Assembly: GCA_963721485.1 (NCBI GenBank)
Contig: CAVRJV010000014.1
Location: forward strand, 139,134 to 203,133
Reading direction: 5' to 3'
DNA from: an uncultured delta proteobacterium
GTDB taxonomy: Bacteria > Desulfobacterota > Binatia > Binatales > Binataceae
Length of the DNA: 64,000 nucleotides
Shown here in pieces: positions 1 to 64,000 of this stretch (position 1 is the stretch's first letter; every line of letters starts with the position of its first letter). The notes beneath the pieces were generated by a model. The model was not told the DNA's origin. It did no database searches and saw nothing but the letters and a program-made list of their open reading frames with translations. A program made the translations under genes and the position numbers.

Positions 1-174
1 GGCGTGGCCGGGATATTCGCCGACCAACAACTCGTCCGAGATCACGCTGACCGACGGGCGCCGGCTCGTTGCGAGTCGGGCGCGCTGCGTGGTCGGAGCG
101 CTTGCTGAACCAATCAACCATGATTCAAATGTAACCATCTGGCGGGTAGGTATTCCAGCGGGGCATCAATGACG

Positions 175-2898
175 TCAGCCAGCTTCACGCTTTGGCATGG
201 CCCCGATGTCGCTCTGGCGAATCTCGGTTCTGGAGCTGGCACGCTTACCGGGATCTGTTCCGTTCGAGGTCGCGGCGTTCGCGGACAACGCGATTTTCGA
301 GCGGGAACCCGAAAGCGCGATGACCGCCGCGCGCATCGAGTCCGCAATTTTGCGATAGGCGCCGGCGCCTTCCGAACTCTCCGCAATTTCGCGAAGCTCG
401 GCCGCCGTGATCGCGCGACCGATGCGCACTTCCACCGGATGCCGCCGCGGGATGAGACTGCCTTTGCCCATCACGTCGTGCGTGCCGCGAATGGACACCG
501 GCAGCACGTCGCATCGGCTGCGCAGCGCCAGGAATCCCGCGCCGCTCTTGAACTCGTGAATCGCGCCGTCGGCAGAGCGCGTGCCCTCGGGGAACATCAG
601 CACGCTGCGTCCCTGCGCCAACTCGCCGAGCGCATCCTCGAGCGATTCGAGCTGCGCGCGCTCGCGATCGAATGGCATCATCGAGGTGAAGTTGGCCGCG
701 AGGAAGCGCCGCGCTGGTGTGTTGAAGAAATAATCCCTCGCCGCGAGCACGCGGAGGTCGTCGCCGATCGCGCCGAGCGCGTGGCCGACCAGGCTGAAGT
801 CGAGATGACTGGAATGATTGGCGACGACGATAAAGTTGCGATTGGCAGGGACGTTGCCGCGCCCCAGGATTTTCGGCTTCAGCCATCCGTCGAAAATTGC
901 ACGCTCCGCCCCGCGCACCGCAAAGCGGCCGAGCCATTTGAGCGGCGCCGGCAGGTGCAGTGTGTAAGGCTCGGCGAACTTGGCGTACGAGGGCATGCGA
1001 CGCACGGCCGTTGCTGCCGGGTTGCGCCGCGAGGAGCTGCAGATCCGCGACGGTGCGCAGATCCGCGATTTCCTCCGGCGCAATCTCGCGGCTCGCGCGC
1101 TCGCCGATCAGCTCGCCAATTTCCGCCAGCGCGAGCGAGTCGAGACCGAGATCCTCGATCAGCCGCGTCGCCGGCGCGATGTTGACAGGCTCGCTGGCGA
1201 TCGATGCGAGCGCTTCCGCCAGCCACGTCTCAACCTCGGAGTTGGCACTATCGGCGGACGAGTCTTTAGGGCGAACGTCGACCATCCGCCGCAGCGTCGC
1301 GGCGACGTCGGTGCGTTTGATCTTGCGAGTGCGCGTGCGCGGCAGTTCGAGGTCGGTGAAGCGGAGAATCCGGATCCGCTTGTGCGCGCTGAGCTCGCGC
1401 GCGAACTTGTCGAAGTCAGTGCGCAGCCGATCTTCCACCGCGCGGCGGCTCTCGCCGCGTGCATACGCGGGCACCACCAGCGCCGCGACCTGCTCGCCCT
1501 GTCCGACCTTCAGGCCGACCACCGCCATCTCCTTGACGTACTGCGAACGGCCATAAATCTCCTCGAGCTCTTCGATGTAGATGTTGTTGCCGCCCGAATC
1601 GACGATGACTTCCTTGGCGCGCCCGACGATGTAGAGGCGGCCATCGTCGTCGAAGCGCCCGAGGTCGCCGGTGTGCAGCCAGCCGTCGCGTCAGCACTTC
1701 GGCGGTCGCGGCCTCGTTGCGATAGTAGCCCGCCATGACGTTGGGCCCGTGCGCGACGATCTCGCCGATCGATCCGGTCGCGGGCATCAGCTTGATCTCG
1801 ACGCCGTTCAGCGGCCTTCCGACTGCACCGGCCTGCAGCGGCTCGTCGGGCCGCGCGACGGACAGCACCGGCGCAGCTTCAGTCAGGCCGTAGCCTTCGA
1901 GCAGCGGGATGCCGATGTCGTTGAAAAACTCGGCGACGCGATGGGGCAGGGCGGAACCGCCGCTGACGGCGAGCCGCAGGCGTCCGCCGAGCGCGCCATG
2001 AACCTGCCGGAAAACGATCGAGCCGAAGTTGAGGCCCGAGTTCGAGTCGAGACGCCGATTCAGATCGCGCAGATTGTCGAAGGCGGCGTGAAAGAACGGG
2101 CCGCGCGCTTCAACCTCGTCGACGATGCGGCGATGGACCGCCTCCCACACCGCGGGCACTCCGATCAGCGCGGTCGGGCGCACATCGGCGAGCGTGCGCG
2201 ACAGCGTCTTCGCATCGACTCCGAGTGGATAGACAATCGTCGCGCCGCTCGCGAGCGGCAGCAGCATCCCGCAGGTGAACTCGAAGGTGTGATGCAGCGG
2301 TAGCAGCGACAGCACCACGTCGTCGGCGCCGAGCACGAAGACGCGCGCGAGCATCGCGATCTCGGCGGCGAAGTTGCCGTGCGTCAGCATCACGCCCTTG
2401 GGCGCGCCGGTGCTGCCCGACGTGAACAGGATCGACGCGAGCGCTTTTCGCTCGGGCGGCGCCGGCGGAGTCTTCGCGTCGCCGCGCAAAATGAACGGAC
2501 GCGCGAGCTCGGCGAGGTCGAGCTCGATGAGCTTCGGATGTGCGTCGCCAAGCGCGGAACCGAGGCGCTTGTGGACCGCGCTCGAGCGCAGCGCGGCGGC
2601 CGGCTCGGCGATCTTGCAGATGGGCGCCAGCTCTTCGGCGGAGATCAGACTGGTCGAGCGGCACCGCGATCGCGCCAGCGCACAGGATCGCGAAGTAGGC
2701 CAGCACCCAATCGGGCGAGTTCTCGCCGATCAGCAGCACGCGATCGCCCGGCTTGATCCCGCGGGTCGCGAGCAGCAGCGCCGCGCGATGCGCGCGGTCG
2801 CGCAGTTCGCGATACGTCGTTTGCGTCTGCTCGCCGGACGGCCGCCGCGCAATCATCGCGACGCGCGCGCCGTAGCGGTCGGCGGCGCGGTCGAGCAT
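175..2898 (-). CDS. multidomain protein: fatty acyl-AMP/CoA ligase - acyl carrier protein - 1-acyl-sn-glycerol-3-phosphate (lysophospholipid) acyltransferase, ElbD-like; frame interrupted several times
   Basis: Reading 2898->175, ORF 2110-2898 gives the ligase N-terminus ([18 protein letters not shown]...). ORF 1416-2489 carries the AMP-binding core ([25 protein letters not shown]) and ORF 245-1528 the ligase C-terminus ([10 protein letters not shown]) followed by an ACP motif ([11 protein letters not shown]). ORF 175-1083 is a PlsC-type acyltransferase (NHSSHLD and FPEGTRS motifs). The pieces sit in different frames, consistent with indels. Confidence 0.7.
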
Positions 2899-2949
2899 AT
2901 CGACGCAGACTGCGATGGCGCGGCAGCGACTTGGTTCGGCCGCGCGTAT

Positions 2950-4514
2950 GCAGATCGAGCTGCGGAAAAATGTGGCGGCGCAGTCCGGGCAGATGAATGT
3001 TGATCCAGTAGTCGTGCCAATCGATCAGGTCGGGACGAAACGGATGATGCTCGGCGTCGGCCGGCTTGAGCGACGCATAAAGCGCGCGAATGTTGCCTGC
3101 GTGAAAGGTGTAAACCAGCTCCTGGATATACGGGCGATAGACCTCGACCAGTTCGCGCGCGAGATCTGTATTCTCCTTGAACTTGTCGATCCCGGCCTCA
3201 ATCTTTTTCGCGCGCTGATTCTCCTCGCCCACGACGCTGCGCGCGAACGCCGCCGCCTGCTTGAGAATCTGCGGAAGCCGTGTTGCTGGCGAGGTCGTAA
3301 GTGTTCTGCGAGACGACGACGGCTTCCAGATGCGGGCCCAGCCAGCGCATCGTGCCAGCCGTCCTTGCGATGCTCGCGGCGATTGCTGAGCGCAGTCAGC
3401 TCGACCAGCCGGCGCATCGGCAGCGGATTCCGATCCGAAGTGCAGAGCTGGTAGATGGGCTTGTGCCGGCGCGACAGCAGCGCGGCGAGAATCGGAACCA
3501 TCGCATGCGCGGCGAGATCGACCGGGATCACGTCGAGCACCAGCTCCGCGCTTGGCGGGATAGAAGCGGTAGCCGCGGCCGGCGAGGTAAGTCAGCGGCG
3601 CGCTGGTGTTGACGCCCTGGTTCCATCCGGGGAACGGATCGCGCAGCGCGCTTTCGATCACCGCCGGGCGCACGACCGTGACGTTGAGCGTGTCGCGATC
3701 CGCGAGCACCAACTGCTCGCCGAGGCTCTTGGTGTAGCTGTACGTGTTGGGCCATCCCCAACTCTGCGCGCGCTTGCGGCCGACTTCCTTGAGGCGCTCC
3801 TCGACCCATTGCTTGCGCCGATGCTCGACTGGCGGACTCGCGCGGATTGCCGTCTTCGTCGGATTCGTCGCTCGCGAAACTCGGCGTGACGCAATTGATC
3901 GCGCGATTCGGCCTGCACTGCGCTCGATTGCCGCCAGCGCGTCGCGAATCTCGCGCTCAGGTTGAAAGATTTGCGGCCGATCGGGACACCAGTTCTCCGG
4001 GATGTCGTCTTCGTAGCGATGGCCGTCGGCGATGCCCGCGACGTAGCAGGTCGAGACGTGCATCATCGCGGCGCCGACTTTGTGGCAGAACTCGATGACG
4101 TTGGCGACGCCCGGTCGTGTTGACCTCGATCGCCTTTTCCAGCGACGCCTCGAAATTCACCAGCCCCGCGCAATGCACGACCGCGTCGAGGCTGCCCGGC
4201 TTGAACGGCTTCGCTTCGTCGCCGAGCAGGCCGTCATTGGTGATGTCGCCGGGAACGACGACGATCTTTTCTTCGATGTAGCGGTCGAACTTGTCGCCGA
4301 GATGTTCGCGCAGCGGGCCGAACACCGGCGAGTCGAGAATCTCGCGGCGAAAGCGGCTGAGGCTGCTGCGCCGGTCGCCGCGAATCAGCAGGTAGACGCG
4401 CTCGATCTCGGGATGCCATCGCAGCAGAATCGACAGAAACACTTTGCCGAGAAATCCGGTCGCGCCGGTCAGCAGGATGCGACGGCCCTTGAGCACCTGT
4501 TCGAGCGGCGGCAT
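2950..4514 (-). CDS. fatty acyl-CoA reductase (NAD(P)-binding, FAR/male-sterility family); frameshifted; possibly fused to the downstream ligase-ACP-acyltransferase
   Basis: The N-terminus [24 protein letters not shown] (Rossmann GxxGxxG) lies in the tail of ORF 3957-6842, with ATG at 4512-4514. The gene continues in ORF 2645-4066 ([18 protein letters not shown] = YxxxK catalytic motif) and ORF 3025-3540 ([13 protein letters not shown]). A FAR C-terminal segment ([16 protein letters not shown]...) reappears in the 2645-4066 frame. The 3' end is uncertain. Confidence 0.65.
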
Positions 4515-4546
4515 CGAGTCGAGCGGTGCCGTTGCGTTTGCCGTTG

Positions 4547-6188
4547 CTACTCGACATCGGCGATTACCAGCGGCGGCAGGTGCAGGTAGGTTATCGACGC
4601 CGAGCGCCCGAGCTCCGAGGTCGCCATCGCGATTGCTTCGTCGAGCGTGTCGGCCGCTTCCCATCCGAGCCGCGCCGCGACTTCCGGCTCCTCGCATCCC
4701 GCCGCGATCACGCGGCCGACGTGCTGGCGCGCCGGCTCGCCCCAGTACCACATGTAGAACGGATGCACGCCGTGGTACGCGTTGCCGTAGCGGTACATGT
4801 GGATGTAGGTCGGGTTGCGCGCGAACTCGCGCTCGAAAGTTTTCTCGAGCTCGACCGCGTCGGTCGTCTCGGCGAGGCATCGATGGAAAAACTCGATGTA
4901 ACTCGGATGATGCTCGGGGTGGAATTCGTCGCGCAGCGGATGACAGATGATCATCGTGCCGCCTTCGCGCACCAGCGGCTTGTTCCGATACATGTTGAAC
5001 AGGTAGCCGAGGCCGGTGCACTGCACGAGCACCGGATTCATGATCGAGTTGACGTTGTAGGGACAGATGTACGGCACGCCGACGATCAGGATGTCCGCCT
5101 GGCCCTTCACCGGCACCGCGTACTGCTGGAACACTCGCGCCAGCGCCTTCTGATGCACCGCCTCGGTGTCTCCCGCCCACACGCCGATCATTCCGTACGG
5201 CGCGGCGTAGTTGTGCAGCACGGTGCGGCGCATCTCGCTCGACATGTTGCGCATCGTCCACTGAAAGCCCTTCAGCCGCGTGCGATCCCAATCGGTGAAG
5301 TGGTCCTCGTTCTTGTGCAGGAAGTCGAGCATCCCGCCGTACATGCGGTTGTTGACGGCCGTCTCGATCTGAAAAATGTTGACCGACTCGTGAATCAGCT
5401 TGCCCATCCGGTCCGACGAGCGATGCAGCGCCGAGCGCGTCGGGTCCATGTACGAGTGCGAATCGCGCAGCGTGCCGACGTTGTGGTGATGGCGCAGGCT
5501 CTGATACGGCGCGAGCCCGACCGCGACCGACTTGTGCCCGCCGTCCATCGGCACCAGGTTGATGTTGAGATAGATGAGCAGGTCGGACTCGGCCGCGCGG
5601 CGCGACAGCCAGACTTCCTCGCCATGCTCGGTCTTGCCGAGCATCGCCAGCTCGGCGCGATTCTCGGCGTCGAAGTTGTACAGCCGGTCCGGCCAGTACT
5701 GCTTGAACGCGCGCTCGCCGACCACGCGGCGAATTTCCGCTTCCGTCATCCGCCGATGGAGCGAGGTCGCGATGATCAGATGCACGTCGTCGACGCCGTA
5801 GTCGGCGAGCGTCTGCAGCACCTGGTTGAGCAGGCGCTCGCGAATGTCGGGCCGGCGCATCTGCGGCAGCGGCAGGCTGATATCGTCGATCGCGATCGTC
5901 ACGCGCATGTTGGGACTTGAGCTGCGCGAACAGCGGGTCCTGGTTCTCCGGATGGAGCAGGGCATAGCGAATCGCTTGGTCGGGGTCGGCGAGCGGATCC
6001 AGCGGCGGCGGCGGATAGATGACGCGGGTGCCGACCGGCAGCTTCTCGAACAGAAATTCGTCGCCGTAGGGAATGATGCGGCGCTCGGAGCGTCGATTGA
6101 CCTTGACCACCAGGTCGCTGCGCGCGCCGACTTCGTGCCGCAGCTCGGCGGTTTTAAGTTCCTTGAGTTTGGCTTCAGGCCGCGCCAT
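4547..6188 (-). CDS. LarA-like / DUF2088 (lactate racemase N-terminal domain family) protein; one frameshift near 5915
   Basis: The N-terminus [12 protein letters not shown]...[55 protein letters not shown] (ATG 6186-6188) lies inside the 3957-6842 frame. The body [14 protein letters not shown]...[22 protein letters not shown]...[16 protein letters not shown] lies in frame 4547-6880. The overall architecture matches the LarA family. Confidence 0.55.
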
Positions 6189-6189
6189 C

Positions 6190-6990
6190 CGAGCCTCGCG
6201 TCGATCGTTCGTTGTCGTGGTTGAGTTCCAGGTCTGTTGTCGAAATCGTCGAGCTGCTGCGTATCCGAGGCCTTCTCGAAATGGATCACCGGCCATTGCC
6301 GGCTGAGCGCGGCGGCGCGCAATCTGCGGTCGGGGTTGACGGCGACCGGATGTCCGAGCGCGGCGAGAAACGCGGTGTCGTAGTGCGAGTCGGCATAGCC
6401 CCAGCAATCCGCGAGATCGATGTCGTGCTCGGCGGCGTAGTCTGCGCACCAGACGGATTTTTCGTCGCCCGCCATCACAGGTTCGGCGAGACGGCCCGTC
6501 GCGCGGCCGCGGCTGAAGACGAATCGGTTGGCGGCGAAGTCGGCGATGCCGAGATGACGCGCGAGCGGCGCCACGATGAAGTCCGGCGAGCCGGTGACGA
6601 GCACCGGCTCGATTCCGGCCTCGCGATTTGCTTCGATCAATTCGACTGCGCGCGGAAACAGATGGCCGATGAGGATGCGCTCGCAGTATTCCTCGCCGAG
6701 CGAGAACAGGCGGTCGCGCGAGACGCCCTTGAACGCCTCGAACAGGACTGTGTTCAGCAGCCGGCGGTCGCGCTGCTCGGCGATATACAAGCGCGGGATT
6801 CGCGCGGCGAAGCCGAGCAGGTAGGAGACGCGCCCGGTCCATTCGCCGACGTTGGCGAGGGTGAAAATGGCGGCATGCACGAGGTTCAGATCGACCAGCG
6901 TGCCGTCGAGATCGTAGAAGGCGGCGCGGCGCTTCGAGGCCTTGGCGGGCGTGCGAGTTGGAGCGTTTTCTTATGAGTGTAAACTGACAT
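6190..6990 (-). CDS. HAD-superfamily hydrolase, subfamily IB (phosphoserine-phosphatase-like)
   Basis: ORF 4547-6880 begins [13 protein letters not shown]...[24 protein letters not shown]...[28 protein letters not shown]. The HAD motif I ([12 protein letters not shown]) is found just upstream in the same frame. A possible ATG at 6988-6990 is in the -1 frame, implying an indel. The 3' end is not resolved. Confidence 0.5.
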
Positions 6991-7164
6991 GTCAGTCTAG
7001 TTTGGGCTCAAAAAAAGAGCTGCCGTTCGGAGCGGCTTCACCGCGTCGTGCGCGCAGCAAATTTCAGCAGCTCGGGACGCGCGACTCCGCTCAAGGCCGA
7101 AGTGCGAGAATCTCTTCGACCAGCGCCGCGATGTCGGTGGCGTTGCTGCGCGAGAGCATCCCGA

Positions 7165-7653
7165 TCACTTCCTTGATGCCGCCGAGGATGCGTAGGAGAC
7201 GGCGCGCGTGTCCGAGTTGCGCACCAGGTTCATCTCGATGCCGAGATCGAGCGAGCGCTTGATCAGCGCCGCGATGCGGTCGTAGAAATCCTGGATCTTG
7301 TCGTCGAGCTCGTGGTCGAAGCCGGTCGAATGGTTGAGCAGGATGTCGGTCAGCTCGCGCTCGGCGAGCACATAGCTCAGCACCCGGCTCAGATTCGCGC
7401 GCAATTGATCGACCGGGTCGGGCTCTCCCGGGCCTGGCCGCAGGCGCTGAATGCGATGCGTCAGCTCGGTGACGACCTGCTCGAGCAATTCCTCGAACAG
7501 GTCTTTCTTGTTCTGGAAATAAAGATAGAACGTGCCGCGCGCGATGCGGGCGCGGGCGATGATGTCCGCGACATTGGTCCTGTGATATCCCTTGCGCGCA
7601 AAGATGCGCTTGGCGTGGCGCAGCACTTGCGCGCGTCGGGCTTGGCGTTCCAT
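7165..7653 (-). CDS. TetR/AcrR family transcriptional regulator (C-terminus possibly frameshifted)
   Basis: The N-terminal helix-turn-helix region is typical of TetR: RAQVLRHAKRIFARKGYHRTNVADIIARARIARGTFYLYFQNKKDLFE. It is divergent from the PPOX gene. Confidence 0.8.
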   Translation of the reverse strand: MERQARRAQVLRHAKRIFARKGYHRTNVADIIARARIARGTFYLYFQNKKDLFEELLEQVVTELTHRIQRLRPGPGEPDPVDQLRANLSRVLSYVLAERELTDILLNHSTGFDHELDDKIQDFYDRIAALIKRSLDLGIEMNLVRNSDTRAVSYASSAASRK

Positions 7654-7748
7654 CGACGCGGTCTCCGTGCGGAAAGTTGAGCGTAGTGCGGGATACCGGG
7701 CAGTGTCAAATCCATAACGGGAGTGTTACGAAACTCGGAGGTGTTTGG

Positions 7749-8202
7749 ATGAGCGACTCGAAATTCTGGGAGAAGGTTCACGCGGCGGCGGCGAAGGCTA
7801 CGTGGGCATACCTGGCGACTGCCGTTGGCAGATCAGCCCAAGGTCCGCGTCGTGCATCCGGCGTTCGAGGGCGAGCGGGTGTGGGTCGCGACTGGACGCG
7901 CGTCGGCGAAGGCTCGGCATATCGACAAGAACCCCAAGGTCGAGCTCTTCTACCAGATCGGCGCCGACATGGTGCATCTGACGGTGACAGGCAAGGCGAA
8001 ATTTGTCGAGGATGTGGCGGAGAAAAAACGAATCTGGAACGGCAAGGTGTTCGACTACGATCTCTCGCAATTCTGGCCCGGCGGTCCCGAGTCGAAGGAC
8101 TTCGGCCTGATGCTGATAACGCCGGATCGCGTCGAGCTGACGTCTCTGGCCGAAATGACGACCGGAAAGAAGCCTGAGGTGTGGCGCGCGTCGGGGAAGT
8201 AA
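7749..8202 (+). CDS. pyridoxamine 5'-phosphate oxidase family (PPOX class, FMN/F420-binding; general stress protein 26-like); frameshift near 7830
   Basis: The N-terminus MSDSKFWEKVHAAAAKATWAYLATA (ATG 7749, GGAGG 9 nt upstream) is in frame 7677. It continues in ORF 7825-8202 (VVHPAFEGERVWVATG...FYQIGADMVHLTVTGKAKF). Confidence 0.7.
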
Positions 8203-8215
8203 CTCTTACGATTGT

Positions 8216-8345
8216 TTCCGCTTCCTTCGAGGGAAGGGTTAGGGGTTAGGCTCTTTGGCGCGAGCGCAGAATTTGGAATTTTGGAATTTGGTCCCCCCAC
8301 CCGCCGCGCGTGGACGCGCGTCGGCCTCCCCCCACGAACGGGGGA
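8216..8345. repeat. REP/BIME-like hairpin modules (cttccttcgagggaagg + gttagggg; cgcgcgtggacgcgcg; cctccccccacgaacgggggagg)
   Basis: This stretch consists of palindromic GC-rich modules. The 8293-8345 segment is about 80% identical to 56457-56525, and the hairpin plus 'gttagg' module recurs at 56336-56376 and 63809-63850. Confidence 0.6.
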
Positions 8346-8352
8346 GGCAATT

Positions 8353-8853
8353 TTAGCTGCGCACGCGTTCGCGGGCGAAGATTGCGCGCTCTTCGGCGGT
8401 CATCTTTTCGCGGATGCGCGAGCCTTTGCCGAGATGCCGATAGAGTCCGCCTTCCGAGAAGTATTCCTCGTACGGCTGAGCCGGGATCGGCTCCGGCGGC
8501 GGCGTGTCGGTGATCTTCACGCCGAGCACGTCCTCGACCAGGCTGCTGTCGTACATCCTGACGGCGTCGTAGTCCGTCAGCAGCGCGCATACCTCGACGC
8601 AGATGTAACATCCGATGCATTCCTGGAAGCGATCCTGCACCGGCTGCACGCCGCGCCCCGGCACCGAGCCGGGCGACAGGTACTCGATGCATTGCACGGG
8701 GCAGAACTCGGGACACTTGCCGCACGGGAAGCACAGGTTCACGTCCATGAACGCGACTTCGCGCGGGCGCTTTTTCTTTTGTCCGACTTCTTCGGGAGTC
8801 TCGGGGATGCGGTCTTCCTTGAGCCGGCGCTTGATGATGTCGATGGCGCTCAT
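8353..8853 (-). CDS. 4Fe-4S dicluster ferredoxin-type protein
   Basis: The 166-aa ORF carries two Cys clusters: CFPCGKCPEFCP and CIGCYICVEVC (CxxCxxCxxxCP type). Confidence 0.75.
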   Translation of the reverse strand: MSAIDIIKRRLKEDRIPETPEEVGQKKKRPREVAFMDVNLCFPCGKCPEFCPVQCIEYLSPGSVPGRGVQPVQDRFQECIGCYICVEVCALLTDYDAVRMYDSSLVEDVLGVKITDTPPPEPIPAQPYEEYFSEGGLYRHLGKGSRIREKMTAEERAIFARERVRS

Positions 8854-8909
8854 GCTTCTATTGTCACGCCATTTGAGCGCGCCCGGTCAAGCGGCCCGGC
8901 GAATCGCAC

Positions 8910-10540
8910 TTATCTGACGGCGAAGATGCGGCCGGTTGAGGTTCCGACGTAAAGCATCCCCGACGCCGACGATGCGGCCGTCGTGATCTTGCCGAAGCTG
9001 CGCGATGTCCATACCGGGCTGCCGTCACCCGCCAGTACCGCGCCCATGTCGCCCGCCGCCGCATCGAACACGCCGTCATAGCCGAGCACGACCACGCCGG
9101 CATCGCCCGGTTTCAGCGTCGAATTCTGTCCATCGGAGTTGCCCGTCGGCCGAGACTCCGTAGATCGCGTCATCGCCCGCGAAAATTGTTCCCGACGGAG
9201 CGACCGCCGGTCCCGCGGTTACCGAATGCGCGTAGCTCAAGTGCCACAACTGGTTGCCGTTGCTTGAATCGATCGCATACATGCCGCCGCCCGCCGATCC
9301 CGCGTACACGACATCGTCCGCAGTAGGCGACCGATCCGGAGAATCCGCCTTCGGGCTGGAACGTCCACAGCACCGCGCCGTCCGATGCGATCGAGTGACA
9401 GCGCCGCGCGAGGCTCCCACGACCACGCCGTCCGGCGTCGCCGCGGCTGTATTCACCGATCCGACACTCACGCGCCAGTTGAGAACCCCCGACGCGCTGA
9501 CAGACACCAGGTCGCCGCCGCCACCGAAGCGTAAATGGCGCATGATCGGCTCACCGCGAGCGGTCCCGCGCTCTCGCCAATTTCAAGATTCCACAGGACT
9601 GCCGCCGGCGGGACCAATCGCGGCGAGGGACGTGCTCGACGCCATCGCGATCACAGTGCCGTCGGGCAACACTGCCGGCGACGAGCCGTCGGCCTCGCGC
9701 CGCATGGTTTCCTTGCCGTTCGAATCCAGCCCGTGCAGCACGCCGTCACGCGTGATGAAGAATATCGAGTCCGTCGGGGCCCGTCGCGATTCTTCCGCGT
9801 ACCTCGGCGCCCGCATCGAAGGTCCACATCAGAACGCCCGCGCTGCGCGCCGACACGGCCGGCGTGCTTGCTCCTGCCGGCTCGACGGCGCCTTTGGGCG
9901 TCGAGGTAGCTGTCGGAGTAGCGGAGGGCTCGGACACAAAAACATCGTCCCGCCGCTCGACGGGCACGGGCAGGATGGGGCGCCGCATGAATTGACGTCG
10001 GTATAGACGCCGATTCCTACCTGCTGGCTGCTCACTCCGGAATTGCTGGCAAGGATGCAGACGCATCCCGCGTTTCCGGTTACGTAATTGGCCGCCAAGG
10101 TCGCCCGGACGGCTGCGCTTGCAGCATAGTGCTGTCCGTCGAACGTCCACAGGGTGGCCGATCCGGCCGTAATATCTCCGAATTTTACTTTCGTTTGCCT
10201 CGTGAACGTTCCGATCGCATTGAATGCGACTGTTCCGCCGGTCGGTACGCCGCTGGGTCCGGTCGCCACGATGTTGCTGCTGGTTGCGGCCGGGCGCGGC
10301 GTCAACGTTGGCGTAATAGTCTTGGTGGGCTTAGGAGTTTTCGTCGCGGGCGGCGTCGGGGTGAAAGTGGGCGAGACGGGGGCGCCGGTCGAGATCACAA
10401 TTGAATCTAGCTGGGAGTTGGGAGTCGCGGTTGCCGTCGGGCTGCTGCTGCCGCTGCCGCCGCAACTGAGCAATCCCTCCGAAAGCGAGCAACACAACCG
10501 GCGCGACCACCAGCAATCTGAGCCACCGCGATAACATCAA
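8910..10540 (-). CDS. secreted lipoprotein with Thr/Pro-rich linker and PQQ-like beta-propeller repeats; multiple frameshifts
   Basis: A signal peptide MLSRWLRLLVVAPVVLL (ORF 10331-10540) is followed by the lipobox LLSCGG and a TPTPPATKTPKPTKTITPTLTP linker (ORF 9829-10497). PQQ-type repeat segments follow (NGNQLWHLSYAHSVTAGPAV..., DGVLHGLDSNGKE...) across ORFs 9076-9543, 9583-9816 and 8910-9173. Confidence 0.5.
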
Positions 10541-10917
10541 GCGATGAGCTATGACTGATACGATCGCGCGATGTCAAGTTGATGCGCGAATTGCGATCGA
10601 AACTTGCAGACTTGACGCTGCACGAATGGAGCGCTGTGATTCACTGAAGTGGAACAAAAAAATGGCGGGCACCTGAAGAGGGGGGGACTCTCCGATGCCC
10701 GCCTGTTCGTAGCGGCCGTCCGCGTACGCTGCGGACGGAAACCGGTTGATTGGGAGGAACAAACCAACCGGCAGGATGCCAGAGCCGTTCGCACCCATTT
10801 ATTGAGACGATTCATTTCAGTGATTATTCAAAGTCAAAAATTTCATTTCAAAAGATTTTCGATTTGCACCCACGCTCGCGGCGGACTAGACTCGGCGGCG
10901 GAGGATACGAAAAAGCC

Positions 10918-11926
10918 ATGGAATATCGGCGATTAGGTGGTACCGGACTCAAAGTTTCGGAGCTTTGCCTCGGATGCATGACGTTTGGACGCGAAACAGA
11001 CGAAAAAACCGCGGCAAAAATTCTCGACAGATTCATCGAGGTCGGCGGCAATTTTCTCGATACCGCCAACGTCTATGCGGCCGGCGCGTCGGAGGAAATT
11101 CTCGGACGAATTGTCGGCGAGCGGCGAAAAGATCTGATTGTCGCGACCAAAGTCCGCTTCAACGCCAATATTTTCATGGGCAAACCCGTCGGCGCCCAAC
11201 CAAATCGGTCTCTCGCGCGGGCATATCATGTCCGAGGTCGAGGCCAGCCTGCGCCGCCTGAAGATGGACTACATCGATCTCTACCAGGTGCATTCGTGGG
11301 ACTTCGAAACGCCGATCGAAGAAACGATGCGCGCGCTCGACGACCTCGTGCGTCACGGCAAAGTCAGGTATATCGGCGCGTCGAATTTTACCGCGTGGCA
11401 GCTGATGAAGAGTTTGTGGGTCAGCGATAAACGCGACTTCGCGCGGTTTGACTGCCTGCAGCCGCAATACAGCCTGATTTCGCGCGAGATCGAGCGCGAG
11501 ATTTTGCCGCTATGCCGCTACGAAGGCGTCGGCGTGATTCCATGGAGTCCGCTCGGCGGCGGATTTCTGACCGGCAAGTATCGTTCGGGTCAGCGTCCGC
11601 CCGAGGACAGCCGGCTCGCGAAGATGGATATGTGGAATCGGCTGGCCGACGAGCGCAACTACTCGACGCTCGAAGCCGTCGAGCAGGTCGCGAAGGAGCG
11701 CGGGCGTGCGATCTCGCAGGTCGCGCTGGCGTGGGTCAATCAGCAGCCCGGCGTCAGCTCGGTGATTTACGGCGCGCGCACCGAGGAGCAGAACGAGCAG
11801 AACCTCGGCGCGATCGGCTTCCGCCTCGAAGCGGCGGAGCTCGCGGCGCTGAACAAGGCCAGCGCATTGCCGGCCGAGTATCCCAACTCGATGCAGGCGC
11901 GACTCCCGGGTTATCCTCGACAGTAA
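10918..11926 (+). CDS. aldo/keto reductase family oxidoreductase; frameshift near 11200
   Basis: [24 protein letters not shown]...[18 protein letters not shown] lies in frame 10750, with GGAGGA 12 nt upstream of ATG 10918. It continues in ORF 11138-11926 ([13 protein letters not shown]...[10 protein letters not shown]...[14 protein letters not shown]). Confidence 0.85.
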
Positions 11927-11931
11927 GGGAA

Positions 11932-12010
11932 TCCAGTAGGACGGAATTTATTCCGTCGTCTCAGCCAACCAGGAAGCGAAGACGACGGCAATAAATGTGC
12001 CGTCCTACTT
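11932..12010. terminator. bidirectional rho-independent terminator-like inverted repeat between convergent genes
   Basis: Two hairpins (gacggaatttattccgtc and gacggcaataaatgtgccgtc) form the arms of a larger, approximately 29-bp imperfect palindrome (agtaggacgg...ccgtcctact). The element lies between the AKR stop (11926) and the SDR stop (12015). Confidence 0.5.
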
Positions 12011-12014
12011 TTGC

Positions 12015-12863
12015 TCATCCCTGGAACGACGGGCCCATGAACGCGCTCGGTGGCGTAAGCGGTGACTGCGTATCCTGTCCGGGTGCGTTTGCGAAGAACT
12101 GGCTGCCCACAGTCATCCCGCCGTCGACGACCATCGCCTGCCCGGTGACGAATTCCGAATCGTCGCTGGCCAGATAGAGCGCCATCCCCGCGATATCTTC
12201 CGGATGGCCGGCGCGCCGAATCGGCTGCCCTTCGCCATAAATTGCTCCATCGCCTCCTTCATGCCGGGCTGATTGCGATGCAGTATCGGCGTATTGATTC
12301 CGCCGGGGCAGATACAGTTGACGCGGATTTTGTCCTTCGCGAATTCCAGCGACGCCGAACGCGTCAGGTTGACGACGCCGGCCTTCGCCGCGCAATACGC
12401 ATGCAAGCCGTTGAAGCCGCGGATACCCGCGACCGACGCGGTCGAGATGATCGAGCCGCCGCCGACTTTACGCATCTCGGGCGCCGCGTGCTTCATCCCG
12501 AGGAATACGCCGCGCAGCAACACCGACTGGCTCCTGTCCCAGTCTTCGACCGAGATTTGTTCGAGTGGTCCGACCGCGCCGCCGATTCCGGCGTTGTTAT
12601 AGATAATGTCGAGACGGCCGAACTCGCTGATGGCGCGCGCGACCAAGCGCCTTGATTTCGGCTTCGGCGGAAACGTCGGTCTTCTGGAAGACCGCGCGCC
12701 CGGCGTTCTCCTTGCAATCGCGAACGGCGGACTCGCCGCCTTCGACGTTAAGGTCCGCGATCACGACGGCCGCGCCTTCACCCGCGAACTTGATCGCAGT
12801 CGCGCGCCCGATCCCGCTCGCCGCGCCGGTGATTACCGCCACTTTGCCCTTGAGCCTGTCCAT
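12015..12863 (-). CDS. SDR family NAD(P)-dependent oxidoreductase (paralog 1); frameshifted
   Basis: ORF 12597-12863 gives [21 protein letters not shown] (TGxxxGxG). ORF 12113-12646 gives NNAGI...[21 protein letters not shown] (YxxxK). ORF 12015-12395 gives the C-terminus [22 protein letters not shown] plus an approximately 40-aa extension. Confidence 0.8.
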
Positions 12864-13008
12864 TTGAGATTTCCTCTGTTGAAAAATTTAGACGTTACTA
12901 CAGACCAACGACTCGCTATCGTAAGTCGGAATCAGACCGCAACTTTTCGAAGGCTCGCTCGTCTTGCAGCTAAGAAACGAGCGGCGATAGCCGCCGAGGG
13001 TGATTAAC

Positions 13009-13529
13009 ATGCGGAAATTCGGATTTTCGATCCTGATTGCGACCGCGATTCTAGGCATTTGCTAAACACGGGCAGGGTACCGCTCAGTGTGCCCGCCCGG
13101 AGGCATGATGGGCCGCCACCCGGGGGTCCGATGGGTGGGCCGCCGCCGGTTCCGCCACTCCTGATGATGGCGCTGCGCGCCGCGGACCTGACCGAGCGAC
13201 AGCAGAAACAGATTCGTGACATCATGGACTCGAACCGAACGAGCAGCGCGCCGCTGATGGAGTCAGATGCACTCGATTCGCGAGCAGATATCAGACAAGC
13301 TGCTGTCATCGGGCAGCGTGAGCGCCTCGGACCTGGCGCCACTGCTGGCGCAGCAGAGCAGATCCAACAACAGCTCGACAATCAGATGGTATCGACGGCG
13401 ATTCAGATTCGCGGCGTGATGACGCCCGGCCAGTTGAGCAAAGTGTCTGCGGTGAACGAGAAGCTCAAGGCAATTCATTCCCAAATCGAGTCGATTCTCG
13501 GACCACCGGATGCGCCACCGCTCCCTTAG
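13009..13529 (+). CDS. periplasmic LTXXQ-motif protein (Spy/CpxP/ZraP-like); frameshift after the signal peptide
   Basis: The signal peptide MRKFGFSILIATAILGIC (ATG 13009) is followed by ORF 13059-13529, which carries LTERQQKQIRDIM and MTPGQLSKV (LTXXQ-type motifs). Confidence 0.55.
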
Positions 13530-13540
13530 CGTCGCAAGCG

Positions 13541-14093
13541 TTGCTGGTGCCCGCGCCCGATCTCGCCGCGACAGTCGAGAAGGCGCGGGCCGGCGACAGT
13601 CGGCAATTCGCGAGCTGATCGAACTGTACCAGGGGCGCGTCGGGCGATTCGTGCGCTCGATGATGGGTAATGACCGCGATTGGGAAGATGTGGCGCAGGC
13701 CACATTCGTCAAGATGATGCTGGGAATCGAGCGGCTGCAATCCACCGAGATTTTCGAGTCGTGGCTATTCAAAATCGCTCGCAATTCCAGCCTCGACCAT
13801 CTGCGGCGACGGAGATGGCGACGGCTGTTCACATCGTGGGAGCCGCATCACGGCGAGGTCGCTGCCCCGGCGCACGGATTCGAAGACGGACGCCTCGCGC
13901 AAGTCGAACGTGCGCTGATCCTAATGCCCGCCGATCAGCGCGAACTGATACTGCTGATGCGCGAGAACGATTGGAGCTACGGCGACCTCGCGCGCATAAC
14001 CGGCGCGACCCCGCCGCGGTCAAGTCGAGGTTGTTCCGCGCCCGCAGCCGCCTGCGCGCGCTGATAAGAAAGGTGACGAATCGTGAAAAATGA
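13541..14093 (+). CDS. RNA polymerase sigma-70 factor, ECF subfamily; two frameshifts
   Basis: Region 2 (ELIELYQGRVGRFVRSMMGNDRDWEDVAQATFVKM) and region 4 (LMPADQRELILLMRENDWSYGDLARITGA) lie in ORF 13510-14064. The C-terminus (VKSRLFRARSRLRALIRKV) is in ORF 13680-14093. The start (TTG/GTG near 13541-13547) is uncertain. Confidence 0.75.
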
Positions 14094-14510
14094 AGGATTT
14101 CCCTGGACCAAGTCGGCTCGGGCCCGGAGCCGCGGCTGCCGGCTGATTTTGCCGTCGCGCGTGATCGAGCAGGCGCACGCAGGCGTGGCGCGTAAGCGTC
14201 GCGATGAAGCTCGGATTCGCCGCGGGATTGGGCCTCGCGGCGGTCGGCGCTACGGTCTCTCTTCGATGCGCCTGACGCCGGCAAATCAACGGCGCCGGCT
14301 TGCGATCGCCACCGTCATCATACGGTGCGCTCTCGGATCTCAACGCGTCACGTGGAACGATCAGTCCGACCCCGATCTACTCACGGTGCTGATACCCAGC
14401 GCCCGGCCCGCCGAGAAGTTCGACGCGTACTACGGCGCCGTCAGCGGTGACACCTACGCCAGTTGGGATCCCGATCTCGTACGATTCGTCGCAGACCCGT
14501 ATCGCGTTTC
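14094..14510 (+). CDS. putative anti-sigma factor (single transmembrane helix), badly frameshifted
   Basis: Its position directly downstream of the ECF sigma gene supports the call. One frame encodes a TM helix, MKLGFAAGLGLAAVGATVSL, and another encodes ...PDLLTVLIPSARPAEKFDAYYGAVSGDTYASWDP. No single intact frame exists. Confidence 0.3.
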
Positions 14511-14515
14511 GAAAT

Positions 14516-15340
14516 TCACATCTCGAACGAAGGACCGGAGAAGCCGCTGTCCGGCAGCCCCGCCATCCGAAAGCGCGCGTTGCCGGTGTTGATTCCGCCG
14601 TCGACGACCATCGCAGTGCCGCTGATCCAGTCGGCGTCGTCGCTCGCGAGGAACAGCGCCATCGTCGCGATGTCTGTCGGGCTTGCCGGCGCGCGGTATC
14701 GGCTGCATTCGCGCCATGACTTCTCCGATCGCTCTTCGGCGCCCGGGCCCCGCGATGGATCAGTGGCGTATTCACGCCGCCGGGGCAGATGCAGTTGACG
14801 CGAATCTTGTCGTGCCCGACTTCGATCGCGACCGCCTGCGTCAGGTTCACGACCGCCGCCTTCGCCGCGCTGTATGCGGCCAGATAGCCGACGCCGCGCA
14901 GTCCCGCGACTGACGCAGTCGAGATAATCGAGCCACCGCCCGCCTTGCGCATCTCGGGGATCGAATACTTCATGCCGAGGAAGGCCGCGCGCAGGAGTAT
15001 GGCGATAGTTTTGATCGAAGTCGGCGGATGCCACTTTTTCGATCGGCCCGACGGCGCCGGCGACGCCCGCGTTGTTGAACATGATATCGAGCCGCCCGTA
15101 TTCCTTGACCGCGCGCGCGACCGCGGCCTTGATATCGGCCTCGCTGGTCACGTCGGTGCGCTGAAACACGGCGCGTCCGCCCGCCGCCGCGCATTCTGCC
15201 ACCGCGGTCTCGCCGCCCTGCGAGTTCAAATCGGTGAGCACGACGCTCGCGCCTTCTTTCGCGAACCGAAGCGCCGTCGCGCGGCCCATCCCGCTCGCTG
15301 CGCCGGTGATCACTGCAACTTTTCCCTGGATTCTGCCCAT
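14516..15340 (-). CDS. SDR family NAD(P)-dependent oxidoreductase (paralog 2); frameshifted
   Basis: [21 protein letters not shown] (ATG 15338-15340, AGGAGA RBS) and ...NNAGVAGAVGP lie in ORF 14516-15484. ORF 14377-14973 gives SVAGLRGVGYLAAYSAAKAAV. The C-terminus ALFLASDDADWISGTAMVVDGG...SGPSFEM parallels paralog 1. Confidence 0.8.
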   Translation of the reverse strand: MGRIQGKVAVITGAASGMGRATALRFAKEGASVVLTDLNSQGGETAVAECAAAGGRAVFQRTDVTSEADIKAAVARAVKEYGRLDIMFNNAGVAGAVGPIEKVASADFDQNYRHTPARGLPRHEVFDPRDAQGGRWLDYLDCVSRGTARRRLSGRIQRGEGGGREPDAGGRDRSRARQDSRQLHLPRRREYATDPSRGPGAEERSEKSWRECSRYRAPASPTDIATMALFLASDDADWISGTAMVVDGGINTGNARFRMAGLPDSGFSGPSFEM

Positions 15341-15458
15341 TGAATTTCTCCTGCGCGCATAGCGTCGCGCGGTGTTTTGATGTGAATCGCAAATTCTCAA
15401 TAGCAATGATTGAGGCGAGGTCGGGTAGAGCGGCGGCGCAATGATATAGTAGGCGGCC

Positions 15459-17549
15459 ATGCTCCCCGAAGATGAAAGCGACAAGCCGGCGGGACCGCAG
15501 CACGACTCGCTGATCGATTATCCGAAGGAAGCTCTGGCGGAAAGCGGCAATCCCGAATCGTTGGTTCTCGAAGACGAATCGAACGCCATCGATCAGAAGT
15601 TAGCCGCCACTCCCACCGAGCCCGGCGTCTACCTGCTGCGCGATCGCGGCGGCAAAGTGCTCTACGTCGGCAAGGCGAAGTCGCTGCGCTCGCGTGTGCG
15701 CGCGTACTTTCGCGAGGGCGGCGACGGCCGCTTCCAGGTGCGCTTCCTGATGAAGCGGGTGCGCGACTTCGACACCCTGGTCACCGCCAGCGAGAAGGAA
15801 GCGCTGATTCTCGAAAACAACCTGATCAAGCAATACAAGCCGCGCTACAACATCCGCCTCAAGGACGACAAATCCTACTTGAGCGCGAAGATCACCAATC
15901 ATCCGTGGCCGCGCATCACGGTCACGCGCAAGATCGTCAAGGACGGCGGCCACTACTTCGGCCCGTTCGGTTCGGCCGACGGCCTGCGCGAGACGATCGA
16001 CGTCATCCGCAAAGTATTTCCGCTGCGCACCTGCTCCGACGCGGTGTTCCGCAATCGCTCGCGGCCGTGTCTCGAATATCAGATCAAGCGATGCCTCGGG
16101 CCGTGCTGCCTGCCGGTCGATCGCGACGAGTACGGCCGCCATCTGCACGCCGCGCAGATGCTGCTCGAGGGCAAGAATCTCGAGCTGCTGCGCGAGATGC
16201 GCGAGCAGATGAAGGATCACGCGTCGCGGCTCGAATTCGAGCAGGCGGCGCGGATGCGCGACCGCGTCCGCGCGATCGAGAAGACCGTCGAGCGCCAGAC
16301 CGTGCTGCATCACTGGGGAATCGACCAGGACGTGTTCGGGCTTTACCGCGAAGGCGGCTTCATCGAGGCGATCGTGCTGATGGTGCGCGGCGGCAAGCTG
16401 ACCAGCACGCAGGGCTGGAGCTTTCCAGGACCTGGAATTTGCCGGTCCAGGATATTCTTGCCGATCTGCTGACGCAGTATTACTCGGGCGCGCGCAATAT
16501 CCCCGACGAGGTGATCGTGCCGGTCGCGCTCGAGGACGCCGACGTGCGCGCCGAGCTGCTCTCCGAGCGGCGCGGAAAGAAAGTCGAAGTTCCTGCGTGC
16601 CGCAGCGCGGCGAGAAGCTGCGCCTGCTCGAAATGGCGATGGAGAACGCGCGCCAGAGCTTCGCCTCGCGCCGCGACAACGAGAAGACGCGCGAGCAGAT
16701 GCTCGAGGAGCTGCGCGTCAAGCTCGGCCTGCGCAACACGCCCAAGCGGATGGAATGCTACGACATCTCGAATCTGCAGGGCTCGATGGTGGTCGGCTCG
16801 CAGGTGACGTTCGACGAGGGCGAGCCGCAGCAAGGATCTCTACCGCCGCTACCGGATTCGCAGCTTCGAGGGCCAGGACGACTTCGCCAGCATGTACGAA
16901 GTGCTGAAGCGGCGCCTCGACGCGCGCCGTCGCGCGAAAACGAGTATCCCGACTTGTGGGTCATCGACGGCGGCAAGGGTCAGCTCAATGTCGCGCTCGA
17001 AGTGCTGCGCGAGTTCAGCCTGCTCGACCAGATCGATTGCGTGTCGCTGGCCAAGCAGCACGTGCTGAACGACCGGCGCGAAAAGGAGGTGGTGAAATCC
17101 GAGGAGCGCGTCTTCGTTCCGCGTCGCAAGGATCCGATCGTGCTGCCGAAGAATTCCACCGCGCTGTTCCTGCTGGTGCGGATTCGCGACGAGGCCCATC
17201 GCTTCGCGATCACCTACAACCGCGAACTGCGGCGGCGCGCGCGGCTGCGCTCGGTGCTCGACGATATCGAGGGCATCGGCCCGGTGCGGCGGCGCGCGCT
17301 GCTGCGCCATTTCGGCAGCCTCAAGCGGATTCGCGAGGCGACGCGCCGAGGAGATCGCCGCGGTCAAGGGGATCAACCGCGAACTCGCGGCCGAGATTCG
17401 CCGCGCATCTCGACGAAATGACGGCGCTGCTCGACGTCGAGGAAGTCCGCCGACCCCGCCGATCAGACTCGCGCTTCCGCTCGAGTCGCCCGCGACTCCT
17501 GCCGATGACGCCGCACGCGCGAGTCAACGACACGCCCGCGCGCGAGTGA
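15459..17549 (+). CDS. uvrC: excinuclease ABC subunit C; several frameshifts
   Basis: The GIY-YIG domain (PGVYLLRDRGGKVLYVGKAKSLRSRVRAYF) is in ORF 15459-16472. The UvrBC-interacting and endonuclease regions are in ORFs 15905-16807 and 16597-17421 (CYDISNLQG, WVIDGGKGQLN, EAHRFAITYNR). The C-terminal HhH (IGPVRRRALLRHFGSLKRIREAT...INRELAAEI) follows. The exact 3' end is uncertain. Confidence 0.85.
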
Positions 17550-17641
17550 CACAAAAGTTCTCCAGAGCACATATCGGTGGTCGTGCTGAGCTACATGTGT
17601 TAGCGCATAATCTTTAAGTCAACATTGACCGCACGGCGCCA

Positions 17642-20257
17642 TTGATGCGCAAAGGAGTGCGTACCTATCGCTGCGGGAGCGCTTTCCGTAAGACGCGCCG
17701 CCTCGCGACCTGCCGGGCTGGAGTCGGTCGAGCTCGCGCGCAGACCTGCCGCCGATTCCGGCATTCAGCCCGCGTCGAGCGCATCGCGCCAATCTACGCG
17801 GTCGCAATCGCGGTCGTCGCCGGCGATGCGCTCGGCAATTTCCACTTCGCGATTCCGCTGCCATTTGCGTTGGCGTTCGCCGCTTTGGCGCTCGGCGCAT
17901 TTCTGTTCGCCTGACGCTCGCTCGGCCTGGTGATCGCGTACGTTGCAATCGCGCTCGCCGCGAACGCCGCGGTTGCGAACGTGCTCGAGCCTGCCGCATG
18001 CCGCCCACAGCATCGCCACGATGGTGGAAGGCTCGCGCGTGACGATCGAAGGACGCGTGTATCGCGAGACCGAGCACGAAGCATACGGCGACCGCGTGTA
18101 CGTCGCTGTCGAGCGGGCCGCCGAGCAGGGTGGCGTCTATGTCGGCGTCGAGCGGCAACATGCGGGTCGCGGTGATTGGTGGCGGAGTTTTCAAGCTGGG
18201 CGATGAGATCCGGCTGACCGCGCGAATTCATTTTCCGCGCAACTACGGCAATCCCGGTGAATTCGACTACGTCGGGCTTGATGGCGCGCGACGGCATCGA
18301 CGCGACGATGACCGCGCCGAAGCAAGTCGCTCGGCTCGCCGGTGTTTCAAATCATCGGGCATCGTTCGCTGTTCCTTGCGAGCCAGATCGAATCGATAAG
18401 GACTCATATCGGCGAGTTCTTCGATCGCAATCTTGCCTATCCTGAAAACGCCGAGATGCGCGCGCTGGTGATCGGCGATCAAGGCGAAATCGGCGATCCG
18501 CTCCGGCAAACCTTCGCGCGCACCGGCATGGCGCATCTGCTGGTGATCTCCGGACTGCACCTGAGCATCGTCGCCGCCGCGATGTTCGCCGCGGCGCGGC
18601 TTGCGATGATGCTGTTGCCGGAGCTGGCAAATCGCGGTTACGCGAACAAGGTCGCCGCGCTCGCCGCGATGCTCGCGGTGTGCGCGTACGCTTCGATCGC
18701 GGGGCATCACGTGTCGACGGTGCGCGCGCTGGTGATGGTGCTGGCGTACATGCTGGCCGTGATGATCGATCGTCCGCGCGAAGCGATGGCGTCGCTGGCG
18801 CTGGCCGCGATCGTGATCTGCGTTGCGCTGCCCGGTTCGACCGCCGACATCGGCTTCCAGCTCTCGTTCGCGTCGGTGATCGCGATCGTGCTCGGGATGC
18901 GCCGATTCGCCGCATGGTTCGCGCGCCGCAAACGCCTCGGATGCCTGCGCGGCGAGCCTCCGTCGCCGCGAGTGGCGATTGCTCGAAGTGCCCGGCCGGC
19001 TATCTCGCAGTCTCGTTCTGGGCGATGGCCGGGACGGCTCCGCTCACCGCGTACCACTTCAACCAGTTCGCGATTGTCGGAATCGTCGCCAACGCTGTGG
19101 TCGTGCCGATCATGGCATTCGGCGCGACGATCAGCGGACTGATCGCGGCCGCCGATCAGTTTCTTTTCCGAATCGGCCGCGCGCCCGATACTGCTGTTCG
19201 GCGCGAGCGCGCTCGCCGCAGGCAACTGGCTGGCGGCATGGTTCGTCGATTGGCCGTTGGCCTGGTTCCGCATCTTCACGCCGACAATTCTCGAACTCGC
19301 AATCGCGTACGCATTCCTGATGCTCTGGTTGCTGGCCCCGCTTGCCGTCGCGATGATGCAAGAACCGATCGCGCTATGAGACGTTCGACGCAAACGCGCA
19401 GAGTGCCCGATTCGGCTGGCGCGCGCGATGCGCGGTCGCACTGGCGGTCGTGCTGACGGTCGACGCGGGATACTGGACACTACGATCGCTTCTTCAATCC
19501 CGACCTGCGCGTGACGTTTCTGTCGGTGGGGGAGGGCGACGGCGCGGTCGTGCGATTTCCCGGCTCGCGCGTGATGCTGATCGATGGCGGTGGCTCCTAC
19601 GGCGGCTTCGACGCCGGCGAGCGAATCGTCGCGCCGTACCTGTGGTCGCAGAAAATCATGCGCGTCGATTACATTGCGCTCAGCCATCCCGACCTCGACC
19701 ATTTCGGCGGCCTGGATTTCATCGCGATGAACTTCGCGCCGCGCGCGTTCTGGACCACCGGCGTGTCGAGCCTCGACGTCAGCTACGCGCGGTTCATGGA
19801 CGATCTCGAACGCGCCAAAATTCCGATGGTGCAGGTGCTGAAGCGGCGCCGCTGGCATACCGATCGGCGGCGTCGCGATCGTTTCGCTCAACGGCGAGCG
19901 ACGCTTTCGCGGAATCGCACAACAACAGCTCGATGGTGTTGCGATTGAGTTTCGGCAACGCCGTCAATTCTGTTCACTGGCGATATCGAGTCGGCGGGCG
20001 AGCGCGCGCTGCTCGCGAGCGGCGGCGATCTTCACGCGACGATCCTCAAGGTACCCCATCATGGCAGCGCGACTTCCTCGACCGCAGCATTCATTGCGGC
20101 GGTGCATCCCGCGGCGGCGGTCATCTCGGACGGATACTTGAATAACTTTCATTTCCCGGCTGACGCAGTCATCGAACGCTACGTCGAAGCGGGCGCCATC
20201 CTGATGCGCACCGACCTCGACGGCGCCGTGATGGTCGATGCCACCCCGGCCCGATGA
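17642..20257 (+). CDS. comEC: DNA internalisation competence protein ComEC/Rec2 (DUF4131 + competence + metallo-beta-lactamase domains); several frameshifts
   Basis: N-terminal TM helices appear in ORF 17642-17914 and an OB/DUF4131 region (GNPGEFDYV) in 17943-18399. The competence domain (GMAHLLVISGLHLSIVAAAMF...) is in ORF 18342-19142. The MBL domain (MTFLSVGEGDGAVVRF...ALSHPDLDHFGGL) is in 19511-19948, and the C-terminus (...KVPHHGSATSS...VMVDATPAR*) ends at stop 20255-20257. The start is uncertain. Confidence 0.75.
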
Positions 20258-20425
20258 CCGTGCGAACTTTCCGTGATCGCCGCGGTGGTCCGCTTCGCAT
20301 CGTCCCCGCCGCGATCCGTTCGATGTTCGATCGGGCAATCGGAACAGTCGTTCAGAGCGCCTCGTAAAATCGCCGCGCGTTTCTATCGACCCCGCCCATC
20401 ACTGTAAGCTACATATTGGATCGAG

Positions 20426-21572
20426 ATGGATCTCGAACTCACAGAAGCCCAGCGCGGCGCGCGCGACGTTGCCCGCCGCTTCGCGCGCGAGAAGCTCGGG
20501 CCGATCGGCGTCGAGGCCGACCGCTCGCATCGCTATCCCGCCGAGGCGATCGACGAACTGGCGCGGCTCGGCATGCTCGGCATCTTCATCCCCGAGCAAT
20601 ACGGCGGCGCCGGCCTCGATCATGTCGCGTATTCGCTGGTGCTCGAGGAGCTCGCGGTCGAATGCGCTTCGACCGCGGTCATCATGTCGGCGCATTGCTC
20701 GCTCGCGTCGTGGCCGATTCTCGGGCTCGGCACGGCGCAGCAGAAGAATCATTTTCTGCCGAAGATGGCGACCGGCGAATGGATCGGATGCTTCGCGCTG
20801 ACCGAGCCGCAGGCCGGCTCCGACGCCGCCGGTCAGAAGACGCGCGCGGTGCGCGACGGCGACTCGTACGTCATCAACGGCACCAAGAATTTCATCACCA
20901 ACGCGCCGCAGTCGAAGGTGGCGATCGTGTTCGCGATGACGCAGCCCGACAAGGGCCATCATGGCATCAGCGCGTTCGCCGTCGAGACCGGCACGCCGGG
21001 ATGGGCCGTCACGCGCGTCGAAGACAAGATGGGAATTCACGGTGCGCATAGCGCGCAGCTCGAGCTTCACCGACATGCGCGTGCCGCGCGAAAATCTGCT
21101 GCTCAAGGAAGGCGAGGGCTTCAAGGTCGCGATGAAGACGCTCGACGGCGGGCGCATCGGAATCGCGTCGCAGGCGATCGGAATCGCGCGCGCGTCGCTC
21201 GAGGCGTCGTTGAAGTACGCGCAGGAGCGGCAGACCTTCGGCAAGCCGATCGCGCAGTACCAGGCGATTCAGTGGAAGCTCGCCGACATGGCGGTCGAGA
21301 TCGACGCGGCGCGCCTGCTGACGCATCGCGCGGCAACGCTAAAGGATCGCGGCCAGCCGTGCACCAAGGAATCCGCGATGGCGAAGCTGTTCGCCGCCGA
21401 AACCGCGATGAAGTCCGCGACCGAGGCGGTGCAGATTCACGGCGGCTACGGCTACACCAAGGAGTTCAAGGTCGAGCGTTATTTCCGCGACGCCAAGATC
21501 ACGGAGATCTACGAAGGCACTTCCGAGATTCAGCGCCTGGTAATCGCAGGCAGCGTGCTCGACAACCGCTGA
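20426..21572 (+). CDS. acyl-CoA dehydrogenase (short/branched-chain type); frameshift near 21040
   Basis: ORFs 20426-21586 and 20961-21572 carry the motifs [41 protein letters not shown] and [11 protein letters not shown]. Confidence 0.85.
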
Positions 21573-21582
21573 GGTCAGTCCT

Positions 21583-23217
21583 GTGAGCAACAAAAAGCAA
21601 TGGCTCGAGACGACCTACAAGCAGGCGAGCGAGCGCCCGGTCCGCTTCTCGACCGTCTCCGACATGGAGATCGATCCGCTCTACACGCCCGAGGATGTGA
21701 GCGGCGCCTACGACGACGCGCTCGGCAATCCGGGCGAGTTTCCGTACACCCGCGGCGTATACGGCTCGATGTATCGCGGGCGCCTGTGGACGATGCGCCA
21801 GTTCGCGGGCTTCGGCCTCGCCGAGGACACCAACGCGCGCTTCCATTTCCTGCTCGGCCAGGGCCAGGACGGGCTCTCGACCGCCTTCGACATGCCGACG
21901 CTGATGGGCTACGACGCCGACCACGAGCGCGCGCGCGGCGAAGTCGGACGCGAGGGCGTCTCGGTCTCCACCGTCCACGACATGGCGACGCTGTTCGATC
22001 GGATCCCGCTCGACAAGGTCACCACCTCGATGACGGTGAACTGCTCGGCGTCGGTGCTGCTCGCGATGTACCTGGTGGTGGCCGAGCGCAACGGCATGCC
22101 GTGGGAGCGCGTCGGCGGCACGATCCAGAACGACATGCTCAAGGAGTACATCGCGCAGAAGGAATGGATTTGTCCGCCGCGTCCGGCGCTCAGAATCGTC
22201 ACCGACATGATCGAGTTCTGCGCGCGCAAGGTTCCGCGCTGGCACGCGGTATCGATTTCCGGCTACCACATCCGCGAAGCCGGCTCGACCGCGGTGCAGG
22301 AACTCGCGTTCACGATCGCCGACGGCATCTGCTACGTCGAGGAAGCGGTCAAGCGCGGGCTCGACGTCGACGAATTCGCGCCGCGGCTGTCGTTCTTCTG
22401 GAATCTGCACAACGATTTTCTCGAAGAGGTCGCCAAGCTGCGCGCCGCGCGCCGGATGTGGGCGCGAATCATGAAGGATCGCTTCGGCGCGAAGAATCCG
22501 AAATCGATGATGCTGCGGACGCATGCGCAGACCGCCGGCGCCTCGCTGACCGCGCAGCAGCCGATCAACAACGTCGTGCGCGTCGCGATCCAGGCGCTGG
22601 CGGGCGTGCTCGGCGGAATCCAGTCGCTGCACACCAACTCGATGGACGAGACGCTCGCGCTGCCGACCGAGCAGGCCGTGATGGTCGCGCTGCGCACGCA
22701 GCAGGTCATCGCCGAAGAGACCGGCGTCACCAACACGATCGATCCGTTCGGCGGCAGCTACGCGGTCGAGGCGCTGACCGACCGGATGGAGCGCGAGGCG
22801 ATCGACTATATCCGGCGCATCGACGAGATGGGCGGGATGGTCAAGGCGATCGAGACCGGCTATCCGCAGCGCGAGATCGCCGAGGCCGCATTCCACTTTC
22901 AGCGTCAGCTCGAACAGGGAATCAAGACCGTCGTCGGCGTCAACAAGTATTCGATTCCCGAGGAAATTCCGATCGCGACGCTGAAGATTGATCCCGAGAT
23001 CGAAGAGCGGCAGATTCAGCGCGTGCGCAAAGTCAAGCGCGAGCGCAATTCGGTCGCGGTCAAGGAAGCGCTCGCGCGCGTTTCCGAGGCGTGCCGCTCG
23101 GGCGAGAATCTGATGGGGCCGATTTGCGAGGCGGTGCGCCGCGACGCGACCGTCGGCGAAGTTTCAGATATCTTTCGCGCCGAGTTCGGCGTGTACACAG
23201 ACCCAGGCTGGATTTAG
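21583..23217 (+). CDS. acyl-CoA mutase large (substrate-binding) subunit lacking a B12 domain; methylmalonyl-/isobutyryl-CoA mutase family (IcmA-like)
   Basis: The ORF is intact at 544 aa and ends without a C-terminal cobalamin-binding domain. Its sequence ([26 protein letters not shown]...[19 protein letters not shown]) places it in the MCM-family substrate-binding barrel. Confidence 0.85.
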
Positions 23218-23220
23218 GCG

Positions 23221-23637
23221 ATGGCGGAAAAGAGACTCAGAATTCTGGTCGCGAAACCCGGACTCGACGGTCACGATCGCGGCGCAAAGATTATCGCGCG
23301 CGCGCTGCGCGACGGCGGCTTCGAGGTAATCTACACCGGGCTGCATCAGACGCCCGAGATGATCGCCGAGGCCGCCGTGCAGGAAGACGCCGACGCGGTC
23401 GGGCTCAGCGTGCTGTCGGGCGCGCACATGACGCTGTTTCCCGAGGTGATGCGCCTGCTGAAGGAGCGCGGCGCCGGCGACGTCGCGGTTTTCGGCGGCG
23501 GGATCATTCCCGACGACGACGCGGTGAAGCTCAAGCAGATGGGCGTGCGGCAAATCTTCACGCCCGGCGCGTCGACCGAAGACATCGTCAAGTGGGTGCG
23601 CGAGAATGTCGCGCGCCGCGCACTTAGGTTCCGATGA
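23221..23637 (+). CDS. cobalamin (B12)-binding small subunit of acyl-CoA mutase (IcmB-like)
   Basis: The ORF is intact at 138 aa. It carries the B12-binding Rossmann motif: [34 protein letters not shown], with DxHxxG. Confidence 0.85.
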
Positions 23638-24790
23638 ATTTCGATCTGACTGAAGAGCAGCGGCGCATCCGCGAAACGCTCACCGACTTTGCCGAGCGCG
23701 AAATCAAGCCGCACTCGACCAAGTGGGACAAGGACGAGACCTTCCCGCGGCATATCGTCGAGCAGCTCGGCCAGCTCGGCTTTCTCGGCGTCGCGTTCCC
23801 GGAGAAATTCGGCGGCGGCGGCGCGGATACGCTGTCGCAAGTGCTCGTCGTCGAAGGCCTCTCGCGCTTCGACGCGTCGATCGGCCTCACCTGCGCCGCG
23901 CACATGTCGCTCTCGACCGGGCACATCGCCGGGTTCGCCTCTGACGAGCATCGCGATCACTACGTTCCCGAGATGCTGCAGGCGAAGAAGCTTGGCGCAT
24001 GGTGCCTGACCGAGCCGAGCTCCGGCTCCGATGCGGCCGCGATGCATACCAAGGCAACGCGTGTCGGCGACAACTACTCGATCACCGGCTCCAAGATGTT
24101 CATCACCAACGGCACCGTCGCTGACGTGTACGTCGTGATGGCGATTACCGAGCAGGCTCGCGGGCGTGACGGCGTGTCAGCGTTCATCGTTGATCGCGGC
24201 ACGGCGGGACTCTCGAACGGCAAGAAAATCGAGAAGCTCGGTCTGCGCGCGTCGGACACCGCCGAAGTGATTTCGAAAACGTCACAGTGCCGGCGCGCAA
24301 CCTCGTCGGCGAGCTCGGCGCGGGCTATCGGCAGACGCTCAAGGTGCTCGAAGCGGGACGAATCGGAATCGCGGGATTCGCCGCAGGAATCGCGCGCGGC
24401 GGTTTCGAGGAAGCGCGCGCATACGCGCTCGAGCGCGGGCAGTTCGGCAAGAAGATCGCCGAGTTCCAGGCGATCCAGTGGATGTTCGCCGACATGGCGA
24501 CGCGAATCGACGCCTCGTGGATGCTGATCTGCCGCGCCGCCGCGCTCAGGGATGCGGGCAAGCCGTTCGCGCGCGAAGCCGCGATGGCGAAGCTGTTCGC
24601 GTCGGAAACCGCGATGTGGACGACGATCAAAGCCGTGCAGATTCATGGCGGCTACGGCTACGTCACCGATTTCCCGGTCGAGCGCTACATGCGCGACGCC
24701 AAGCTCTCGGAAATCGGCGAGGGCACCAGCGAAGTGCAGCGCATGATCATCGCCAAGTCGCTGCTGCGCGACGGCTACATGCCCGCCTGA
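23634..24790 (+). CDS. acyl-CoA dehydrogenase; frameshift near 24270
   Basis: ORFs 23634-24527 and 24287-24790 carry [39 protein letters not shown] and [14 protein letters not shown]. Confidence 0.85.
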
Positions 24791-24795
24791 TCGAT

Positions 24796-25620
24796 TTAGT
24801 CTTCGAGCAAATCTTCGCGGATGATAGTCGCGAACTCGGAAGCTCCGAGGCCGATTACCTCGCGCATGAAACCCTCGATTCCGCCGTTCTCGTCGATCAT
24901 CTCAAAGACGGGATCCAGTTGCTCTGCTGCGAGAGGAATCTTCTTGAAGACGAGGTTGCTGTCGAGGAAGTCGGCGACGATTCGATCGCGCTCGACGCCA
25001 AGCATCGACAGCAGCATCGCGGCGCCGACTCCGGTGCGGTCGCGGCCGGCGGAGCAATGGAAGAGCAGGGGATACACGTCGCGCTCGGCAAGCAGCTTGA
25101 AGAAGCGCCGCCAGTCATCGCGGAAGTGCATGACGAGCGCGAGATGCTCGCGCCCGGGCTCTGGTGCGACGCGCGTGTAGCCTTGGTCGTTGAACCATTC
25201 GTCGCCCATCGGGATGTGTTCCCATCGGACGCCGTCTCGCGAAGCCGGAACCGGCGCGCCGAGGTGCTTGACTTCGGCGCGGCTTTGCAGGGTGACGAGA
25301 GTGCGCAGCTCGAGCTGGCTGATTGGACTTTCGGCCGGCACCTCGGCCAGATGCGATGAGCGGAATATCATTCCAGCGGCGGACGCGGCGTCGGTTGGCG
25401 ACCGGGTGTCCTCCGAGGTCGCGGAAATTCTGCGCGGCGAAACTGCGCAGCAGATCGAAGTCGACAACGACGCGCGGCTTTTCCGGGTTTTCCGTAACGT
25501 CGCTGATCCTGTTTTTTCTTTCGGCAAGTCGTTCAGTTCTCCACCCATTTTAGCAGGGCGCATCGGCTCGATAAAGCCGAGTTGTCCGACACGGGCACTT
25601 GCTTCGTATATCGCGGTCAT
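24796..25620 (-). CDS. protein tyrosine/serine phosphatase (Y_phosphatase3-like, CX5R active site); N-terminal part uncertain
   Basis: The active site HCSAGRDRTG (C-X5-R) is present, followed by VGAAMLLSMLGV. An upstream region, IFRSSHLAE...LVTLQSRAEV, resembles the family N-terminus. Confidence 0.6.
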   Translation of the reverse strand: MTAIYEASARVGQLGFIEPMRPAKMGGELNDLPKEKTGSATLRKTRKSRASLSTSICCAVSPRRISATSEDTRSPTDAASAAGMIFRSSHLAEVPAESPISQLELRTLVTLQSRAEVKHLGAPVPASRDGVRWEHIPMGDEWFNDQGYTRVAPEPGREHLALVMHFRDDWRRFFKLLAERDVYPLLFHCSAGRDRTGVGAAMLLSMLGVERDRIVADFLDSNLVFKKIPLAAEQLDPVFEMIDENGGIEGFMREVIGLGASEFATIIREDLLED

Positions 25621-25643
25621 TTAATAGACTGGAGTCTACTTAT

Positions 25644-26317
25644 ATGGCTCGAGTATATCGAGACTTCCGAGCGTTCATGCCGTTGCCGCGGCGCCTGTAT
25701 CGCGGCGCGAGCGCAAGAAAGGGACGCACCCGCGCTGAAATTTACAACGCTGCGATGAACCTATTTCCTGCGGCGCGGTTTCGATTCGGTTACGATTGAG
25801 GATATCTGCGACGGCGCCGACGTGGCGCGTGCGACTTTCTTTTTGCATTTTCCCGCCAAGGAAGCGTTGCTGATCGAGTACGGCGAGCGCGCTAACGACG
25901 AGCTGGCGGCTGCCATTGCCGAATATCGTGGGAGCGCGACTGCGACTATCGGATGGCGCTCAAGATGTTGGCGGAGCGGGCAGTGCGGCATCCCGACGTC
26001 GTGCGGCTTGTGATTCGCGAAATGCTGGCGCGGCCGCGCGTGCTTAGTGAGCACGACGAGAGCGCCGCCGACTTGATCAATTTGCTCGCGGCGGTTATCC
26101 GGCGCGGACAGAAGAGCCGGTGAGTTTCGGCGGCGGACGGAGCCGACGGTTGCGGCGCTGACCGCATGCGCGGCGTTTTTCGCGCTCATCTACACGTGGG
26201 TGCGGCATGACGGGAAGGTCGATATCGAGAGCCGCGGTGGCGGAGACCTTGGACATTATCTTGAACGGGCTTAGTGAGAAGAAATCCAAGCGCGGGCAAG
26301 CGCCCGCGCCGAATTAG
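25644..26317 (+). CDS. TetR family transcriptional regulator; frameshifted
   Basis: RKGRTRAEIYNAAMNLF is followed, after a frameshift, by DSVTIEDICDGADVARATFFLHFPAKEALL (HTH). The C-terminal segments lie in other frames, and a GC hairpin (gcgcgggcaagcgcccgcgcc) sits near the 3' end. Confidence 0.55.
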
Positions 26318-26334
26318 AAGGACGAACAGCTAAG

Positions 26335-27697
26335 ATGGCAAACACTCATGCGATTGTGATTGGCGGAAGCATGGCCGGGACTTTGTGCGGCGCGCGTGCT
26401 GAGCAGGTTCTACGACAAGGTCACCGTCATCGACCGTGATGCGTATCCTGCCGGTGCTCATGAGCGGGCCGGTGTTCCGCAGAGCAGGCACGTTCATGCG
26501 CTGCTGATGCGCGGGCGGCTCGAACTGGACCGGCTGTTCCCGGGCTTCGAGAATACGATGCTCGAGCGCGGCGCGATCGAGATAAATTTCGGGCGCGATT
26601 TCGCCGCACTGCAGCGAGGACGGCTGGGCCGAGCCGGCGCGCCGAACAACATTACGACACTGTTCGCGAGCCGCGTGCTGATCGAAGCGACGGTTCGCGA
26701 GCTGCTCCGAAAAATGCCGAATGTCGAGCTGATCGAGCGGGCTGAGGCCGTCGGCTTCGAGACGGTGCGCGGCGATTCGATTCGGGTCAGCGGAGTTAAA
26801 GTGAATCCGCGCGACGGTGGCGCCGCGTTCACGCTGACTTGGCGACCTGATCGTCGATGCGAGCGGGCGCGACGACCAAAATTCCGTCGTGGATCGAAGC
26901 GATGGGCTTGCCGATGCCGCCCGAGACCGTAGTCGATTCGCATACCGGGTACGCGTCGCGATGGTACAAAGTGAATCCCGAGCGGCGTCCCAAGGATTGG
27001 TGGTGGAAGGGAATCTGGATCGATCCGATCGCGGAGAATGTTTCGACCGCCGGCGTGTTGTTCCCGGTCGAAGGCAATCGGATGATCGTTTCGCTGGCGG
27101 GGATCGGCGGGCATTATCCGCCGAGCGACGAGGCGGAATTCACCGCCAAGCTGGCGCAACTGCGCTCGCCGATAATCGCCGAGGAAGTCGCGCTGGCGGA
27201 ACCGATGTCGCAGGTTTATTCGTACCGGCAGATGGCGAATCGCTGGCGGCATTACGATAAATGGGGCGCGCGGCTCGACGGCTTCGTCGCGCTCGGCGAC
27301 TCGTCGTGCGCGTTCAATCCCGTCTACGGGCAGGGGATGACGTCGGGCGCGTTGTCGGCGATGATGCTCGGCGAATGCCTGCAAACAAACGGCATCAGCG
27401 ACGTCGAAGTCCCGCGAAAATTCTTCGCGGCGCAGGCGCGCTTCCAGGCCGAGCCGTGGGGACTCGCGACCGGCCTCGGATTTCAGAATTCCAGGCACCG
27501 AAGGCAAGCGTCCGATGATGAGTCGCGTGATCGATCCGATGATCGGCAAGATGTTCCAGGTCGCCAACGACGATCCTGCGATCGGCGAACGTATCGGCGA
27601 AGTGATCAATATGATGAGGCCGCCGTCGGCGCTGTTCGAGCCGTCGATTCCTGAAGATGATCGCCAAGGCCTGGTCGCGGCGACTCATCGGCGGTAA
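26335..27697 (+). CDS. FAD-dependent monooxygenase/oxidoreductase; about 3 frameshifts
   Basis: The N-terminus HAIVIGGSMAGTL (GxGxxG) is followed by SRHVHALLMRG. The conserved GDSSCAFNPVYGQGMTSG (GD...GQG motif) is in ORF 26857-27654, and the C-terminus is in ORF 27515-27697. Confidence 0.7.
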
Positions 27698-27782
27698 GAA
27701 GCCGCAACAAGAGGCGACTTCGATGCCTCCGCTGGCGCTGGGCGCCGAAGGTTAGAGACCCAAAGAGGAGTTTTCCCTATCA

Positions 27783-28325
27783 ATGGATCTCGTGTTTATT
27801 CATGGGCCGGCTGCGGCGGGGAAGCTTACTGTAGGTCGTGAGTTGCAGAAGATTACCGGGTTGCCGGTGTTTCACAACCAGTTGGTCGTCGATGCGCTTA
27901 CTCCTGTGTTTGAGTTTGGGAGTCAGGAATTTGTAAGGCTGCGCGAGAAGATGTGGCTGGCTGTATTTCGGGAAGCCGCTCGCGCGGGCAGGTCGATAAT
28001 ATTCACCTATGTGCCCGAGAAGACTGTTACCGAGTCCTTTGTGCGCAACACGGTTAGCCTGGTTCATGCCGAGGGTGGACGGGTGCTATTCGTCGAGCTT
28101 TCGTGCCCCGCATCGGTGCAGGAGGAACGTGTCGAGGCGGCCTCGCGCGCTGAGTTTGGTAAGATCAGATCAGCGAAAGTGTTGCGGGAGTTGCGGGAGA
28201 GTGGCGCTTTCGATGTGGGAGCATTACCGGATTCGGGGTTGAAGATCGATACGACCAAGGTTGGAGCGGCGGAATCGGCGCGCACCATCACCAAGTTCTT
28301 CGGAATTACAGAAACCGAATCGTGA
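27783..28325 (+). CDS. P-loop NTPase/kinase (AAA_33-like ATP-binding protein)
   Basis: The ORF is intact at 180 aa and carries a Walker A motif (FIHGPAAAGKLTV). Its GC content is visibly lower than that of its neighbours. Confidence 0.55.
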   Translation: MDLVFIHGPAAAGKLTVGRELQKITGLPVFHNQLVVDALTPVFEFGSQEFVRLREKMWLAVFREAARAGRSIIFTYVPEKTVTESFVRNTVSLVHAEGGRVLFVELSCPASVQEERVEAASRAEFGKIRSAKVLRELRESGAFDVGALPDSGLKIDTTKVGAAESARTITKFFGITETES

Positions 28326-28335
28326 TAAGTGATAG

Positions 28336-29250
28336 CTACTGCTGGTTTTGTTGGTTGGAACCGCTGTTGGGATCGATAGGACGAGGAAGATCTGCTTGTG
28401 GTTCTATCGTTAGTTCTACCGACATCACCTGTTTGCCGCCGTGACTCCTATATACGCCGCGCATAGGTGGTACGTCGGAGTAGTCGCGGCCGATAGCGAC
28501 TCTGATGTGGCGCTCGTCGATGCATGCATCCGTTGGTTGGATCGAAGCCGGTCCATCCCGGCCGCGGCAGCTGAGCTTCGAGCCAGGCGTGACTGGCTTG
28601 CGCGCCGACCGACTCCATCGCCGGTTGGCGGCGGGAGCCAGATAGCCGGAGACGTAGCGGGCGGGATGCCGGCAAGCCGCAGCACCCCGATGGTCAGATG
28701 CGCAAAATCCTGGCATACGCCGCCGCCGACATTGAGGATTTCGTCGGCGGTCGATTGCACATTGGTCATGCCCGGCTCGTAGATCGAACTGGTCGCGCAC
28801 GAAGGCCACGATTCGGTTCGCGTAGGCGGCGACGTCTTCTGAAGGATCGGGCTTCGCCATCCAGAAAAACTTGCGCATCGGCTCGCTGAACGGAACGTGG
28901 CGGCTCGCGTTGAGAAAGTCGTACTCGACGCGATTGCGCGACCAGATCCTCGAGTGAGAAATTCGCCGAACGGCATCGGAAGCGCTGGGCGGCGCGGTAC
29001 TGAACCGCTCGACCAGCGATTGGCGCGACAATCAGCTCGGGATGCGGGTCGTGGATCGAAAATCCGATATACGCGGTTGCCGTAGTAGTCGTCGATACTG
29101 ACAGTGGACGCGGCGGGCGTCAGATCCAGGTCAAATTCGAGGCATCGCTGAGTCGGCGCCCTCCAGCGGCCGCATCCGCACCTCGTTGTGCGAATCGTAG
29201 GCCGGCATCTGGTATTCGAAGCGGGTCGTGTGGCAGATCCGCAGTAGCAT
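28336..29250 (-). CDS. transglutaminase-like cysteine peptidase family protein (with bacterial transglutaminase N-terminal domain); frameshifted
   Basis: The N-terminus [28 protein letters not shown] has its ATG at 29248-29250. The catalytic region GVCQDFAHL...[11 protein letters not shown]...[21 protein letters not shown] is spread over ORFs 28425-28976, 28336-29031 and 28448-28675. Confidence 0.75.
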
Positions 29251-29268
29251 CACGCAACTTCACTCGGT

Positions 29269-30220
29269 CTATTCAATCGGCCTTGAGGTAGCGTTCGAAG
29301 ACCTCGTCGCCCAGGCGCCGCGCATCCATCCTGAATCTGAATCAGAAACTGATGCAACCCCGATTTGATGACCTCGCGCGGACCGCTTCGAGTGCATCAT
29401 CGCCAGCAGATCTTCGAGCTGGGCGGAGTGGCGGCGAAGGTTCGGGCGCCAGGCTCTTGATGCGGCTGAGCGACGTCTCGAGCATCGCGAGCGCGAACCT
29501 GGCCGAGCGCGGAAAGGTCGGATCGAAGAGCAGGATTTCGACCACGTTGTCGATTCTGATCGCGTTGCCGAAGCGCTTGCGATAGGCCTCGAGCGCCGAC
29601 GCGCTGCGCAGCACCGCCGCCCATTGCAGGATGTCGAGCCGGGCCGCCGATATCCTCCAGCCGCGGCAGCAGGAAGTGATACTTGACGTCGAGCATCCGC
29701 GAGACGTCCTCGGTCCGCTCGAGCATGATGCCGAGTTGCATGAAGTCGTAGGCGATGTCGCGCGGGATCGTGCTCTGGCGGATTCCGGACGAGGCGATAG
29801 AAGCTGTCCTTGAGATCGGCGAAGAACGCGAACACGCCGGGCGAGACGAAAAGCTCCGGGCGTCCATCCTGTGCGTTCAGATAGAGCGTGTTCAGGTCGA
29901 GCCACAGCTCGGACGAGATGTAGTGGCGCAGCGAGATGGCGTTGTTGCGCGCGGTGTTGATGCAACTGCGAATCGAATTAGGGTTGTCGTTGTCGAGCGC
30001 GAAGAAGTTGAGCACCGAGGCTTCGTCGGCGGTCGATGTAGGTCTCGGCGAACAACTCGCGCTCGCCGAAAATCGCGAGCAGCGGCTCCCACGGCTGCGC
30101 GTCGCGCGGCGGACTTTCGATCAGCAGATGGTAGTTGACGTCGACCAGGCGCGCGCGCCATTCGGCGCGTTCCAGATTGCGCGCCGCCCAGAACAGATGA
30201 CTCGCGATTCGCCGGAGCAT
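29269..30220 (-). CDS. alpha-E domain protein (DUF403)
   Basis: The N-terminus [33 protein letters not shown] (ORF 29978-30220) is a hallmark of the alpha-E family. The C-terminal parts lie in ORFs 29342-29965 and 29269-30015. Its position between the ATP-grasp and transglutaminase-like genes is typical of the conserved triad. Confidence 0.75.
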
Positions 30221-31791
30221 CTAGGCCTCCAGCACCCAGGTATCCTTGCTGCCGCCGCCTTGCGAGGAATTCACGATCAGCGAGCCCTCGCGCAGTGCGA
30301 CGCGCGTCAGTCCGCCGGCCAGCACGCGCGGTTTGGCTCCGAGCAGCACGAAGGGCCGCAAATCGACGTGCCGCGGCGACCATCGCTGCATTCCGCTCGT
30401 CAGAGCCATTGTGAATGATCGTCGGATGGACCGAGAGCGGGATGACCGGCTGCGCGATGAAGGCCGACGGATCGTTGACGATTCGCTCGCGCGTCTGCGC
30501 CAGCTCCTCTTCGCTCGCCTTGGGTCCGATGACGACGCCGTAGCCGCCCGATGCGCCGGTCGGCTTGACCACGTAGCGGTCGAGATTGTTGCAGTACCGC
30601 TTCGCGCACTTCGGGGTCGCGCATCAGGTAGGTCTCGACGATCGGCAGAATCGGCTCCTCGCCCAGGTAGTAGCGAATCATCGCGGGCGTGTAGGCGTAG
30701 ACGGCCTTGTCGTCGGCGACCCCGGTGCCGACGCCATTGGCGATCGCCGCGTTGCCGGCGCGCAGCACCGCGGTCAGGCCCGCGACGCCGAGCAGCGAGT
30801 CGGGGCGGAAGACCAGCGGATCGAGGAAGTCGTCGTCGATGCGCCGGTAGAGGACGTCGATTTGCCGCAGGCCCGTGAACGTCCTTCATGTAGAGCTTGC
30901 GATCGACGCAGACCAGGTCGCACGCCTTCGACCAGCTCGATGCCCATCTGCTGCGAAAGGAACACGTGCTCGAAGAACGCCGAATTGAACGGGCCCGGCG
31001 TGAGCAGCGCGATGGTCGGATTGCGATTTGCCGTTGGGCGCCAGCTCCATCAGGCATTGCAGCAGGTCGGCCGGGATAGCGCTCGACGCTGCGCACGCGC
31101 GATCGCGCGCATCAGAGTCGGGCATCAGGCGCGTCATGACGACGCGATTTTCGATCACGTAGGACACGCCCGTCGGCGTGCGCACGTTGTCTTCCAGCAC
31201 GTAGAAGCGGCCGTCGGCGCCGCGCACGAGATCGATTCCTGCGACGGTGACGAAGTTGCCCAGCGGCGGCTTGATGCCGACCGCGGCGCGCCGAAACTGC
31301 GGGCATCCGAGCACCAGGTCGCGCGGGACGACGCCGTCCGGACAGGATGCAGCCGTCGCCGTAGACGTCGCGCGAGGAAGGCGTTGAGCGCGCGCACGCG
31401 TTGGATCAGGCCGGCTTCGAGCGTGGCCCAGGTCTGCGGCGTCGATGACGCGGGGAATCGGATCGAAGGGGAAGATGCGCTCCGATCCGTCGGCGGCGCC
31501 GTAGACGTTGAAGGTCACGCCCATGCGCCGGAACATCCGGTCGGCCCGCGCGCAGATTTCGGTGAATTGCGCCGGCGGCATCGAGAACATCGTCTCGATC
31601 ACGCCTCCGCAGCCGGTCCGCGGCTGGCTTGAAAGATCCAGCATCTCGTCGAAAACGCTTGCGTCGGTCTTGTACGCCGCCCAAACGGGCACCGCCTTGC
31701 CTGTTTCGGAAACAGTCGAAGTCCATCGACACATCACCCCACCGCCGTGAGCTGGCGCAGAATTCAGCATCGCCAGCACGACCGGTATCAT
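30221..31791 (-). CDS. circularly permuted ATP-grasp type 2 protein (DUF404/DUF407); frameshifted
   Basis: Pieces lie in ORF 30886-31791 (VFDEML...MGVTFNVY...[10 protein letters not shown]...[21 protein letters not shown]), ORF 30400-30768 ([36 protein letters not shown]) and ORF 29892-30572 ([16 protein letters not shown]). The C-terminus ...[20 protein letters not shown] is in ORF 30221-31096. Confidence 0.75.
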
Positions 31792-31817
31792 TTAAAGAGC
31801 AATCGACGGGCCAGTAA

Positions 31818-33750
<1,933 letters not shown>

Positions 33751-33800
33751 GCTCGTCGGCGTACAGCAGATTCGCGCGCGAGTCGCGCGGCGCAGCGACG

Positions 33801-35707
33801 TCAGGCATTGCTCACCTCGCGAATCGGCACATCGTCGAGTGCCGATCCGTCGGCGGCAACGATTCGGCCGGCGGCGATCTGGTAGATGCGGTCGGCGCGC
33901 GAGGCGGTCGTGCGGCGATGCGTCGCGAGAATCACCATGCGGCGGTCGGGCTCCTCGTTCACCCAATCGCGCAGGCCGAGCATCACGGCGTCTTCGGTCG
34001 CGACATCGAGCGCTGAGGTCGGTTCGTCGAGCAGGAGGATCGGCGCGTCGCGCAAAATCGCGCGGGCGAGGCCAATCCGCTGCGCCTGCCCGGACGGAGA
34101 GCTTCGATCCTTTTTCGCCGAGCATCGTGTCGAGGCCGGCGGGCAGCGAGCGAACGAATTCGCCGAGGCCGGCGCGGTGAATCGCCTCGAGCCACCTCGG
34201 CCGCCGATGAGTCGGGGCGCCCGTACGCAACGTTGTCGCGGATGGTCGCGGTGAAGAGCGGATTTTCCTGCAGCGCGACCGACAGCATTCCGCGCCACGC
34301 GGGAAGATCGAAGCCGTCGATTGGCGCGGCGTCGAGCAGGATGCGGCCGACCGCCGGATCGAAGAATCTCACGATCAGCGAGATGATCGTGCTCTTGCCG
34401 GAGCCGCTGGGACCGGCGATGGCGGTGATCTCGCCGGCGCGCGCCTCGAGGCTCACACCGCTGAGCACCGGGCGTGCGCGGGTCGTAGCCGAAGGTCACG
34501 TGGTCGAAGGTCAGCGCGGTCGCGGACTTTGGCGGGATCGCGTGTCCGCTCGCGACGCTTTGCTCCGGCGCTCTGACCGAGCATCTCGAGCACGCGCGAG
34601 ATCGCGACGACCACGTCCTGCATGCTGCCCCACAGGTCGGCCAGGTTCCGCGTGCGCGCGCTGACGTTGGTGAAAAGCGTGAGCGAACCCTGGAACAGTC
34701 CGAGCGAAACGGCAACGTGCGCGAGGCCCGCGGTCCCGCCCGCCATCACTTCCGTCGCGCCGACGTACATCGCGGCGACATACGCGAGACCGCGCACCGT
34801 GTTGGTCATGACGCGATAGCGCGCGAGCCTCAGGCGTGCGCGGCGGCCGGCCAGGAACGCGTCCCAGTTATCGCGCGCGTAATTTTCCGTTTCGCGCGCC
34901 TCGGTGCCGAAAGCCTTGACGGTTCTGATCGACGCGAGCGTTTCTTCGATTCGCGTGGTCGCCTGTGCCGTCGTCTCGCGCTCGGCGATGAACCCGGCGC
35001 GCATCGAATCGGCGAACATCCACGCCAGCATGAGGTTCGCGGGCATCAGCAATGCGGCGATCAACGCCATTCGGTAGTCGTAACCAGAGCAGGTAGAGCA
35101 GCGTGCCGAGGGCGGCGGGAACGAAAATCAACGGCTGGACGATCAAGCCGTTGATCACACCCGGAATCGCGGCGGAGTCCTGGAACATCCGGAAAATCGC
35201 GTCGCCGATTTTTTCCTCGGAATGAAAGCGGACGCTCAGTTCCTGCATGCGAGTGTAAAGGTTGACGCGGAAGAGGTTGCTGATGCGCTGCAGAATCCAA
35301 ATCCCGTAGCCGAAGAGAAGTCCGAGAACGAACACGGCCGCCGACCGCCGCGATACCGCCGAGGACGCATCCGTGAATGAGGACCGTGCGCCGATCTGCA
35401 TCGAGCGGCACGTGCAGCATCCACGCCTGCGCGCGGCGTGAGCGCGGCGCCATTGCCGACGACGTCGAAGAATATGCGCGTGAGATTCAGCCCGATGAGC
35501 CCGCCGAGCAATGCGGGCAACGTGAGCAGGAACAGGTAGACGAGATGGCGGCGGTACGGCCGGACGAACGGCCACACCCGCGCCACCAGGCGGAAGACGT
35601 CGCGCGAGCGCAAGCTGGCGAGCGTCGGGGAACGCCACCTCGCGTGCGGGGCGGCGGCGCGGCGATGGTCGGTTCAGCGTCCAATCGATGCCAGCGAGTG
35701 TTTTCAT
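33801..35707 (-). CDS. ABC transporter permease/ATP-binding protein (second exporter-type half-transporter); frameshifted
   Basis: The N-terminal TMD (VWPFVRPYRRHLVYLFLLTLPALLGG) lies in ORFs 35236-35613 and 34453-35070. Walker A (IAGPSGSGKST) is in ORF 33983-34468. The C-terminus (LLLDEPTSALD...VILATHR) is in ORF 33801-34715. Confidence 0.8.
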
Positions 35708-35844
35708 GACTAACCTTCATGTGGCGTAAGTAAGTGAGTCCTTCAGAGGATCATAACGGCCCGCGGAGCGGCGGGTAAAGTACAAAGTCGCGAGTGTTTG
35801 ATGGTAACTTCGCGGAGTCGGTGCTATCAATTAAGGAGCGAATT

Positions 35845-36655
35845 ATGCCTGCGCTGATTTTCGAAAAACGCGAATCACGTCGCTTATCTCACACTCAACC
35901 GGCCCGAGGTTCACAATTCGCTGAATCCCGAAATGCTCGTGAGCCTCGCGGCGGCGTGGAAGGAGATCGATGAGCGACGACGCGGTTCGCGCGACGATCG
36001 TGACGGGCGCGGGCAAGGTCGCGTTCTCGGCCGGCGCCGATCTCGGGCAGTTGATTCCGCTGTTCACCGGCGCGCGCAAGCCCGAGGACGAATGGGACAG
36101 CAAGCTGCTCGCGGACCGCAAGCTCGGCGATATCGCGCTGCTGCGCGGCTACGACATGGACAAGCCGGTGATTTCGGCGGTCAACGGATTTTGCATCGCG
36201 GGCGGAATGGAATTCATCCAGGGCACCGATCTTCGCGTCGCGTCGGAGAACGCGAGCTTCGGCTTGCAGGAAGTGAAGTGGGCGATCATCCCGGCGGCCG
36301 GATCGCTGGCGCGACTTCAGCGGCAGATTCCGTACTGCAAGGCGATGGAGATTCTGCTGACGGGCAACCGCATCGACGCGCAGGAGGCGTGGCGGCTCGG
36401 GACTCGTCAACTACGTCGTGCCGCAGGAGAAGCTGATCGCGAAGGCGGAAGAACTTGGCGGCGACGATCGCGCAGAACGGACCGCTGGCGGTGCGCAAGA
36501 TCAAGGAAGCGGTGCGGCGAACGTCGGGGCGTCCGTACGAAGAGGCGTTCAAGATCGAAAACGAAATCGCGCGCGAGGTGATGAAGTCCGAGGACGCGAA
36601 GGAAGGTCCGCGCTCGTTCATGGAGAAGCGCAAGCCCAACTACAAAGGCCGATAG
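35845..36655 (+). CDS. enoyl-CoA hydratase/isomerase (crotonase) family; frameshifted
   Basis: AAGGAG lies 8 nt upstream of ATG 35845. ORF 35970-36581 gives IVTGAGKVAFSAGADL and ISAVNGFCIAGGMEF. ORF 36455-36655 gives the C-terminus EGPRSFMEKRKPNYKGR. Confidence 0.8.
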
Positions 36656-36658
36656 CGA

Positions 36659-37672
36659 TCAAGCTCCGGCGAGCGCGCGCATCGTGTTGGGATAGTCGCG
36701 CGACGTAGTGGCGGCGGGGCCGATCGGAAAGACCACGGGATGCGTGACGCCGGCGGCGCGGAAGCGCGCGACGAAATCGCGCCCTGCCTGCGCATTTCCG
36801 AACACTGCGATCTTGCGGCACGATGCTTCCGAGATGGCTCTGGGAGCCTCGTCGCGCTTGCCTTCCTTCCACAGCCGGCGCACCTCGTCGAACTCGGCGG
36901 CGAGTCCGTAGCGCGCGAACATCTTGTTGTAGCTGTCGACGAATGCGTAGCCGCCAGCTCGCGCCGGAACGAATCGACCGCTTTCGCTTCGTCTTCGGTG
37001 ATGCACATGCGGATGTAGATGCCGACGTCGACGGCGGACGGGTCGCGCCCCGCGGCTTTGGCGCCCTCGGCGATGTGCTGCACCATCTGCGGGATCGCCT
37101 CGGGCGGCGAGTAGTTCATCAGGACGCCGTCGGCGACTTCGCCGGCGAGGCGCAGCATCGGCGCGTTGAGGCCGGCGAGATAAATTTTCGGCGGACGCGG
37201 CGCCGTGATGCGCATGCTCAGCTTGAAGTCGGACTTGTACACCTCGCCCTGGAACTTCGAGCGGCCCTCGGTGAACAGCTGGCGCATGATGGTGACGCAT
37301 TCGCGCATCGCGGTTACCGGCTTGCGATACGACGCGCCGTGCCATCGCTCGACGATGATCGGACTCGATACGCCGAGCCCCGCGATGGCGCGGCCGCCCG
37401 ACAGTTCGTTGATGGTGAGGAATCCCATCGCCATCGCGCCCGGCGTGCGAATCTGCATCGGGATGACGCCGGTCGCGAGTTCGGCTTTGCGGGTGTTGAC
37501 CGCGAGCGCGGCGAGACTGACGAACGCGTCGGGGCCGCTGACTTCGGCGATCCACAGACGAAGTGTAGCCGAGGTCCTCGGCCTCGCGGATGAGTGCGAG
37601 GCGGGCGGGGAGAGCGTCGTCGCCGACGCCGACGTTGGTTTGAAGTCCGAGCTTTTGGGCTGATGGCATCAT
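36659..37672 (-). CDS. LLM-class (luciferase-like) flavin/F420-dependent oxidoreductase; frameshifted
   Basis: ORF 36659-37672 gives the N-terminus MMPSAQKLGLQTNVGVGDDALPARLALIREAEDLGYTS. ORF 36640-37458 gives the core (GRAIAGLGVSSPIIVERWHG...YLAGLNAPMLRLAGEVADGVLMN). Confidence 0.7.
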   Translation of the reverse strand: MMPSAQKLGLQTNVGVGDDALPARLALIREAEDLGYTSSVDRRSQRPRRVRQSRRARGQHPQSRTRDRRHPDADSHAGRDGDGIPHHQRTVGRPRHRGARRIESDHRRAMARRVVSQAGNRDARMRHHHAPAVHRGPLEVPGRGVQVRLQAEHAHHGAASAENLSRRPQRADAAPRRRSRRRRPDELLAARGDPADGAAHRRGRQSRGARPVRRRRRHLHPHVHHRRRSESGRFVPARAGGYAFVDSYNKMFARYGLAAEFDEVRRLWKEGKRDEAPRAISEASCRKIAVFGNAQAGRDFVARFRAAGVTHPVVFPIGPAATTSRDYPNTMRALAGA

Positions 37673-37902
37673 AAACTCTGCTAGTGGTTCCAGTCAGTTT
37701 GACGAGATTCCTACCATAGGTTGTGGTCAAGGGAGGATCGATCCACCAGGGGTCGTTTCGTTCCGTAAATAATGTGCTTGCAACAATGCGGTGGCCGCCG
37801 GTTCTTCGGATCGAGGAGCTAACGTCTCGGAGGGTCCCATAGCTTAGGAGTAGCACGTCAAATCGGGTTGGGTAAGGCTGAAAAGTTCATCCCCCCGAAG
37901 GT

Positions 37903-38008
37903 GCGCTGCGCGATTTCGGAGACCGGAACCGGCTTCGGTTGCGCGAAGCTGTGCGAGGTCCTTCCTCCCGTCGCTATCGCTCCGGTCGTCAGGATGAGAC
38001 AAGAGAGG
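37903..38008 (+). repeat. intergenic repeat family A, copy 1 (about 105 bp, internal hairpin ggcttcgGTTGCGcgaagc)
   Basis: Copies 1 and 2 are about 87-90% identical; copy 3 at 62297-62400 is roughly 80% identical. All three are in the same orientation. Indels between copies break any reading frame, so the element is non-coding. Confidence 0.8.
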
Positions 38009-38104
38009 GAAGAGCTGTCAGTTCATTTCGAATTTGAGTTGCGCAGAGTGGGCGGGTATTCGATTATGGCTGCGAGAAGAAAGCGAGACAGGGAGCGGTG
38101 AACG

Positions 38105-38865
38105 ATGGCTTACTTTGATTCCGACGGCGTGCAGATTTATTTCGAGGAACATGGTACGGGCGAGCCGGTCGTGCTGGTGCATGGGTTTGCGTCGCGCGCG
38201 GAGCATAACTGGGGTCTGACGAGTGGTACACCGCGCTCGCACCGCACTATCGCGTCATCGCGCTTGATTGTCGCGGTCATGGCAAGAGCGGCAAGCCGCA
38301 CGATGCGGGGGCATACGGCGGCGAGACGATGGGCGACGACGTCATTCGGCTCATGGACCATCTCGGAATCAGGCGGACGTTGATCATGGGCTACTCGATG
38401 GGCGGGCGAATCGTGACGGGACTGCTGATGCATCATCCGGAGCGTCTGTGCGCGGCAGTGCTTGGCGGAATCGGGGCGGCAACTGCGACAGAGCCGTCAT
38501 TCGATCGCAAGCCGATCGTCGATGCGTTGCTCGCAGAGAGCGATGCAGGCGTTAAGGAGCAGCGCGAACGGGAATTTCGCCAGTTTGCGGAGGCTGCCGG
38601 CAACGACCTGAAGGCGTTGGCGGCGTGCATGGGATCGAATCGCGAAGATTTCACAGCGGAACAGATTGCCGCGCAGAAGATTCGCGTGCCTGTGATGATC
38701 GTGATCGGGACGAAGGATCTGCTGGTCGGCAATCCCAAGCTGCTGCACGACGCGATTCCCGGCAGCAAGCTGGTGATGCTTGAGGGACGCGATCATCTGA
38801 ACGCTCCCGGCGACCATCGCTACAAGGAAGCGGTGTTGGAGTTTTTCAAATCGGCGCCAGCGTAA
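38105..38865 (+). CDS. alpha/beta-fold hydrolase; one frameshift near 38225
   Basis: VVLVHGFASRA is followed by the nucleophile elbow MGYSMGG and a C-terminal His region (GRDHLNAPGDH) in ORFs 38105-38383 and 38329-38865. Confidence 0.8.
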
Positions 38866-38879
38866 TAATTTGAGATCGA

Positions 38880-39302
38880 TCAGATATCAGATGCGCGGGT
38901 GAAGTCGGCGGCCGGCCGGTTCAACCATCTGAAGATCCGCATTACGCCGGGGAACACGACTCGTTTTCCTTTCGACAGGTGTATCAGGCTCGCGACGTTT
39001 GTGCCGATTTCCTTTGCGACCTCGGGCCATGTGATTTCTCTCTCGAGGCGGCGAGCGTCGAGCGCCGCATAGATCTTCTTCGCGTCGAATCGTAGAACCT
39101 TGCCGGGGGGAACGTCCGGCAGGCGCGCATCGATCTGTTCCGACTCGCGGTAGCCCGGCATGAAACTCTCCGGCGTGCGATTCAGCCATCGGAGCATCGC
39201 GAGCACGCCGTCACCCTCGGCGGCTGACCTGGTGCGGGTGCCCGTCATCGTAGATGCGCTGAGGCGACGAGCGGTGGCAGGGCGCTGGTGCATCTGATGC
39301 AT
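38880..39302 (-). CDS. hypothetical protein with an internal tandem duplication of an approximately 45-aa module
   Basis: ORF 38880-39539 contains RLRTLYNALDAQRRARGLSWSGVTREM and KKIYAALDARRLEREITWPEVAKEIG, each followed by ...LRWLNRTP / ...FRWLNRP. The upstream part overlaps repeat A copy 2 and is unlikely to be coding. The start is uncertain. Confidence 0.35.
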   Translation of the reverse strand: MHQMHQRPATARRLSASTMTGTRTRSAAEGDGVLAMLRWLNRTPESFMPGYRESEQIDARLPDVPPGKVLRFDAKKIYAALDARRLEREITWPEVAKEIGTNVASLIHLSKGKRVVFPGVMRIFRWLNRPAADFTRASDI

Positions 39303-39431
39303 TTCTCTCGTAACTCCCGACCACGAGAGTCCGCGCGCTCGGCGCTGCGCGTCGAGCGCGTTATAGAGAGTGCGAAGACGGAAGTCGTTCGATGACGCCA
39401 CGGTTGTTATCTCGGGACCGATTCTAGAAGA

Positions 39432-39536
39432 GCGCTGCGCGATTTCAAAACCGGTACCGGCTTCGCTTGCGCGAAGCTGTCCGAGGTCCTTCCTCCCGTC
39501 GCTAACGCTCCCGTCGTCAGGATGACACGAGAGTCG
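39432..39536 (+). repeat. intergenic repeat family A, copy 2
   Basis: See copy 1. Copy 2 lies between the hypothetical gene and the gspN stop. Confidence 0.8.
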
Positions 39537-39551
39537 CATTTCTCGCGTCGT

Positions 39552-40382
39552 TCAGCTGATTCGGGGGGCGGTTAGGGTGCCGGTCAGGTGGTAGGGTTGG
39601 GGGCCCGGGGGGTGGGGCAGGGTTGAGAGGAGCATTCCTAGTTGGGCGGAGGCGGCGGGAGTCGTCGATAGGGTGAACTGGATTGCGAGCGCACTTTCGC
39701 CAGGATCGGGCGCTAGTTGGATTGTTCCCTCAGCGGTCAACGTCAAGTCGCCGCCGCTCGTCTTGAATTCCTCGATCGTTAGCGTGCCTTGATCCAGTTT
39801 GAATTTTGAATGGCCCTGGCCGAGACGGATTGGCGACGATGCCAGCGGCGACACCAGCGTCAAGCCGGCGGCGCTCAGGTCGCCGCCGCCGCTTTCCGCG
39901 ATGTCATCGGAAGAGAGCAAGAGACTGCCGCTGCCGGAGAGTCTGCCCGACGCGTCGGCGCCGGGAATCGCGACGAAGTGCTGACGCGCGATATCCACCG
40001 AGTTGAGGTCGTAGCTGATTGCGGTGCCGCCGCTGCTGGGACGGAGCATGACGTTGACGATGCCGTCGAAGAGCGCGGCCTTCACGCGGACGCCCGGATG
40101 CATCGAGAGCATCGAGAGAAACGCAGGCGCGATCGTTACGGTTGGGCTCTCGACGATCAGCCCGGGGGAGGCGGGACGCGTGGAGATCAGGCGCACTTCG
40201 GAAAGCCGCGCGCCGAAGGGGAAGCTCGCGCTCTGACTCGTGCTCGAGACCTCGAGGCCCATCGGCGCGAGCAGTTTCGACAGAGTGGCGGAGTAGGGGA
40301 AGGTGGAAATCAGGTACGCGGCGAACAGCGTGAGGCCGACCACCGCGTAGCCGACGCGCACGAGAGCCGGTCGCCGCAGCAT
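39552..40382 (-). CDS. gspN: type II secretion system protein N
   Basis: It is the last gene of the gsp operon. The N-terminus MLRRPALVRVGYAVVGLTLFAAYLIS is a signal anchor, followed by a periplasmic domain. Both size (about 276 aa) and position match GspN. Confidence 0.65.
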   Translation of the reverse strand: MLRRPALVRVGYAVVGLTLFAAYLISTFPYSATLSKLLAPMGLEVSSTSQSASFPFGARLSEVRLISTRPASPGLIVESPTVTIAPAFLSMLSMHPGVRVKAALFDGIVNVMLRPSSGGTAISYDLNSVDIARQHFVAIPGADASGRLSGSGSLLLSSDDIAESGGGDLSAAGLTLVSPLASSPIRLGQGHSKFKLDQGTLTIEEFKTSGGDLTLTAEGTIQLAPDPGESALAIQFTLSTTPAASAQLGMLLSTLPHPPGPQPYHLTGTLTAPRIS

Positions 40383-40404
40383 GGCGGAGACGCCGCCGTT
40401 TAAA

Positions 40405-41049
40405 TCAGGTGTTCTTGGCGAGCGCGACACAGGTGAGGTCAACGTCATACGAATGCGTGTCCTGGGTGCGGCGCTGGATGCGGATATTCGATACGCCAAT
40501 CGGCATCGAGAGCGAATTGATGCCGTAGAGGGCGTCAACCAACTGCGCGAGATTCACGTTGTCGAGCTTCAACTGCACGCTGTACTCGGTGAAGCCGTCG
40601 CTGAGCTTGCGATCGGAGCCGGGCGTGATCGAGCCGATCTTCTCGCGTCCGACGCTCTTGGTCATCGACGCTTCGACGACCGAGAACAGCGAGAAATCCT
40701 TGCCCATCGGCACCGTGCGACGCTCGGCGTTGGCGAGGTCGCCCTTGAGCTGCGCATAGGTGGCGGCGAGACGGCGAACCTGCGCGAGATCGTTCTGCCG
40801 CTGGGCAATCTTCGCGTCGAGCCCCGAGCTGAGGTCGACGATCGGCGTATAGACAAGATTGTAGATGAGAAAAACGCCGACCAGGCCGGCGGCGATTTGC
40901 ACCAGGATGCGTTCGCGCGGCTCGAGTTTCTGATAGCGGCTGCGCGCCTGCGCGAGATAGGGATCGATGCGGACAGCCGCCTGCTTAAGCCACGGCCGAA
41001 GCAGGTCCATCACTCGTGCGCGCAAATTGTCGATCCATTCTCTAAGCAT
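40405..41049 (-). CDS. gspM: type II secretion system protein M
   Basis: The ORF is intact at 214 aa. It has an N-terminal TM helix (ILVQIAAGLVGVFLIYNLVYTPI) and sits between gspL and gspN. Confidence 0.75.
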   Translation of the reverse strand: MLREWIDNLRARVMDLLRPWLKQAAVRIDPYLAQARSRYQKLEPRERILVQIAAGLVGVFLIYNLVYTPIVDLSSGLDAKIAQRQNDLAQVRRLAATYAQLKGDLANAERRTVPMGKDFSLFSVVEASMTKSVGREKIGSITPGSDRKLSDGFTEYSVQLKLDNVNLAQLVDALYGINSLSMPIGVSNIRIQRRTQDTHSYDVDLTCVALAKNT

Positions 41050-41054
41050 GGCAG

Positions 41055-42564
41055 CTATTCGTCACGACCGTCCGACGGTAAGTCACGATCGGCGGCCGGC
41101 GCCGCGTCCTTGAAGTCGGCGTCCATCCGAAAATCCACTTTGCTCGGATCGGAGCCGGCCTTGGCATGGGCGACTTCGATCGAGCCGAAGAAGCCGCTCT
41201 GGTCGAGCGCGCGTTTCGCCTGATCGACGGTCGCGAACGAATCGGCCTGGCCGGTCACGCGAAGTCCCTGCGAATCGATCTGAACGTCGGCCATCTGCAC
41301 CGGGAATCGCGGCGGCAATGCGCGCGAGACCGCGACCAGAGTGTCGAGCGGCGAGTGAGTCAGGTTGCCGCCGATCAGATTAAGCCGCTTGTTCATCTTC
41401 GACGATTCCGAGTCTGCAACTGTTCCTTGGCGTTGGCCGGGTCGGTTTCGCCCAGCACCGGCCCGGCGACAGCGCGGCGATTTGCGCGTTGACCTGGCTG
41501 AGCCGATGGAGATTGGCGGACACACCCAGCGCGAAGTGAAAAACGATCACGGCGCACCAGCGCCGCGGCGAGAATCCCCGAAGTGTAGAACGGGCTGAGG
41601 TCGCCGCGGATGCGCCCGCGGAACATGAACTCGCCCTGGCGGAAATTGATCAGTTCGAGCCGGCTCGGCCGGCAACTCGCCGAGCAGCATCGCGACACAC
41701 GACGAATACTTGCCGGTGTTCGGCACCGAGCCTTCGAAGAGGCCGGTGTAGTCGAAGGCGCCGCCGTCGCGCACCGACATGGCGAGCGAATCGGACAGCA
41801 GGCCGCGCACCTTGGGATACGCCGCCGCCGCGCCTGCGACGATCACCTCGGTCTGTTCGGTCTCCTCGCCATGTGCGAGCAGGGTCTGACGCACCGAGTT
41901 GAGAATCGGCGTCGCCGCATCCTGCGAGACCGCCGAGCCGTCCGACATCATCAGCCCGCCGCTGCATCGAGCGCAGCGCGCGCGGCGTGCCGTCCGGATC
42001 GACCAGCACCACCGAGGTGGAGCCCTCGTCGCCTTCGACCACCAGGTGCGCCACCGGCTTGTCGCCGTTGCCGTTGCTTCGCGCGCGTGAACATGGCGGC
42101 CAGCGCGAGCGGCGCCAGCGTGACAATCTTGGGATCGAGTCCCGCCTTCTGCAGCAAATCGAGATGGTGCTGGAGGTCGGCCTTGCGCACCATCGCGGCC
42201 ATGACCAGCGTGTGCTCGCCCTCGCGCCCGACCCGGGTGAACGCGACGGTGCCATTGTCGACCGGGAACGGGCAGATGCTCTTCCAGCGCGAACGGCACC
42301 ACCTGATGCAGCCGGCGCGCATCCTTGAACGGCAGATCGAGCAGGCGCTTGACGACGAGATCGCGCGGGCAGCGCCGAGATCACGATGTCGGGCTGGCCG
42401 GCCTCGGCGACCAGCCGCGAGAGCGCGCCGCGAGGTCGGCTTCGTCGTCGGCGCGCACCTTGTCGAACACGCCGGCCAGCGTGAACGAATTCCACGATGC
42501 GCTCCGCGACTGCCGCGCGCACGCGGTCGCCGGCGAATTCCAGCGCAAGTATTCGTTGAGCCAT
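41055..42564 (-). CDS. gspL: type II secretion system protein L; frameshifted
   Basis: A cytoplasmic actin-like domain (VVPFALEEHLPFPVDNGTVAFTRVGREGEHTLVMAAMVRKADLQHHLDLLQKAGLDP) lies in ORFs 41951-42322 and 41547-42302. A TM segment follows, and the periplasmic C-terminus (ORF 41055-41525) ends ...FKDAAPAADRDLPSDGRDE*. Confidence 0.7.
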
Positions 42565-42579
42565 CAGCCGCCTTGCCCC

Positions 42580-43528
42580 TTAATCTTCATGCCACGCCGC
42601 GAGCGTGCCGATGCCGTTGGACTCGCGATGGAACGTTGCGGTAATAATTTTGCGCGCGCCCGCAAACGTACCCGTGCCGGTAATCGTGAAGAACTGGCTG
42701 CGCATGACCACGTCCTTCGACAGGAGCCTGCGCGACGTCGGCCGAGATCGGGAAGGTTCATGATGTCGGTGACCTGGGCGAACGGCCGAATCGCGCGGGC
42801 ATCGAGAATCTCCAGCACGAGCTTTTGATCCTCCGTCAACTGCGGCTCGAGCGCTGCCAGCACTTGCGGCGACGCGGTGTTGGCGTTCACCTCCGGCTCG
42901 GGCATTACCGTCAGGAACGGACTGACGCGGTTGAAAATCGCCTCGTTGAATCCCTGGACCATCTGCAAGTCGCCGATCGTCGGCATCGGTCCATAACGCG
43001 GCTAATACGGCGGCCTCAATCCCATGTAGTAGTCGCCGACGCTGCTGTTCTGCGAGTTGCCGTTCGGCGTTATCCAATCGACGATACCCTGAACGAGGTC
43101 GACATTCACGTTGAGAATCGTGAAGAGCCGCTGCACCTTCATTATCGCGGCCTGGTTGGGGACACCGTTCTGGACCATCGCGTTAATTGGCATCTTGCGC
43201 GCTTCGTCGACGATCGACAACGAGACAGTGCCGCCCTCGAGCTGTATCGGCGGAAACGGCGTCGCCCATGCCTCGACCGAGGTTGTCGGTCGGGGTTTGC
43301 GACAGGAGATCGTTGCGCGCGTCGGCCGCGAGCAAGCCGAGACCGATACCGATTGCCGAGCGCGACGAGGTAGCTGGCGCGCAGCTCGTTGGCCTGGTTC
43401 GCCGCCGACACGAAGCCGAGTCCCGAGGTCATCGCGAAGTCCACGACGATCAGCGTCATCAGCGCGATTCCCAGCAGGACCGCCAGCAGCGCGACGCCGC
43501 GCTCATTTTTGCGCAGCTGCTTTACCAT
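42580..43528 (-). CDS. gspK: type II secretion system minor pseudopilin K; frameshifted
   Basis: The N-terminus MVKQLRKNERGVALLAVLLGIALMTLIVVDFAMTS has its ATG at 43526-43528. The C-terminal parts are in ORFs 43002-43220, 42564-42986 and 42580-43077. Confidence 0.7.
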
Positions 43529-44193
43529 TGCTGTATCGCCATCGGCAGCGTGACTTGCGTCGCAAAGTCCATCACGTGTCCGCCCGGCGCGGCCATCTGA
43601 ATTTGGATCGCCACCGCTACCGGCAACTGGCGTCCCCGCGGCAGACTCGACGAATCCCAGCTCTCGCCCCATTTTTGGCCGTCGAAATAGCGGATATGCA
43701 TCGACAGCACATTGTCCGCCAGCACCGTCGACCTGCGGGTTGACCGAATTCGTCAGCAACCCGCTTTGCTGCGATCGCTGGCAGCAGGTACCAGCCCTGC
43801 TGATTGGGATTCGGCACCAAGTTGTAGGTGACTATCGTCTCGGGCGTCATCCCGGTGATCGCGCTGGCGATGCCCGCCGCTGAAGGTCGACAGCGTGACT
43901 GTATCGATCGGCGCGCCATTGCCCATGCGTCCGTTGCCGAGCAGCGCAACATTGCTCGGCGCATACGGGGTCTGGACGGCGTTGCGCAATTCCTTGGCCA
44001 TCTGCCACAGCAGCGAGCGGCCCTCGCGATCGACCATCAGCCGTCCTTCCGCGTGTACCTTGCTATGCGCGATTGTGCTGAACGAACTCGCGAGCATCGT
44101 CAGGATCAGCGCCAGCACGCCGATCGCGAGCATCATCTCGATCAGCGTAAAGCCGCGCGGCGCGCGACGCGTCGTGATAGGGCGCCCGATCAT
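43522..44193 (-). CDS. gspJ: type II secretion system minor pseudopilin J; frameshifted
   Basis: A prepilin-type N-terminus RAPRGFTLIEMMLAIGVLALIL (ATG 44191-44193) is present. The C-terminus lies in ORF 43522-43725. Confidence 0.7.
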
Positions 44194-44258
44194 GGAGTAG
44201 ATCCCGGCGGCAGCTGAGTCGTATCGGGCGGGATCGGCGAATGCATGAACTCCACCAG

Positions 44259-44617
44259 CTAGAAATTCTGCGAAAGCTTGGGACCGTACCGGACCAGAAC
44301 CTCGACCTTGCGCACGTCGGGAAACATCCCCGACGCTTCGACATCCCGTTCCCATCGGAAGTCGGGGAATTCACCGGGGAAGGCCGCTTCGAAGTCGCCG
44401 CTGGTGATGCCGAGATCGGGAATCGCTCGAGCTCCGCTTCGGTCATCACCGCCTGCGCCAGCATCGAGGCGCGGGTCGACTGCTGAGCGCGTATCACGGA
44501 TTGGATACTCTGATGTTGCAGGCCGAGCAGGCCGAGCAGCGCGATACCGAGGATCGCCATCGCGACCATCACCTCGAGCAGGGTAAATGCGCGCGCGCTT
44601 GTGCGAAGCGGATTCAC
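44259..44617 (-). CDS. gspI: type II secretion system minor pseudopilin I; frameshifted
   Basis: The N-terminus MNPLRTSARAFTLLEVMVAMAILGIALLGLLGL is a prepilin N-methylation-type signal. The C-terminus ...VRYGPKLSQNF* is recovered in another frame, with stop at 44259. Confidence 0.7.
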
Positions 44618-45219
44618 TGCGTTCCCTGTGTCATTCCCTGCGGCATTACATCGCCGGCGATAATCGCGACCTGGCCGGTCAATGGCGAAATTTCAAGCGT
44701 CATCACGTCGTCCGACGCGTCTTCGAGATGAATCACGGTCGCATCGACGTAACCTTCGGGGTAGAAGTTGGTCGCGACCACGCCTTTATTGACGGTGCCG
44801 ATTCCTTCGATAGTCACGTCGCGAATGCGAATCGCCGCCGGCAACATTACCGGCTTGCCCGACAGGCTGTTGTCCGGCGCGAAGACGGGCGTAACCGCGT
44901 ACGGATCGAGTTGCGCGGCCGCGTAGCCGTTGTTGTCCAGGTCGAAGATCAGTCGCAGCACCAGCTTGTGGCCCGTGGCCTCGTCGAACATGTAAGTCGC
45001 GCGTCCCGCCATGCGGCGCGCCTGGCTTTTGAGCGCGGCCTCGCGAAATCCGCCCAGGTACGGCAGCGCCAGCGTCAGCATCAACCCCATGATGAAGATA
45101 ACGACCGCGAGCTCGAGCAGCGTGAAGCCCGGCGCGGCGAATTTCGTTGTCCCATCCGGACGCGCGCGCACCGTCGATTTGGCTACACGGCATACTGGCT
45201 CGGCGGGATCCCCTCTCAT
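44614..45219 (-). CDS. gspH: type II secretion system pseudopilin H
   Basis: A prepilin motif (FAAPGFTLLELAVVIFIMGLMLTLALP) is followed by a GspH-like body. The true start is probably an internal GTG/ATG near 45180. Confidence 0.7.
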   Translation of the reverse strand: MRGDPAEPVCRVAKSTVRARPDGTTKFAAPGFTLLELAVVIFIMGLMLTLALPYLGGFREAALKSQARRMAGRATYMFDEATGHKLVLRLIFDLDNNGYAAAQLDPYAVTPVFAPDNSLSGKPVMLPAAIRIRDVTIEGIGTVNKGVVATNFYPEGYVDATVIHLEDASDDVMTLEISPLTGQVAIIAGDVMPQGMTQGTQ

Positions 45220-45232
45220 ACTGCCGTCACGG

Positions 45233-45646
45233 CTATTGGCTGGCGTCTATATCGTCGGAGCTTTCTACCCCGTCGGCGCCGAACGACTTCAGGACGTAAG
45301 AGTTGCCGTCGCTCTGGTAGAAGTAGGGCGTCCCCCAGGGATCCTGCGGCAGGCGCTCGATATAGCCGCCGCTTTCGTAATTGGCCGGCACGCGGCCGTT
45401 GGTCGGCGGCGTCACCAGCGCGTTGAGGCCCTGGTCGGTGGTCGGGTAGTAGCCGTTGTCGAGGTAGTAGCGATCCAGCGCGGTCTTTATTTCGGCGAGG
45501 TCGGCCTGCGCCTTGGTGCGCTTGGCCTTGTCGGCGGCGCCGCGGAGACTTTGCACGACGATCGTCGCGAGCAGACCGAGGATCAGAATAACCACCATGA
45601 TTTCAATCAGGGTAAATCCATCCTGATTGTATCGGCGTGATTTCAT
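45233..45646 (-). CDS. gspG: type II secretion system major pseudopilin G
   Basis: MKSRRYNQDGFTLIEIMVVILILGLLATIVV has its ATG at 45644-45646, with GGAGGT upstream. The conserved body (AKRTKAQADLAEIKTALDRYYLDNGYYPTT...PWGTPYFYQS) follows. Confidence 0.85.
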   Translation of the reverse strand: MKSRRYNQDGFTLIEIMVVILILGLLATIVVQSLRGAADKAKRTKAQADLAEIKTALDRYYLDNGYYPTTDQGLNALVTPPTNGRVPANYESGGYIERLPQDPWGTPYFYQSDGNSYVLKSFGADGVESSDDIDASQ

Positions 45647-45684
45647 CGCCATTACCTCCGGCGCGTTCTTCATCTTTTCACTTC

Positions 45685-46914
45685 TCACTGCATCAACTGG
45701 TTGAGCTGGAAGATTGGCATCAGCACGGCCAGCATCATGAACACGATAATAGCAGCCATCGCGATCGTCATCACCGGCTCGAGAATCGTCGTCATCTGGC
45801 TCAGCGAGTGCGACACTTCGCGCTCGTAGTTGTCGGCCACGCGCTCGAGCATCCGCTCCAGTTCGCCGGAACGCTCGCCGACGCGGATCATCTCGATCAG
45901 CAGCGGTGGGAACAGCCCGCTCTGCGAAAGCGTCTGCGCCATGCCGTGGCCCTCGCGGATACTCTCGCGGCTCTGCTCGACGGCGTCTTTCAGCAGTCCG
46001 TTGGTCACGACACCCTTGACCGCGTCGAGCGCGGGCAGCAACTGCACGCCGCTGGCGAGCAGGGTGGCCAGCGTACGTGCAAAGCGCGCGCAGATGATTC
46101 GAATCATCGTCGGCCCGAGGTAATAGACCTTCAGGATCGCAGTGTCGTACATCCGCCGGCCACGCGGCGTCGCCATCGCAGCGGTGAATCCCGCCACCAT
46201 TCCGACGATCAGCAGCCCCAGCGGAATCCAGTAGCCCGTGACCAGCGCCGACAAGCCGATCAGGATCTTCGTCGCCATCGGCAAGGCCGCATGCTGCTGC
46301 TCGAATATCGTCGCTACTTGCGGCACCACGTACGCGACCAGGAACGCCATGATACCCGTGCCGACGCACATCATGATGATCGGATAGGTCAGCGCGCCGC
46401 GCACCTTGGTGATGAATTCATTCTGGCGCTCGCTGTACTCGGCCAGCCGATCGAGCACCGCCTCGAGCGCGGCCGCCTGCTCGCCCGCGCGCACCATCCC
46501 GATGTAGAGGTCTGAAAAGACGTCGCGATGATTGCTGAGCGCGTCGGCCAGCGACGAGCCTTCGCGCACGCGCTCGCGCACCTGCGAGAGCATCCGCTTG
46601 GTCGCGGCACGGGCCGATTGATCAGCCAGCGCGCTCAGTGCGTCGACCAACTGCACGCCCGCGCCGAGCAGCGCGCTCAACTGGCGCGTCAGGAGCGCGA
46701 GGTCCGAGGCCGGCATCTTGCGCCGCCACAGCGACGGGAGCCATTCGCGCCGCGCTTCCTGACGCTCGGCGGCGTTACTCTCCTCGTTAAGATCGGTCGG
46801 GAAAATTCCCGAGGCGCGCAGCTTGCCACGGGCGGTGCGCGCGCTGTCGGCGTCGACCACGCCGTTTACCGAACGGCCGTCAGCGCCAAGACCTCGATAA
46901 GCAAATACTGGCAT
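45685..46914 (-). CDS. gspF: type II secretion system inner-membrane platform protein F
   Basis: The ORF is intact at 409 aa and carries two GspF/PilC repeats with TM segments. Confidence 0.85.
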   Translation of the reverse strand: MPVFAYRGLGADGRSVNGVVDADSARTARGKLRASGIFPTDLNEESNAAERQEARREWLPSLWRRKMPASDLALLTRQLSALLGAGVQLVDALSALADQSARAATKRMLSQVRERVREGSSLADALSNHRDVFSDLYIGMVRAGEQAAALEAVLDRLAEYSERQNEFITKVRGALTYPIIMMCVGTGIMAFLVAYVVPQVATIFEQQHAALPMATKILIGLSALVTGYWIPLGLLIVGMVAGFTAAMATPRGRRMYDTAILKVYYLGPTMIRIICARFARTLATLLASGVQLLPALDAVKGVVTNGLLKDAVEQSRESIREGHGMAQTLSQSGLFPPLLIEMIRVGERSGELERMLERVADNYEREVSHSLSQMTTILEPVMTIAMAAIIVFMMLAVLMPIFQLNQLMQ

Positions 46915-46941
46915 CGGTGAAAAAACTTAAGCGCGGGCGCT

Positions 46942-48660
46942 CTAGTCGATGTCTTCCTGCGTGACCCGCAGCAGCTCCTCGATCGAGGTCTCGCCGCGCA
47001 GCACGCGCGCCGCGCCGTCCTGGCGCAGCAGCGTCATCCCCGTGTCGGTGCACTTGCGGCGCAGCATCGCGGCATCGGCTTTCTGCATGACGAGCGAGCG
47101 GATTTCGTCGTCCATGATCATCAATTCCTGGATCGCCATACGGCCGCGGTAGCCGGTGTTGCGGCAAAGCCGGCATCCCTTCGGACGGCAGATTTTGGAG
47201 GTAGCGAGGTCCATCGGCTTGAGTCCGATACGCGAAAGCTCGGACTCGCTGGGGCGGTATGGCTCGCGGCAATCGGGGCAGAGCTTGCGGATAAGGCGCT
47301 GCGCGAGCACGGCGAGAATCGACGACGAGACCAGGAACGGCTCGATGCCCATTTCCACCAGTCGCGTCACCGCGCCGAACGAATCGTTGGTGTGGAGCGT
47401 CGAGAACACGAGATGCCCCGTCAAGGCCGACTGGATTGCGATTTCGGCGGTCTCGGCGTCGCGGATTTCGCCGACCATGATCACGTCGGGATCCTGGCGC
47501 AGAATCGATCGCAGCCCGCTGGCGAACGTCAGTTCGATTTTCGGGTTCACCTGCATCTGGCCGACGCCGCGCAACTGGTACTCGATCGGATCTTCGATCG
47601 TGATGATGTTTTTCTCAGGCGAGTTGATTCTCGACAGACACGCGTACAGCGTCGTCGATTTGCCCGAGCCGGTCGGTCCGGTCGCGAGGATAATCCCGTG
47701 GCTCTGTCTGATTAAGCGATCAAGGCGCTGGAGGTTATCGCCCGAAAAACCGAGATGGTCGAGGTTTACGTCGACGGCGGCTTGCGCGCGATCGAGCAAT
47801 CGCAGCACGATGCGCTCGCCGAACGCGGTCGGTATCGACGAGACGCGCAAGTCGATATCGCGGCCCGCGATGCGCAGGCGGATACGTCCGTCCTGCGGCA
47901 GGCGCTTCTCGGCGATATTGAGACCCGCCATGACCTTGACGCGCGATGTGATCGCCGGCTGAAAGCGCTTCGGCGGCGACAGTACGTCGTAGAGCATGCC
48001 GTCGACGCGGAAGCGGAACACCAGTTCCTTTTCGAAGACTTCGATATGGATGTCCGACGCGCGGTCCTTGACCGCCTGCGACAGCACGCCATTGACCAGC
48101 TTGATAATAGGCGCGGAGTCGTCGGACTCGAGCAAGTCCAGCGGCTCCGAGGCGAGCTCGCTGGCGACCACGTCGAGCCGCTCTTCCTGCAGGTCGATCA
48201 TCAGATCTTCGGCCGAAGTAGCCGACGCCTGGTCGTATGCGCGGTTGATAGCCTCGGCGATAACTTCGGCCGGCGCGACCAGCGGATTTATCTGGGCGCC
48301 GTAGAGGATTCGCAAATCGTCGAGCGGCTCGAAGTTGGCCGGATCGGCAATCGCGACAGTCACCGTGCCGTTCTCGCTCGACAGCGGGATCAGCCGATTC
48401 TTCTTCGCGTAGTTGATTGGAATTTTCGAGACGAGGGTCGGGTCGAGCGAGTTCTCATCGATATGCGCCTGGAACGGCATCCGGTATTCCTGCGCGAGCG
48501 CGCGCGCGAGGCGCTGAGGCTCCAGCGCGCCCATCTCGACCAGCACATCGGCCAGCTCCTGCCCGGGCTTTTTGCGCTGGCGCGCCTTGTCGAGATCTTG
48601 GGCAGAAACCCATGATCGGTCGAGCAGAATTGCCTCGAAACTTTTGCGTGCGGTCGCCAT
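46942..48660 (-). CDS. gspE: type II secretion system ATPase E
   Basis: The ORF is intact at 572 aa. It has Walker A (ILATGPTGSGKSTTL), Walker B and the tetracysteine motif (CPDC...CRLC). Confidence 0.9.
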   Translation of the reverse strand: MATARKSFEAILLDRSWVSAQDLDKARQRKKPGQELADVLVEMGALEPQRLARALAQEYRMPFQAHIDENSLDPTLVSKIPINYAKKNRLIPLSSENGTVTVAIADPANFEPLDDLRILYGAQINPLVAPAEVIAEAINRAYDQASATSAEDLMIDLQEERLDVVASELASEPLDLLESDDSAPIIKLVNGVLSQAVKDRASDIHIEVFEKELVFRFRVDGMLYDVLSPPKRFQPAITSRVKVMAGLNIAEKRLPQDGRIRLRIAGRDIDLRVSSIPTAFGERIVLRLLDRAQAAVDVNLDHLGFSGDNLQRLDRLIRQSHGIILATGPTGSGKSTTLYACLSRINSPEKNIITIEDPIEYQLRGVGQMQVNPKIELTFASGLRSILRQDPDVIMVGEIRDAETAEIAIQSALTGHLVFSTLHTNDSFGAVTRLVEMGIEPFLVSSSILAVLAQRLIRKLCPDCREPYRPSESELSRIGLKPMDLATSKICRPKGCRLCRNTGYRGRMAIQELMIMDDEIRSLVMQKADAAMLRRKCTDTGMTLLRQDGAARVLRGETSIEELLRVTQEDID

Positions 48661-48852
48661 CAGGCAAGCACCTCATCGGCGACAAGCCGTGTCGATTCAA
48701 GTCATATCCAGTCATTTTCAACGACAATGCCACCACACCGAACTTACCACCATTCCCCCCGTTCGGGGTCAATTAGACACGATGGTTCTGGCTAGTTGCA
48801 AGTATGCGTTCCCCATAGCACAGCCCAGTTTTGCAGCCATTTTACAGCGACT

Positions 48853-49314
48853 CTAGTAGTGCACTGCGCCGGGCTGTGTCTCGGTTCCGTTCCCAATCGG
48901 TCCCTGGCTGATCCCCAACCCGATCCCCGTATGTCCCTTGGCCGGCATCGTATGCTCGGCTTCCTGCCATGAGACGAGTTTACCCCCCACAAACTTCAAA
49001 TCGAGGAAAGTGCCCTTGTCGCCGTCCTTGGCCGAGGTGTAGAGCAAGGCCGCCGTAACGTCGTTGCTGTTAGGTTTGTAGGCGTAGCTCCAGACCTCGG
49101 TATCGCCCGGCAGGTAGGTGCGGAGGTCCGGCTCGCCCCAAGAATGATGTATCTCGGGCGAGGTCTGCCCGACCTGCAGCGAATCTGACATCCGCGTCGC
49201 CTTGATCCGAGTCCCGGCCTGGTAGGCCAGCCCGCACCCGGAAACGAGCGCCGCGAACACGATAATGAGCAATGTGTATCGGAAAAATCGCAATCTATTC
49301 GTCATTCGATCCAT
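48853..49314 (-). CDS. small lipoprotein, hypothetical
   Basis: The signal peptide MDRMTNRLRFFRYTLLIIVFAALVSGC carries a lipobox (LVSGC). It lies in the distal part of ORF 48853-49695; the upstream remainder of that ORF looks non-coding. Confidence 0.55.
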   Translation of the reverse strand: MDRMTNRLRFFRYTLLIIVFAALVSGCGLAYQAGTRIKATRMSDSLQVGQTSPEIHHSWGEPDLRTYLPGDTEVWSYAYKPNSNDVTAALLYTSAKDGDKGTFLDLKFVGGKLVSWQEAEHTMPAKGHTGIGLGISQGPIGNGTETQPGAVHY

Positions 49315-49392
49315 CGGCGCGATTCTGTGGGCGCCATCCTTGATTGTCAACGTTATGCTATAGAGCAACGGATATGAACGAGGGAGACCCCG

Positions 49393-49632
49393 ATGGCCCG
49401 TAAGCTGACTCTGGTGAAGGGAAGGTCGCAGCGCGGCTCGCTGGTTTACGGGATGCGCATCTTCGATGTGGGCAGCGTCGCCGGTGTCGAGGATGCGCGC
49501 GTCAACCTGGCCGACGGCACCAGCGGGCGCGTCACGATGCATCTGATCGAAGGCACGCGAGTGCAAATACGGCGGCAACTGATGCAAAGCATCGACGCAT
49601 TTTTCGAACTGCTCGGACGAGCAGTAATATAA
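49393..49632 (+). CDS. hypothetical small protein (79 aa)
   Basis: Support is an ORF only, in the intergenic space upstream of the crotonase gene. No recognisable motif was found. Confidence 0.25.
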   Translation: MARKLTLVKGRSQRGSLVYGMRIFDVGSVAGVEDARVNLADGTSGRVTMHLIEGTRVQIRRQLMQSIDAFFELLGRAVI

Positions 49633-49654
49633 TTTCCGAATGGACGGTGAAAAA

Positions 49655-50444
49655 ATGGATCTGAAATTCATCAAGTACGAGAAGCGCAACCACATCGCCT
49701 ACATCACCTTCAACCGGCCCGAGCGGATGAACGCGCTGCATCCGCCCTGTCACGTCGAGATGGACCAGGTGTGGGACGACTTCGTCGCCGACAAGTCGGC
49801 GTGGGTCGCGATCGTCACGGGCGCCGGCGACAAGGGCTTCTCGGCCGGCAACGATTTGCGCTGGACCGCGGAGAATCGCGCGGCAGGTCTCGGAGGTGCT
49901 TCGCAGGCCAAGGGCGGCTTCGCCGGCATCACCGCGCGCTACGACATCTACAAGCCGATCATCGCGGCGGTGAACGGCTTCGCGCTCGGCGGCGGATTCG
50001 AGATCGCGCTCGCCTGCGACATCATCATCGCAGCCGAGCACGCGCGCTTCGGGTTGCCGGAACCGCGCGTCGGCCTGATGGCGGCGGCGGGCGGCGTGCA
50101 TCGCCTCCCGCGGCACATCCCGCTCAAACTCGCGATGGGCATGATGCTGACGGGCAAGCACATCACGGCGGCGGACGCGCTGCAATTCGGAATCGCCAAC
50201 GAGGTCGTGCCGCTCAAGGACTTGATTCCGACGGCCGAGAAATGGGCGGCGCGAGATCATGGAATGCTCGCCGCTGTCGGTGCAGGCCACGAAGCAGGCC
50301 GCGATGGACGGCCTCGGCCTGCCGGTGGAAGACGCGAACGCGAAGCACTACGACTGTGCGACGAAACTTTCGGCATCGAAGGACGCAATCGAGGGCCCGC
50401 TGGCATTCTCGGAAAAGCGAAAACCGAACTGGACGGGAGAGTAG
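49655..50444 (+). CDS. enoyl-CoA hydratase/isomerase family; frameshift near 50250
   Basis: AYITFNRPERMNAL, IVTGAGDKGFSAGNDL and IAAVNGFALGGGFEIALACD are in ORF 49640-50491. The C-terminus (EGPLAFSEKRKPNWTGE) is in ORF 50259-50444. Confidence 0.8.
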
Positions 50445-50831
50445 GGCGGCTCGCCCGAGGCGGGCGCTTGGAGGCGAGGAGTCGCAGCTAGAATGCACGA
50501 ACTCTGGCTACTGCACGACACGATCGCATCGCTAGTCGTCGGCGCGACGACGGCAGCCTTCCCGCCGGTCGACACGGGCGCATTCTGGACCATCGTCGCG
50601 TTCTACGGCGTAGTCTCGATTTTCTTCGACGACGAAACCCCGCGCGGCGTCCCCGGCATGGATTACTTCTACGCCACCAGGCCGCATCTGAAAGATCCGC
50701 AGAGTTAAGCGGCTGCGCTTCCGAAGAAAATTGTAGCGGCGAGAACAAAAGGTTTGACCAAATGTGGGCCCTTTCGTTTGACATATGGCATGCACGGGTT
50801 GTGTCCGGTTGTGCTACGATTACCGCCATAG

Positions 50832-51089
50832 GTGACAGGCATGCCGATAAATTCTGTGATCCCCTCTCCGATTTTCGAGACGCTCGGGGCGTCCGAGGAA
50901 ACCCTGCGGTCCACGCTCGCCGAGCTGGCCGAAGACAAACGCAAGCAGCGGCCGAACATCTCGGAGCGCAAGCTCGCTGAGTACCTGGCCGATCAGATGG
51001 GCTATCGCGGCGCAAAGAATGTCGAGGCGCTGGTGGCCTCGCGCGAGCGAATCGCGAAATCGCGGCAGGCCGTTGGCTTGAACAAGTAG
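50832..51089 (+). CDS. hypothetical small protein (85 aa)
   Basis: Support is an ORF only. It is charged and helical (LAELAEDKRKQRPNISERKLAEYLADQMGYRGAKNVEALVASRERIAKSRQ). Confidence 0.3.
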   Translation: MTGMPINSVIPSPIFETLGASEETLRSTLAELAEDKRKQRPNISERKLAEYLADQMGYRGAKNVEALVASRERIAKSRQAVGLNK

Positions 51090-51095
51090 TTCCCC

Positions 51096-51816
51096 TCAGT
51101 GCCCGAGGTGGCGGCCGAAGAACGCAGCGATGCGTGTCCAACTGTCTTCGGCGGCCTCGGGATTGTACTCCGCCTTCATCGGGCCGATTTTCCCGATCCA
51201 CGGCAGGAATCCGCTGTTGCGGCTCATGAAGCTGTGGCCCGCGTCTTCGTAGACTTTCACGTCGTGATCGATTCCCATCTCGGTTAGCAGCTTTTCGAGC
51301 CGGCGTCCCTGCGCCGCGAACATGCGATCTTGCCCGCCGTAGCCGCCGAGCACGGGACATACACCGCGTAACTGATCGGCAGTTTTCGGTACGTCGCCGT
51401 AGAATGTCGCGGCGACGCCGAGCGGAGCGCGCGCCGCGTACATCAGGGCGAAGCCGCCGCCCATGCAAAAGCCGATCACACCGATACGCGCAGTGTCGAC
51501 GCCGGGTTGTTGCTGCAGGAAAATCCGCGCCGCATCGAGATCCTCGAACGCGTCGCCCTCGCCGCGATTCAATGTCATCAGCGTGCGCGCGATACAGATG
51601 AGACGCGCGCCTTGTCGATCATAGAGGTCAGGCGCGAGGGCTGCGTAGCCGAGGTCGGCGACCATCCCGGTGATACGCCGGATGTCGTCGTTGAGCCCGA
51701 AGATTTCGTGGATAACGATCACGCCGGGATGTTTCTCGACGCCGGCAGGCGCGGCATAAGCAGCGCGCATCGGGCGTCCGTCGTCGAGCGGGGAAGGTGA
51801 TGTCAGTGGTGGTCAT
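51096..51816 (-). CDS. dienelactone hydrolase family protein; N-terminal frameshift
   Basis: HPGVIVIHEIFGLNDDI is followed by the nucleophile motif GVIGFCMGGGFAL and a His region (YEDAGHSF). The N-terminus MTTTDITFP (ORF 51628-51816) is in another frame. Confidence 0.8.
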
Positions 51817-51830
51817 CGGATACTCCTTAA

Positions 51831-51889
51831 CACTGGGTGCAGGGGGTCCCCCCTGCCGAAGGAAGTTTGAAACCCACCGCGGGTTTCAA
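51831..51889 (-). repeat. intergenic repeat family B, copy 1 (inverted orientation; hairpin tgaaacccNNNNgggtttca + cttccttcggcaggggNNcccctgcac)
   Basis: Its reverse complement matches the 5' part of the copies at 52838-52929 and 56213-56304. Confidence 0.75.
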
Positions 51890-51895
51890 GTTAGA

Positions 51896-52777
51896 TTAAT
51901 TCTTCTTGTTCCCTTTTTTCTTCGACGCGCGATTCTTCGAGCGCGGGCCCGAGCCATAATCGCCGAATGGATCGTCGCGATCGCGGACTGCCTGCCGAAA
52001 TCCTGCTGCTTGCGCGCGCGCGACGAAATCGAGGCCTTCCTGCGTGTGCCGCGCGATCCCGTCGAACAGCGATCCAACCAGCCTCGACGTCGCGAGGCCC
52101 ATATTCTCCGCCGTGTGATTGCAGAGCAGCTTCAGCATCTGCAGTTGATTCGTCGGCACTCGCGCCATCCGCTCGGCCAGCGCGGTCGCGCGCGCGTCGA
52201 GTTCGTCGTCGGGGACGGTTTCGAGAATCAGTCCGATACGCGCAGCTTCGGGCGCGGGGATTTCATCGCCGGTCAGCAAGTAACGCTTGGCGCGTTCGAG
52301 GCCCATCCGATAGACCCACATCGCGGTGGTCGGCGTGCCCCACACCCGCGACGGCGGATAGCCGAACGACGCCGACTCGGCGGCGATGATCAGGTCGGCG
52401 CATAGCACCATGTCGGTGCCGCCGCCGATACACCATCCGTGAACCGCGGCGATAGTCGGTTTCCGCGCGTACCAGAGCTTCATGTAGACGTTGACGTATT
52501 GCGAGATCATCCCGTAGTCGGCGACCGAGTCCCACACGCGCTTGCGCGACCCTTCGCCGGCCTGCGCGCGGGTCGAGCCGTCGAGTGCGTAGCCGGCGCA
52601 GAACGCGGGACCCTCGGCGCGAAGCAGGATTACGTGGACGCCTGGGTCGGCGTCGGCGCGATCGATCGCGGCGGCCAGCTCGTCGCGCAGGTCGGGAGTG
52701 ATCGTGTTGTACTCGGCAGCGCGCGTGAGCGTGATGATACCGACGCCGTTGCGAGTCTCGGTGCGCAGAGTTTTCAT
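51896..52777 (-). CDS. enoyl-CoA hydratase/isomerase family
   Basis: The ORF is intact at 293 aa. It carries ILLRAEGPAFCAGYAL and IAAVHGWCIGGGTDMVLCADLIIAAE. Confidence 0.85.
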   Translation of the reverse strand: MKTLRTETRNGVGIITLTRAAEYNTITPDLRDELAAAIDRADADPGVHVILLRAEGPAFCAGYALDGSTRAQAGEGSRKRVWDSVADYGMISQYVNVYMKLWYARKPTIAAVHGWCIGGGTDMVLCADLIIAAESASFGYPPSRVWGTPTTAMWVYRMGLERAKRYLLTGDEIPAPEAARIGLILETVPDDELDARATALAERMARVPTNQLQMLKLLCNHTAENMGLATSRLVGSLFDGIARHTQEGLDFVARAQAAGFRQAVRDRDDPFGDYGSGPRSKNRASKKKGNKKN

Positions 52778-52837
52778 GGGAGTCGGATATAGCAGAGCAC
52801 GTAGGGAAAGGGGGAAGGGCAGATCACTTTATTTTAA

Positions 52838-52929
52838 TGTGAAACCCGACGTGGGTTTCACGCTTCCTTCGGCAGGGGTAACCCCTGCACCTTGGCATCA
52901 AGAAAAGATGCGGGACTTCGTCCCTGTTA
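52838..52929 (+). repeat. intergenic repeat family B, copy 2
   Basis: The sequence is tgtgaaacccgacgtgggtttcacgcttccttcggcaggggtaacccctgcac...agatgcgggacttcgtccctgttag. It is about 90% identical to copy 3. Confidence 0.8.
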
Positions 52930-52952
52930 GAACGTTTGAGCGACGAGCGTCG

Positions 52953-53648
52953 TCAGGCTGCCTTCGGCTTTTTCTGCACCGGCGGGGTGGTCTCGCTCAT
53001 GCGGCGCGTCACTTCCTCGTCGCTCATTGTCCAGATGCGATTGTCGGGCGGGTAATCCATCAGCGGCTTCGACGGATCGGGCTTCGGCTGCGCGACTTTG
53101 CCGCCCTTCGATTCGAACGGCGCGGGATGCTTGTACTTCTCGACTTCGTCCGCACTTATTCCCGCCAGCGCCTGGACTTCGGGATCGATCCATGCCTCAG
53201 CGTCGATCGAGCCGCCGTCCGAGGTCGAGAACTCGAGCATGATTCCCTCGGGCGCTGCCAGGTAGATCGATTTGCAGAAGCCGTGATCGAGCGGGCCCAT
53301 CACCCAGTGTCCGTGCGAGCGGACGCGGTCGCGAATCGCAAGCAAGTCGGCGTAGGTGTCGACGTTGAGCGCCAGATGCTGCATCGCGCCAGGCGCGACG
53401 TTCTGCGTCGTGTGTCCCGCGTGCGAGACGCCCTTGATTGGCTGGATCTTGGCGATGTCGGGATGCTGGACGAAAGCGATCGACGAGCTGTCGCTCAGCT
53501 TCATGAAGCCGTGGAAGGTGTTGTCGACCCCATGCATCCAGTAGAGCGCGACCAGTTCCATCCCGACGACTTGCGAGAAGTAGTCGATCTGCTGCTTGAT
53601 GTCCTTGGTGCAGATAGCGAGGTGATGCACTCCGTTGGGCAAACCCAT
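52953..53648 (-). CDS. VOC family protein (glyoxalase/bleomycin-resistance/extradiol dioxygenase fold)
   Basis: The ORF is intact at 231 aa. It shows two beta-alpha-beta-beta-beta modules (GVHHLAICTKD...; MQHLALNVD...). Confidence 0.75.
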   Translation of the reverse strand: MGLPNGVHHLAICTKDIKQQIDYFSQVVGMELVALYWMHGVDNTFHGFMKLSDSSSIAFVQHPDIAKIQPIKGVSHAGHTTQNVAPGAMQHLALNVDTYADLLAIRDRVRSHGHWVMGPLDHGFCKSIYLAAPEGIMLEFSTSDGGSIDAEAWIDPEVQALAGISADEVEKYKHPAPFESKGGKVAQPKPDPSKPLMDYPPDNRIWTMSDEEVTRRMSETTPPVQKKPKAA

Positions 53649-53776
53649 GATGCCGACCTCCGTGGTGAGTGATCCTGTTCTGCCACAACGAGAGCTTGAA
53701 GGGAACTGCCTGATCCTTCGCCCGTTATTTTCACGGGAGAGGTTAGGTGAGGGTTCTGCGATTCGAGCAGAAAACG

Positions 53777-54676
53777 TTAACCGATGATCTTATTCAACGG
53801 GAACTCGACGATTCCCACTGCGCCTGCCTCGAGCAGTTTCGGGAACAGCTCGCGCACTGTCTGCTCGGTGATCACAGTCTCGACGGCCAGCCATTCGACG
53901 CCCTTGAGCGCCTTCGACGGGTAGAGATGCGATATGGTCGGCGCCGTGATCGACGGCAGCAGGGCGATCACTTTTTCGAGATTCTCTTTCGCGCAATTCA
54001 TCTTGATCCCGACGCGATTCTCGGCGTCGAGCGCGCCGCGAATCAGGATGCCGATCTGCCGAATCTTGGCCTGCTTCCACTTATCCGTCCACGCCGCCGG
54101 ATTGGCGACCAGCACCGGATTCGAGGTCATCAGCTCCTCGACGATGCGCAGGCCGTTGGCGCGAATCGACGATCCGGTCTCGGTCACGTCGATCGCCGCG
54201 TCGATGATGCCCTCGGCGACCTTGGCCTCGGTCGCGCCCCATGAAAATTCAACTTCTGCTTTAACTTTGCGCTCGGCCAGGATTCGCTTGACGAACTGCA
54301 CCAACTCGGTCGCGATTCGCTTGCCCTGCAGATCTTCGAGCCGCTTGACCGGCGAATCGTTGCGCACGTACAGCACCCATCGCGAGGGCGTCAGCGTCGC
54401 CTTGGCGTAGATGAAGCTCTCGACCTGCTCGAGCTTGACGTTGTTCTCGACGATCCAGTCGCTGCCGGTGATGCCCGCGTCGAGCGATCCGTCCGCGATA
54501 TACCGCGGCATCTCTTGCGGCCGCAGGATGCGGCAGCTCAGCGCCGCGTCGTCAGTCGCCGGTATGTATGAGCGCGCGTCGGCGGTGATGCGCCAACCGG
54601 ACTTGCGCATCAGCTCGAGCGTCTGATTCTCGAGGCTTCCTTTCGGGATGCCGAATTTCAGAACCTTGTCAGCCAT
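53777..54676 (-). CDS. hisG: ATP phosphoribosyltransferase, long form
   Basis: MADKVLKFGIPKGSL has its ATG at 54674-54676. The protein is about 299 aa with a C-terminal regulatory domain, and the core carries DAAIDVTETGSS. Confidence 0.85.
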   Translation of the reverse strand: MADKVLKFGIPKGSLENQTLELMRKSGWRITADARSYIPATDDAALSCRILRPQEMPRYIADGSLDAGITGSDWIVENNVKLEQVESFIYAKATLTPSRWVLYVRNDSPVKRLEDLQGKRIATELVQFVKRILAERKVKAEVEFSWGATEAKVAEGIIDAAIDVTETGSSIRANGLRIVEELMTSNPVLVANPAAWTDKWKQAKIRQIGILIRGALDAENRVGIKMNCAKENLEKVIALLPSITAPTISHLYPSKALKGVEWLAVETVITEQTVRELFPKLLEAGAVGIVEFPLNKIIG

Positions 54677-54683
54677 GTTCGAA

Positions 54684-55124
54684 TCAACCGGCCGGCTTCT
54701 TTTGATGCCCGTAGTTGGGGCCGTACTTGGCGGGATCGACTTTGCGCTGGTCGACGACCTTCCATGCGCCACCGTCGAGCTTGCGAAAGAAGCACGACTC
54801 GTAGCCCTCGTGGCATGCGGCGCCGTCGCCGCGCTGCTCGACCGCGACCACGACCGCGTCGGCATCGCAATCGATGCGAATCTCGTGCACGATTTGAAAA
54901 TTTCCCGACTCTTCGCCCTTGCGCCACAGCTTGTTGCGCGATCGCGAGAAGTAGCACGCGCGGCCGGTCGCGATCGTCTCGTCGAAGGCCTCGCGATTCA
55001 TGTAGGCGACCATCAGCACGCGATGGCTCTGGTGATCGACGGCGATCGCGGCGACGACGCCGCCGTTCTTGTCGAAATCGATTTCCGCCGATGCATCCGA
55101 GCCCGCTTGTGCATTCGTTGCCAT
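54684..55124 (-). CDS. hisI: phosphoribosyl-AMP cyclohydrolase (monofunctional)
   Basis: [27 protein letters not shown]...[28 protein letters not shown] identifies it. It is about 146 aa, with ATG at 55122-55124, and lies immediately upstream of hisG. Confidence 0.85.
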
Positions 55125-55321
55125 TACTTTTCCCGAATTCGATAGTGCACTAAAATAAATATAGCGCTTGTGAACCAAGCAGTATCGGTCAAACCCCGGT
55201 GCGATTCAATGCGGCATGTTGTGCGCGCCACGCCTGCCTGTTTAAAAATAGCGACAATGCGAGTAGATTACGGGCCGATGTCAGACGGCTTACCGGGCGC
55301 CTCGCCCGTTCACAATTAAAC

Positions 55322-56186
55322 ATGCATCCATTCAAAGCGCGAAGATTGGTGAAGCTTTCTATTGTGGCGATCATGCTCGCCGTGTCGTCGATCGCATGCC
55401 ATATCCCCGGCAAATCGATCGCGTCGAATTACAACAACGTCGATCAGTTCAACTTCGACGTTGCGCATGGGCCCAAGAATTACCATATCGAGGGCTACCT
55501 GACGCGCAGCAGCGAGCAGGGTCGGCGCCCCGGTCTGCTGGTGCCTCAACGGCGGCGAGGGCAACGTCGATCAGTGCGTCAAGATGAGCCAGGGAATCGC
55601 CGCGATGGGAATCCAGGTCGCGTGCGTGAGTATCCCCGGCTACGGCAATTCGTCGGGACCGAGCCGCTTCGTCGGGACAGCCGTCGGTGCTGGCGTCGCG
55701 CAAGGCGCTCGACCTGCTGGCAGGGCGCAACAACGTCGATGCGTCGCGGCTGGCGGTCTGGGGTCTTGGGCATGGCGCAGTCGCGGCGGGCTTGTTGATG
55801 GACTACGACTCGCGGCCGCGCGCGCTGATACTTGAATCGGGATGCTACGATCCGCTGTCGCTGTGGCCGAGGCGCCGCTGCGCACCAAGCTGTCGATCCT
55901 TCGCGAAGTATGGCCCAGCAAGCGGATATTGCAGGAGCGCAGCGTAATGGCGCATCTGCCGTCAAAGCTCGATATCAGCGTGTTGATCATGCACGGCCAG
56001 CAGGATAACCGGATGCCGGTGGGACAGGCGGTAAAGCTCGCGGACGCATTGCGCGAGCGCGGCGCGAAAGTCCAGACGTATTATTTTCCGCAGGCGTCGC
56101 ATGACCTCGGGAAGCGCGTCGAGCCCGAGCTGCGCGCGTTCCTGCGCGACAACCTGCTCGACACGAATCGCGCCGCCGCATCGTAA
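55322..56186 (+). CDS. secreted alpha/beta hydrolase (dienelactone hydrolase/peptidase S9-like); frameshifted
   Basis: The signal peptide MHPFKARRLVKLSIVAIMLAVSSIAC is followed by a nucleophile region (LAVWGLGHGAVAAG) in frame 55687. The C-terminal His region (IMHGQQDNRMPV...QASHDL) is in ORF 55842-56186. Confidence 0.6.
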
Positions 56187-56204
56187 GGGCAAGCAGAATT
56201 CACG

Positions 56205-56530
56205 TAATTTAATTTGAAACCCACGGTGGGTTTCAAACTTCCTTCGGCAGGGGTGACCCCTGCACCCAGTAATATAAAGAGATGCGGGACTTCGTCCCTG
56301 TTAGGAACTCGTTTTGGGAGAGGCGGCGGCCGTCCGGGTTCCCTCCTCCTACGTGGGAGGAGGGTTAGGATGGAGGACAAATGCGCCGCGCAAATTTCTG
56401 GAGCACGGCACGTTCCTGTGCGGGTACGAGCAGCAATCAGAAATTTAGAAATTAAGGTCCTCCACCCGCCGTGCGCGAACGCACGTCGGCCTCCTCCCAC
56501 GAACGGAGGAGGCGAGGATAGGATTGTCGT
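56205..56530. repeat. composite REP/BIME-like array: repeat family B copy 3 (56213-56304) plus at least two further hairpin modules
   Basis: Family B copy 3 (56213-56304) is followed by a gttccctcctcctacgtgggaggagggttagg hairpin (56336-56376) and a 56457-56525 module matching 8293-8345. The array fills the intergenic space between the hydrolase and bcp. Confidence 0.8.
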
Positions 56531-56544
56531 CGCCGGCGGAGTGG

Positions 56545-57084
56545 CTACGCGATTTCCTTTAGCGCCCCGAGCACTTCCTCGGTGTGGCCGTTCACCTTCA
56601 CCTTCGGGAACACCTTCCGCACGATGCCCGCCTTGTCGATTATGAAAGTCGTGCGCTCGATGCCCATGAACTCGCGGCCGTACAGCGACTTCATCTTGTA
56701 CACGCCGTAGAGGTTGCAGACCTTGTTGCCGGGATCGGCGAGCAGCGGGAAGTTCAGATCGTGCTTGGCGATGAACTTGCCGTGCGAATCGGTCGAGTCG
56801 GCGCTGATGCCGACGACCTTCGCGCCGAGCTTTTTGATGGGCGCGATATTGTCGCGGAAGCTGCACGCCTCGATCGTGCATCCGGGCGTCATATCCTTGG
56901 GATAGAAATAGAGCACGAGGCTATTCGCGCCGATCAGATCTTTCAGCGCGACGGTTTTTCCGCCGGCGTCGAAGAGCTCGAAGGAGGGTGCCTTCTTTCC
57001 TGCGAGCGCGGCGCCGGCGCTCTTGGCGGTTGCGGATGCGGATTTCTTCGGAGCTTTGGCGGTGGATTTTTTGGATGTCGGCAT
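56545..57084 (-). CDS. bcp: peroxiredoxin (Bcp-type thiol peroxidase) with Lys/Ala-rich N-terminal extension
   Basis: The ORF is intact at 179 aa. It has the peroxidatic motif FYPKDMTPGCT and a resolving Cys (EACSF). Confidence 0.85.
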   Translation of the reverse strand: MPTSKKSTAKAPKKSASATAKSAGAALAGKKAPSFELFDAGGKTVALKDLIGANSLVLYFYPKDMTPGCTIEACSFRDNIAPIKKLGAKVVGISADSTDSHGKFIAKHDLNFPLLADPGNKVCNLYGVYKMKSLYGREFMGIERTTFIIDKAGIVRKVFPKVKVNGHTEEVLGALKEIA

Positions 57085-57270
57085 GGGACTGATTTAGCCG
57101 CGCTCGCCGCTTGAGGCAACTTGGACCTCTATTCGGCTCGCGCGCAGAAATTTCCGAAGTTCACGAAACCCCCATATTAGAAGGGTTTCGTCGCCCCTAG
57201 TTGACGAGGTGCCGGTCTCCCCTTAGACTTGGCGGGCTGACAGTCTTCATTTGATCGCGCCCGCATCGCT

Positions 57271-58306
57271 ATGGCCGTTTACACCGAGTTAAGCAAACCG
57301 TTTCTAAAGGAGTTGGCCGACGACTACGGTCTCGGCCGCGTCAGCAGCGCGACCGGTATCCCCGAGGGATCGGTCAACACCAACTACGTGCTCGAAGCGG
57401 CGAAGGGCAAATTCCTGCTGCGGATCGACGAGGTCAAAAGCGAGAACGAGCTGAAGCGCGAGATCGATCTGCTGTCGTTCCTGCGCAAGCATGCGCTTCC
57501 CGTGCCCGCATCCGATGCAGGATCGGATGGGGCGCTTCTACCGCAACTACAACAACCGCTGCGTGTCGCTGTTCAAGTACCAGGAGGGCAAGGTGCTCGT
57601 GCCCGCGCGTCTCAAGCCGAGCCAGCTCGAGACGATCGGGCATGCGCTCGGCGACCTGCACGTGATCGGCAAGGCCTACAAGAAGGGAATCGACAACCGC
57701 TTCAGCTTCGAGCGAATCGCCGACCTCTACCTGAGCGTGCGCAACCGGCTGCCGAACTACTTCCGCAAGATTTGCCGCACGCTCGACGACGAAGTCGAGT
57801 ACCTGACGCGTTACCTCGAAGGCAAGCTGCCCAAGGGCGTGATCCACGGCGATATTTTTTCGGACAACCTGCTGTTTCGCGGCGAGAAGCTGACGGCGAT
57901 GCTCGACTTCGACGCGGCCTGCCGCGGCAAGTTTATTTTCGATATCGCGACCGCGGTCAATGCGCTGTGCTTCGTCGACGGCAACTACTCGCTCGACCGC
58001 TTCCGCTACCTGCTGTCAGGCTACGAGTCGGTGCGCACGCTGTCACTGGCGGAATGGGACGCGTTTCCCAACGAGCTGCGGTTTTCGTCGCTGCGCTTCA
58101 CCGTGACGCGGCTGCATGATTTTTTTCTGTCGCCCGTTGACGGCAAGAATCGCGTGGACAAGGACTTCCGCGAGTTCTTCGATCGCCTGCGCGTGCTGCG
58201 GCGCGAGCGCGAGGGCGGGATGGAGCCGCTGCTGATGGCGATGGCGACCGGCTACGACTATCGCAAGTACCAGAAGGTCAAGGCGACCGAGCGCCGCCAG
58301 GCGTGA
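57271..58306 (+). CDS. thrB: homoserine kinase type II (aminoglycoside phosphotransferase fold); frameshift near 57500
   Basis: The N-terminus is in ORF 57271-58119 (EGSVNTNYVLEAAKGKFLLRI). The body is in ORF 57491-58306 (GVIHGDIFSDNLLF...MLDFDAAC). Confidence 0.75.
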
Positions 58307-58327
58307 GACTCGCCGACTGATTCGCGC

Positions 58328-59253
58328 ATCCGCGGAGAAATCCGTTGCCGCTCAATCCTCGACAGCCTGAACGCCACCGCGCCCGCGCTATGGCTCGAAG
58401 TGTCGCCGCCGCGCGGAATCAATCCGGCGCCGCTGCTGCACCAACTCGGTGAGCTGGCGGGGCATGTCGATGCGATCAATCTGACCGACAATGCGCTCGG
58501 GCAAGGTGAAGATGTCGGGGCTGGTGTTCGGCGCGGCGATCAAGGAGCGGCTTGAAAATTCCGGTCGTGCTGAACGTCTCGTGCCGCGACCGCAACCGCT
58601 TCGCGCTGAAGTCCGATCTGCTGGGCGCGGCCGCGATCGGGATCGACGCAGTGGTCGCGCTCAACGGCGACAAGATTCCGCCCGGCGCCGACGGCAATGC
58701 GATCGTCTCGCACGATATCGACGCCTACGCGCTGCTCGCGATGGTCGCGGCGCTGAATCGCGGCGATACCGGCGAGGGCAAGGCGCTGCTCAAAGCGATC
58801 CCGTCGCTTGTCGCGGGCTCGGTCGCCAATCCGAATCGAAAAAATATCGAGCGCGAGTTCGAGCTGCTCGAGCGCAAGGCCGCCGCGGGCGCGCGCTTCG
58901 TGATCACGCAGCCGGTGTTCGACGCCGAGACCGGCGCGCCGCTTCGTCGGCGAAGGCGCAACAGCCTGGGAATCAAGACGATGCTCGGTATCCTGCCGGT
59001 CAAGCGCGAGGCGATGGCCGACTACCTGATCGACCGCGTGAAGGACCTGAGCGGCGCGCGCAGCCATCTGGACAGATACGCCGGGATGAGCGAAGAAGAG
59101 GTGCGCGCGATGTCGATTCGCGAGAACCTGGCGCTGATGAAGTCGTTGGCTCGCGACGCGGCCGGGTTCATCATCATGAGCGGCGGCGGCCCGTCACTCG
59201 CGATCGAGCTGGCGCTCCAGTTCAGCCGGTGGCGCAAGGAGATCGGTAAATGA
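58328..59253 (+). CDS. methylenetetrahydrofolate reductase-like (MetF family) protein; N-terminal frameshifts, start not identified
   Basis: ORF 58552-59253 is MetF-like ([38 protein letters not shown]...[11 protein letters not shown]). The N-terminal segment ([24 protein letters not shown]) is in another frame beginning right after the thrB stop. Confidence 0.55.
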
Positions 59254-59893
59254 ACCGAACTCAGGCAAATGGCTCGCAGGCCAAAGTGGCGGCGGTAAAA
59301 GACGGCACTGAGCCGAATGACGCGGTCGGCCGCGACAAGCTCGAAGATGCGGTCCGCGTGATCCTGCGGCATATCGGCGAAGACCCGGAGCGCGAGGGAC
59401 TCGAGCGCACGCCGGCGCGCGTCGCCAAAGCGTACGAGTTTCTGACCAGCGGCTACGCGCAGGATCCGAAGGAAGCGATCAACGGCGCGCTGTTCCCGAA
59501 GAGGATTACCAGGAGATGATCCTGTGCAAGGATCTCGATTTCTATTCCCTGTGCGAGCATCACCTGCTGCCGTTCATGGGCAAGGCGCATGTCGCGTATC
59601 TGCCGAATCGGAAGATCGTCGGGCTCTCGAAGCTGGCGCGGATGGTCGAGATTTATGCGCGGCGGCTGCAGGTGCAGGAGCGGCTGACGACGCAGATCGC
59701 GCAGACTCTGATGTCGGAGATCGACCCGCTGGGCGTCGCGGTGGTGCTCGAGGCCGAGCATCTATGTATGCGGATGCGCGGCGTCGAGAAGCAGAATTCC
59801 TACGTCACGACGTCGGCGATGCTGGGGGTGTTCCGCACCAATCACGAAACGCGGCACGAGTTCATGCAGTTGCTGAGGAATGGGCAGCCGTAA
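59250..59893 (+). CDS. folE: GTP cyclohydrolase I; frameshift near 59500
   Basis: ORF 59250-59519 gives the N-terminus ([19 protein letters not shown]). ORF 59516-59893 gives the catalytic core ([22 protein letters not shown]...[21 protein letters not shown]). Confidence 0.85.
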
Positions 59894-59909
59894 AAGGCGT
59901 CTAGGTGTC

Positions 59910-60872
59910 ATGGTTAGGGTTCACTTCATAAACGTAGGCCACGGTGACTGCACCATAATCGAGCACTCAAGTGGTAACCTCACGATGATCGATATTAACA
60001 ACGGCGACGATCTTGATTCTGAATCTGCGCGGGACATCGCAAAGGCTTACGGGATCGAGAACTACGGGATTAAATCAGCCTTGGCAAAGGCGCTCGGCGA
60101 GAGCCGAGAAGAGCTGTTAGAAAAATCGGGTTATGACATCGAATTGACGAACCCAGTGCTTTTTTTCAAGGGAAAATATCCGAATCGTGGATTGTTCCGA
60201 TACATCCAGACCCATGCAGACCTCGATCACATGCGAGGCCTAGTGGCGCTGCGAAATGAGGGAATTGGCATCCAGAACTTCTGGGATACAAACCATGATA
60301 AAGAACCAGACTTTCATTGGCCCGGGGACAGGGAGGAATGGAATGAGTATCTCCAACTCGCGGAAGGGAATCGTGGAAACACAACGCTGTACCTGACGCG
60401 TGACCAACATGGGCAATTTTACAATCGCGACAGCGGTGGGAACCCTCCCGGAGATGGATTAGAAATCCTGTCTCCTCCTCCAGAGATGATGACGGAGATT
60501 AGAAAAGGCGTTGATACAAATAACCTAAGTTACGTACTTCGCCTGACGTATAAGGGAATCGTCGTGATCTTCGGAGGAGATGCCGAAGACAGGGCATGGG
60601 ATTCGATCGTCGACCACTACGGCGATAACCTGAAGTGCCAGGTGCTTAAGGCTAGCCACCATGGGCGAGATTCAGGGTTCCATCAGGAAGCCGTCAAGCT
60701 CATGAATCCCGATTTCACTATTGTTTCGGTTGGAAAAAAACCGAGCACCGATGCCAGCAACAAGTATCGGCAGTATTCGAAAAACGTGTGGTCGACTCGC
60801 TGGCGCGGAAACATAACGCTCACCATTCCTGATAGCGAACAGGCGAGAATCGACTCAGAATACGACAGGTGA
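59910..60872 (+). CDS. stand-alone metallo-beta-lactamase-fold protein of the ComEC/Rec2 C-terminal nuclease type; intact frame, low-GC
   Basis: VHFINVGHGDCTIIE, THADLDHMRG (HxDxDH) and VLKASHHGRDSGF parallel the MBL domain of the comEC gene in this window (SVGEGDGAVVRF, SHPDLDHFGGL, LKVPHHGSATS). The ATG at 59910 is preceded by AAAAGG/AGGTG. Local GC is about 50% against about 67% in the flanks. Confidence 0.8.
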   Translation: MVRVHFINVGHGDCTIIEHSSGNLTMIDINNGDDLDSESARDIAKAYGIENYGIKSALAKALGESREELLEKSGYDIELTNPVLFFKGKYPNRGLFRYIQTHADLDHMRGLVALRNEGIGIQNFWDTNHDKEPDFHWPGDREEWNEYLQLAEGNRGNTTLYLTRDQHGQFYNRDSGGNPPGDGLEILSPPPEMMTEIRKGVDTNNLSYVLRLTYKGIVVIFGGDAEDRAWDSIVDHYGDNLKCQVLKASHHGRDSGFHQEAVKLMNPDFTIVSVGKKPSTDASNKYRQYSKNVWSTRWRGNITLTIPDSEQARIDSEYDR

Positions 60873-61537
60873 TCATGCGCGGGTTCGAGTTCTATGAAAT
60901 CGTGGGAGTTTTGGTTCCCGGAAGCATTTTGCTCGTCGGGATCTCCATCTTGTACCCCCAAATTCGCTTGTCGCCCCAGGATGCTAGCGTAGCCGTCGGA
61001 GAGTTTGGGATCTTCACGCTGCTCGCATACGGGATGGGACATCTTCTGCAAGCCATCGGCAACGCGTTGGAATGGATGTGGTGGCACCTCTGGGGTGGGC
61101 TTCCAAGTGACTGGATCAAATCGACCGCGCATCCACTGCTTTCCGAGAATCAAAGGGCGACACTTCTGACTCAAATCGGCCGAAAGCTAGGTGTTACAGT
61201 TCCGGCAGACCCAACCACTATTGATGCGCCTGCCTGGTTCGGAATCACTCGACAAATGTATGCGGCAGTAGCTGGGGCAGGGCGTTCTCAGCGCATCGAT
61301 ATTTTCAATGCAACTTATGGGCTATCGCGTGGTATCGCCGCCGCAGCAGTCTCTCTGGCCGCGCTTGTGTTGGTCGAGCAAGGCTGCAACGGCCTGAAGA
61401 CAGCGGCGCTTTTGTTCGGAGCCTGCGCTATCGCAATTTATCGGATGCACCGCTTCGGTAAACACTACGCGCGCGAGCTGTTTGTCCAGTTCCTTCAGCT
61501 TCCGATGCCGGTGAACACCGAGGGACGTGCTGATTGA
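60869..61537 (+). CDS. hypothetical polytopic membrane protein (4-5 predicted TM helices); intact frame, low-GC, translationally coupled to the MBL gene
   Basis: The 222-aa ORF overlaps the MBL stop (ATGA). Hydrophobic segments are VGVLVPGSILLVGISILY, FGIFTLLAYGMGHLLQAIG, IAAAAVSLAALVLV and TAALLFGACAIAIY. No family is recognisable. Confidence 0.55.
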   Translation: MIMRGFEFYEIVGVLVPGSILLVGISILYPQIRLSPQDASVAVGEFGIFTLLAYGMGHLLQAIGNALEWMWWHLWGGLPSDWIKSTAHPLLSENQRATLLTQIGRKLGVTVPADPTTIDAPAWFGITRQMYAAVAGAGRSQRIDIFNATYGLSRGIAAAAVSLAALVLVEQGCNGLKTAALLFGACAIAIYRMHRFGKHYARELFVQFLQLPMPVNTEGRAD

Positions 61538-61618
61538 AGGACTCTGCTCCACGCTCCTAGGTGGTGTTGCTCGCTTAATCGCGGAGCTGGGATCACTCTG
61601 AGTGTTTGATAGAAAACT

Positions 61619-62290
61619 ATGCCGGCTGATGATGCATCGCTGGAGGCGCTGGGGCGGTATGCGCTCCGGTACGTTAAGCCGGGGCAGACCTGGGTCTCGG
61701 CACCGGGCGGGCGGCCAGTGCGTTCATTCGGGCTTGGGAGCGAGCGGGATTAGCGTGCGCGGAGTGCCCACTTCCAAGGCGTCGGAAGAGTTGGCAAGGT
61801 CGGTGGGGATTCCGATCGTTACGTTGACCAGGCGGGAAAAATCGACATTGATATTGACGGGGCCGACGAGGTCGATCCGCGGCTCAATCTGATCAAGGGC
61901 TATGGTGGCGCGCTGGTGCGCGAGAAGATCGTGGCCGCGTCGTCGCGGCGGTTTGTCGTGCTGGTCGGTTACGAGAAGATCGTGAAGTGGCTGGGCGAGC
62001 GCGGGCCGCTTCCGGTCGAAGTGATGCCGTTCGGGTTGTCGCTGGTGAGGCGAAGATCAAGGCGATGGGGATGAAGCCGCAGGTTCGCGAAAAAGACGGT
62101 CAAGCAGTACATCACAGATAACGGCAACCTGATTCTCGACTGTGCGGTGAAGAAGATTGCGAATCCGGCGCGGCTGGATCGCGAGCTGCTCGCGATTCCG
62201 GGCGTGGTCGGCACCGGGTTGTTCATCGCGATGGCGGACGTGGTGCTGGTGGCGGAAGAGTCGGGGAAGATTCGCGCGTTCAAGCGGTAA
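61619..62290 (+). CDS. rpiA: ribose-5-phosphate isomerase A; about 3 frameshifts
   Basis: The N-terminus MPADDASLEALGRYALRYVKPGQT has its ATG at 61619. It is followed by VGLGTGRAASAFI (shifted frame) and VPTSKASEELARSVGIPIVTL...IDIDIDGADEVDPRLNLIKGYGGALVREKIVAASSRRFVVLV...GVVGTGLF. Confidence 0.8.
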
Positions 62291-62296
62291 GGAGGA

Positions 62297-62400
62297 GCGC
62301 TGCGCGATGTTCAGAACCGGAACCGGCTTCGCTCGCGGCGAAGCTGTCCGAGGTTCCTCCTCCCGTCGCTTCGCTCCTGTCGTCGGAATGACACACAGAC
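62297..62400 (+). repeat. intergenic repeat family A, copy 3
   Basis: See 37903-38008. It lies between the rpiA stop and the glycerate kinase start. Confidence 0.8.
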
Positions 62401-62418
62401 GTTGCTCGCGTCGTCAGA

Positions 62419-63773
62419 ATGACCGAGCTGCCGATGGCAGAAAGCGCAAGAGGGCCGATCTCGAGAAGATTTATCGCGCTGCGGTGGCGGCTGTTGATCC
62501 TGCGCTGCTCGTCGGCATCGCGATGGATGGGCGATGTTCCGGCGCGGAGCAGGTTCCCGATTTGATTGCGGGCGCGTCGCGAATTCTGCTGCTCGCGGTG
62601 GGCAAGGCGGCGGGCGCGAATGGCGCATGAAATCGAACGCCGCGTCGGGGACAGGCTCGCCGATGGAATCGCCGTGATCCCACGAAAGATCAGCGGGCGG
62701 CAGCGGCGCTGCTGTCGCCGGGATCGAAGATGCGAGTCGTTCGCGTCGAGTCATCCTGTCCCTGACGAGTCGTCGGAGCAAGCGGCGCTGTTGGCGTGCG
62801 AGATGCTGCATGGGGCGACGGCCGACGACCTGGTGATCGTCGCGATTAGCGGAGGCGCGTCGGCGATGTTCACGCTGCCTGCCGAGGGGCTCACGCTCGC
62901 CGACAAAATCGCGGTCAACGAGGCGCTGCTGAAAGCCGGGGCGTCGATTCGCGAGCTGAATACCGTGCGCAAGCATCTGTCGGCCGTGAAAGGCGGACGC
63001 CTGCTTGCCATTGCGGCGGAGCGCGCGTGCTCGGGCTGATTACTGTCCGATGTGCCGGGCAATGATTTGGCGACGATCGGGTCGGGGCTTGACTGCGGCG
63101 GACTGGAGCAGCTTCGGCGACGCCGTCTCGGTGATGAAGCGGCGCGGCGTGTGGGGGCGCGCGCCGGAGGCGGTGCGCTCGTACCTGGAGCGAGCGGTGG
63201 CGGGCGAAGTGGGCGCGACGGTGAAGACCGGCGATCCGATTCTCGAGCGCGTGACCAACGTGATAATCGGCGACGGCAATCTGGCTCTGGAAGGCGCCGA
63301 GCGGGCCGCGGTCAGAACTTGGGTATCATCCGCATCGATGGAAGGGGTTGCATGGCGAGGCTAACGACGCCGGCCGCGCAATCGCGGAGGACATGTGCGA
63401 GATCACACATGAGCGGGTGTGCGTCGTGGCGGGCGGTGAGCCGGTCGTGACGGTACGCGGGGGCGGGAAGGGTGGGCGCGCGCAACAATGTGCGCTGGCG
63501 ATGGGAATCGAGCTGTCGCAAATCGGGCGCGGGCGCCGAATCGCGGCGCTGGTCGCGGGCACGGACGGAATCGACGGGCCGACGGATGCGGCGGGCGCAT
63601 TTGCGTCGCCGGGCACGGTCGCCGATGGCGAGCGCGGCGAAGGTCAGTGCCGCGACCGCATTGACGCGCAACGACGCGTACAACTTTTTTCAAGGGGTCG
63701 GGCGGGCTGTTCATCGACGGGGCCGAGCGGGACCAACGTCAGCGACGTTTTTTTCGGGCTGGTGAATTATTGA
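62419..63773 (+). CDS. glycerate kinase (MOFRL family, glycerate 2-kinase/hydroxypyruvate reductase-associated type); about 4 frameshifts
   Basis: Segments lie across ORFs 62157-62630, 62566-63039, 63005-63364 and 63348-63773. They include EKIYRAAVAAVDPALLV, ILLLAVGKAAGAMA, DLVIVAISGGASAMFTLP, NTVRKHLSAVKGGRL, CVVAGGEPVVTVRGGGKGGRAQQCALA, GTDGIDGPTDAAGA and TGPSGTNVSDV. Confidence 0.75.
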
Positions 63774-63808
63774 ATGTGTGGGGGCGGGCGAATTCAGAGC
63801 AGAGCCAG

Positions 63809-63850
63809 AACCTCACCCCTAACTCCTCTCCCTTCTGGAGAGGGAGCGGA
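63809..63850. repeat. REP-like hairpin module (cccctaac + ctctcccttctggagagggag)
   Basis: It has the same 'gttagggg' plus GC-hairpin organisation as 8225-8250 and 56336-56376. Confidence 0.5.
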
Positions 63851-64000
63851 ATTGCGCGCTGAACGAGGAGGACCTTCGGCTCGACGACCCGGCGGACTCC
63901 GTTTTTCCTTTTGCGGTTGAATGGCTCCGAGAGATCATTACATCGGAGTACCGTGAGCAAAAAATCCAACCACATAATAAAAGCCCGACGCGGCCGCGCG

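Follow-up and report, generated by a model that had tools for sequence, protein, structure and literature searches.

Two intact genes, encoding a stand-alone metallo-beta-lactamase (MBL)-fold protein and a four-helix membrane protein, lie in a 1.7-kb insert between folE and rpiA (positions 59894-61618 of the window, the 64,000-nt stretch of DNA that was analysed). We put a probability of about 0.55 on the overall explanation that this pair is a horizontally acquired cassette and an autonomous defence module with a membrane-docked nuclease. Judged from sequence comparisons, a module of the same make-up is also embedded in Hma (helicase-methylase-ATPase) operons and in E2-E1-JAB/6A-MBL operons, and the pair represents its stand-alone form. 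Under this explanation, a two-gene cassette would have inserted into the folE-rpiA hotspot of a Candidatus Binataceae-like soil bacterium, and the MBL and membrane proteins would be made together by translational coupling. The host assignment comes from homologues of GspE. The membrane protein may then dock and control the nuclease at the inner membrane face, and the nuclease may cut invading DNA on entry, or DNA in general once triggered. The presumed targets would be phages or other mobile DNA.

Structure of the island

The gene order around the pair is MTHFR (the methylenetetrahydrofolate reductase gene), folE, the pair, rpiA and a DUF4147/MOFRL gene. The left junction is formed by the folE 3' end with its stop codon (59858-59893, forward strand; TAA at 59891-59893) and was placed by BLAST collinearity, alignment and direct reading of a relative's sequence (L004). 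It is followed by a 16-nt leader (59894-59909, forward strand), conserved in L004, which carries a Shine-Dalgarno-like AGGTG at 59903-59907. This leader is too short to hold a separate promoter and, therefore, transcription probably reaches the pair by read-through from MTHFR-folE. The right junction is an 81-nt spacer (61538-61618, forward strand) from the stop of the membrane gene to the rpiA start codon, ATG at 61619, as seen from the sequence and from comparison with empty sites, where only ~32-100 nt separate folE from rpiA. No promoter or terminator above chance was found at the island; the single weak promoter-like match, at 61606-61633, is not above chance. The junction sequences agree with the position that the sequence-only reading had given the island.

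Both open reading frames are intact, as had been claimed, though their lengths are 320 and 220 aa rather than 330 and 222 aa, with starts at ATG 59910 and ATG 60875. The two genes are tightly coupled. The first ends with TGA at 60870-60872, and the ATG of the second follows after 2 nt. The ATGA overlap proposed earlier is thus not present, and an overlap with the stop would be possible only from an unlikely GTG start at 60869. The pair junctions are tightly coupled in relatives too.

The insertion and its origin

The island is the lowest-GC stretch of the window. The GC content of 59910-61537 is 0.525 (0.501 for the MBL gene and 0.560 for the membrane gene), compared to 0.615 in the left 5 kb, 0.642 in the right 2.4 kb and a window mean of 0.629 (sd 0.025), and a scan with 624 sliding windows of that size gave no value as low. 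The claim of a low-GC island was therefore borne out, but the flanks are at 62-64% and not at the 67% given for them. Across the family, the GC of the pair was below that of its flanks in 62 of 67 loci. In four relatives (L001-L004) the pair occupies this locus too, but with a pair GC of 0.523 vs 0.622 there, and so without the host-like GC that the sequence-only reading had named as evidence against a foreign origin.

In more than 45 related contigs, including one whose flank is 91% identical (L098), folE lies directly beside rpiA, which indicates a real insertion. Most close relatives of the host are without the pair. Together with the low GC that persists in the pair-carrying relatives, these empty junctions support the view, as had been proposed, that the island is foreign and horizontally acquired. 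We rejected an assembly artefact on the evidence of four independent contigs, obtained from other samples, that have this pair at this locus. The pair has been kept at folE-rpiA across lineages that are ~11% diverged, which would also fit a domesticated function.

The site between these two housekeeping genes is a hotspot for the insertion of small cargo, found in three states: empty, filled with vapBC, and filled with the MBL/membrane-protein pair. In L001-L004, a degenerate second copy (~45 nt) of the folE 3' end stands directly before the MBL gene, and a vapB-like gene sits between the two copies. This duplicate was seen in the alignment with the relatives and in the L004 sequence, which was read directly; by BLAST collinearity, positions 59858-59892 of the window match L001 at 8609-8643 and also at 8986-9020. 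At the island itself, no convincing flanking direct or inverted repeats and no nearby integrase ORF were found, and the window contains no tRNA and no Rfam match. Phage carriage was rejected, since only two loci were found among 2.9 million viral contigs (IMG/VR), with weak matches in seven phage records. Matches on plasmids were few and distant (11 records, at most 45% identity).

The first gene encodes a ComEC-like MBL protein

The MBL gene (59910-60872, forward strand) encodes a 320-aa metallo-hydrolase of the MBL fold, similar to the C-terminal domain (CTD) of ComEC. Its start was set from homologues and from an identical database protein (P0241, 320 aa). The HxDxDH and HHG motifs noticed earlier are both present, as H102-A-D104-L-D106-H107 in HADLDH (residues 102-107, nt 60213-60230) and as H250-H251-G252 (nt 60657-60665) in SHHGR (H250/H251 at nt 60657-60662). 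Further motifs are NVGHGDC (residues 8-14), GGDAE (D224, nt 60579-60581) and VWSTRWRGN (residues 293-301). H102, D106, H107, D224, H250 and H251 were invariant among 42 aligned homologues; 1154 homologues were found in all, and the enzyme has more than 1100 clusters at 90% identity. The protein has no signal peptide and no transmembrane (TM) segment, and its first residues are those of the first core beta-strand.

The AlphaFold2 model (pLDDT 88.4, pTM 0.90) found its best Foldseek match in the ComEC beta-lactamase-like domain 9ic4 (E 5.4e-16, target-normalised TM-score 0.75). A profile search against PDB sequences gave the same entry (E 4.9e-15) with the metal-ligand motifs aligned. Pfam matched neither protein of the pair. 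The ComEC/Rec2 C-terminal MBL domain (PDB 9ic4, 30bt, 9vc6), which has the same fold, is thus the closest solved relative. Both have the HxDxDH variant of motif II and the N-terminal VG(Q/H)GD, D-A/I-E and HHG motifs. Unlike that domain, the protein encoded here is a separate 320-aa polypeptide. It lacks the OB-fold and channel domains, is interrupted by a helical insert (~55 residues, 37-90), and scores 30.2 bits against TIGR00361 (cut-off 190), over the last 100 positions only. The fold and motif comparisons support the earlier description of a ComEC-type MBL protein without the channel.

The ComEC C-terminal domain is an experimentally demonstrated Mn-dependent nuclease with HxDxDH (Silale et al. 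2021, PMC8579336), and Zn-dependent dsDNA nuclease activity is known from defence-associated MBLs with a remote relationship to ComEC (PMC12642450). Because fold and motifs are common to our protein and the ComEC domain, a metal-dependent nuclease function is expected. The confident model, the best matches to ComEC MBL domains, the invariant metal-ligand motifs and these activities of relatives suggest metal-dependent cleavage, by a DNA nuclease or phosphodiesterase, as the most likely function of the protein, with DNA as the presumed substrate. The second-best Foldseek match was the phosphorylcholine esterase Pce/CbpE, so a phosphodiester other than DNA is also a possible substrate. One difference counts against the overall explanation: the ComEC domain is extracellular, and the protein encoded here is without an export signal.

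MBL nuclease effectors activated by proteases have been described in Avs, Hachiman (HamMAB), DRT and Lamassu systems (PMC12642450; PMC13069673). Our protein weakly matches the PADLOC models LmuA, RTasMBL and Avs1a, but the similarity is confined to its C-terminal half (27-28 bits), and the locus has a membrane partner in place of a protease.

The second gene encodes a probable Csx27-family membrane protein

The second gene (60875-61537, forward strand) encodes a 220-aa inner-membrane protein, with its start set from homologues and from an identical database protein (P0121, 220 aa). The AlphaFold2 model (pLDDT 91.8), hydropathy and the alignment predict four TM helices at residues ~6-26, 41-72, 152-170 and 179-192, in line with the multi-pass membrane protein recognised earlier. 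A conserved basic loop of ~75 residues joins TM2 and TM3 and, by the positive-inside rule, would face the cytoplasm. The C-terminal tail, YRMHRFGxHYARELFVQFLQLP, is also basic and would lie on the same side of the membrane.

The PADLOC Csx27 model matched all 42 family members that were compared (best E 1.4e-8), with a weak match to this copy itself (E 0.0015, model positions 3-171 of 206). NCBIfam CAS_Csx27 matched 11 of the 42 (best E 0.0018), and this copy was not among them. Size and helix number also fit the Csx27 family (~200-230 aa, four TM helices). The profile matches, weak for this copy, suggest that the gene belongs to the Csx27 family, and its own family comprises 1528 representative clusters. 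Structure and sequence searches with the membrane protein gave no relative of solved structure.

Pairing and genomic contexts of relatives

In 58 of 73 loci, a membrane partner adjoins on the same strand, with either gene first. The phyletic distribution is patchy and covers more than 12 bacterial phyla, including CPR (candidate phyla radiation) bacteria, and archaea. The sequence-only reading had proposed to check whether homologous pairs recur in defence islands or on mobile elements; they recur in Hma and 6A-MBL operons. The order HmaA/MBL/TM/HmaB/HmaC was seen in L005-L008, L017 and L022, and L025 has it with extra ORFs between the hma genes; in these loci HmaA scored 497-501 bits, HmaB 356 and HmaC 236. 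The Hma-embedded relatives in L005-L008 are 71% identical. For guilt-by-embedding in Hma, 7 of 9 candidates were validated (bioRxiv 10.1101/2024.01.29.577857).

In L031 and L026, the pair shares its operon with genes matching the two 6A-MBL equivalogs of NCBIfam, namely 6A-MBL_enzyme (NF058524; 363 and 434 bits, respectively; cut-off 220) and 6A-MBL_cap2_3 (NF058523; 541 and 565 bits; cut-off 320). A Cap2/3-like E2-E1-JAB gene was near the pair in 4 of 73 related loci, and one protein (P0356) is an E2-E1-JAB polypeptide fused to the membrane domain of the pair. 6A-MBL is reported as an anti-phage system of Pseudomonas aeruginosa (van den Berg et al. 2024, as cited in PMC13276650, bioRxiv 10.1101/2025.09.30.679545). 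The MBL protein encoded here is a different paralogue from the 6A-MBL enzyme, scoring 37.5 bits against the NF058524 cut-off of 220, and the cap2_3 gene is absent at this locus.

Type I restriction-modification methylase genes adjoin the pair in four loci. In 13 loci, the pair is accompanied by true PDC-M48B paralogues (290 bits). PDC-M48B is the MBL-fold component of the two-gene PADLOC candidate PDC-M48, which was predicted as a phage-defence candidate in the guilt-by-embedding preprint (10.1101/2024.01.29.577857). Our MBL protein also matches PDC-M48B (86.5 bits, E 4.8e-25), but partially: its residues 101-301 align with positions 48-243 of the 296 in the model, whereas full-length members score 290 bits. 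The membrane protein was not matched by PDC-M48A (E up to 1), and of 42 relatives only one was, at E 0.03.

The Hma embedding, the 6A-MBL operons, the P0356 fusion, the type I methylase neighbours, the patchy spread and the near-absence from viral contigs point to defence. A defence-type role, one of the roles suggested earlier, is thus plausible for the pair on the strength of its genomic contexts. Against it count the score of this copy far below the 6A-MBL cut-off, its partial match to PDC-M48B with none to PDC-M48A, and its weak match to Csx27. Moreover, about half of the surveyed loci are lone pairs among unannotated or housekeeping genes, and no defence genes stand beside this copy, whose neighbours are MTHFR, folE, rpiA and DUF4147; hmaA, hmaB and hmaC are absent around it.

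The sequence-only reading had held that such a pair is not a described system. This does not stand, given the Csx27 model matches, the 6A-MBL operons, the PDC-M48-related cassettes in PADLOC and earlier comparative genomics. Makarova, Gao, Zhang and Koonin, in FEMS Microbiol Lett in 2019 (fnz088), reportedly linked the Csx27 family to natural-transformation components, said to include a ComEC-like MBL, to ubiquitin-like enzymes and to DNA-modification genes. The pairing of a ComEC-like MBL protein with a Csx27-like protein thus appears to have been described already. Like those neighbourhoods, our locus pairs a four-helix protein of ~220 aa with a ComEC-like MBL protein, and relatives of the pair occur with E2-E1-JAB and with a methylase system (Hma: DUF1156, DUF499). 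Unlike them, it is a bare two-gene core without cas13b, a ubiquitin-like enzyme, a WYL protein or a methylase. Csx27 proper, a type VI-B1 accessory, adjoins cas13b and a CRISPR array, whereas the gene described here adjoins folE and rpiA.

The pair is a clean, minimal and intact example of a widespread module that connects three contexts of defence: its embedding in Hma, 6A-MBL as a ubiquitin-like system, and Csx27 in type VI-B CRISPR. If it defends alone, a two-gene membrane-associated nuclease system would be added to the immune repertoire, and the pair would provide a simple handle on Csx27-family function. A bolder version, which we hold tentatively and regard as rather doubtful, is that the bare pair works by itself as an immune module coupled to the membrane, and that 6A-MBL, the Hma cassettes and Cas13b-Csx27 were all built on it as their ancestral core. 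Here the Csx27-like protein would be a gated sensor or channel that licenses the nuclease, or the effector itself, and the minimal pair would explain what Csx27 does in type VI-B CRISPR.

Alternative explanations

A somewhat improbable alternative is that the Csx27-like protein kills or arrests the cell as a gated channel, by depolarising the membrane, with the MBL protein as a sensor or activator or as an enzyme that processes a nucleotide signal. The model for this is type II CBASS, where a membrane effector receives its signal from an enzyme that Cap2 conjugates. That enzyme, the CD-NTase modified by Cap2/Cap3-like enzymes, is replaced by an MBL in operons of the 6A-MBL type. Polar and charged residues within TM2 (H56, Q59, N63 and E66) are conserved in the family alignment, MBL-fold proteins that bind or hydrolyse cAMP were among the structural matches of the first protein (7e3w), and Csx28, a neighbouring type VI-B accessory protein, is a proven membrane pore (PMC12669027). 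However, the best relatives of the MBL enzyme are DNA nucleases, the 6A-MBL enzyme model matches the other MBL paralogue of the four-gene operons and not this type, and no pore-like structural relative of the membrane protein was found.

It is unlikely that the pair serves DNA uptake or processing as a split ComEC analogue, in which the membrane protein would be an ssDNA channel and the nuclease would degrade one strand or the imported DNA. ComEC itself combines a membrane channel with an MBL domain, and its nuclease domain is the closest known relative of the enzyme. A DNA-uptake role was also hypothesised for the Csx27 family in 2019, according to the summary in PMC7642515. Against this, the membrane protein resembles the ComEC channel in neither sequence nor fold, the enzyme lacks an export signal while the MBL domain of ComEC is extracellular, other competence genes are absent nearby, and the pair also occurs in defence operons, archaea and CPR bacteria.

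We consider it unlikely as well that the genes form a selfish addiction pair of the toxin-antitoxin kind, with one protein toxic, the other neutralising it and loss of the pair harmful. Small size, mobility and low GC speak for this, as do the vapB/vapC-like genes at the same folE-rpiA spot in related contigs, including the orphan vapB before the pair in L001-L004. Type II toxin-antitoxin systems, however, do not typically have genes of this size (320 and 220 aa) or a membrane partner, no DNA-binding antitoxin was found in the window, and the Hma and 6A-MBL associations point to immunity. Many defence systems also act as toxin-antitoxin pairs, so the addiction and defence readings overlap.

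A housekeeping or domesticated envelope enzyme, that is, a phosphodiesterase anchored by its membrane partner which, like Pce, would cleave a phosphodiester of the membrane or cell wall, is highly improbable: it would fit the second-best structural relative (Pce/CbpE), the co-orientation and probable co-transcription with housekeeping genes and the retention in diverged relatives, but not the absence of the pair from most close host relatives, the patchy distribution with its mobile or defence contexts, or the missing export signal.

Frameshifts in the flanking genes

The genes around the island are frameshifted, as had been noticed, with rpiA affected five times (61690, 61734, 61824, 62049 and 62100) but folE once (near 59502) and not repeatedly as had been claimed. 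MTHFR carries two frameshifts, the DUF4147/MOFRL gene three and the island none. The sequence-only reading had attributed this difference in part to errors biased to GC homopolymers. This was rejected, since the flank indels are single bases outside homopolymer runs and G/C runs of at least 4 are equally dense in the island and in the left flank (3.1/kb vs 3.2/kb). At the flank rate of ~2.6 frameshifts/kb, ~4 would be expected in the island, and a Poisson estimate gives P ~0.015 for seeing zero.

A low-GC gene pair inserted between folE and rpiA

Two ORFs on one strand fill the 1.7 kb separating folE (59250-59893) from rpiA (61619-62290). The first encodes a stand-alone metallo-beta-lactamase (MBL) fold enzyme (59910-60872, +) and the second a Csx27-like membrane protein (TM; 60875-61537, +). 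The lengths of 330 and 222 aa first assigned from sequence alone came from starts placed too early. Homologues, together with P0241 and P0121, database proteins identical to the two products, place the starts at ATG 59910 and ATG 60875 and the lengths at 320 and 220 aa. An ATGA overlap of the two genes had also been described, but two bases separate the TGA at 60870-60872 from the ATG. The GC trough at the island is real, as had been claimed: GC of 59910-61537 is 0.525 (first gene, 0.501; second, 0.560) against a window mean of 0.629 (sd 0.025 for island-sized stretches), and none of 624 such stretches was as low. The surroundings, put at 67% GC, were measured at 62-64% (left 5 kb, 0.615; right 2.4 kb, 0.642).

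Metagenome contigs were then scanned for relatives of folE, and 80 loci were returned. Closer relatives with enough downstream sequence have the order MTHFR-folE-rpiA-DUF4147 (MTHFR, methylenetetrahydrofolate reductase gene) with a folE-rpiA gap of only ~30-100 nt, and in L098, a contig with 91% flank identity to the window, 32 nt lie between the folE stop and the rpiA ATG. This empty junction supports the foreign insertion proposed by the sequence-only reading. The pair is also present at this junction in four contigs of other samples (L001-L004), with identities to the window of 89% in the flanks and 84% in the island. Relatives do share the locus, but the host-like GC that had been named with it as evidence against a foreign origin was not found (pair, 0.523; surroundings, 0.622). 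Since the pair is low in GC there too, the acquisition is old enough to be common to diverged lineages, without amelioration. The host resembles Candidatus Binataceae, the family to which all named homologues of the window's GspE (80-85% identity) belong. In these four contigs, an orphan 72-aa VapB-like gene is directly upstream of the MBL gene and a degenerate ~45-nt copy of the folE 3' end immediately precedes the MBL gene, so that vapB lies between both folE copies. The window lacks the 342 bp separating these copies, which fits loss of its vapB segment by recombination between the folE 3'-end repeats.

The spacer between folE and rpiA is a small-cargo hotspot, with vapB-like and PIN/VapC-like genes in both orientations among related contigs. 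VapB/vapC-like small genes occupy exactly this spot in L095, L097, L100, L101, L103, L104, and L107; small cargo was located at L095:6760-7056(-), L101:5971-6171(-), L107:7179-7385(-), L103:3542-3706, L104:3435-3599, and L004:2760-2978.

Frameshifts were called by comparing window genes with intact orthologues. As had been noted, the island ORFs are intact and the flanking housekeeping genes carry indels: single-base frameshifts numbered one in folE, five in rpiA, two in MTHFR, and three in the DUF4147/MOFRL gene, compared to none in the island. At the flank rate of ~2.6/kb, ~4 would be expected in the island (P ~0.015 for none, by our own Poisson estimate), and the uneven spread is real. The proposed cause, an error bias toward GC homopolymers, was not supported, as none of the flank indels sits in a homopolymer run and the island has as many G/C runs of at least 4 (3.1/kb) as the left flank (3.2/kb). 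The flank frameshifts are probably consensus errors of long-read assembly, not pseudogenes. The affected genes span 58350-63310 (example sites 58499, 58549, 59502, 61690, 61734, 61824, 62049, and 62100). Similar breaks are seen in L001 and L002, which come from assemblies with 'contig_N' names.

The enzyme and its membrane partner

The gene 1 protein had no match in Pfam and only sub-threshold matches in NCBIfam, to the 6A-MBL enzyme and the ComEC C-terminus; 1154 homologues were found in a large protein collection. In an alignment of 42 homologues, hFLNVGHGDC, GGDAE (D224), ASHHGR (H250, H251), and VWSTRWRGN are invariant or nearly so, and in the THPDLDHMRG block H102, D106, and H107 are invariant, with Asp or His at position 104. 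The AlphaFold2 model, a confident one (pLDDT 88.4, pTM 0.90), best matched the solved beta-lactamase-like domain of Moorella glycerini ComEC (9ic4; E 5.4e-16, target-normalised TM-score 0.75), followed by the pneumococcal phosphorylcholine esterase Pce. With every motif block aligned, the family profile likewise picked up 9ic4 (E 4.9e-15), as well as ComEC chains of full length. These results support the earlier assignment to a ComEC C-terminal-type MBL with HxDxDH and HHG motifs and no channel.

The ComEC C-terminal domain is an extracellular Mn-dependent phosphodiesterase and nuclease, and it shares the HxDxDH variant of motif II with the gene 1 enzyme (PMC8579336). Unlike ComEC, the gene 1 enzyme lacks both a channel domain and an export signal; the chain begins with the first core strand, and the model predicts a helical insert of ~55 residues (37-90). 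Therefore, gene 1 has a ComEC-like fold and probable ComEC-like chemistry, but is not a ComEC.

For gene 2, 230 homologues were present among the matches listed, and its profile matched 1528 representative clusters. Besides four hydrophobic helices, the second of which has conserved polar residues, the alignment shows a loop (…ITRQIYAAVAAAGR..RIDTFNGNYGLNRG) that is basic and strongly conserved, and a tail (YRMHRFG.HYARELFVQFLQLP) that is also basic; by the positive-inside rule, loop and tail should be cytoplasmic. Csx27 was the single family link found. The PADLOC Csx27 model matched 42 of 42 aligned members (best E 1.4e-8), the window copy weakly but over nearly its full length (E 0.0015). 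The related tm_4 model matched seven members and an independent model, NCBIfam CAS_Csx27, 11 of the 42. More distant partners upstream of MBL genes match the same Csx27-type models.

Distribution and defence contexts

Homologue searches of both genes already indicated that the two families travel together. A phyletic scan limited to a single genome per species gave 80 loci in Planctomycetota, Verrucomicrobiota, Cyanobacteria, Bacillota, Actinomycetota, Chloroflexota, Bacteroidota, Pseudomonadota, Acidobacteriota, Armatimonadota, several candidate phyla radiation (CPR) lineages, Methanobacterium, and a haloarchaeon. A membrane partner of ~200-330 aa adjoins the enzyme on the same strand in 58 of the 73 loci with a full-length enzyme; in the main partner cluster (52 loci) the partner gene immediately follows the enzyme gene in 30 and immediately precedes it in 19. 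GC of the pair is below its surroundings in 62/67 loci (median difference -0.053). The pair occurs rarely on plasmids and hardly at all on viral contigs (2 loci). It is a conserved, mobile module. Truncated copies occur in Crocosphaera (L089:10001-10399, L090:1858-2415); the single 185-aa ORF of L090 matches both enzyme and membrane-protein profiles and looks like a deletion remnant, not a functional fusion.

About half of the loci, including the window, hold lone pairs. Elsewhere the pair is recurrently embedded in, or fused with, immune machinery. The order HmaA helicase/MBL/TM/HmaB methylase/HmaC ATPase, with genes overlapping or abutting, was found in L005-L008, L017, and L022, in L025 with additional ORFs separating the hma genes, and partially in Pelotomaculum thermopropionicum and L023. 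The L005-L008 enzyme is 71% identical to that of the window, and type IV secretion genes adjoin. Hma-embedded genes have been used to predict defence systems, with 7/9 confirmed (bioRxiv 10.1101/2024.01.29.577857). In 13 loci the pair is accompanied by a second MBL paralogue, a full-length PDC-M48B member (290 bits); PDC-M48 is a two-gene PADLOC candidate, predicted only. A fused E2-E1-JAB protein is near the pair in L026, L031, L034, and L044. Extra enzyme genes in L031 and L026 scored 363 and 434 bits (NCBIfam 6A-MBL enzyme cut-off, 220), and their cap2_3 genes 541 and 565 bits (curated NCBIfam cut-off, 320). In one representative protein (P0356), E2-E1-JAB is fused directly to a gene 2-type membrane domain. 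The 6A-MBL system is reported to be anti-phage in Pseudomonas aeruginosa and is counted among jumbo-phage defences (PMC13276650; bioRxiv 10.1101/2025.09.30.679545). 'MBL pathways' have been placed alongside type II CBASS and Pycsar as systems that use a fused E2-E1 enzyme. Type I restriction-modification methylases adjoin the pair in four loci, and a ParB-methylase, a terminase-like gene, and an AAA_5 gene neighbour it in L011. With pairs recurring in Hma operons, in 6A-MBL operons, and beside these methylases, the earlier guess of a defence role is reasonable.

A Runella slithyformis conjugative plasmid, pRUNSL03 (L175, 33700-43062), carries a cluster in which three genes for MBL-fold proteins accompany a SEC-C domain gene, small hypotheticals, and the gene of a large serine protease. 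The cluster is apparently an MBL island of defence type and includes a protein distantly related to the window enzyme.

Csx27-plus-MBL modules were reportedly described in a comparative-genomics study in 2019. The window pair is related to them, would work alike, and belongs to a kind already known from computational description. The sequence-only reading was essentially right in its description of the sequence, but not in several details nor in calling the system undescribed. The 2019 work on the Csx27 family is taken as summarised in PMC7642515. A further resemblance is to the accessory half of 6A-MBL operons in their extended form. ComEC, CRISPR-linked Csx27, the 6A-MBL system, and PDC-M48 were each considered as the identity of the pair, but each has a defining feature that, when tested, the pair was seen to lack; the pair therefore falls outside all four.

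Proposed mechanism

The island is a foreign cassette. Its enzyme shares fold and ligands with a nuclease domain already known, and there is tight genetic coupling to a Csx27-like membrane partner. Both the ComEC domain (PMC8579336) and defence-associated MBL effectors (PMC12642450) are metal-dependent DNA nucleases. We propose that the conserved loop and tail, both basic, let the membrane protein dock or gate a cytoplasmic nuclease. That enzyme might then degrade either invading DNA where it enters the cell or, after a trigger, DNA in general. Within the larger operons, the pair would serve as the effector end; alone, it would form a minimal autonomous system.

Another possible explanation, though an unlikely one, reverses these roles, with the membrane protein as a pore effector and the enzyme as its activator. 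A DNA-uptake channel, an idea from 2019, is doubtful, as gene 2 has no similarity to the ComEC channel and the enzyme, without an export signal, is placed in the cytoplasm. We consider a toxin-antitoxin-like addiction pair just as doubtful as the channel. A domesticated envelope phosphodiesterase is very improbable.

Other repeats in the window

An intergenic element of ~100 nt is repeated at 56205-56305, 52833-52930, and 51832-51898 (inverted). It contains three GC-rich hairpins (GAAACCCACGGTGGGTTTC, GCAGGGGTGACCCCTGC, and GCGGGACTTCGTCCC), has copies in L001 and L002, and looks like a repetitive extragenic palindrome (REP) or terminator-type element. Synteny with the closest relatives ends near 52-53 kb, and window 50000-51888 matches L001:14288-19932 reversed, indicating an inversion or rearrangement beside the hairpin-element copies. 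A second ~100-nt repeat, with copies 88% identical, lies at 62295-62394, just 3' of rpiA, and at 39430-39528 and 37922-37990, with related copies at two places in L001.
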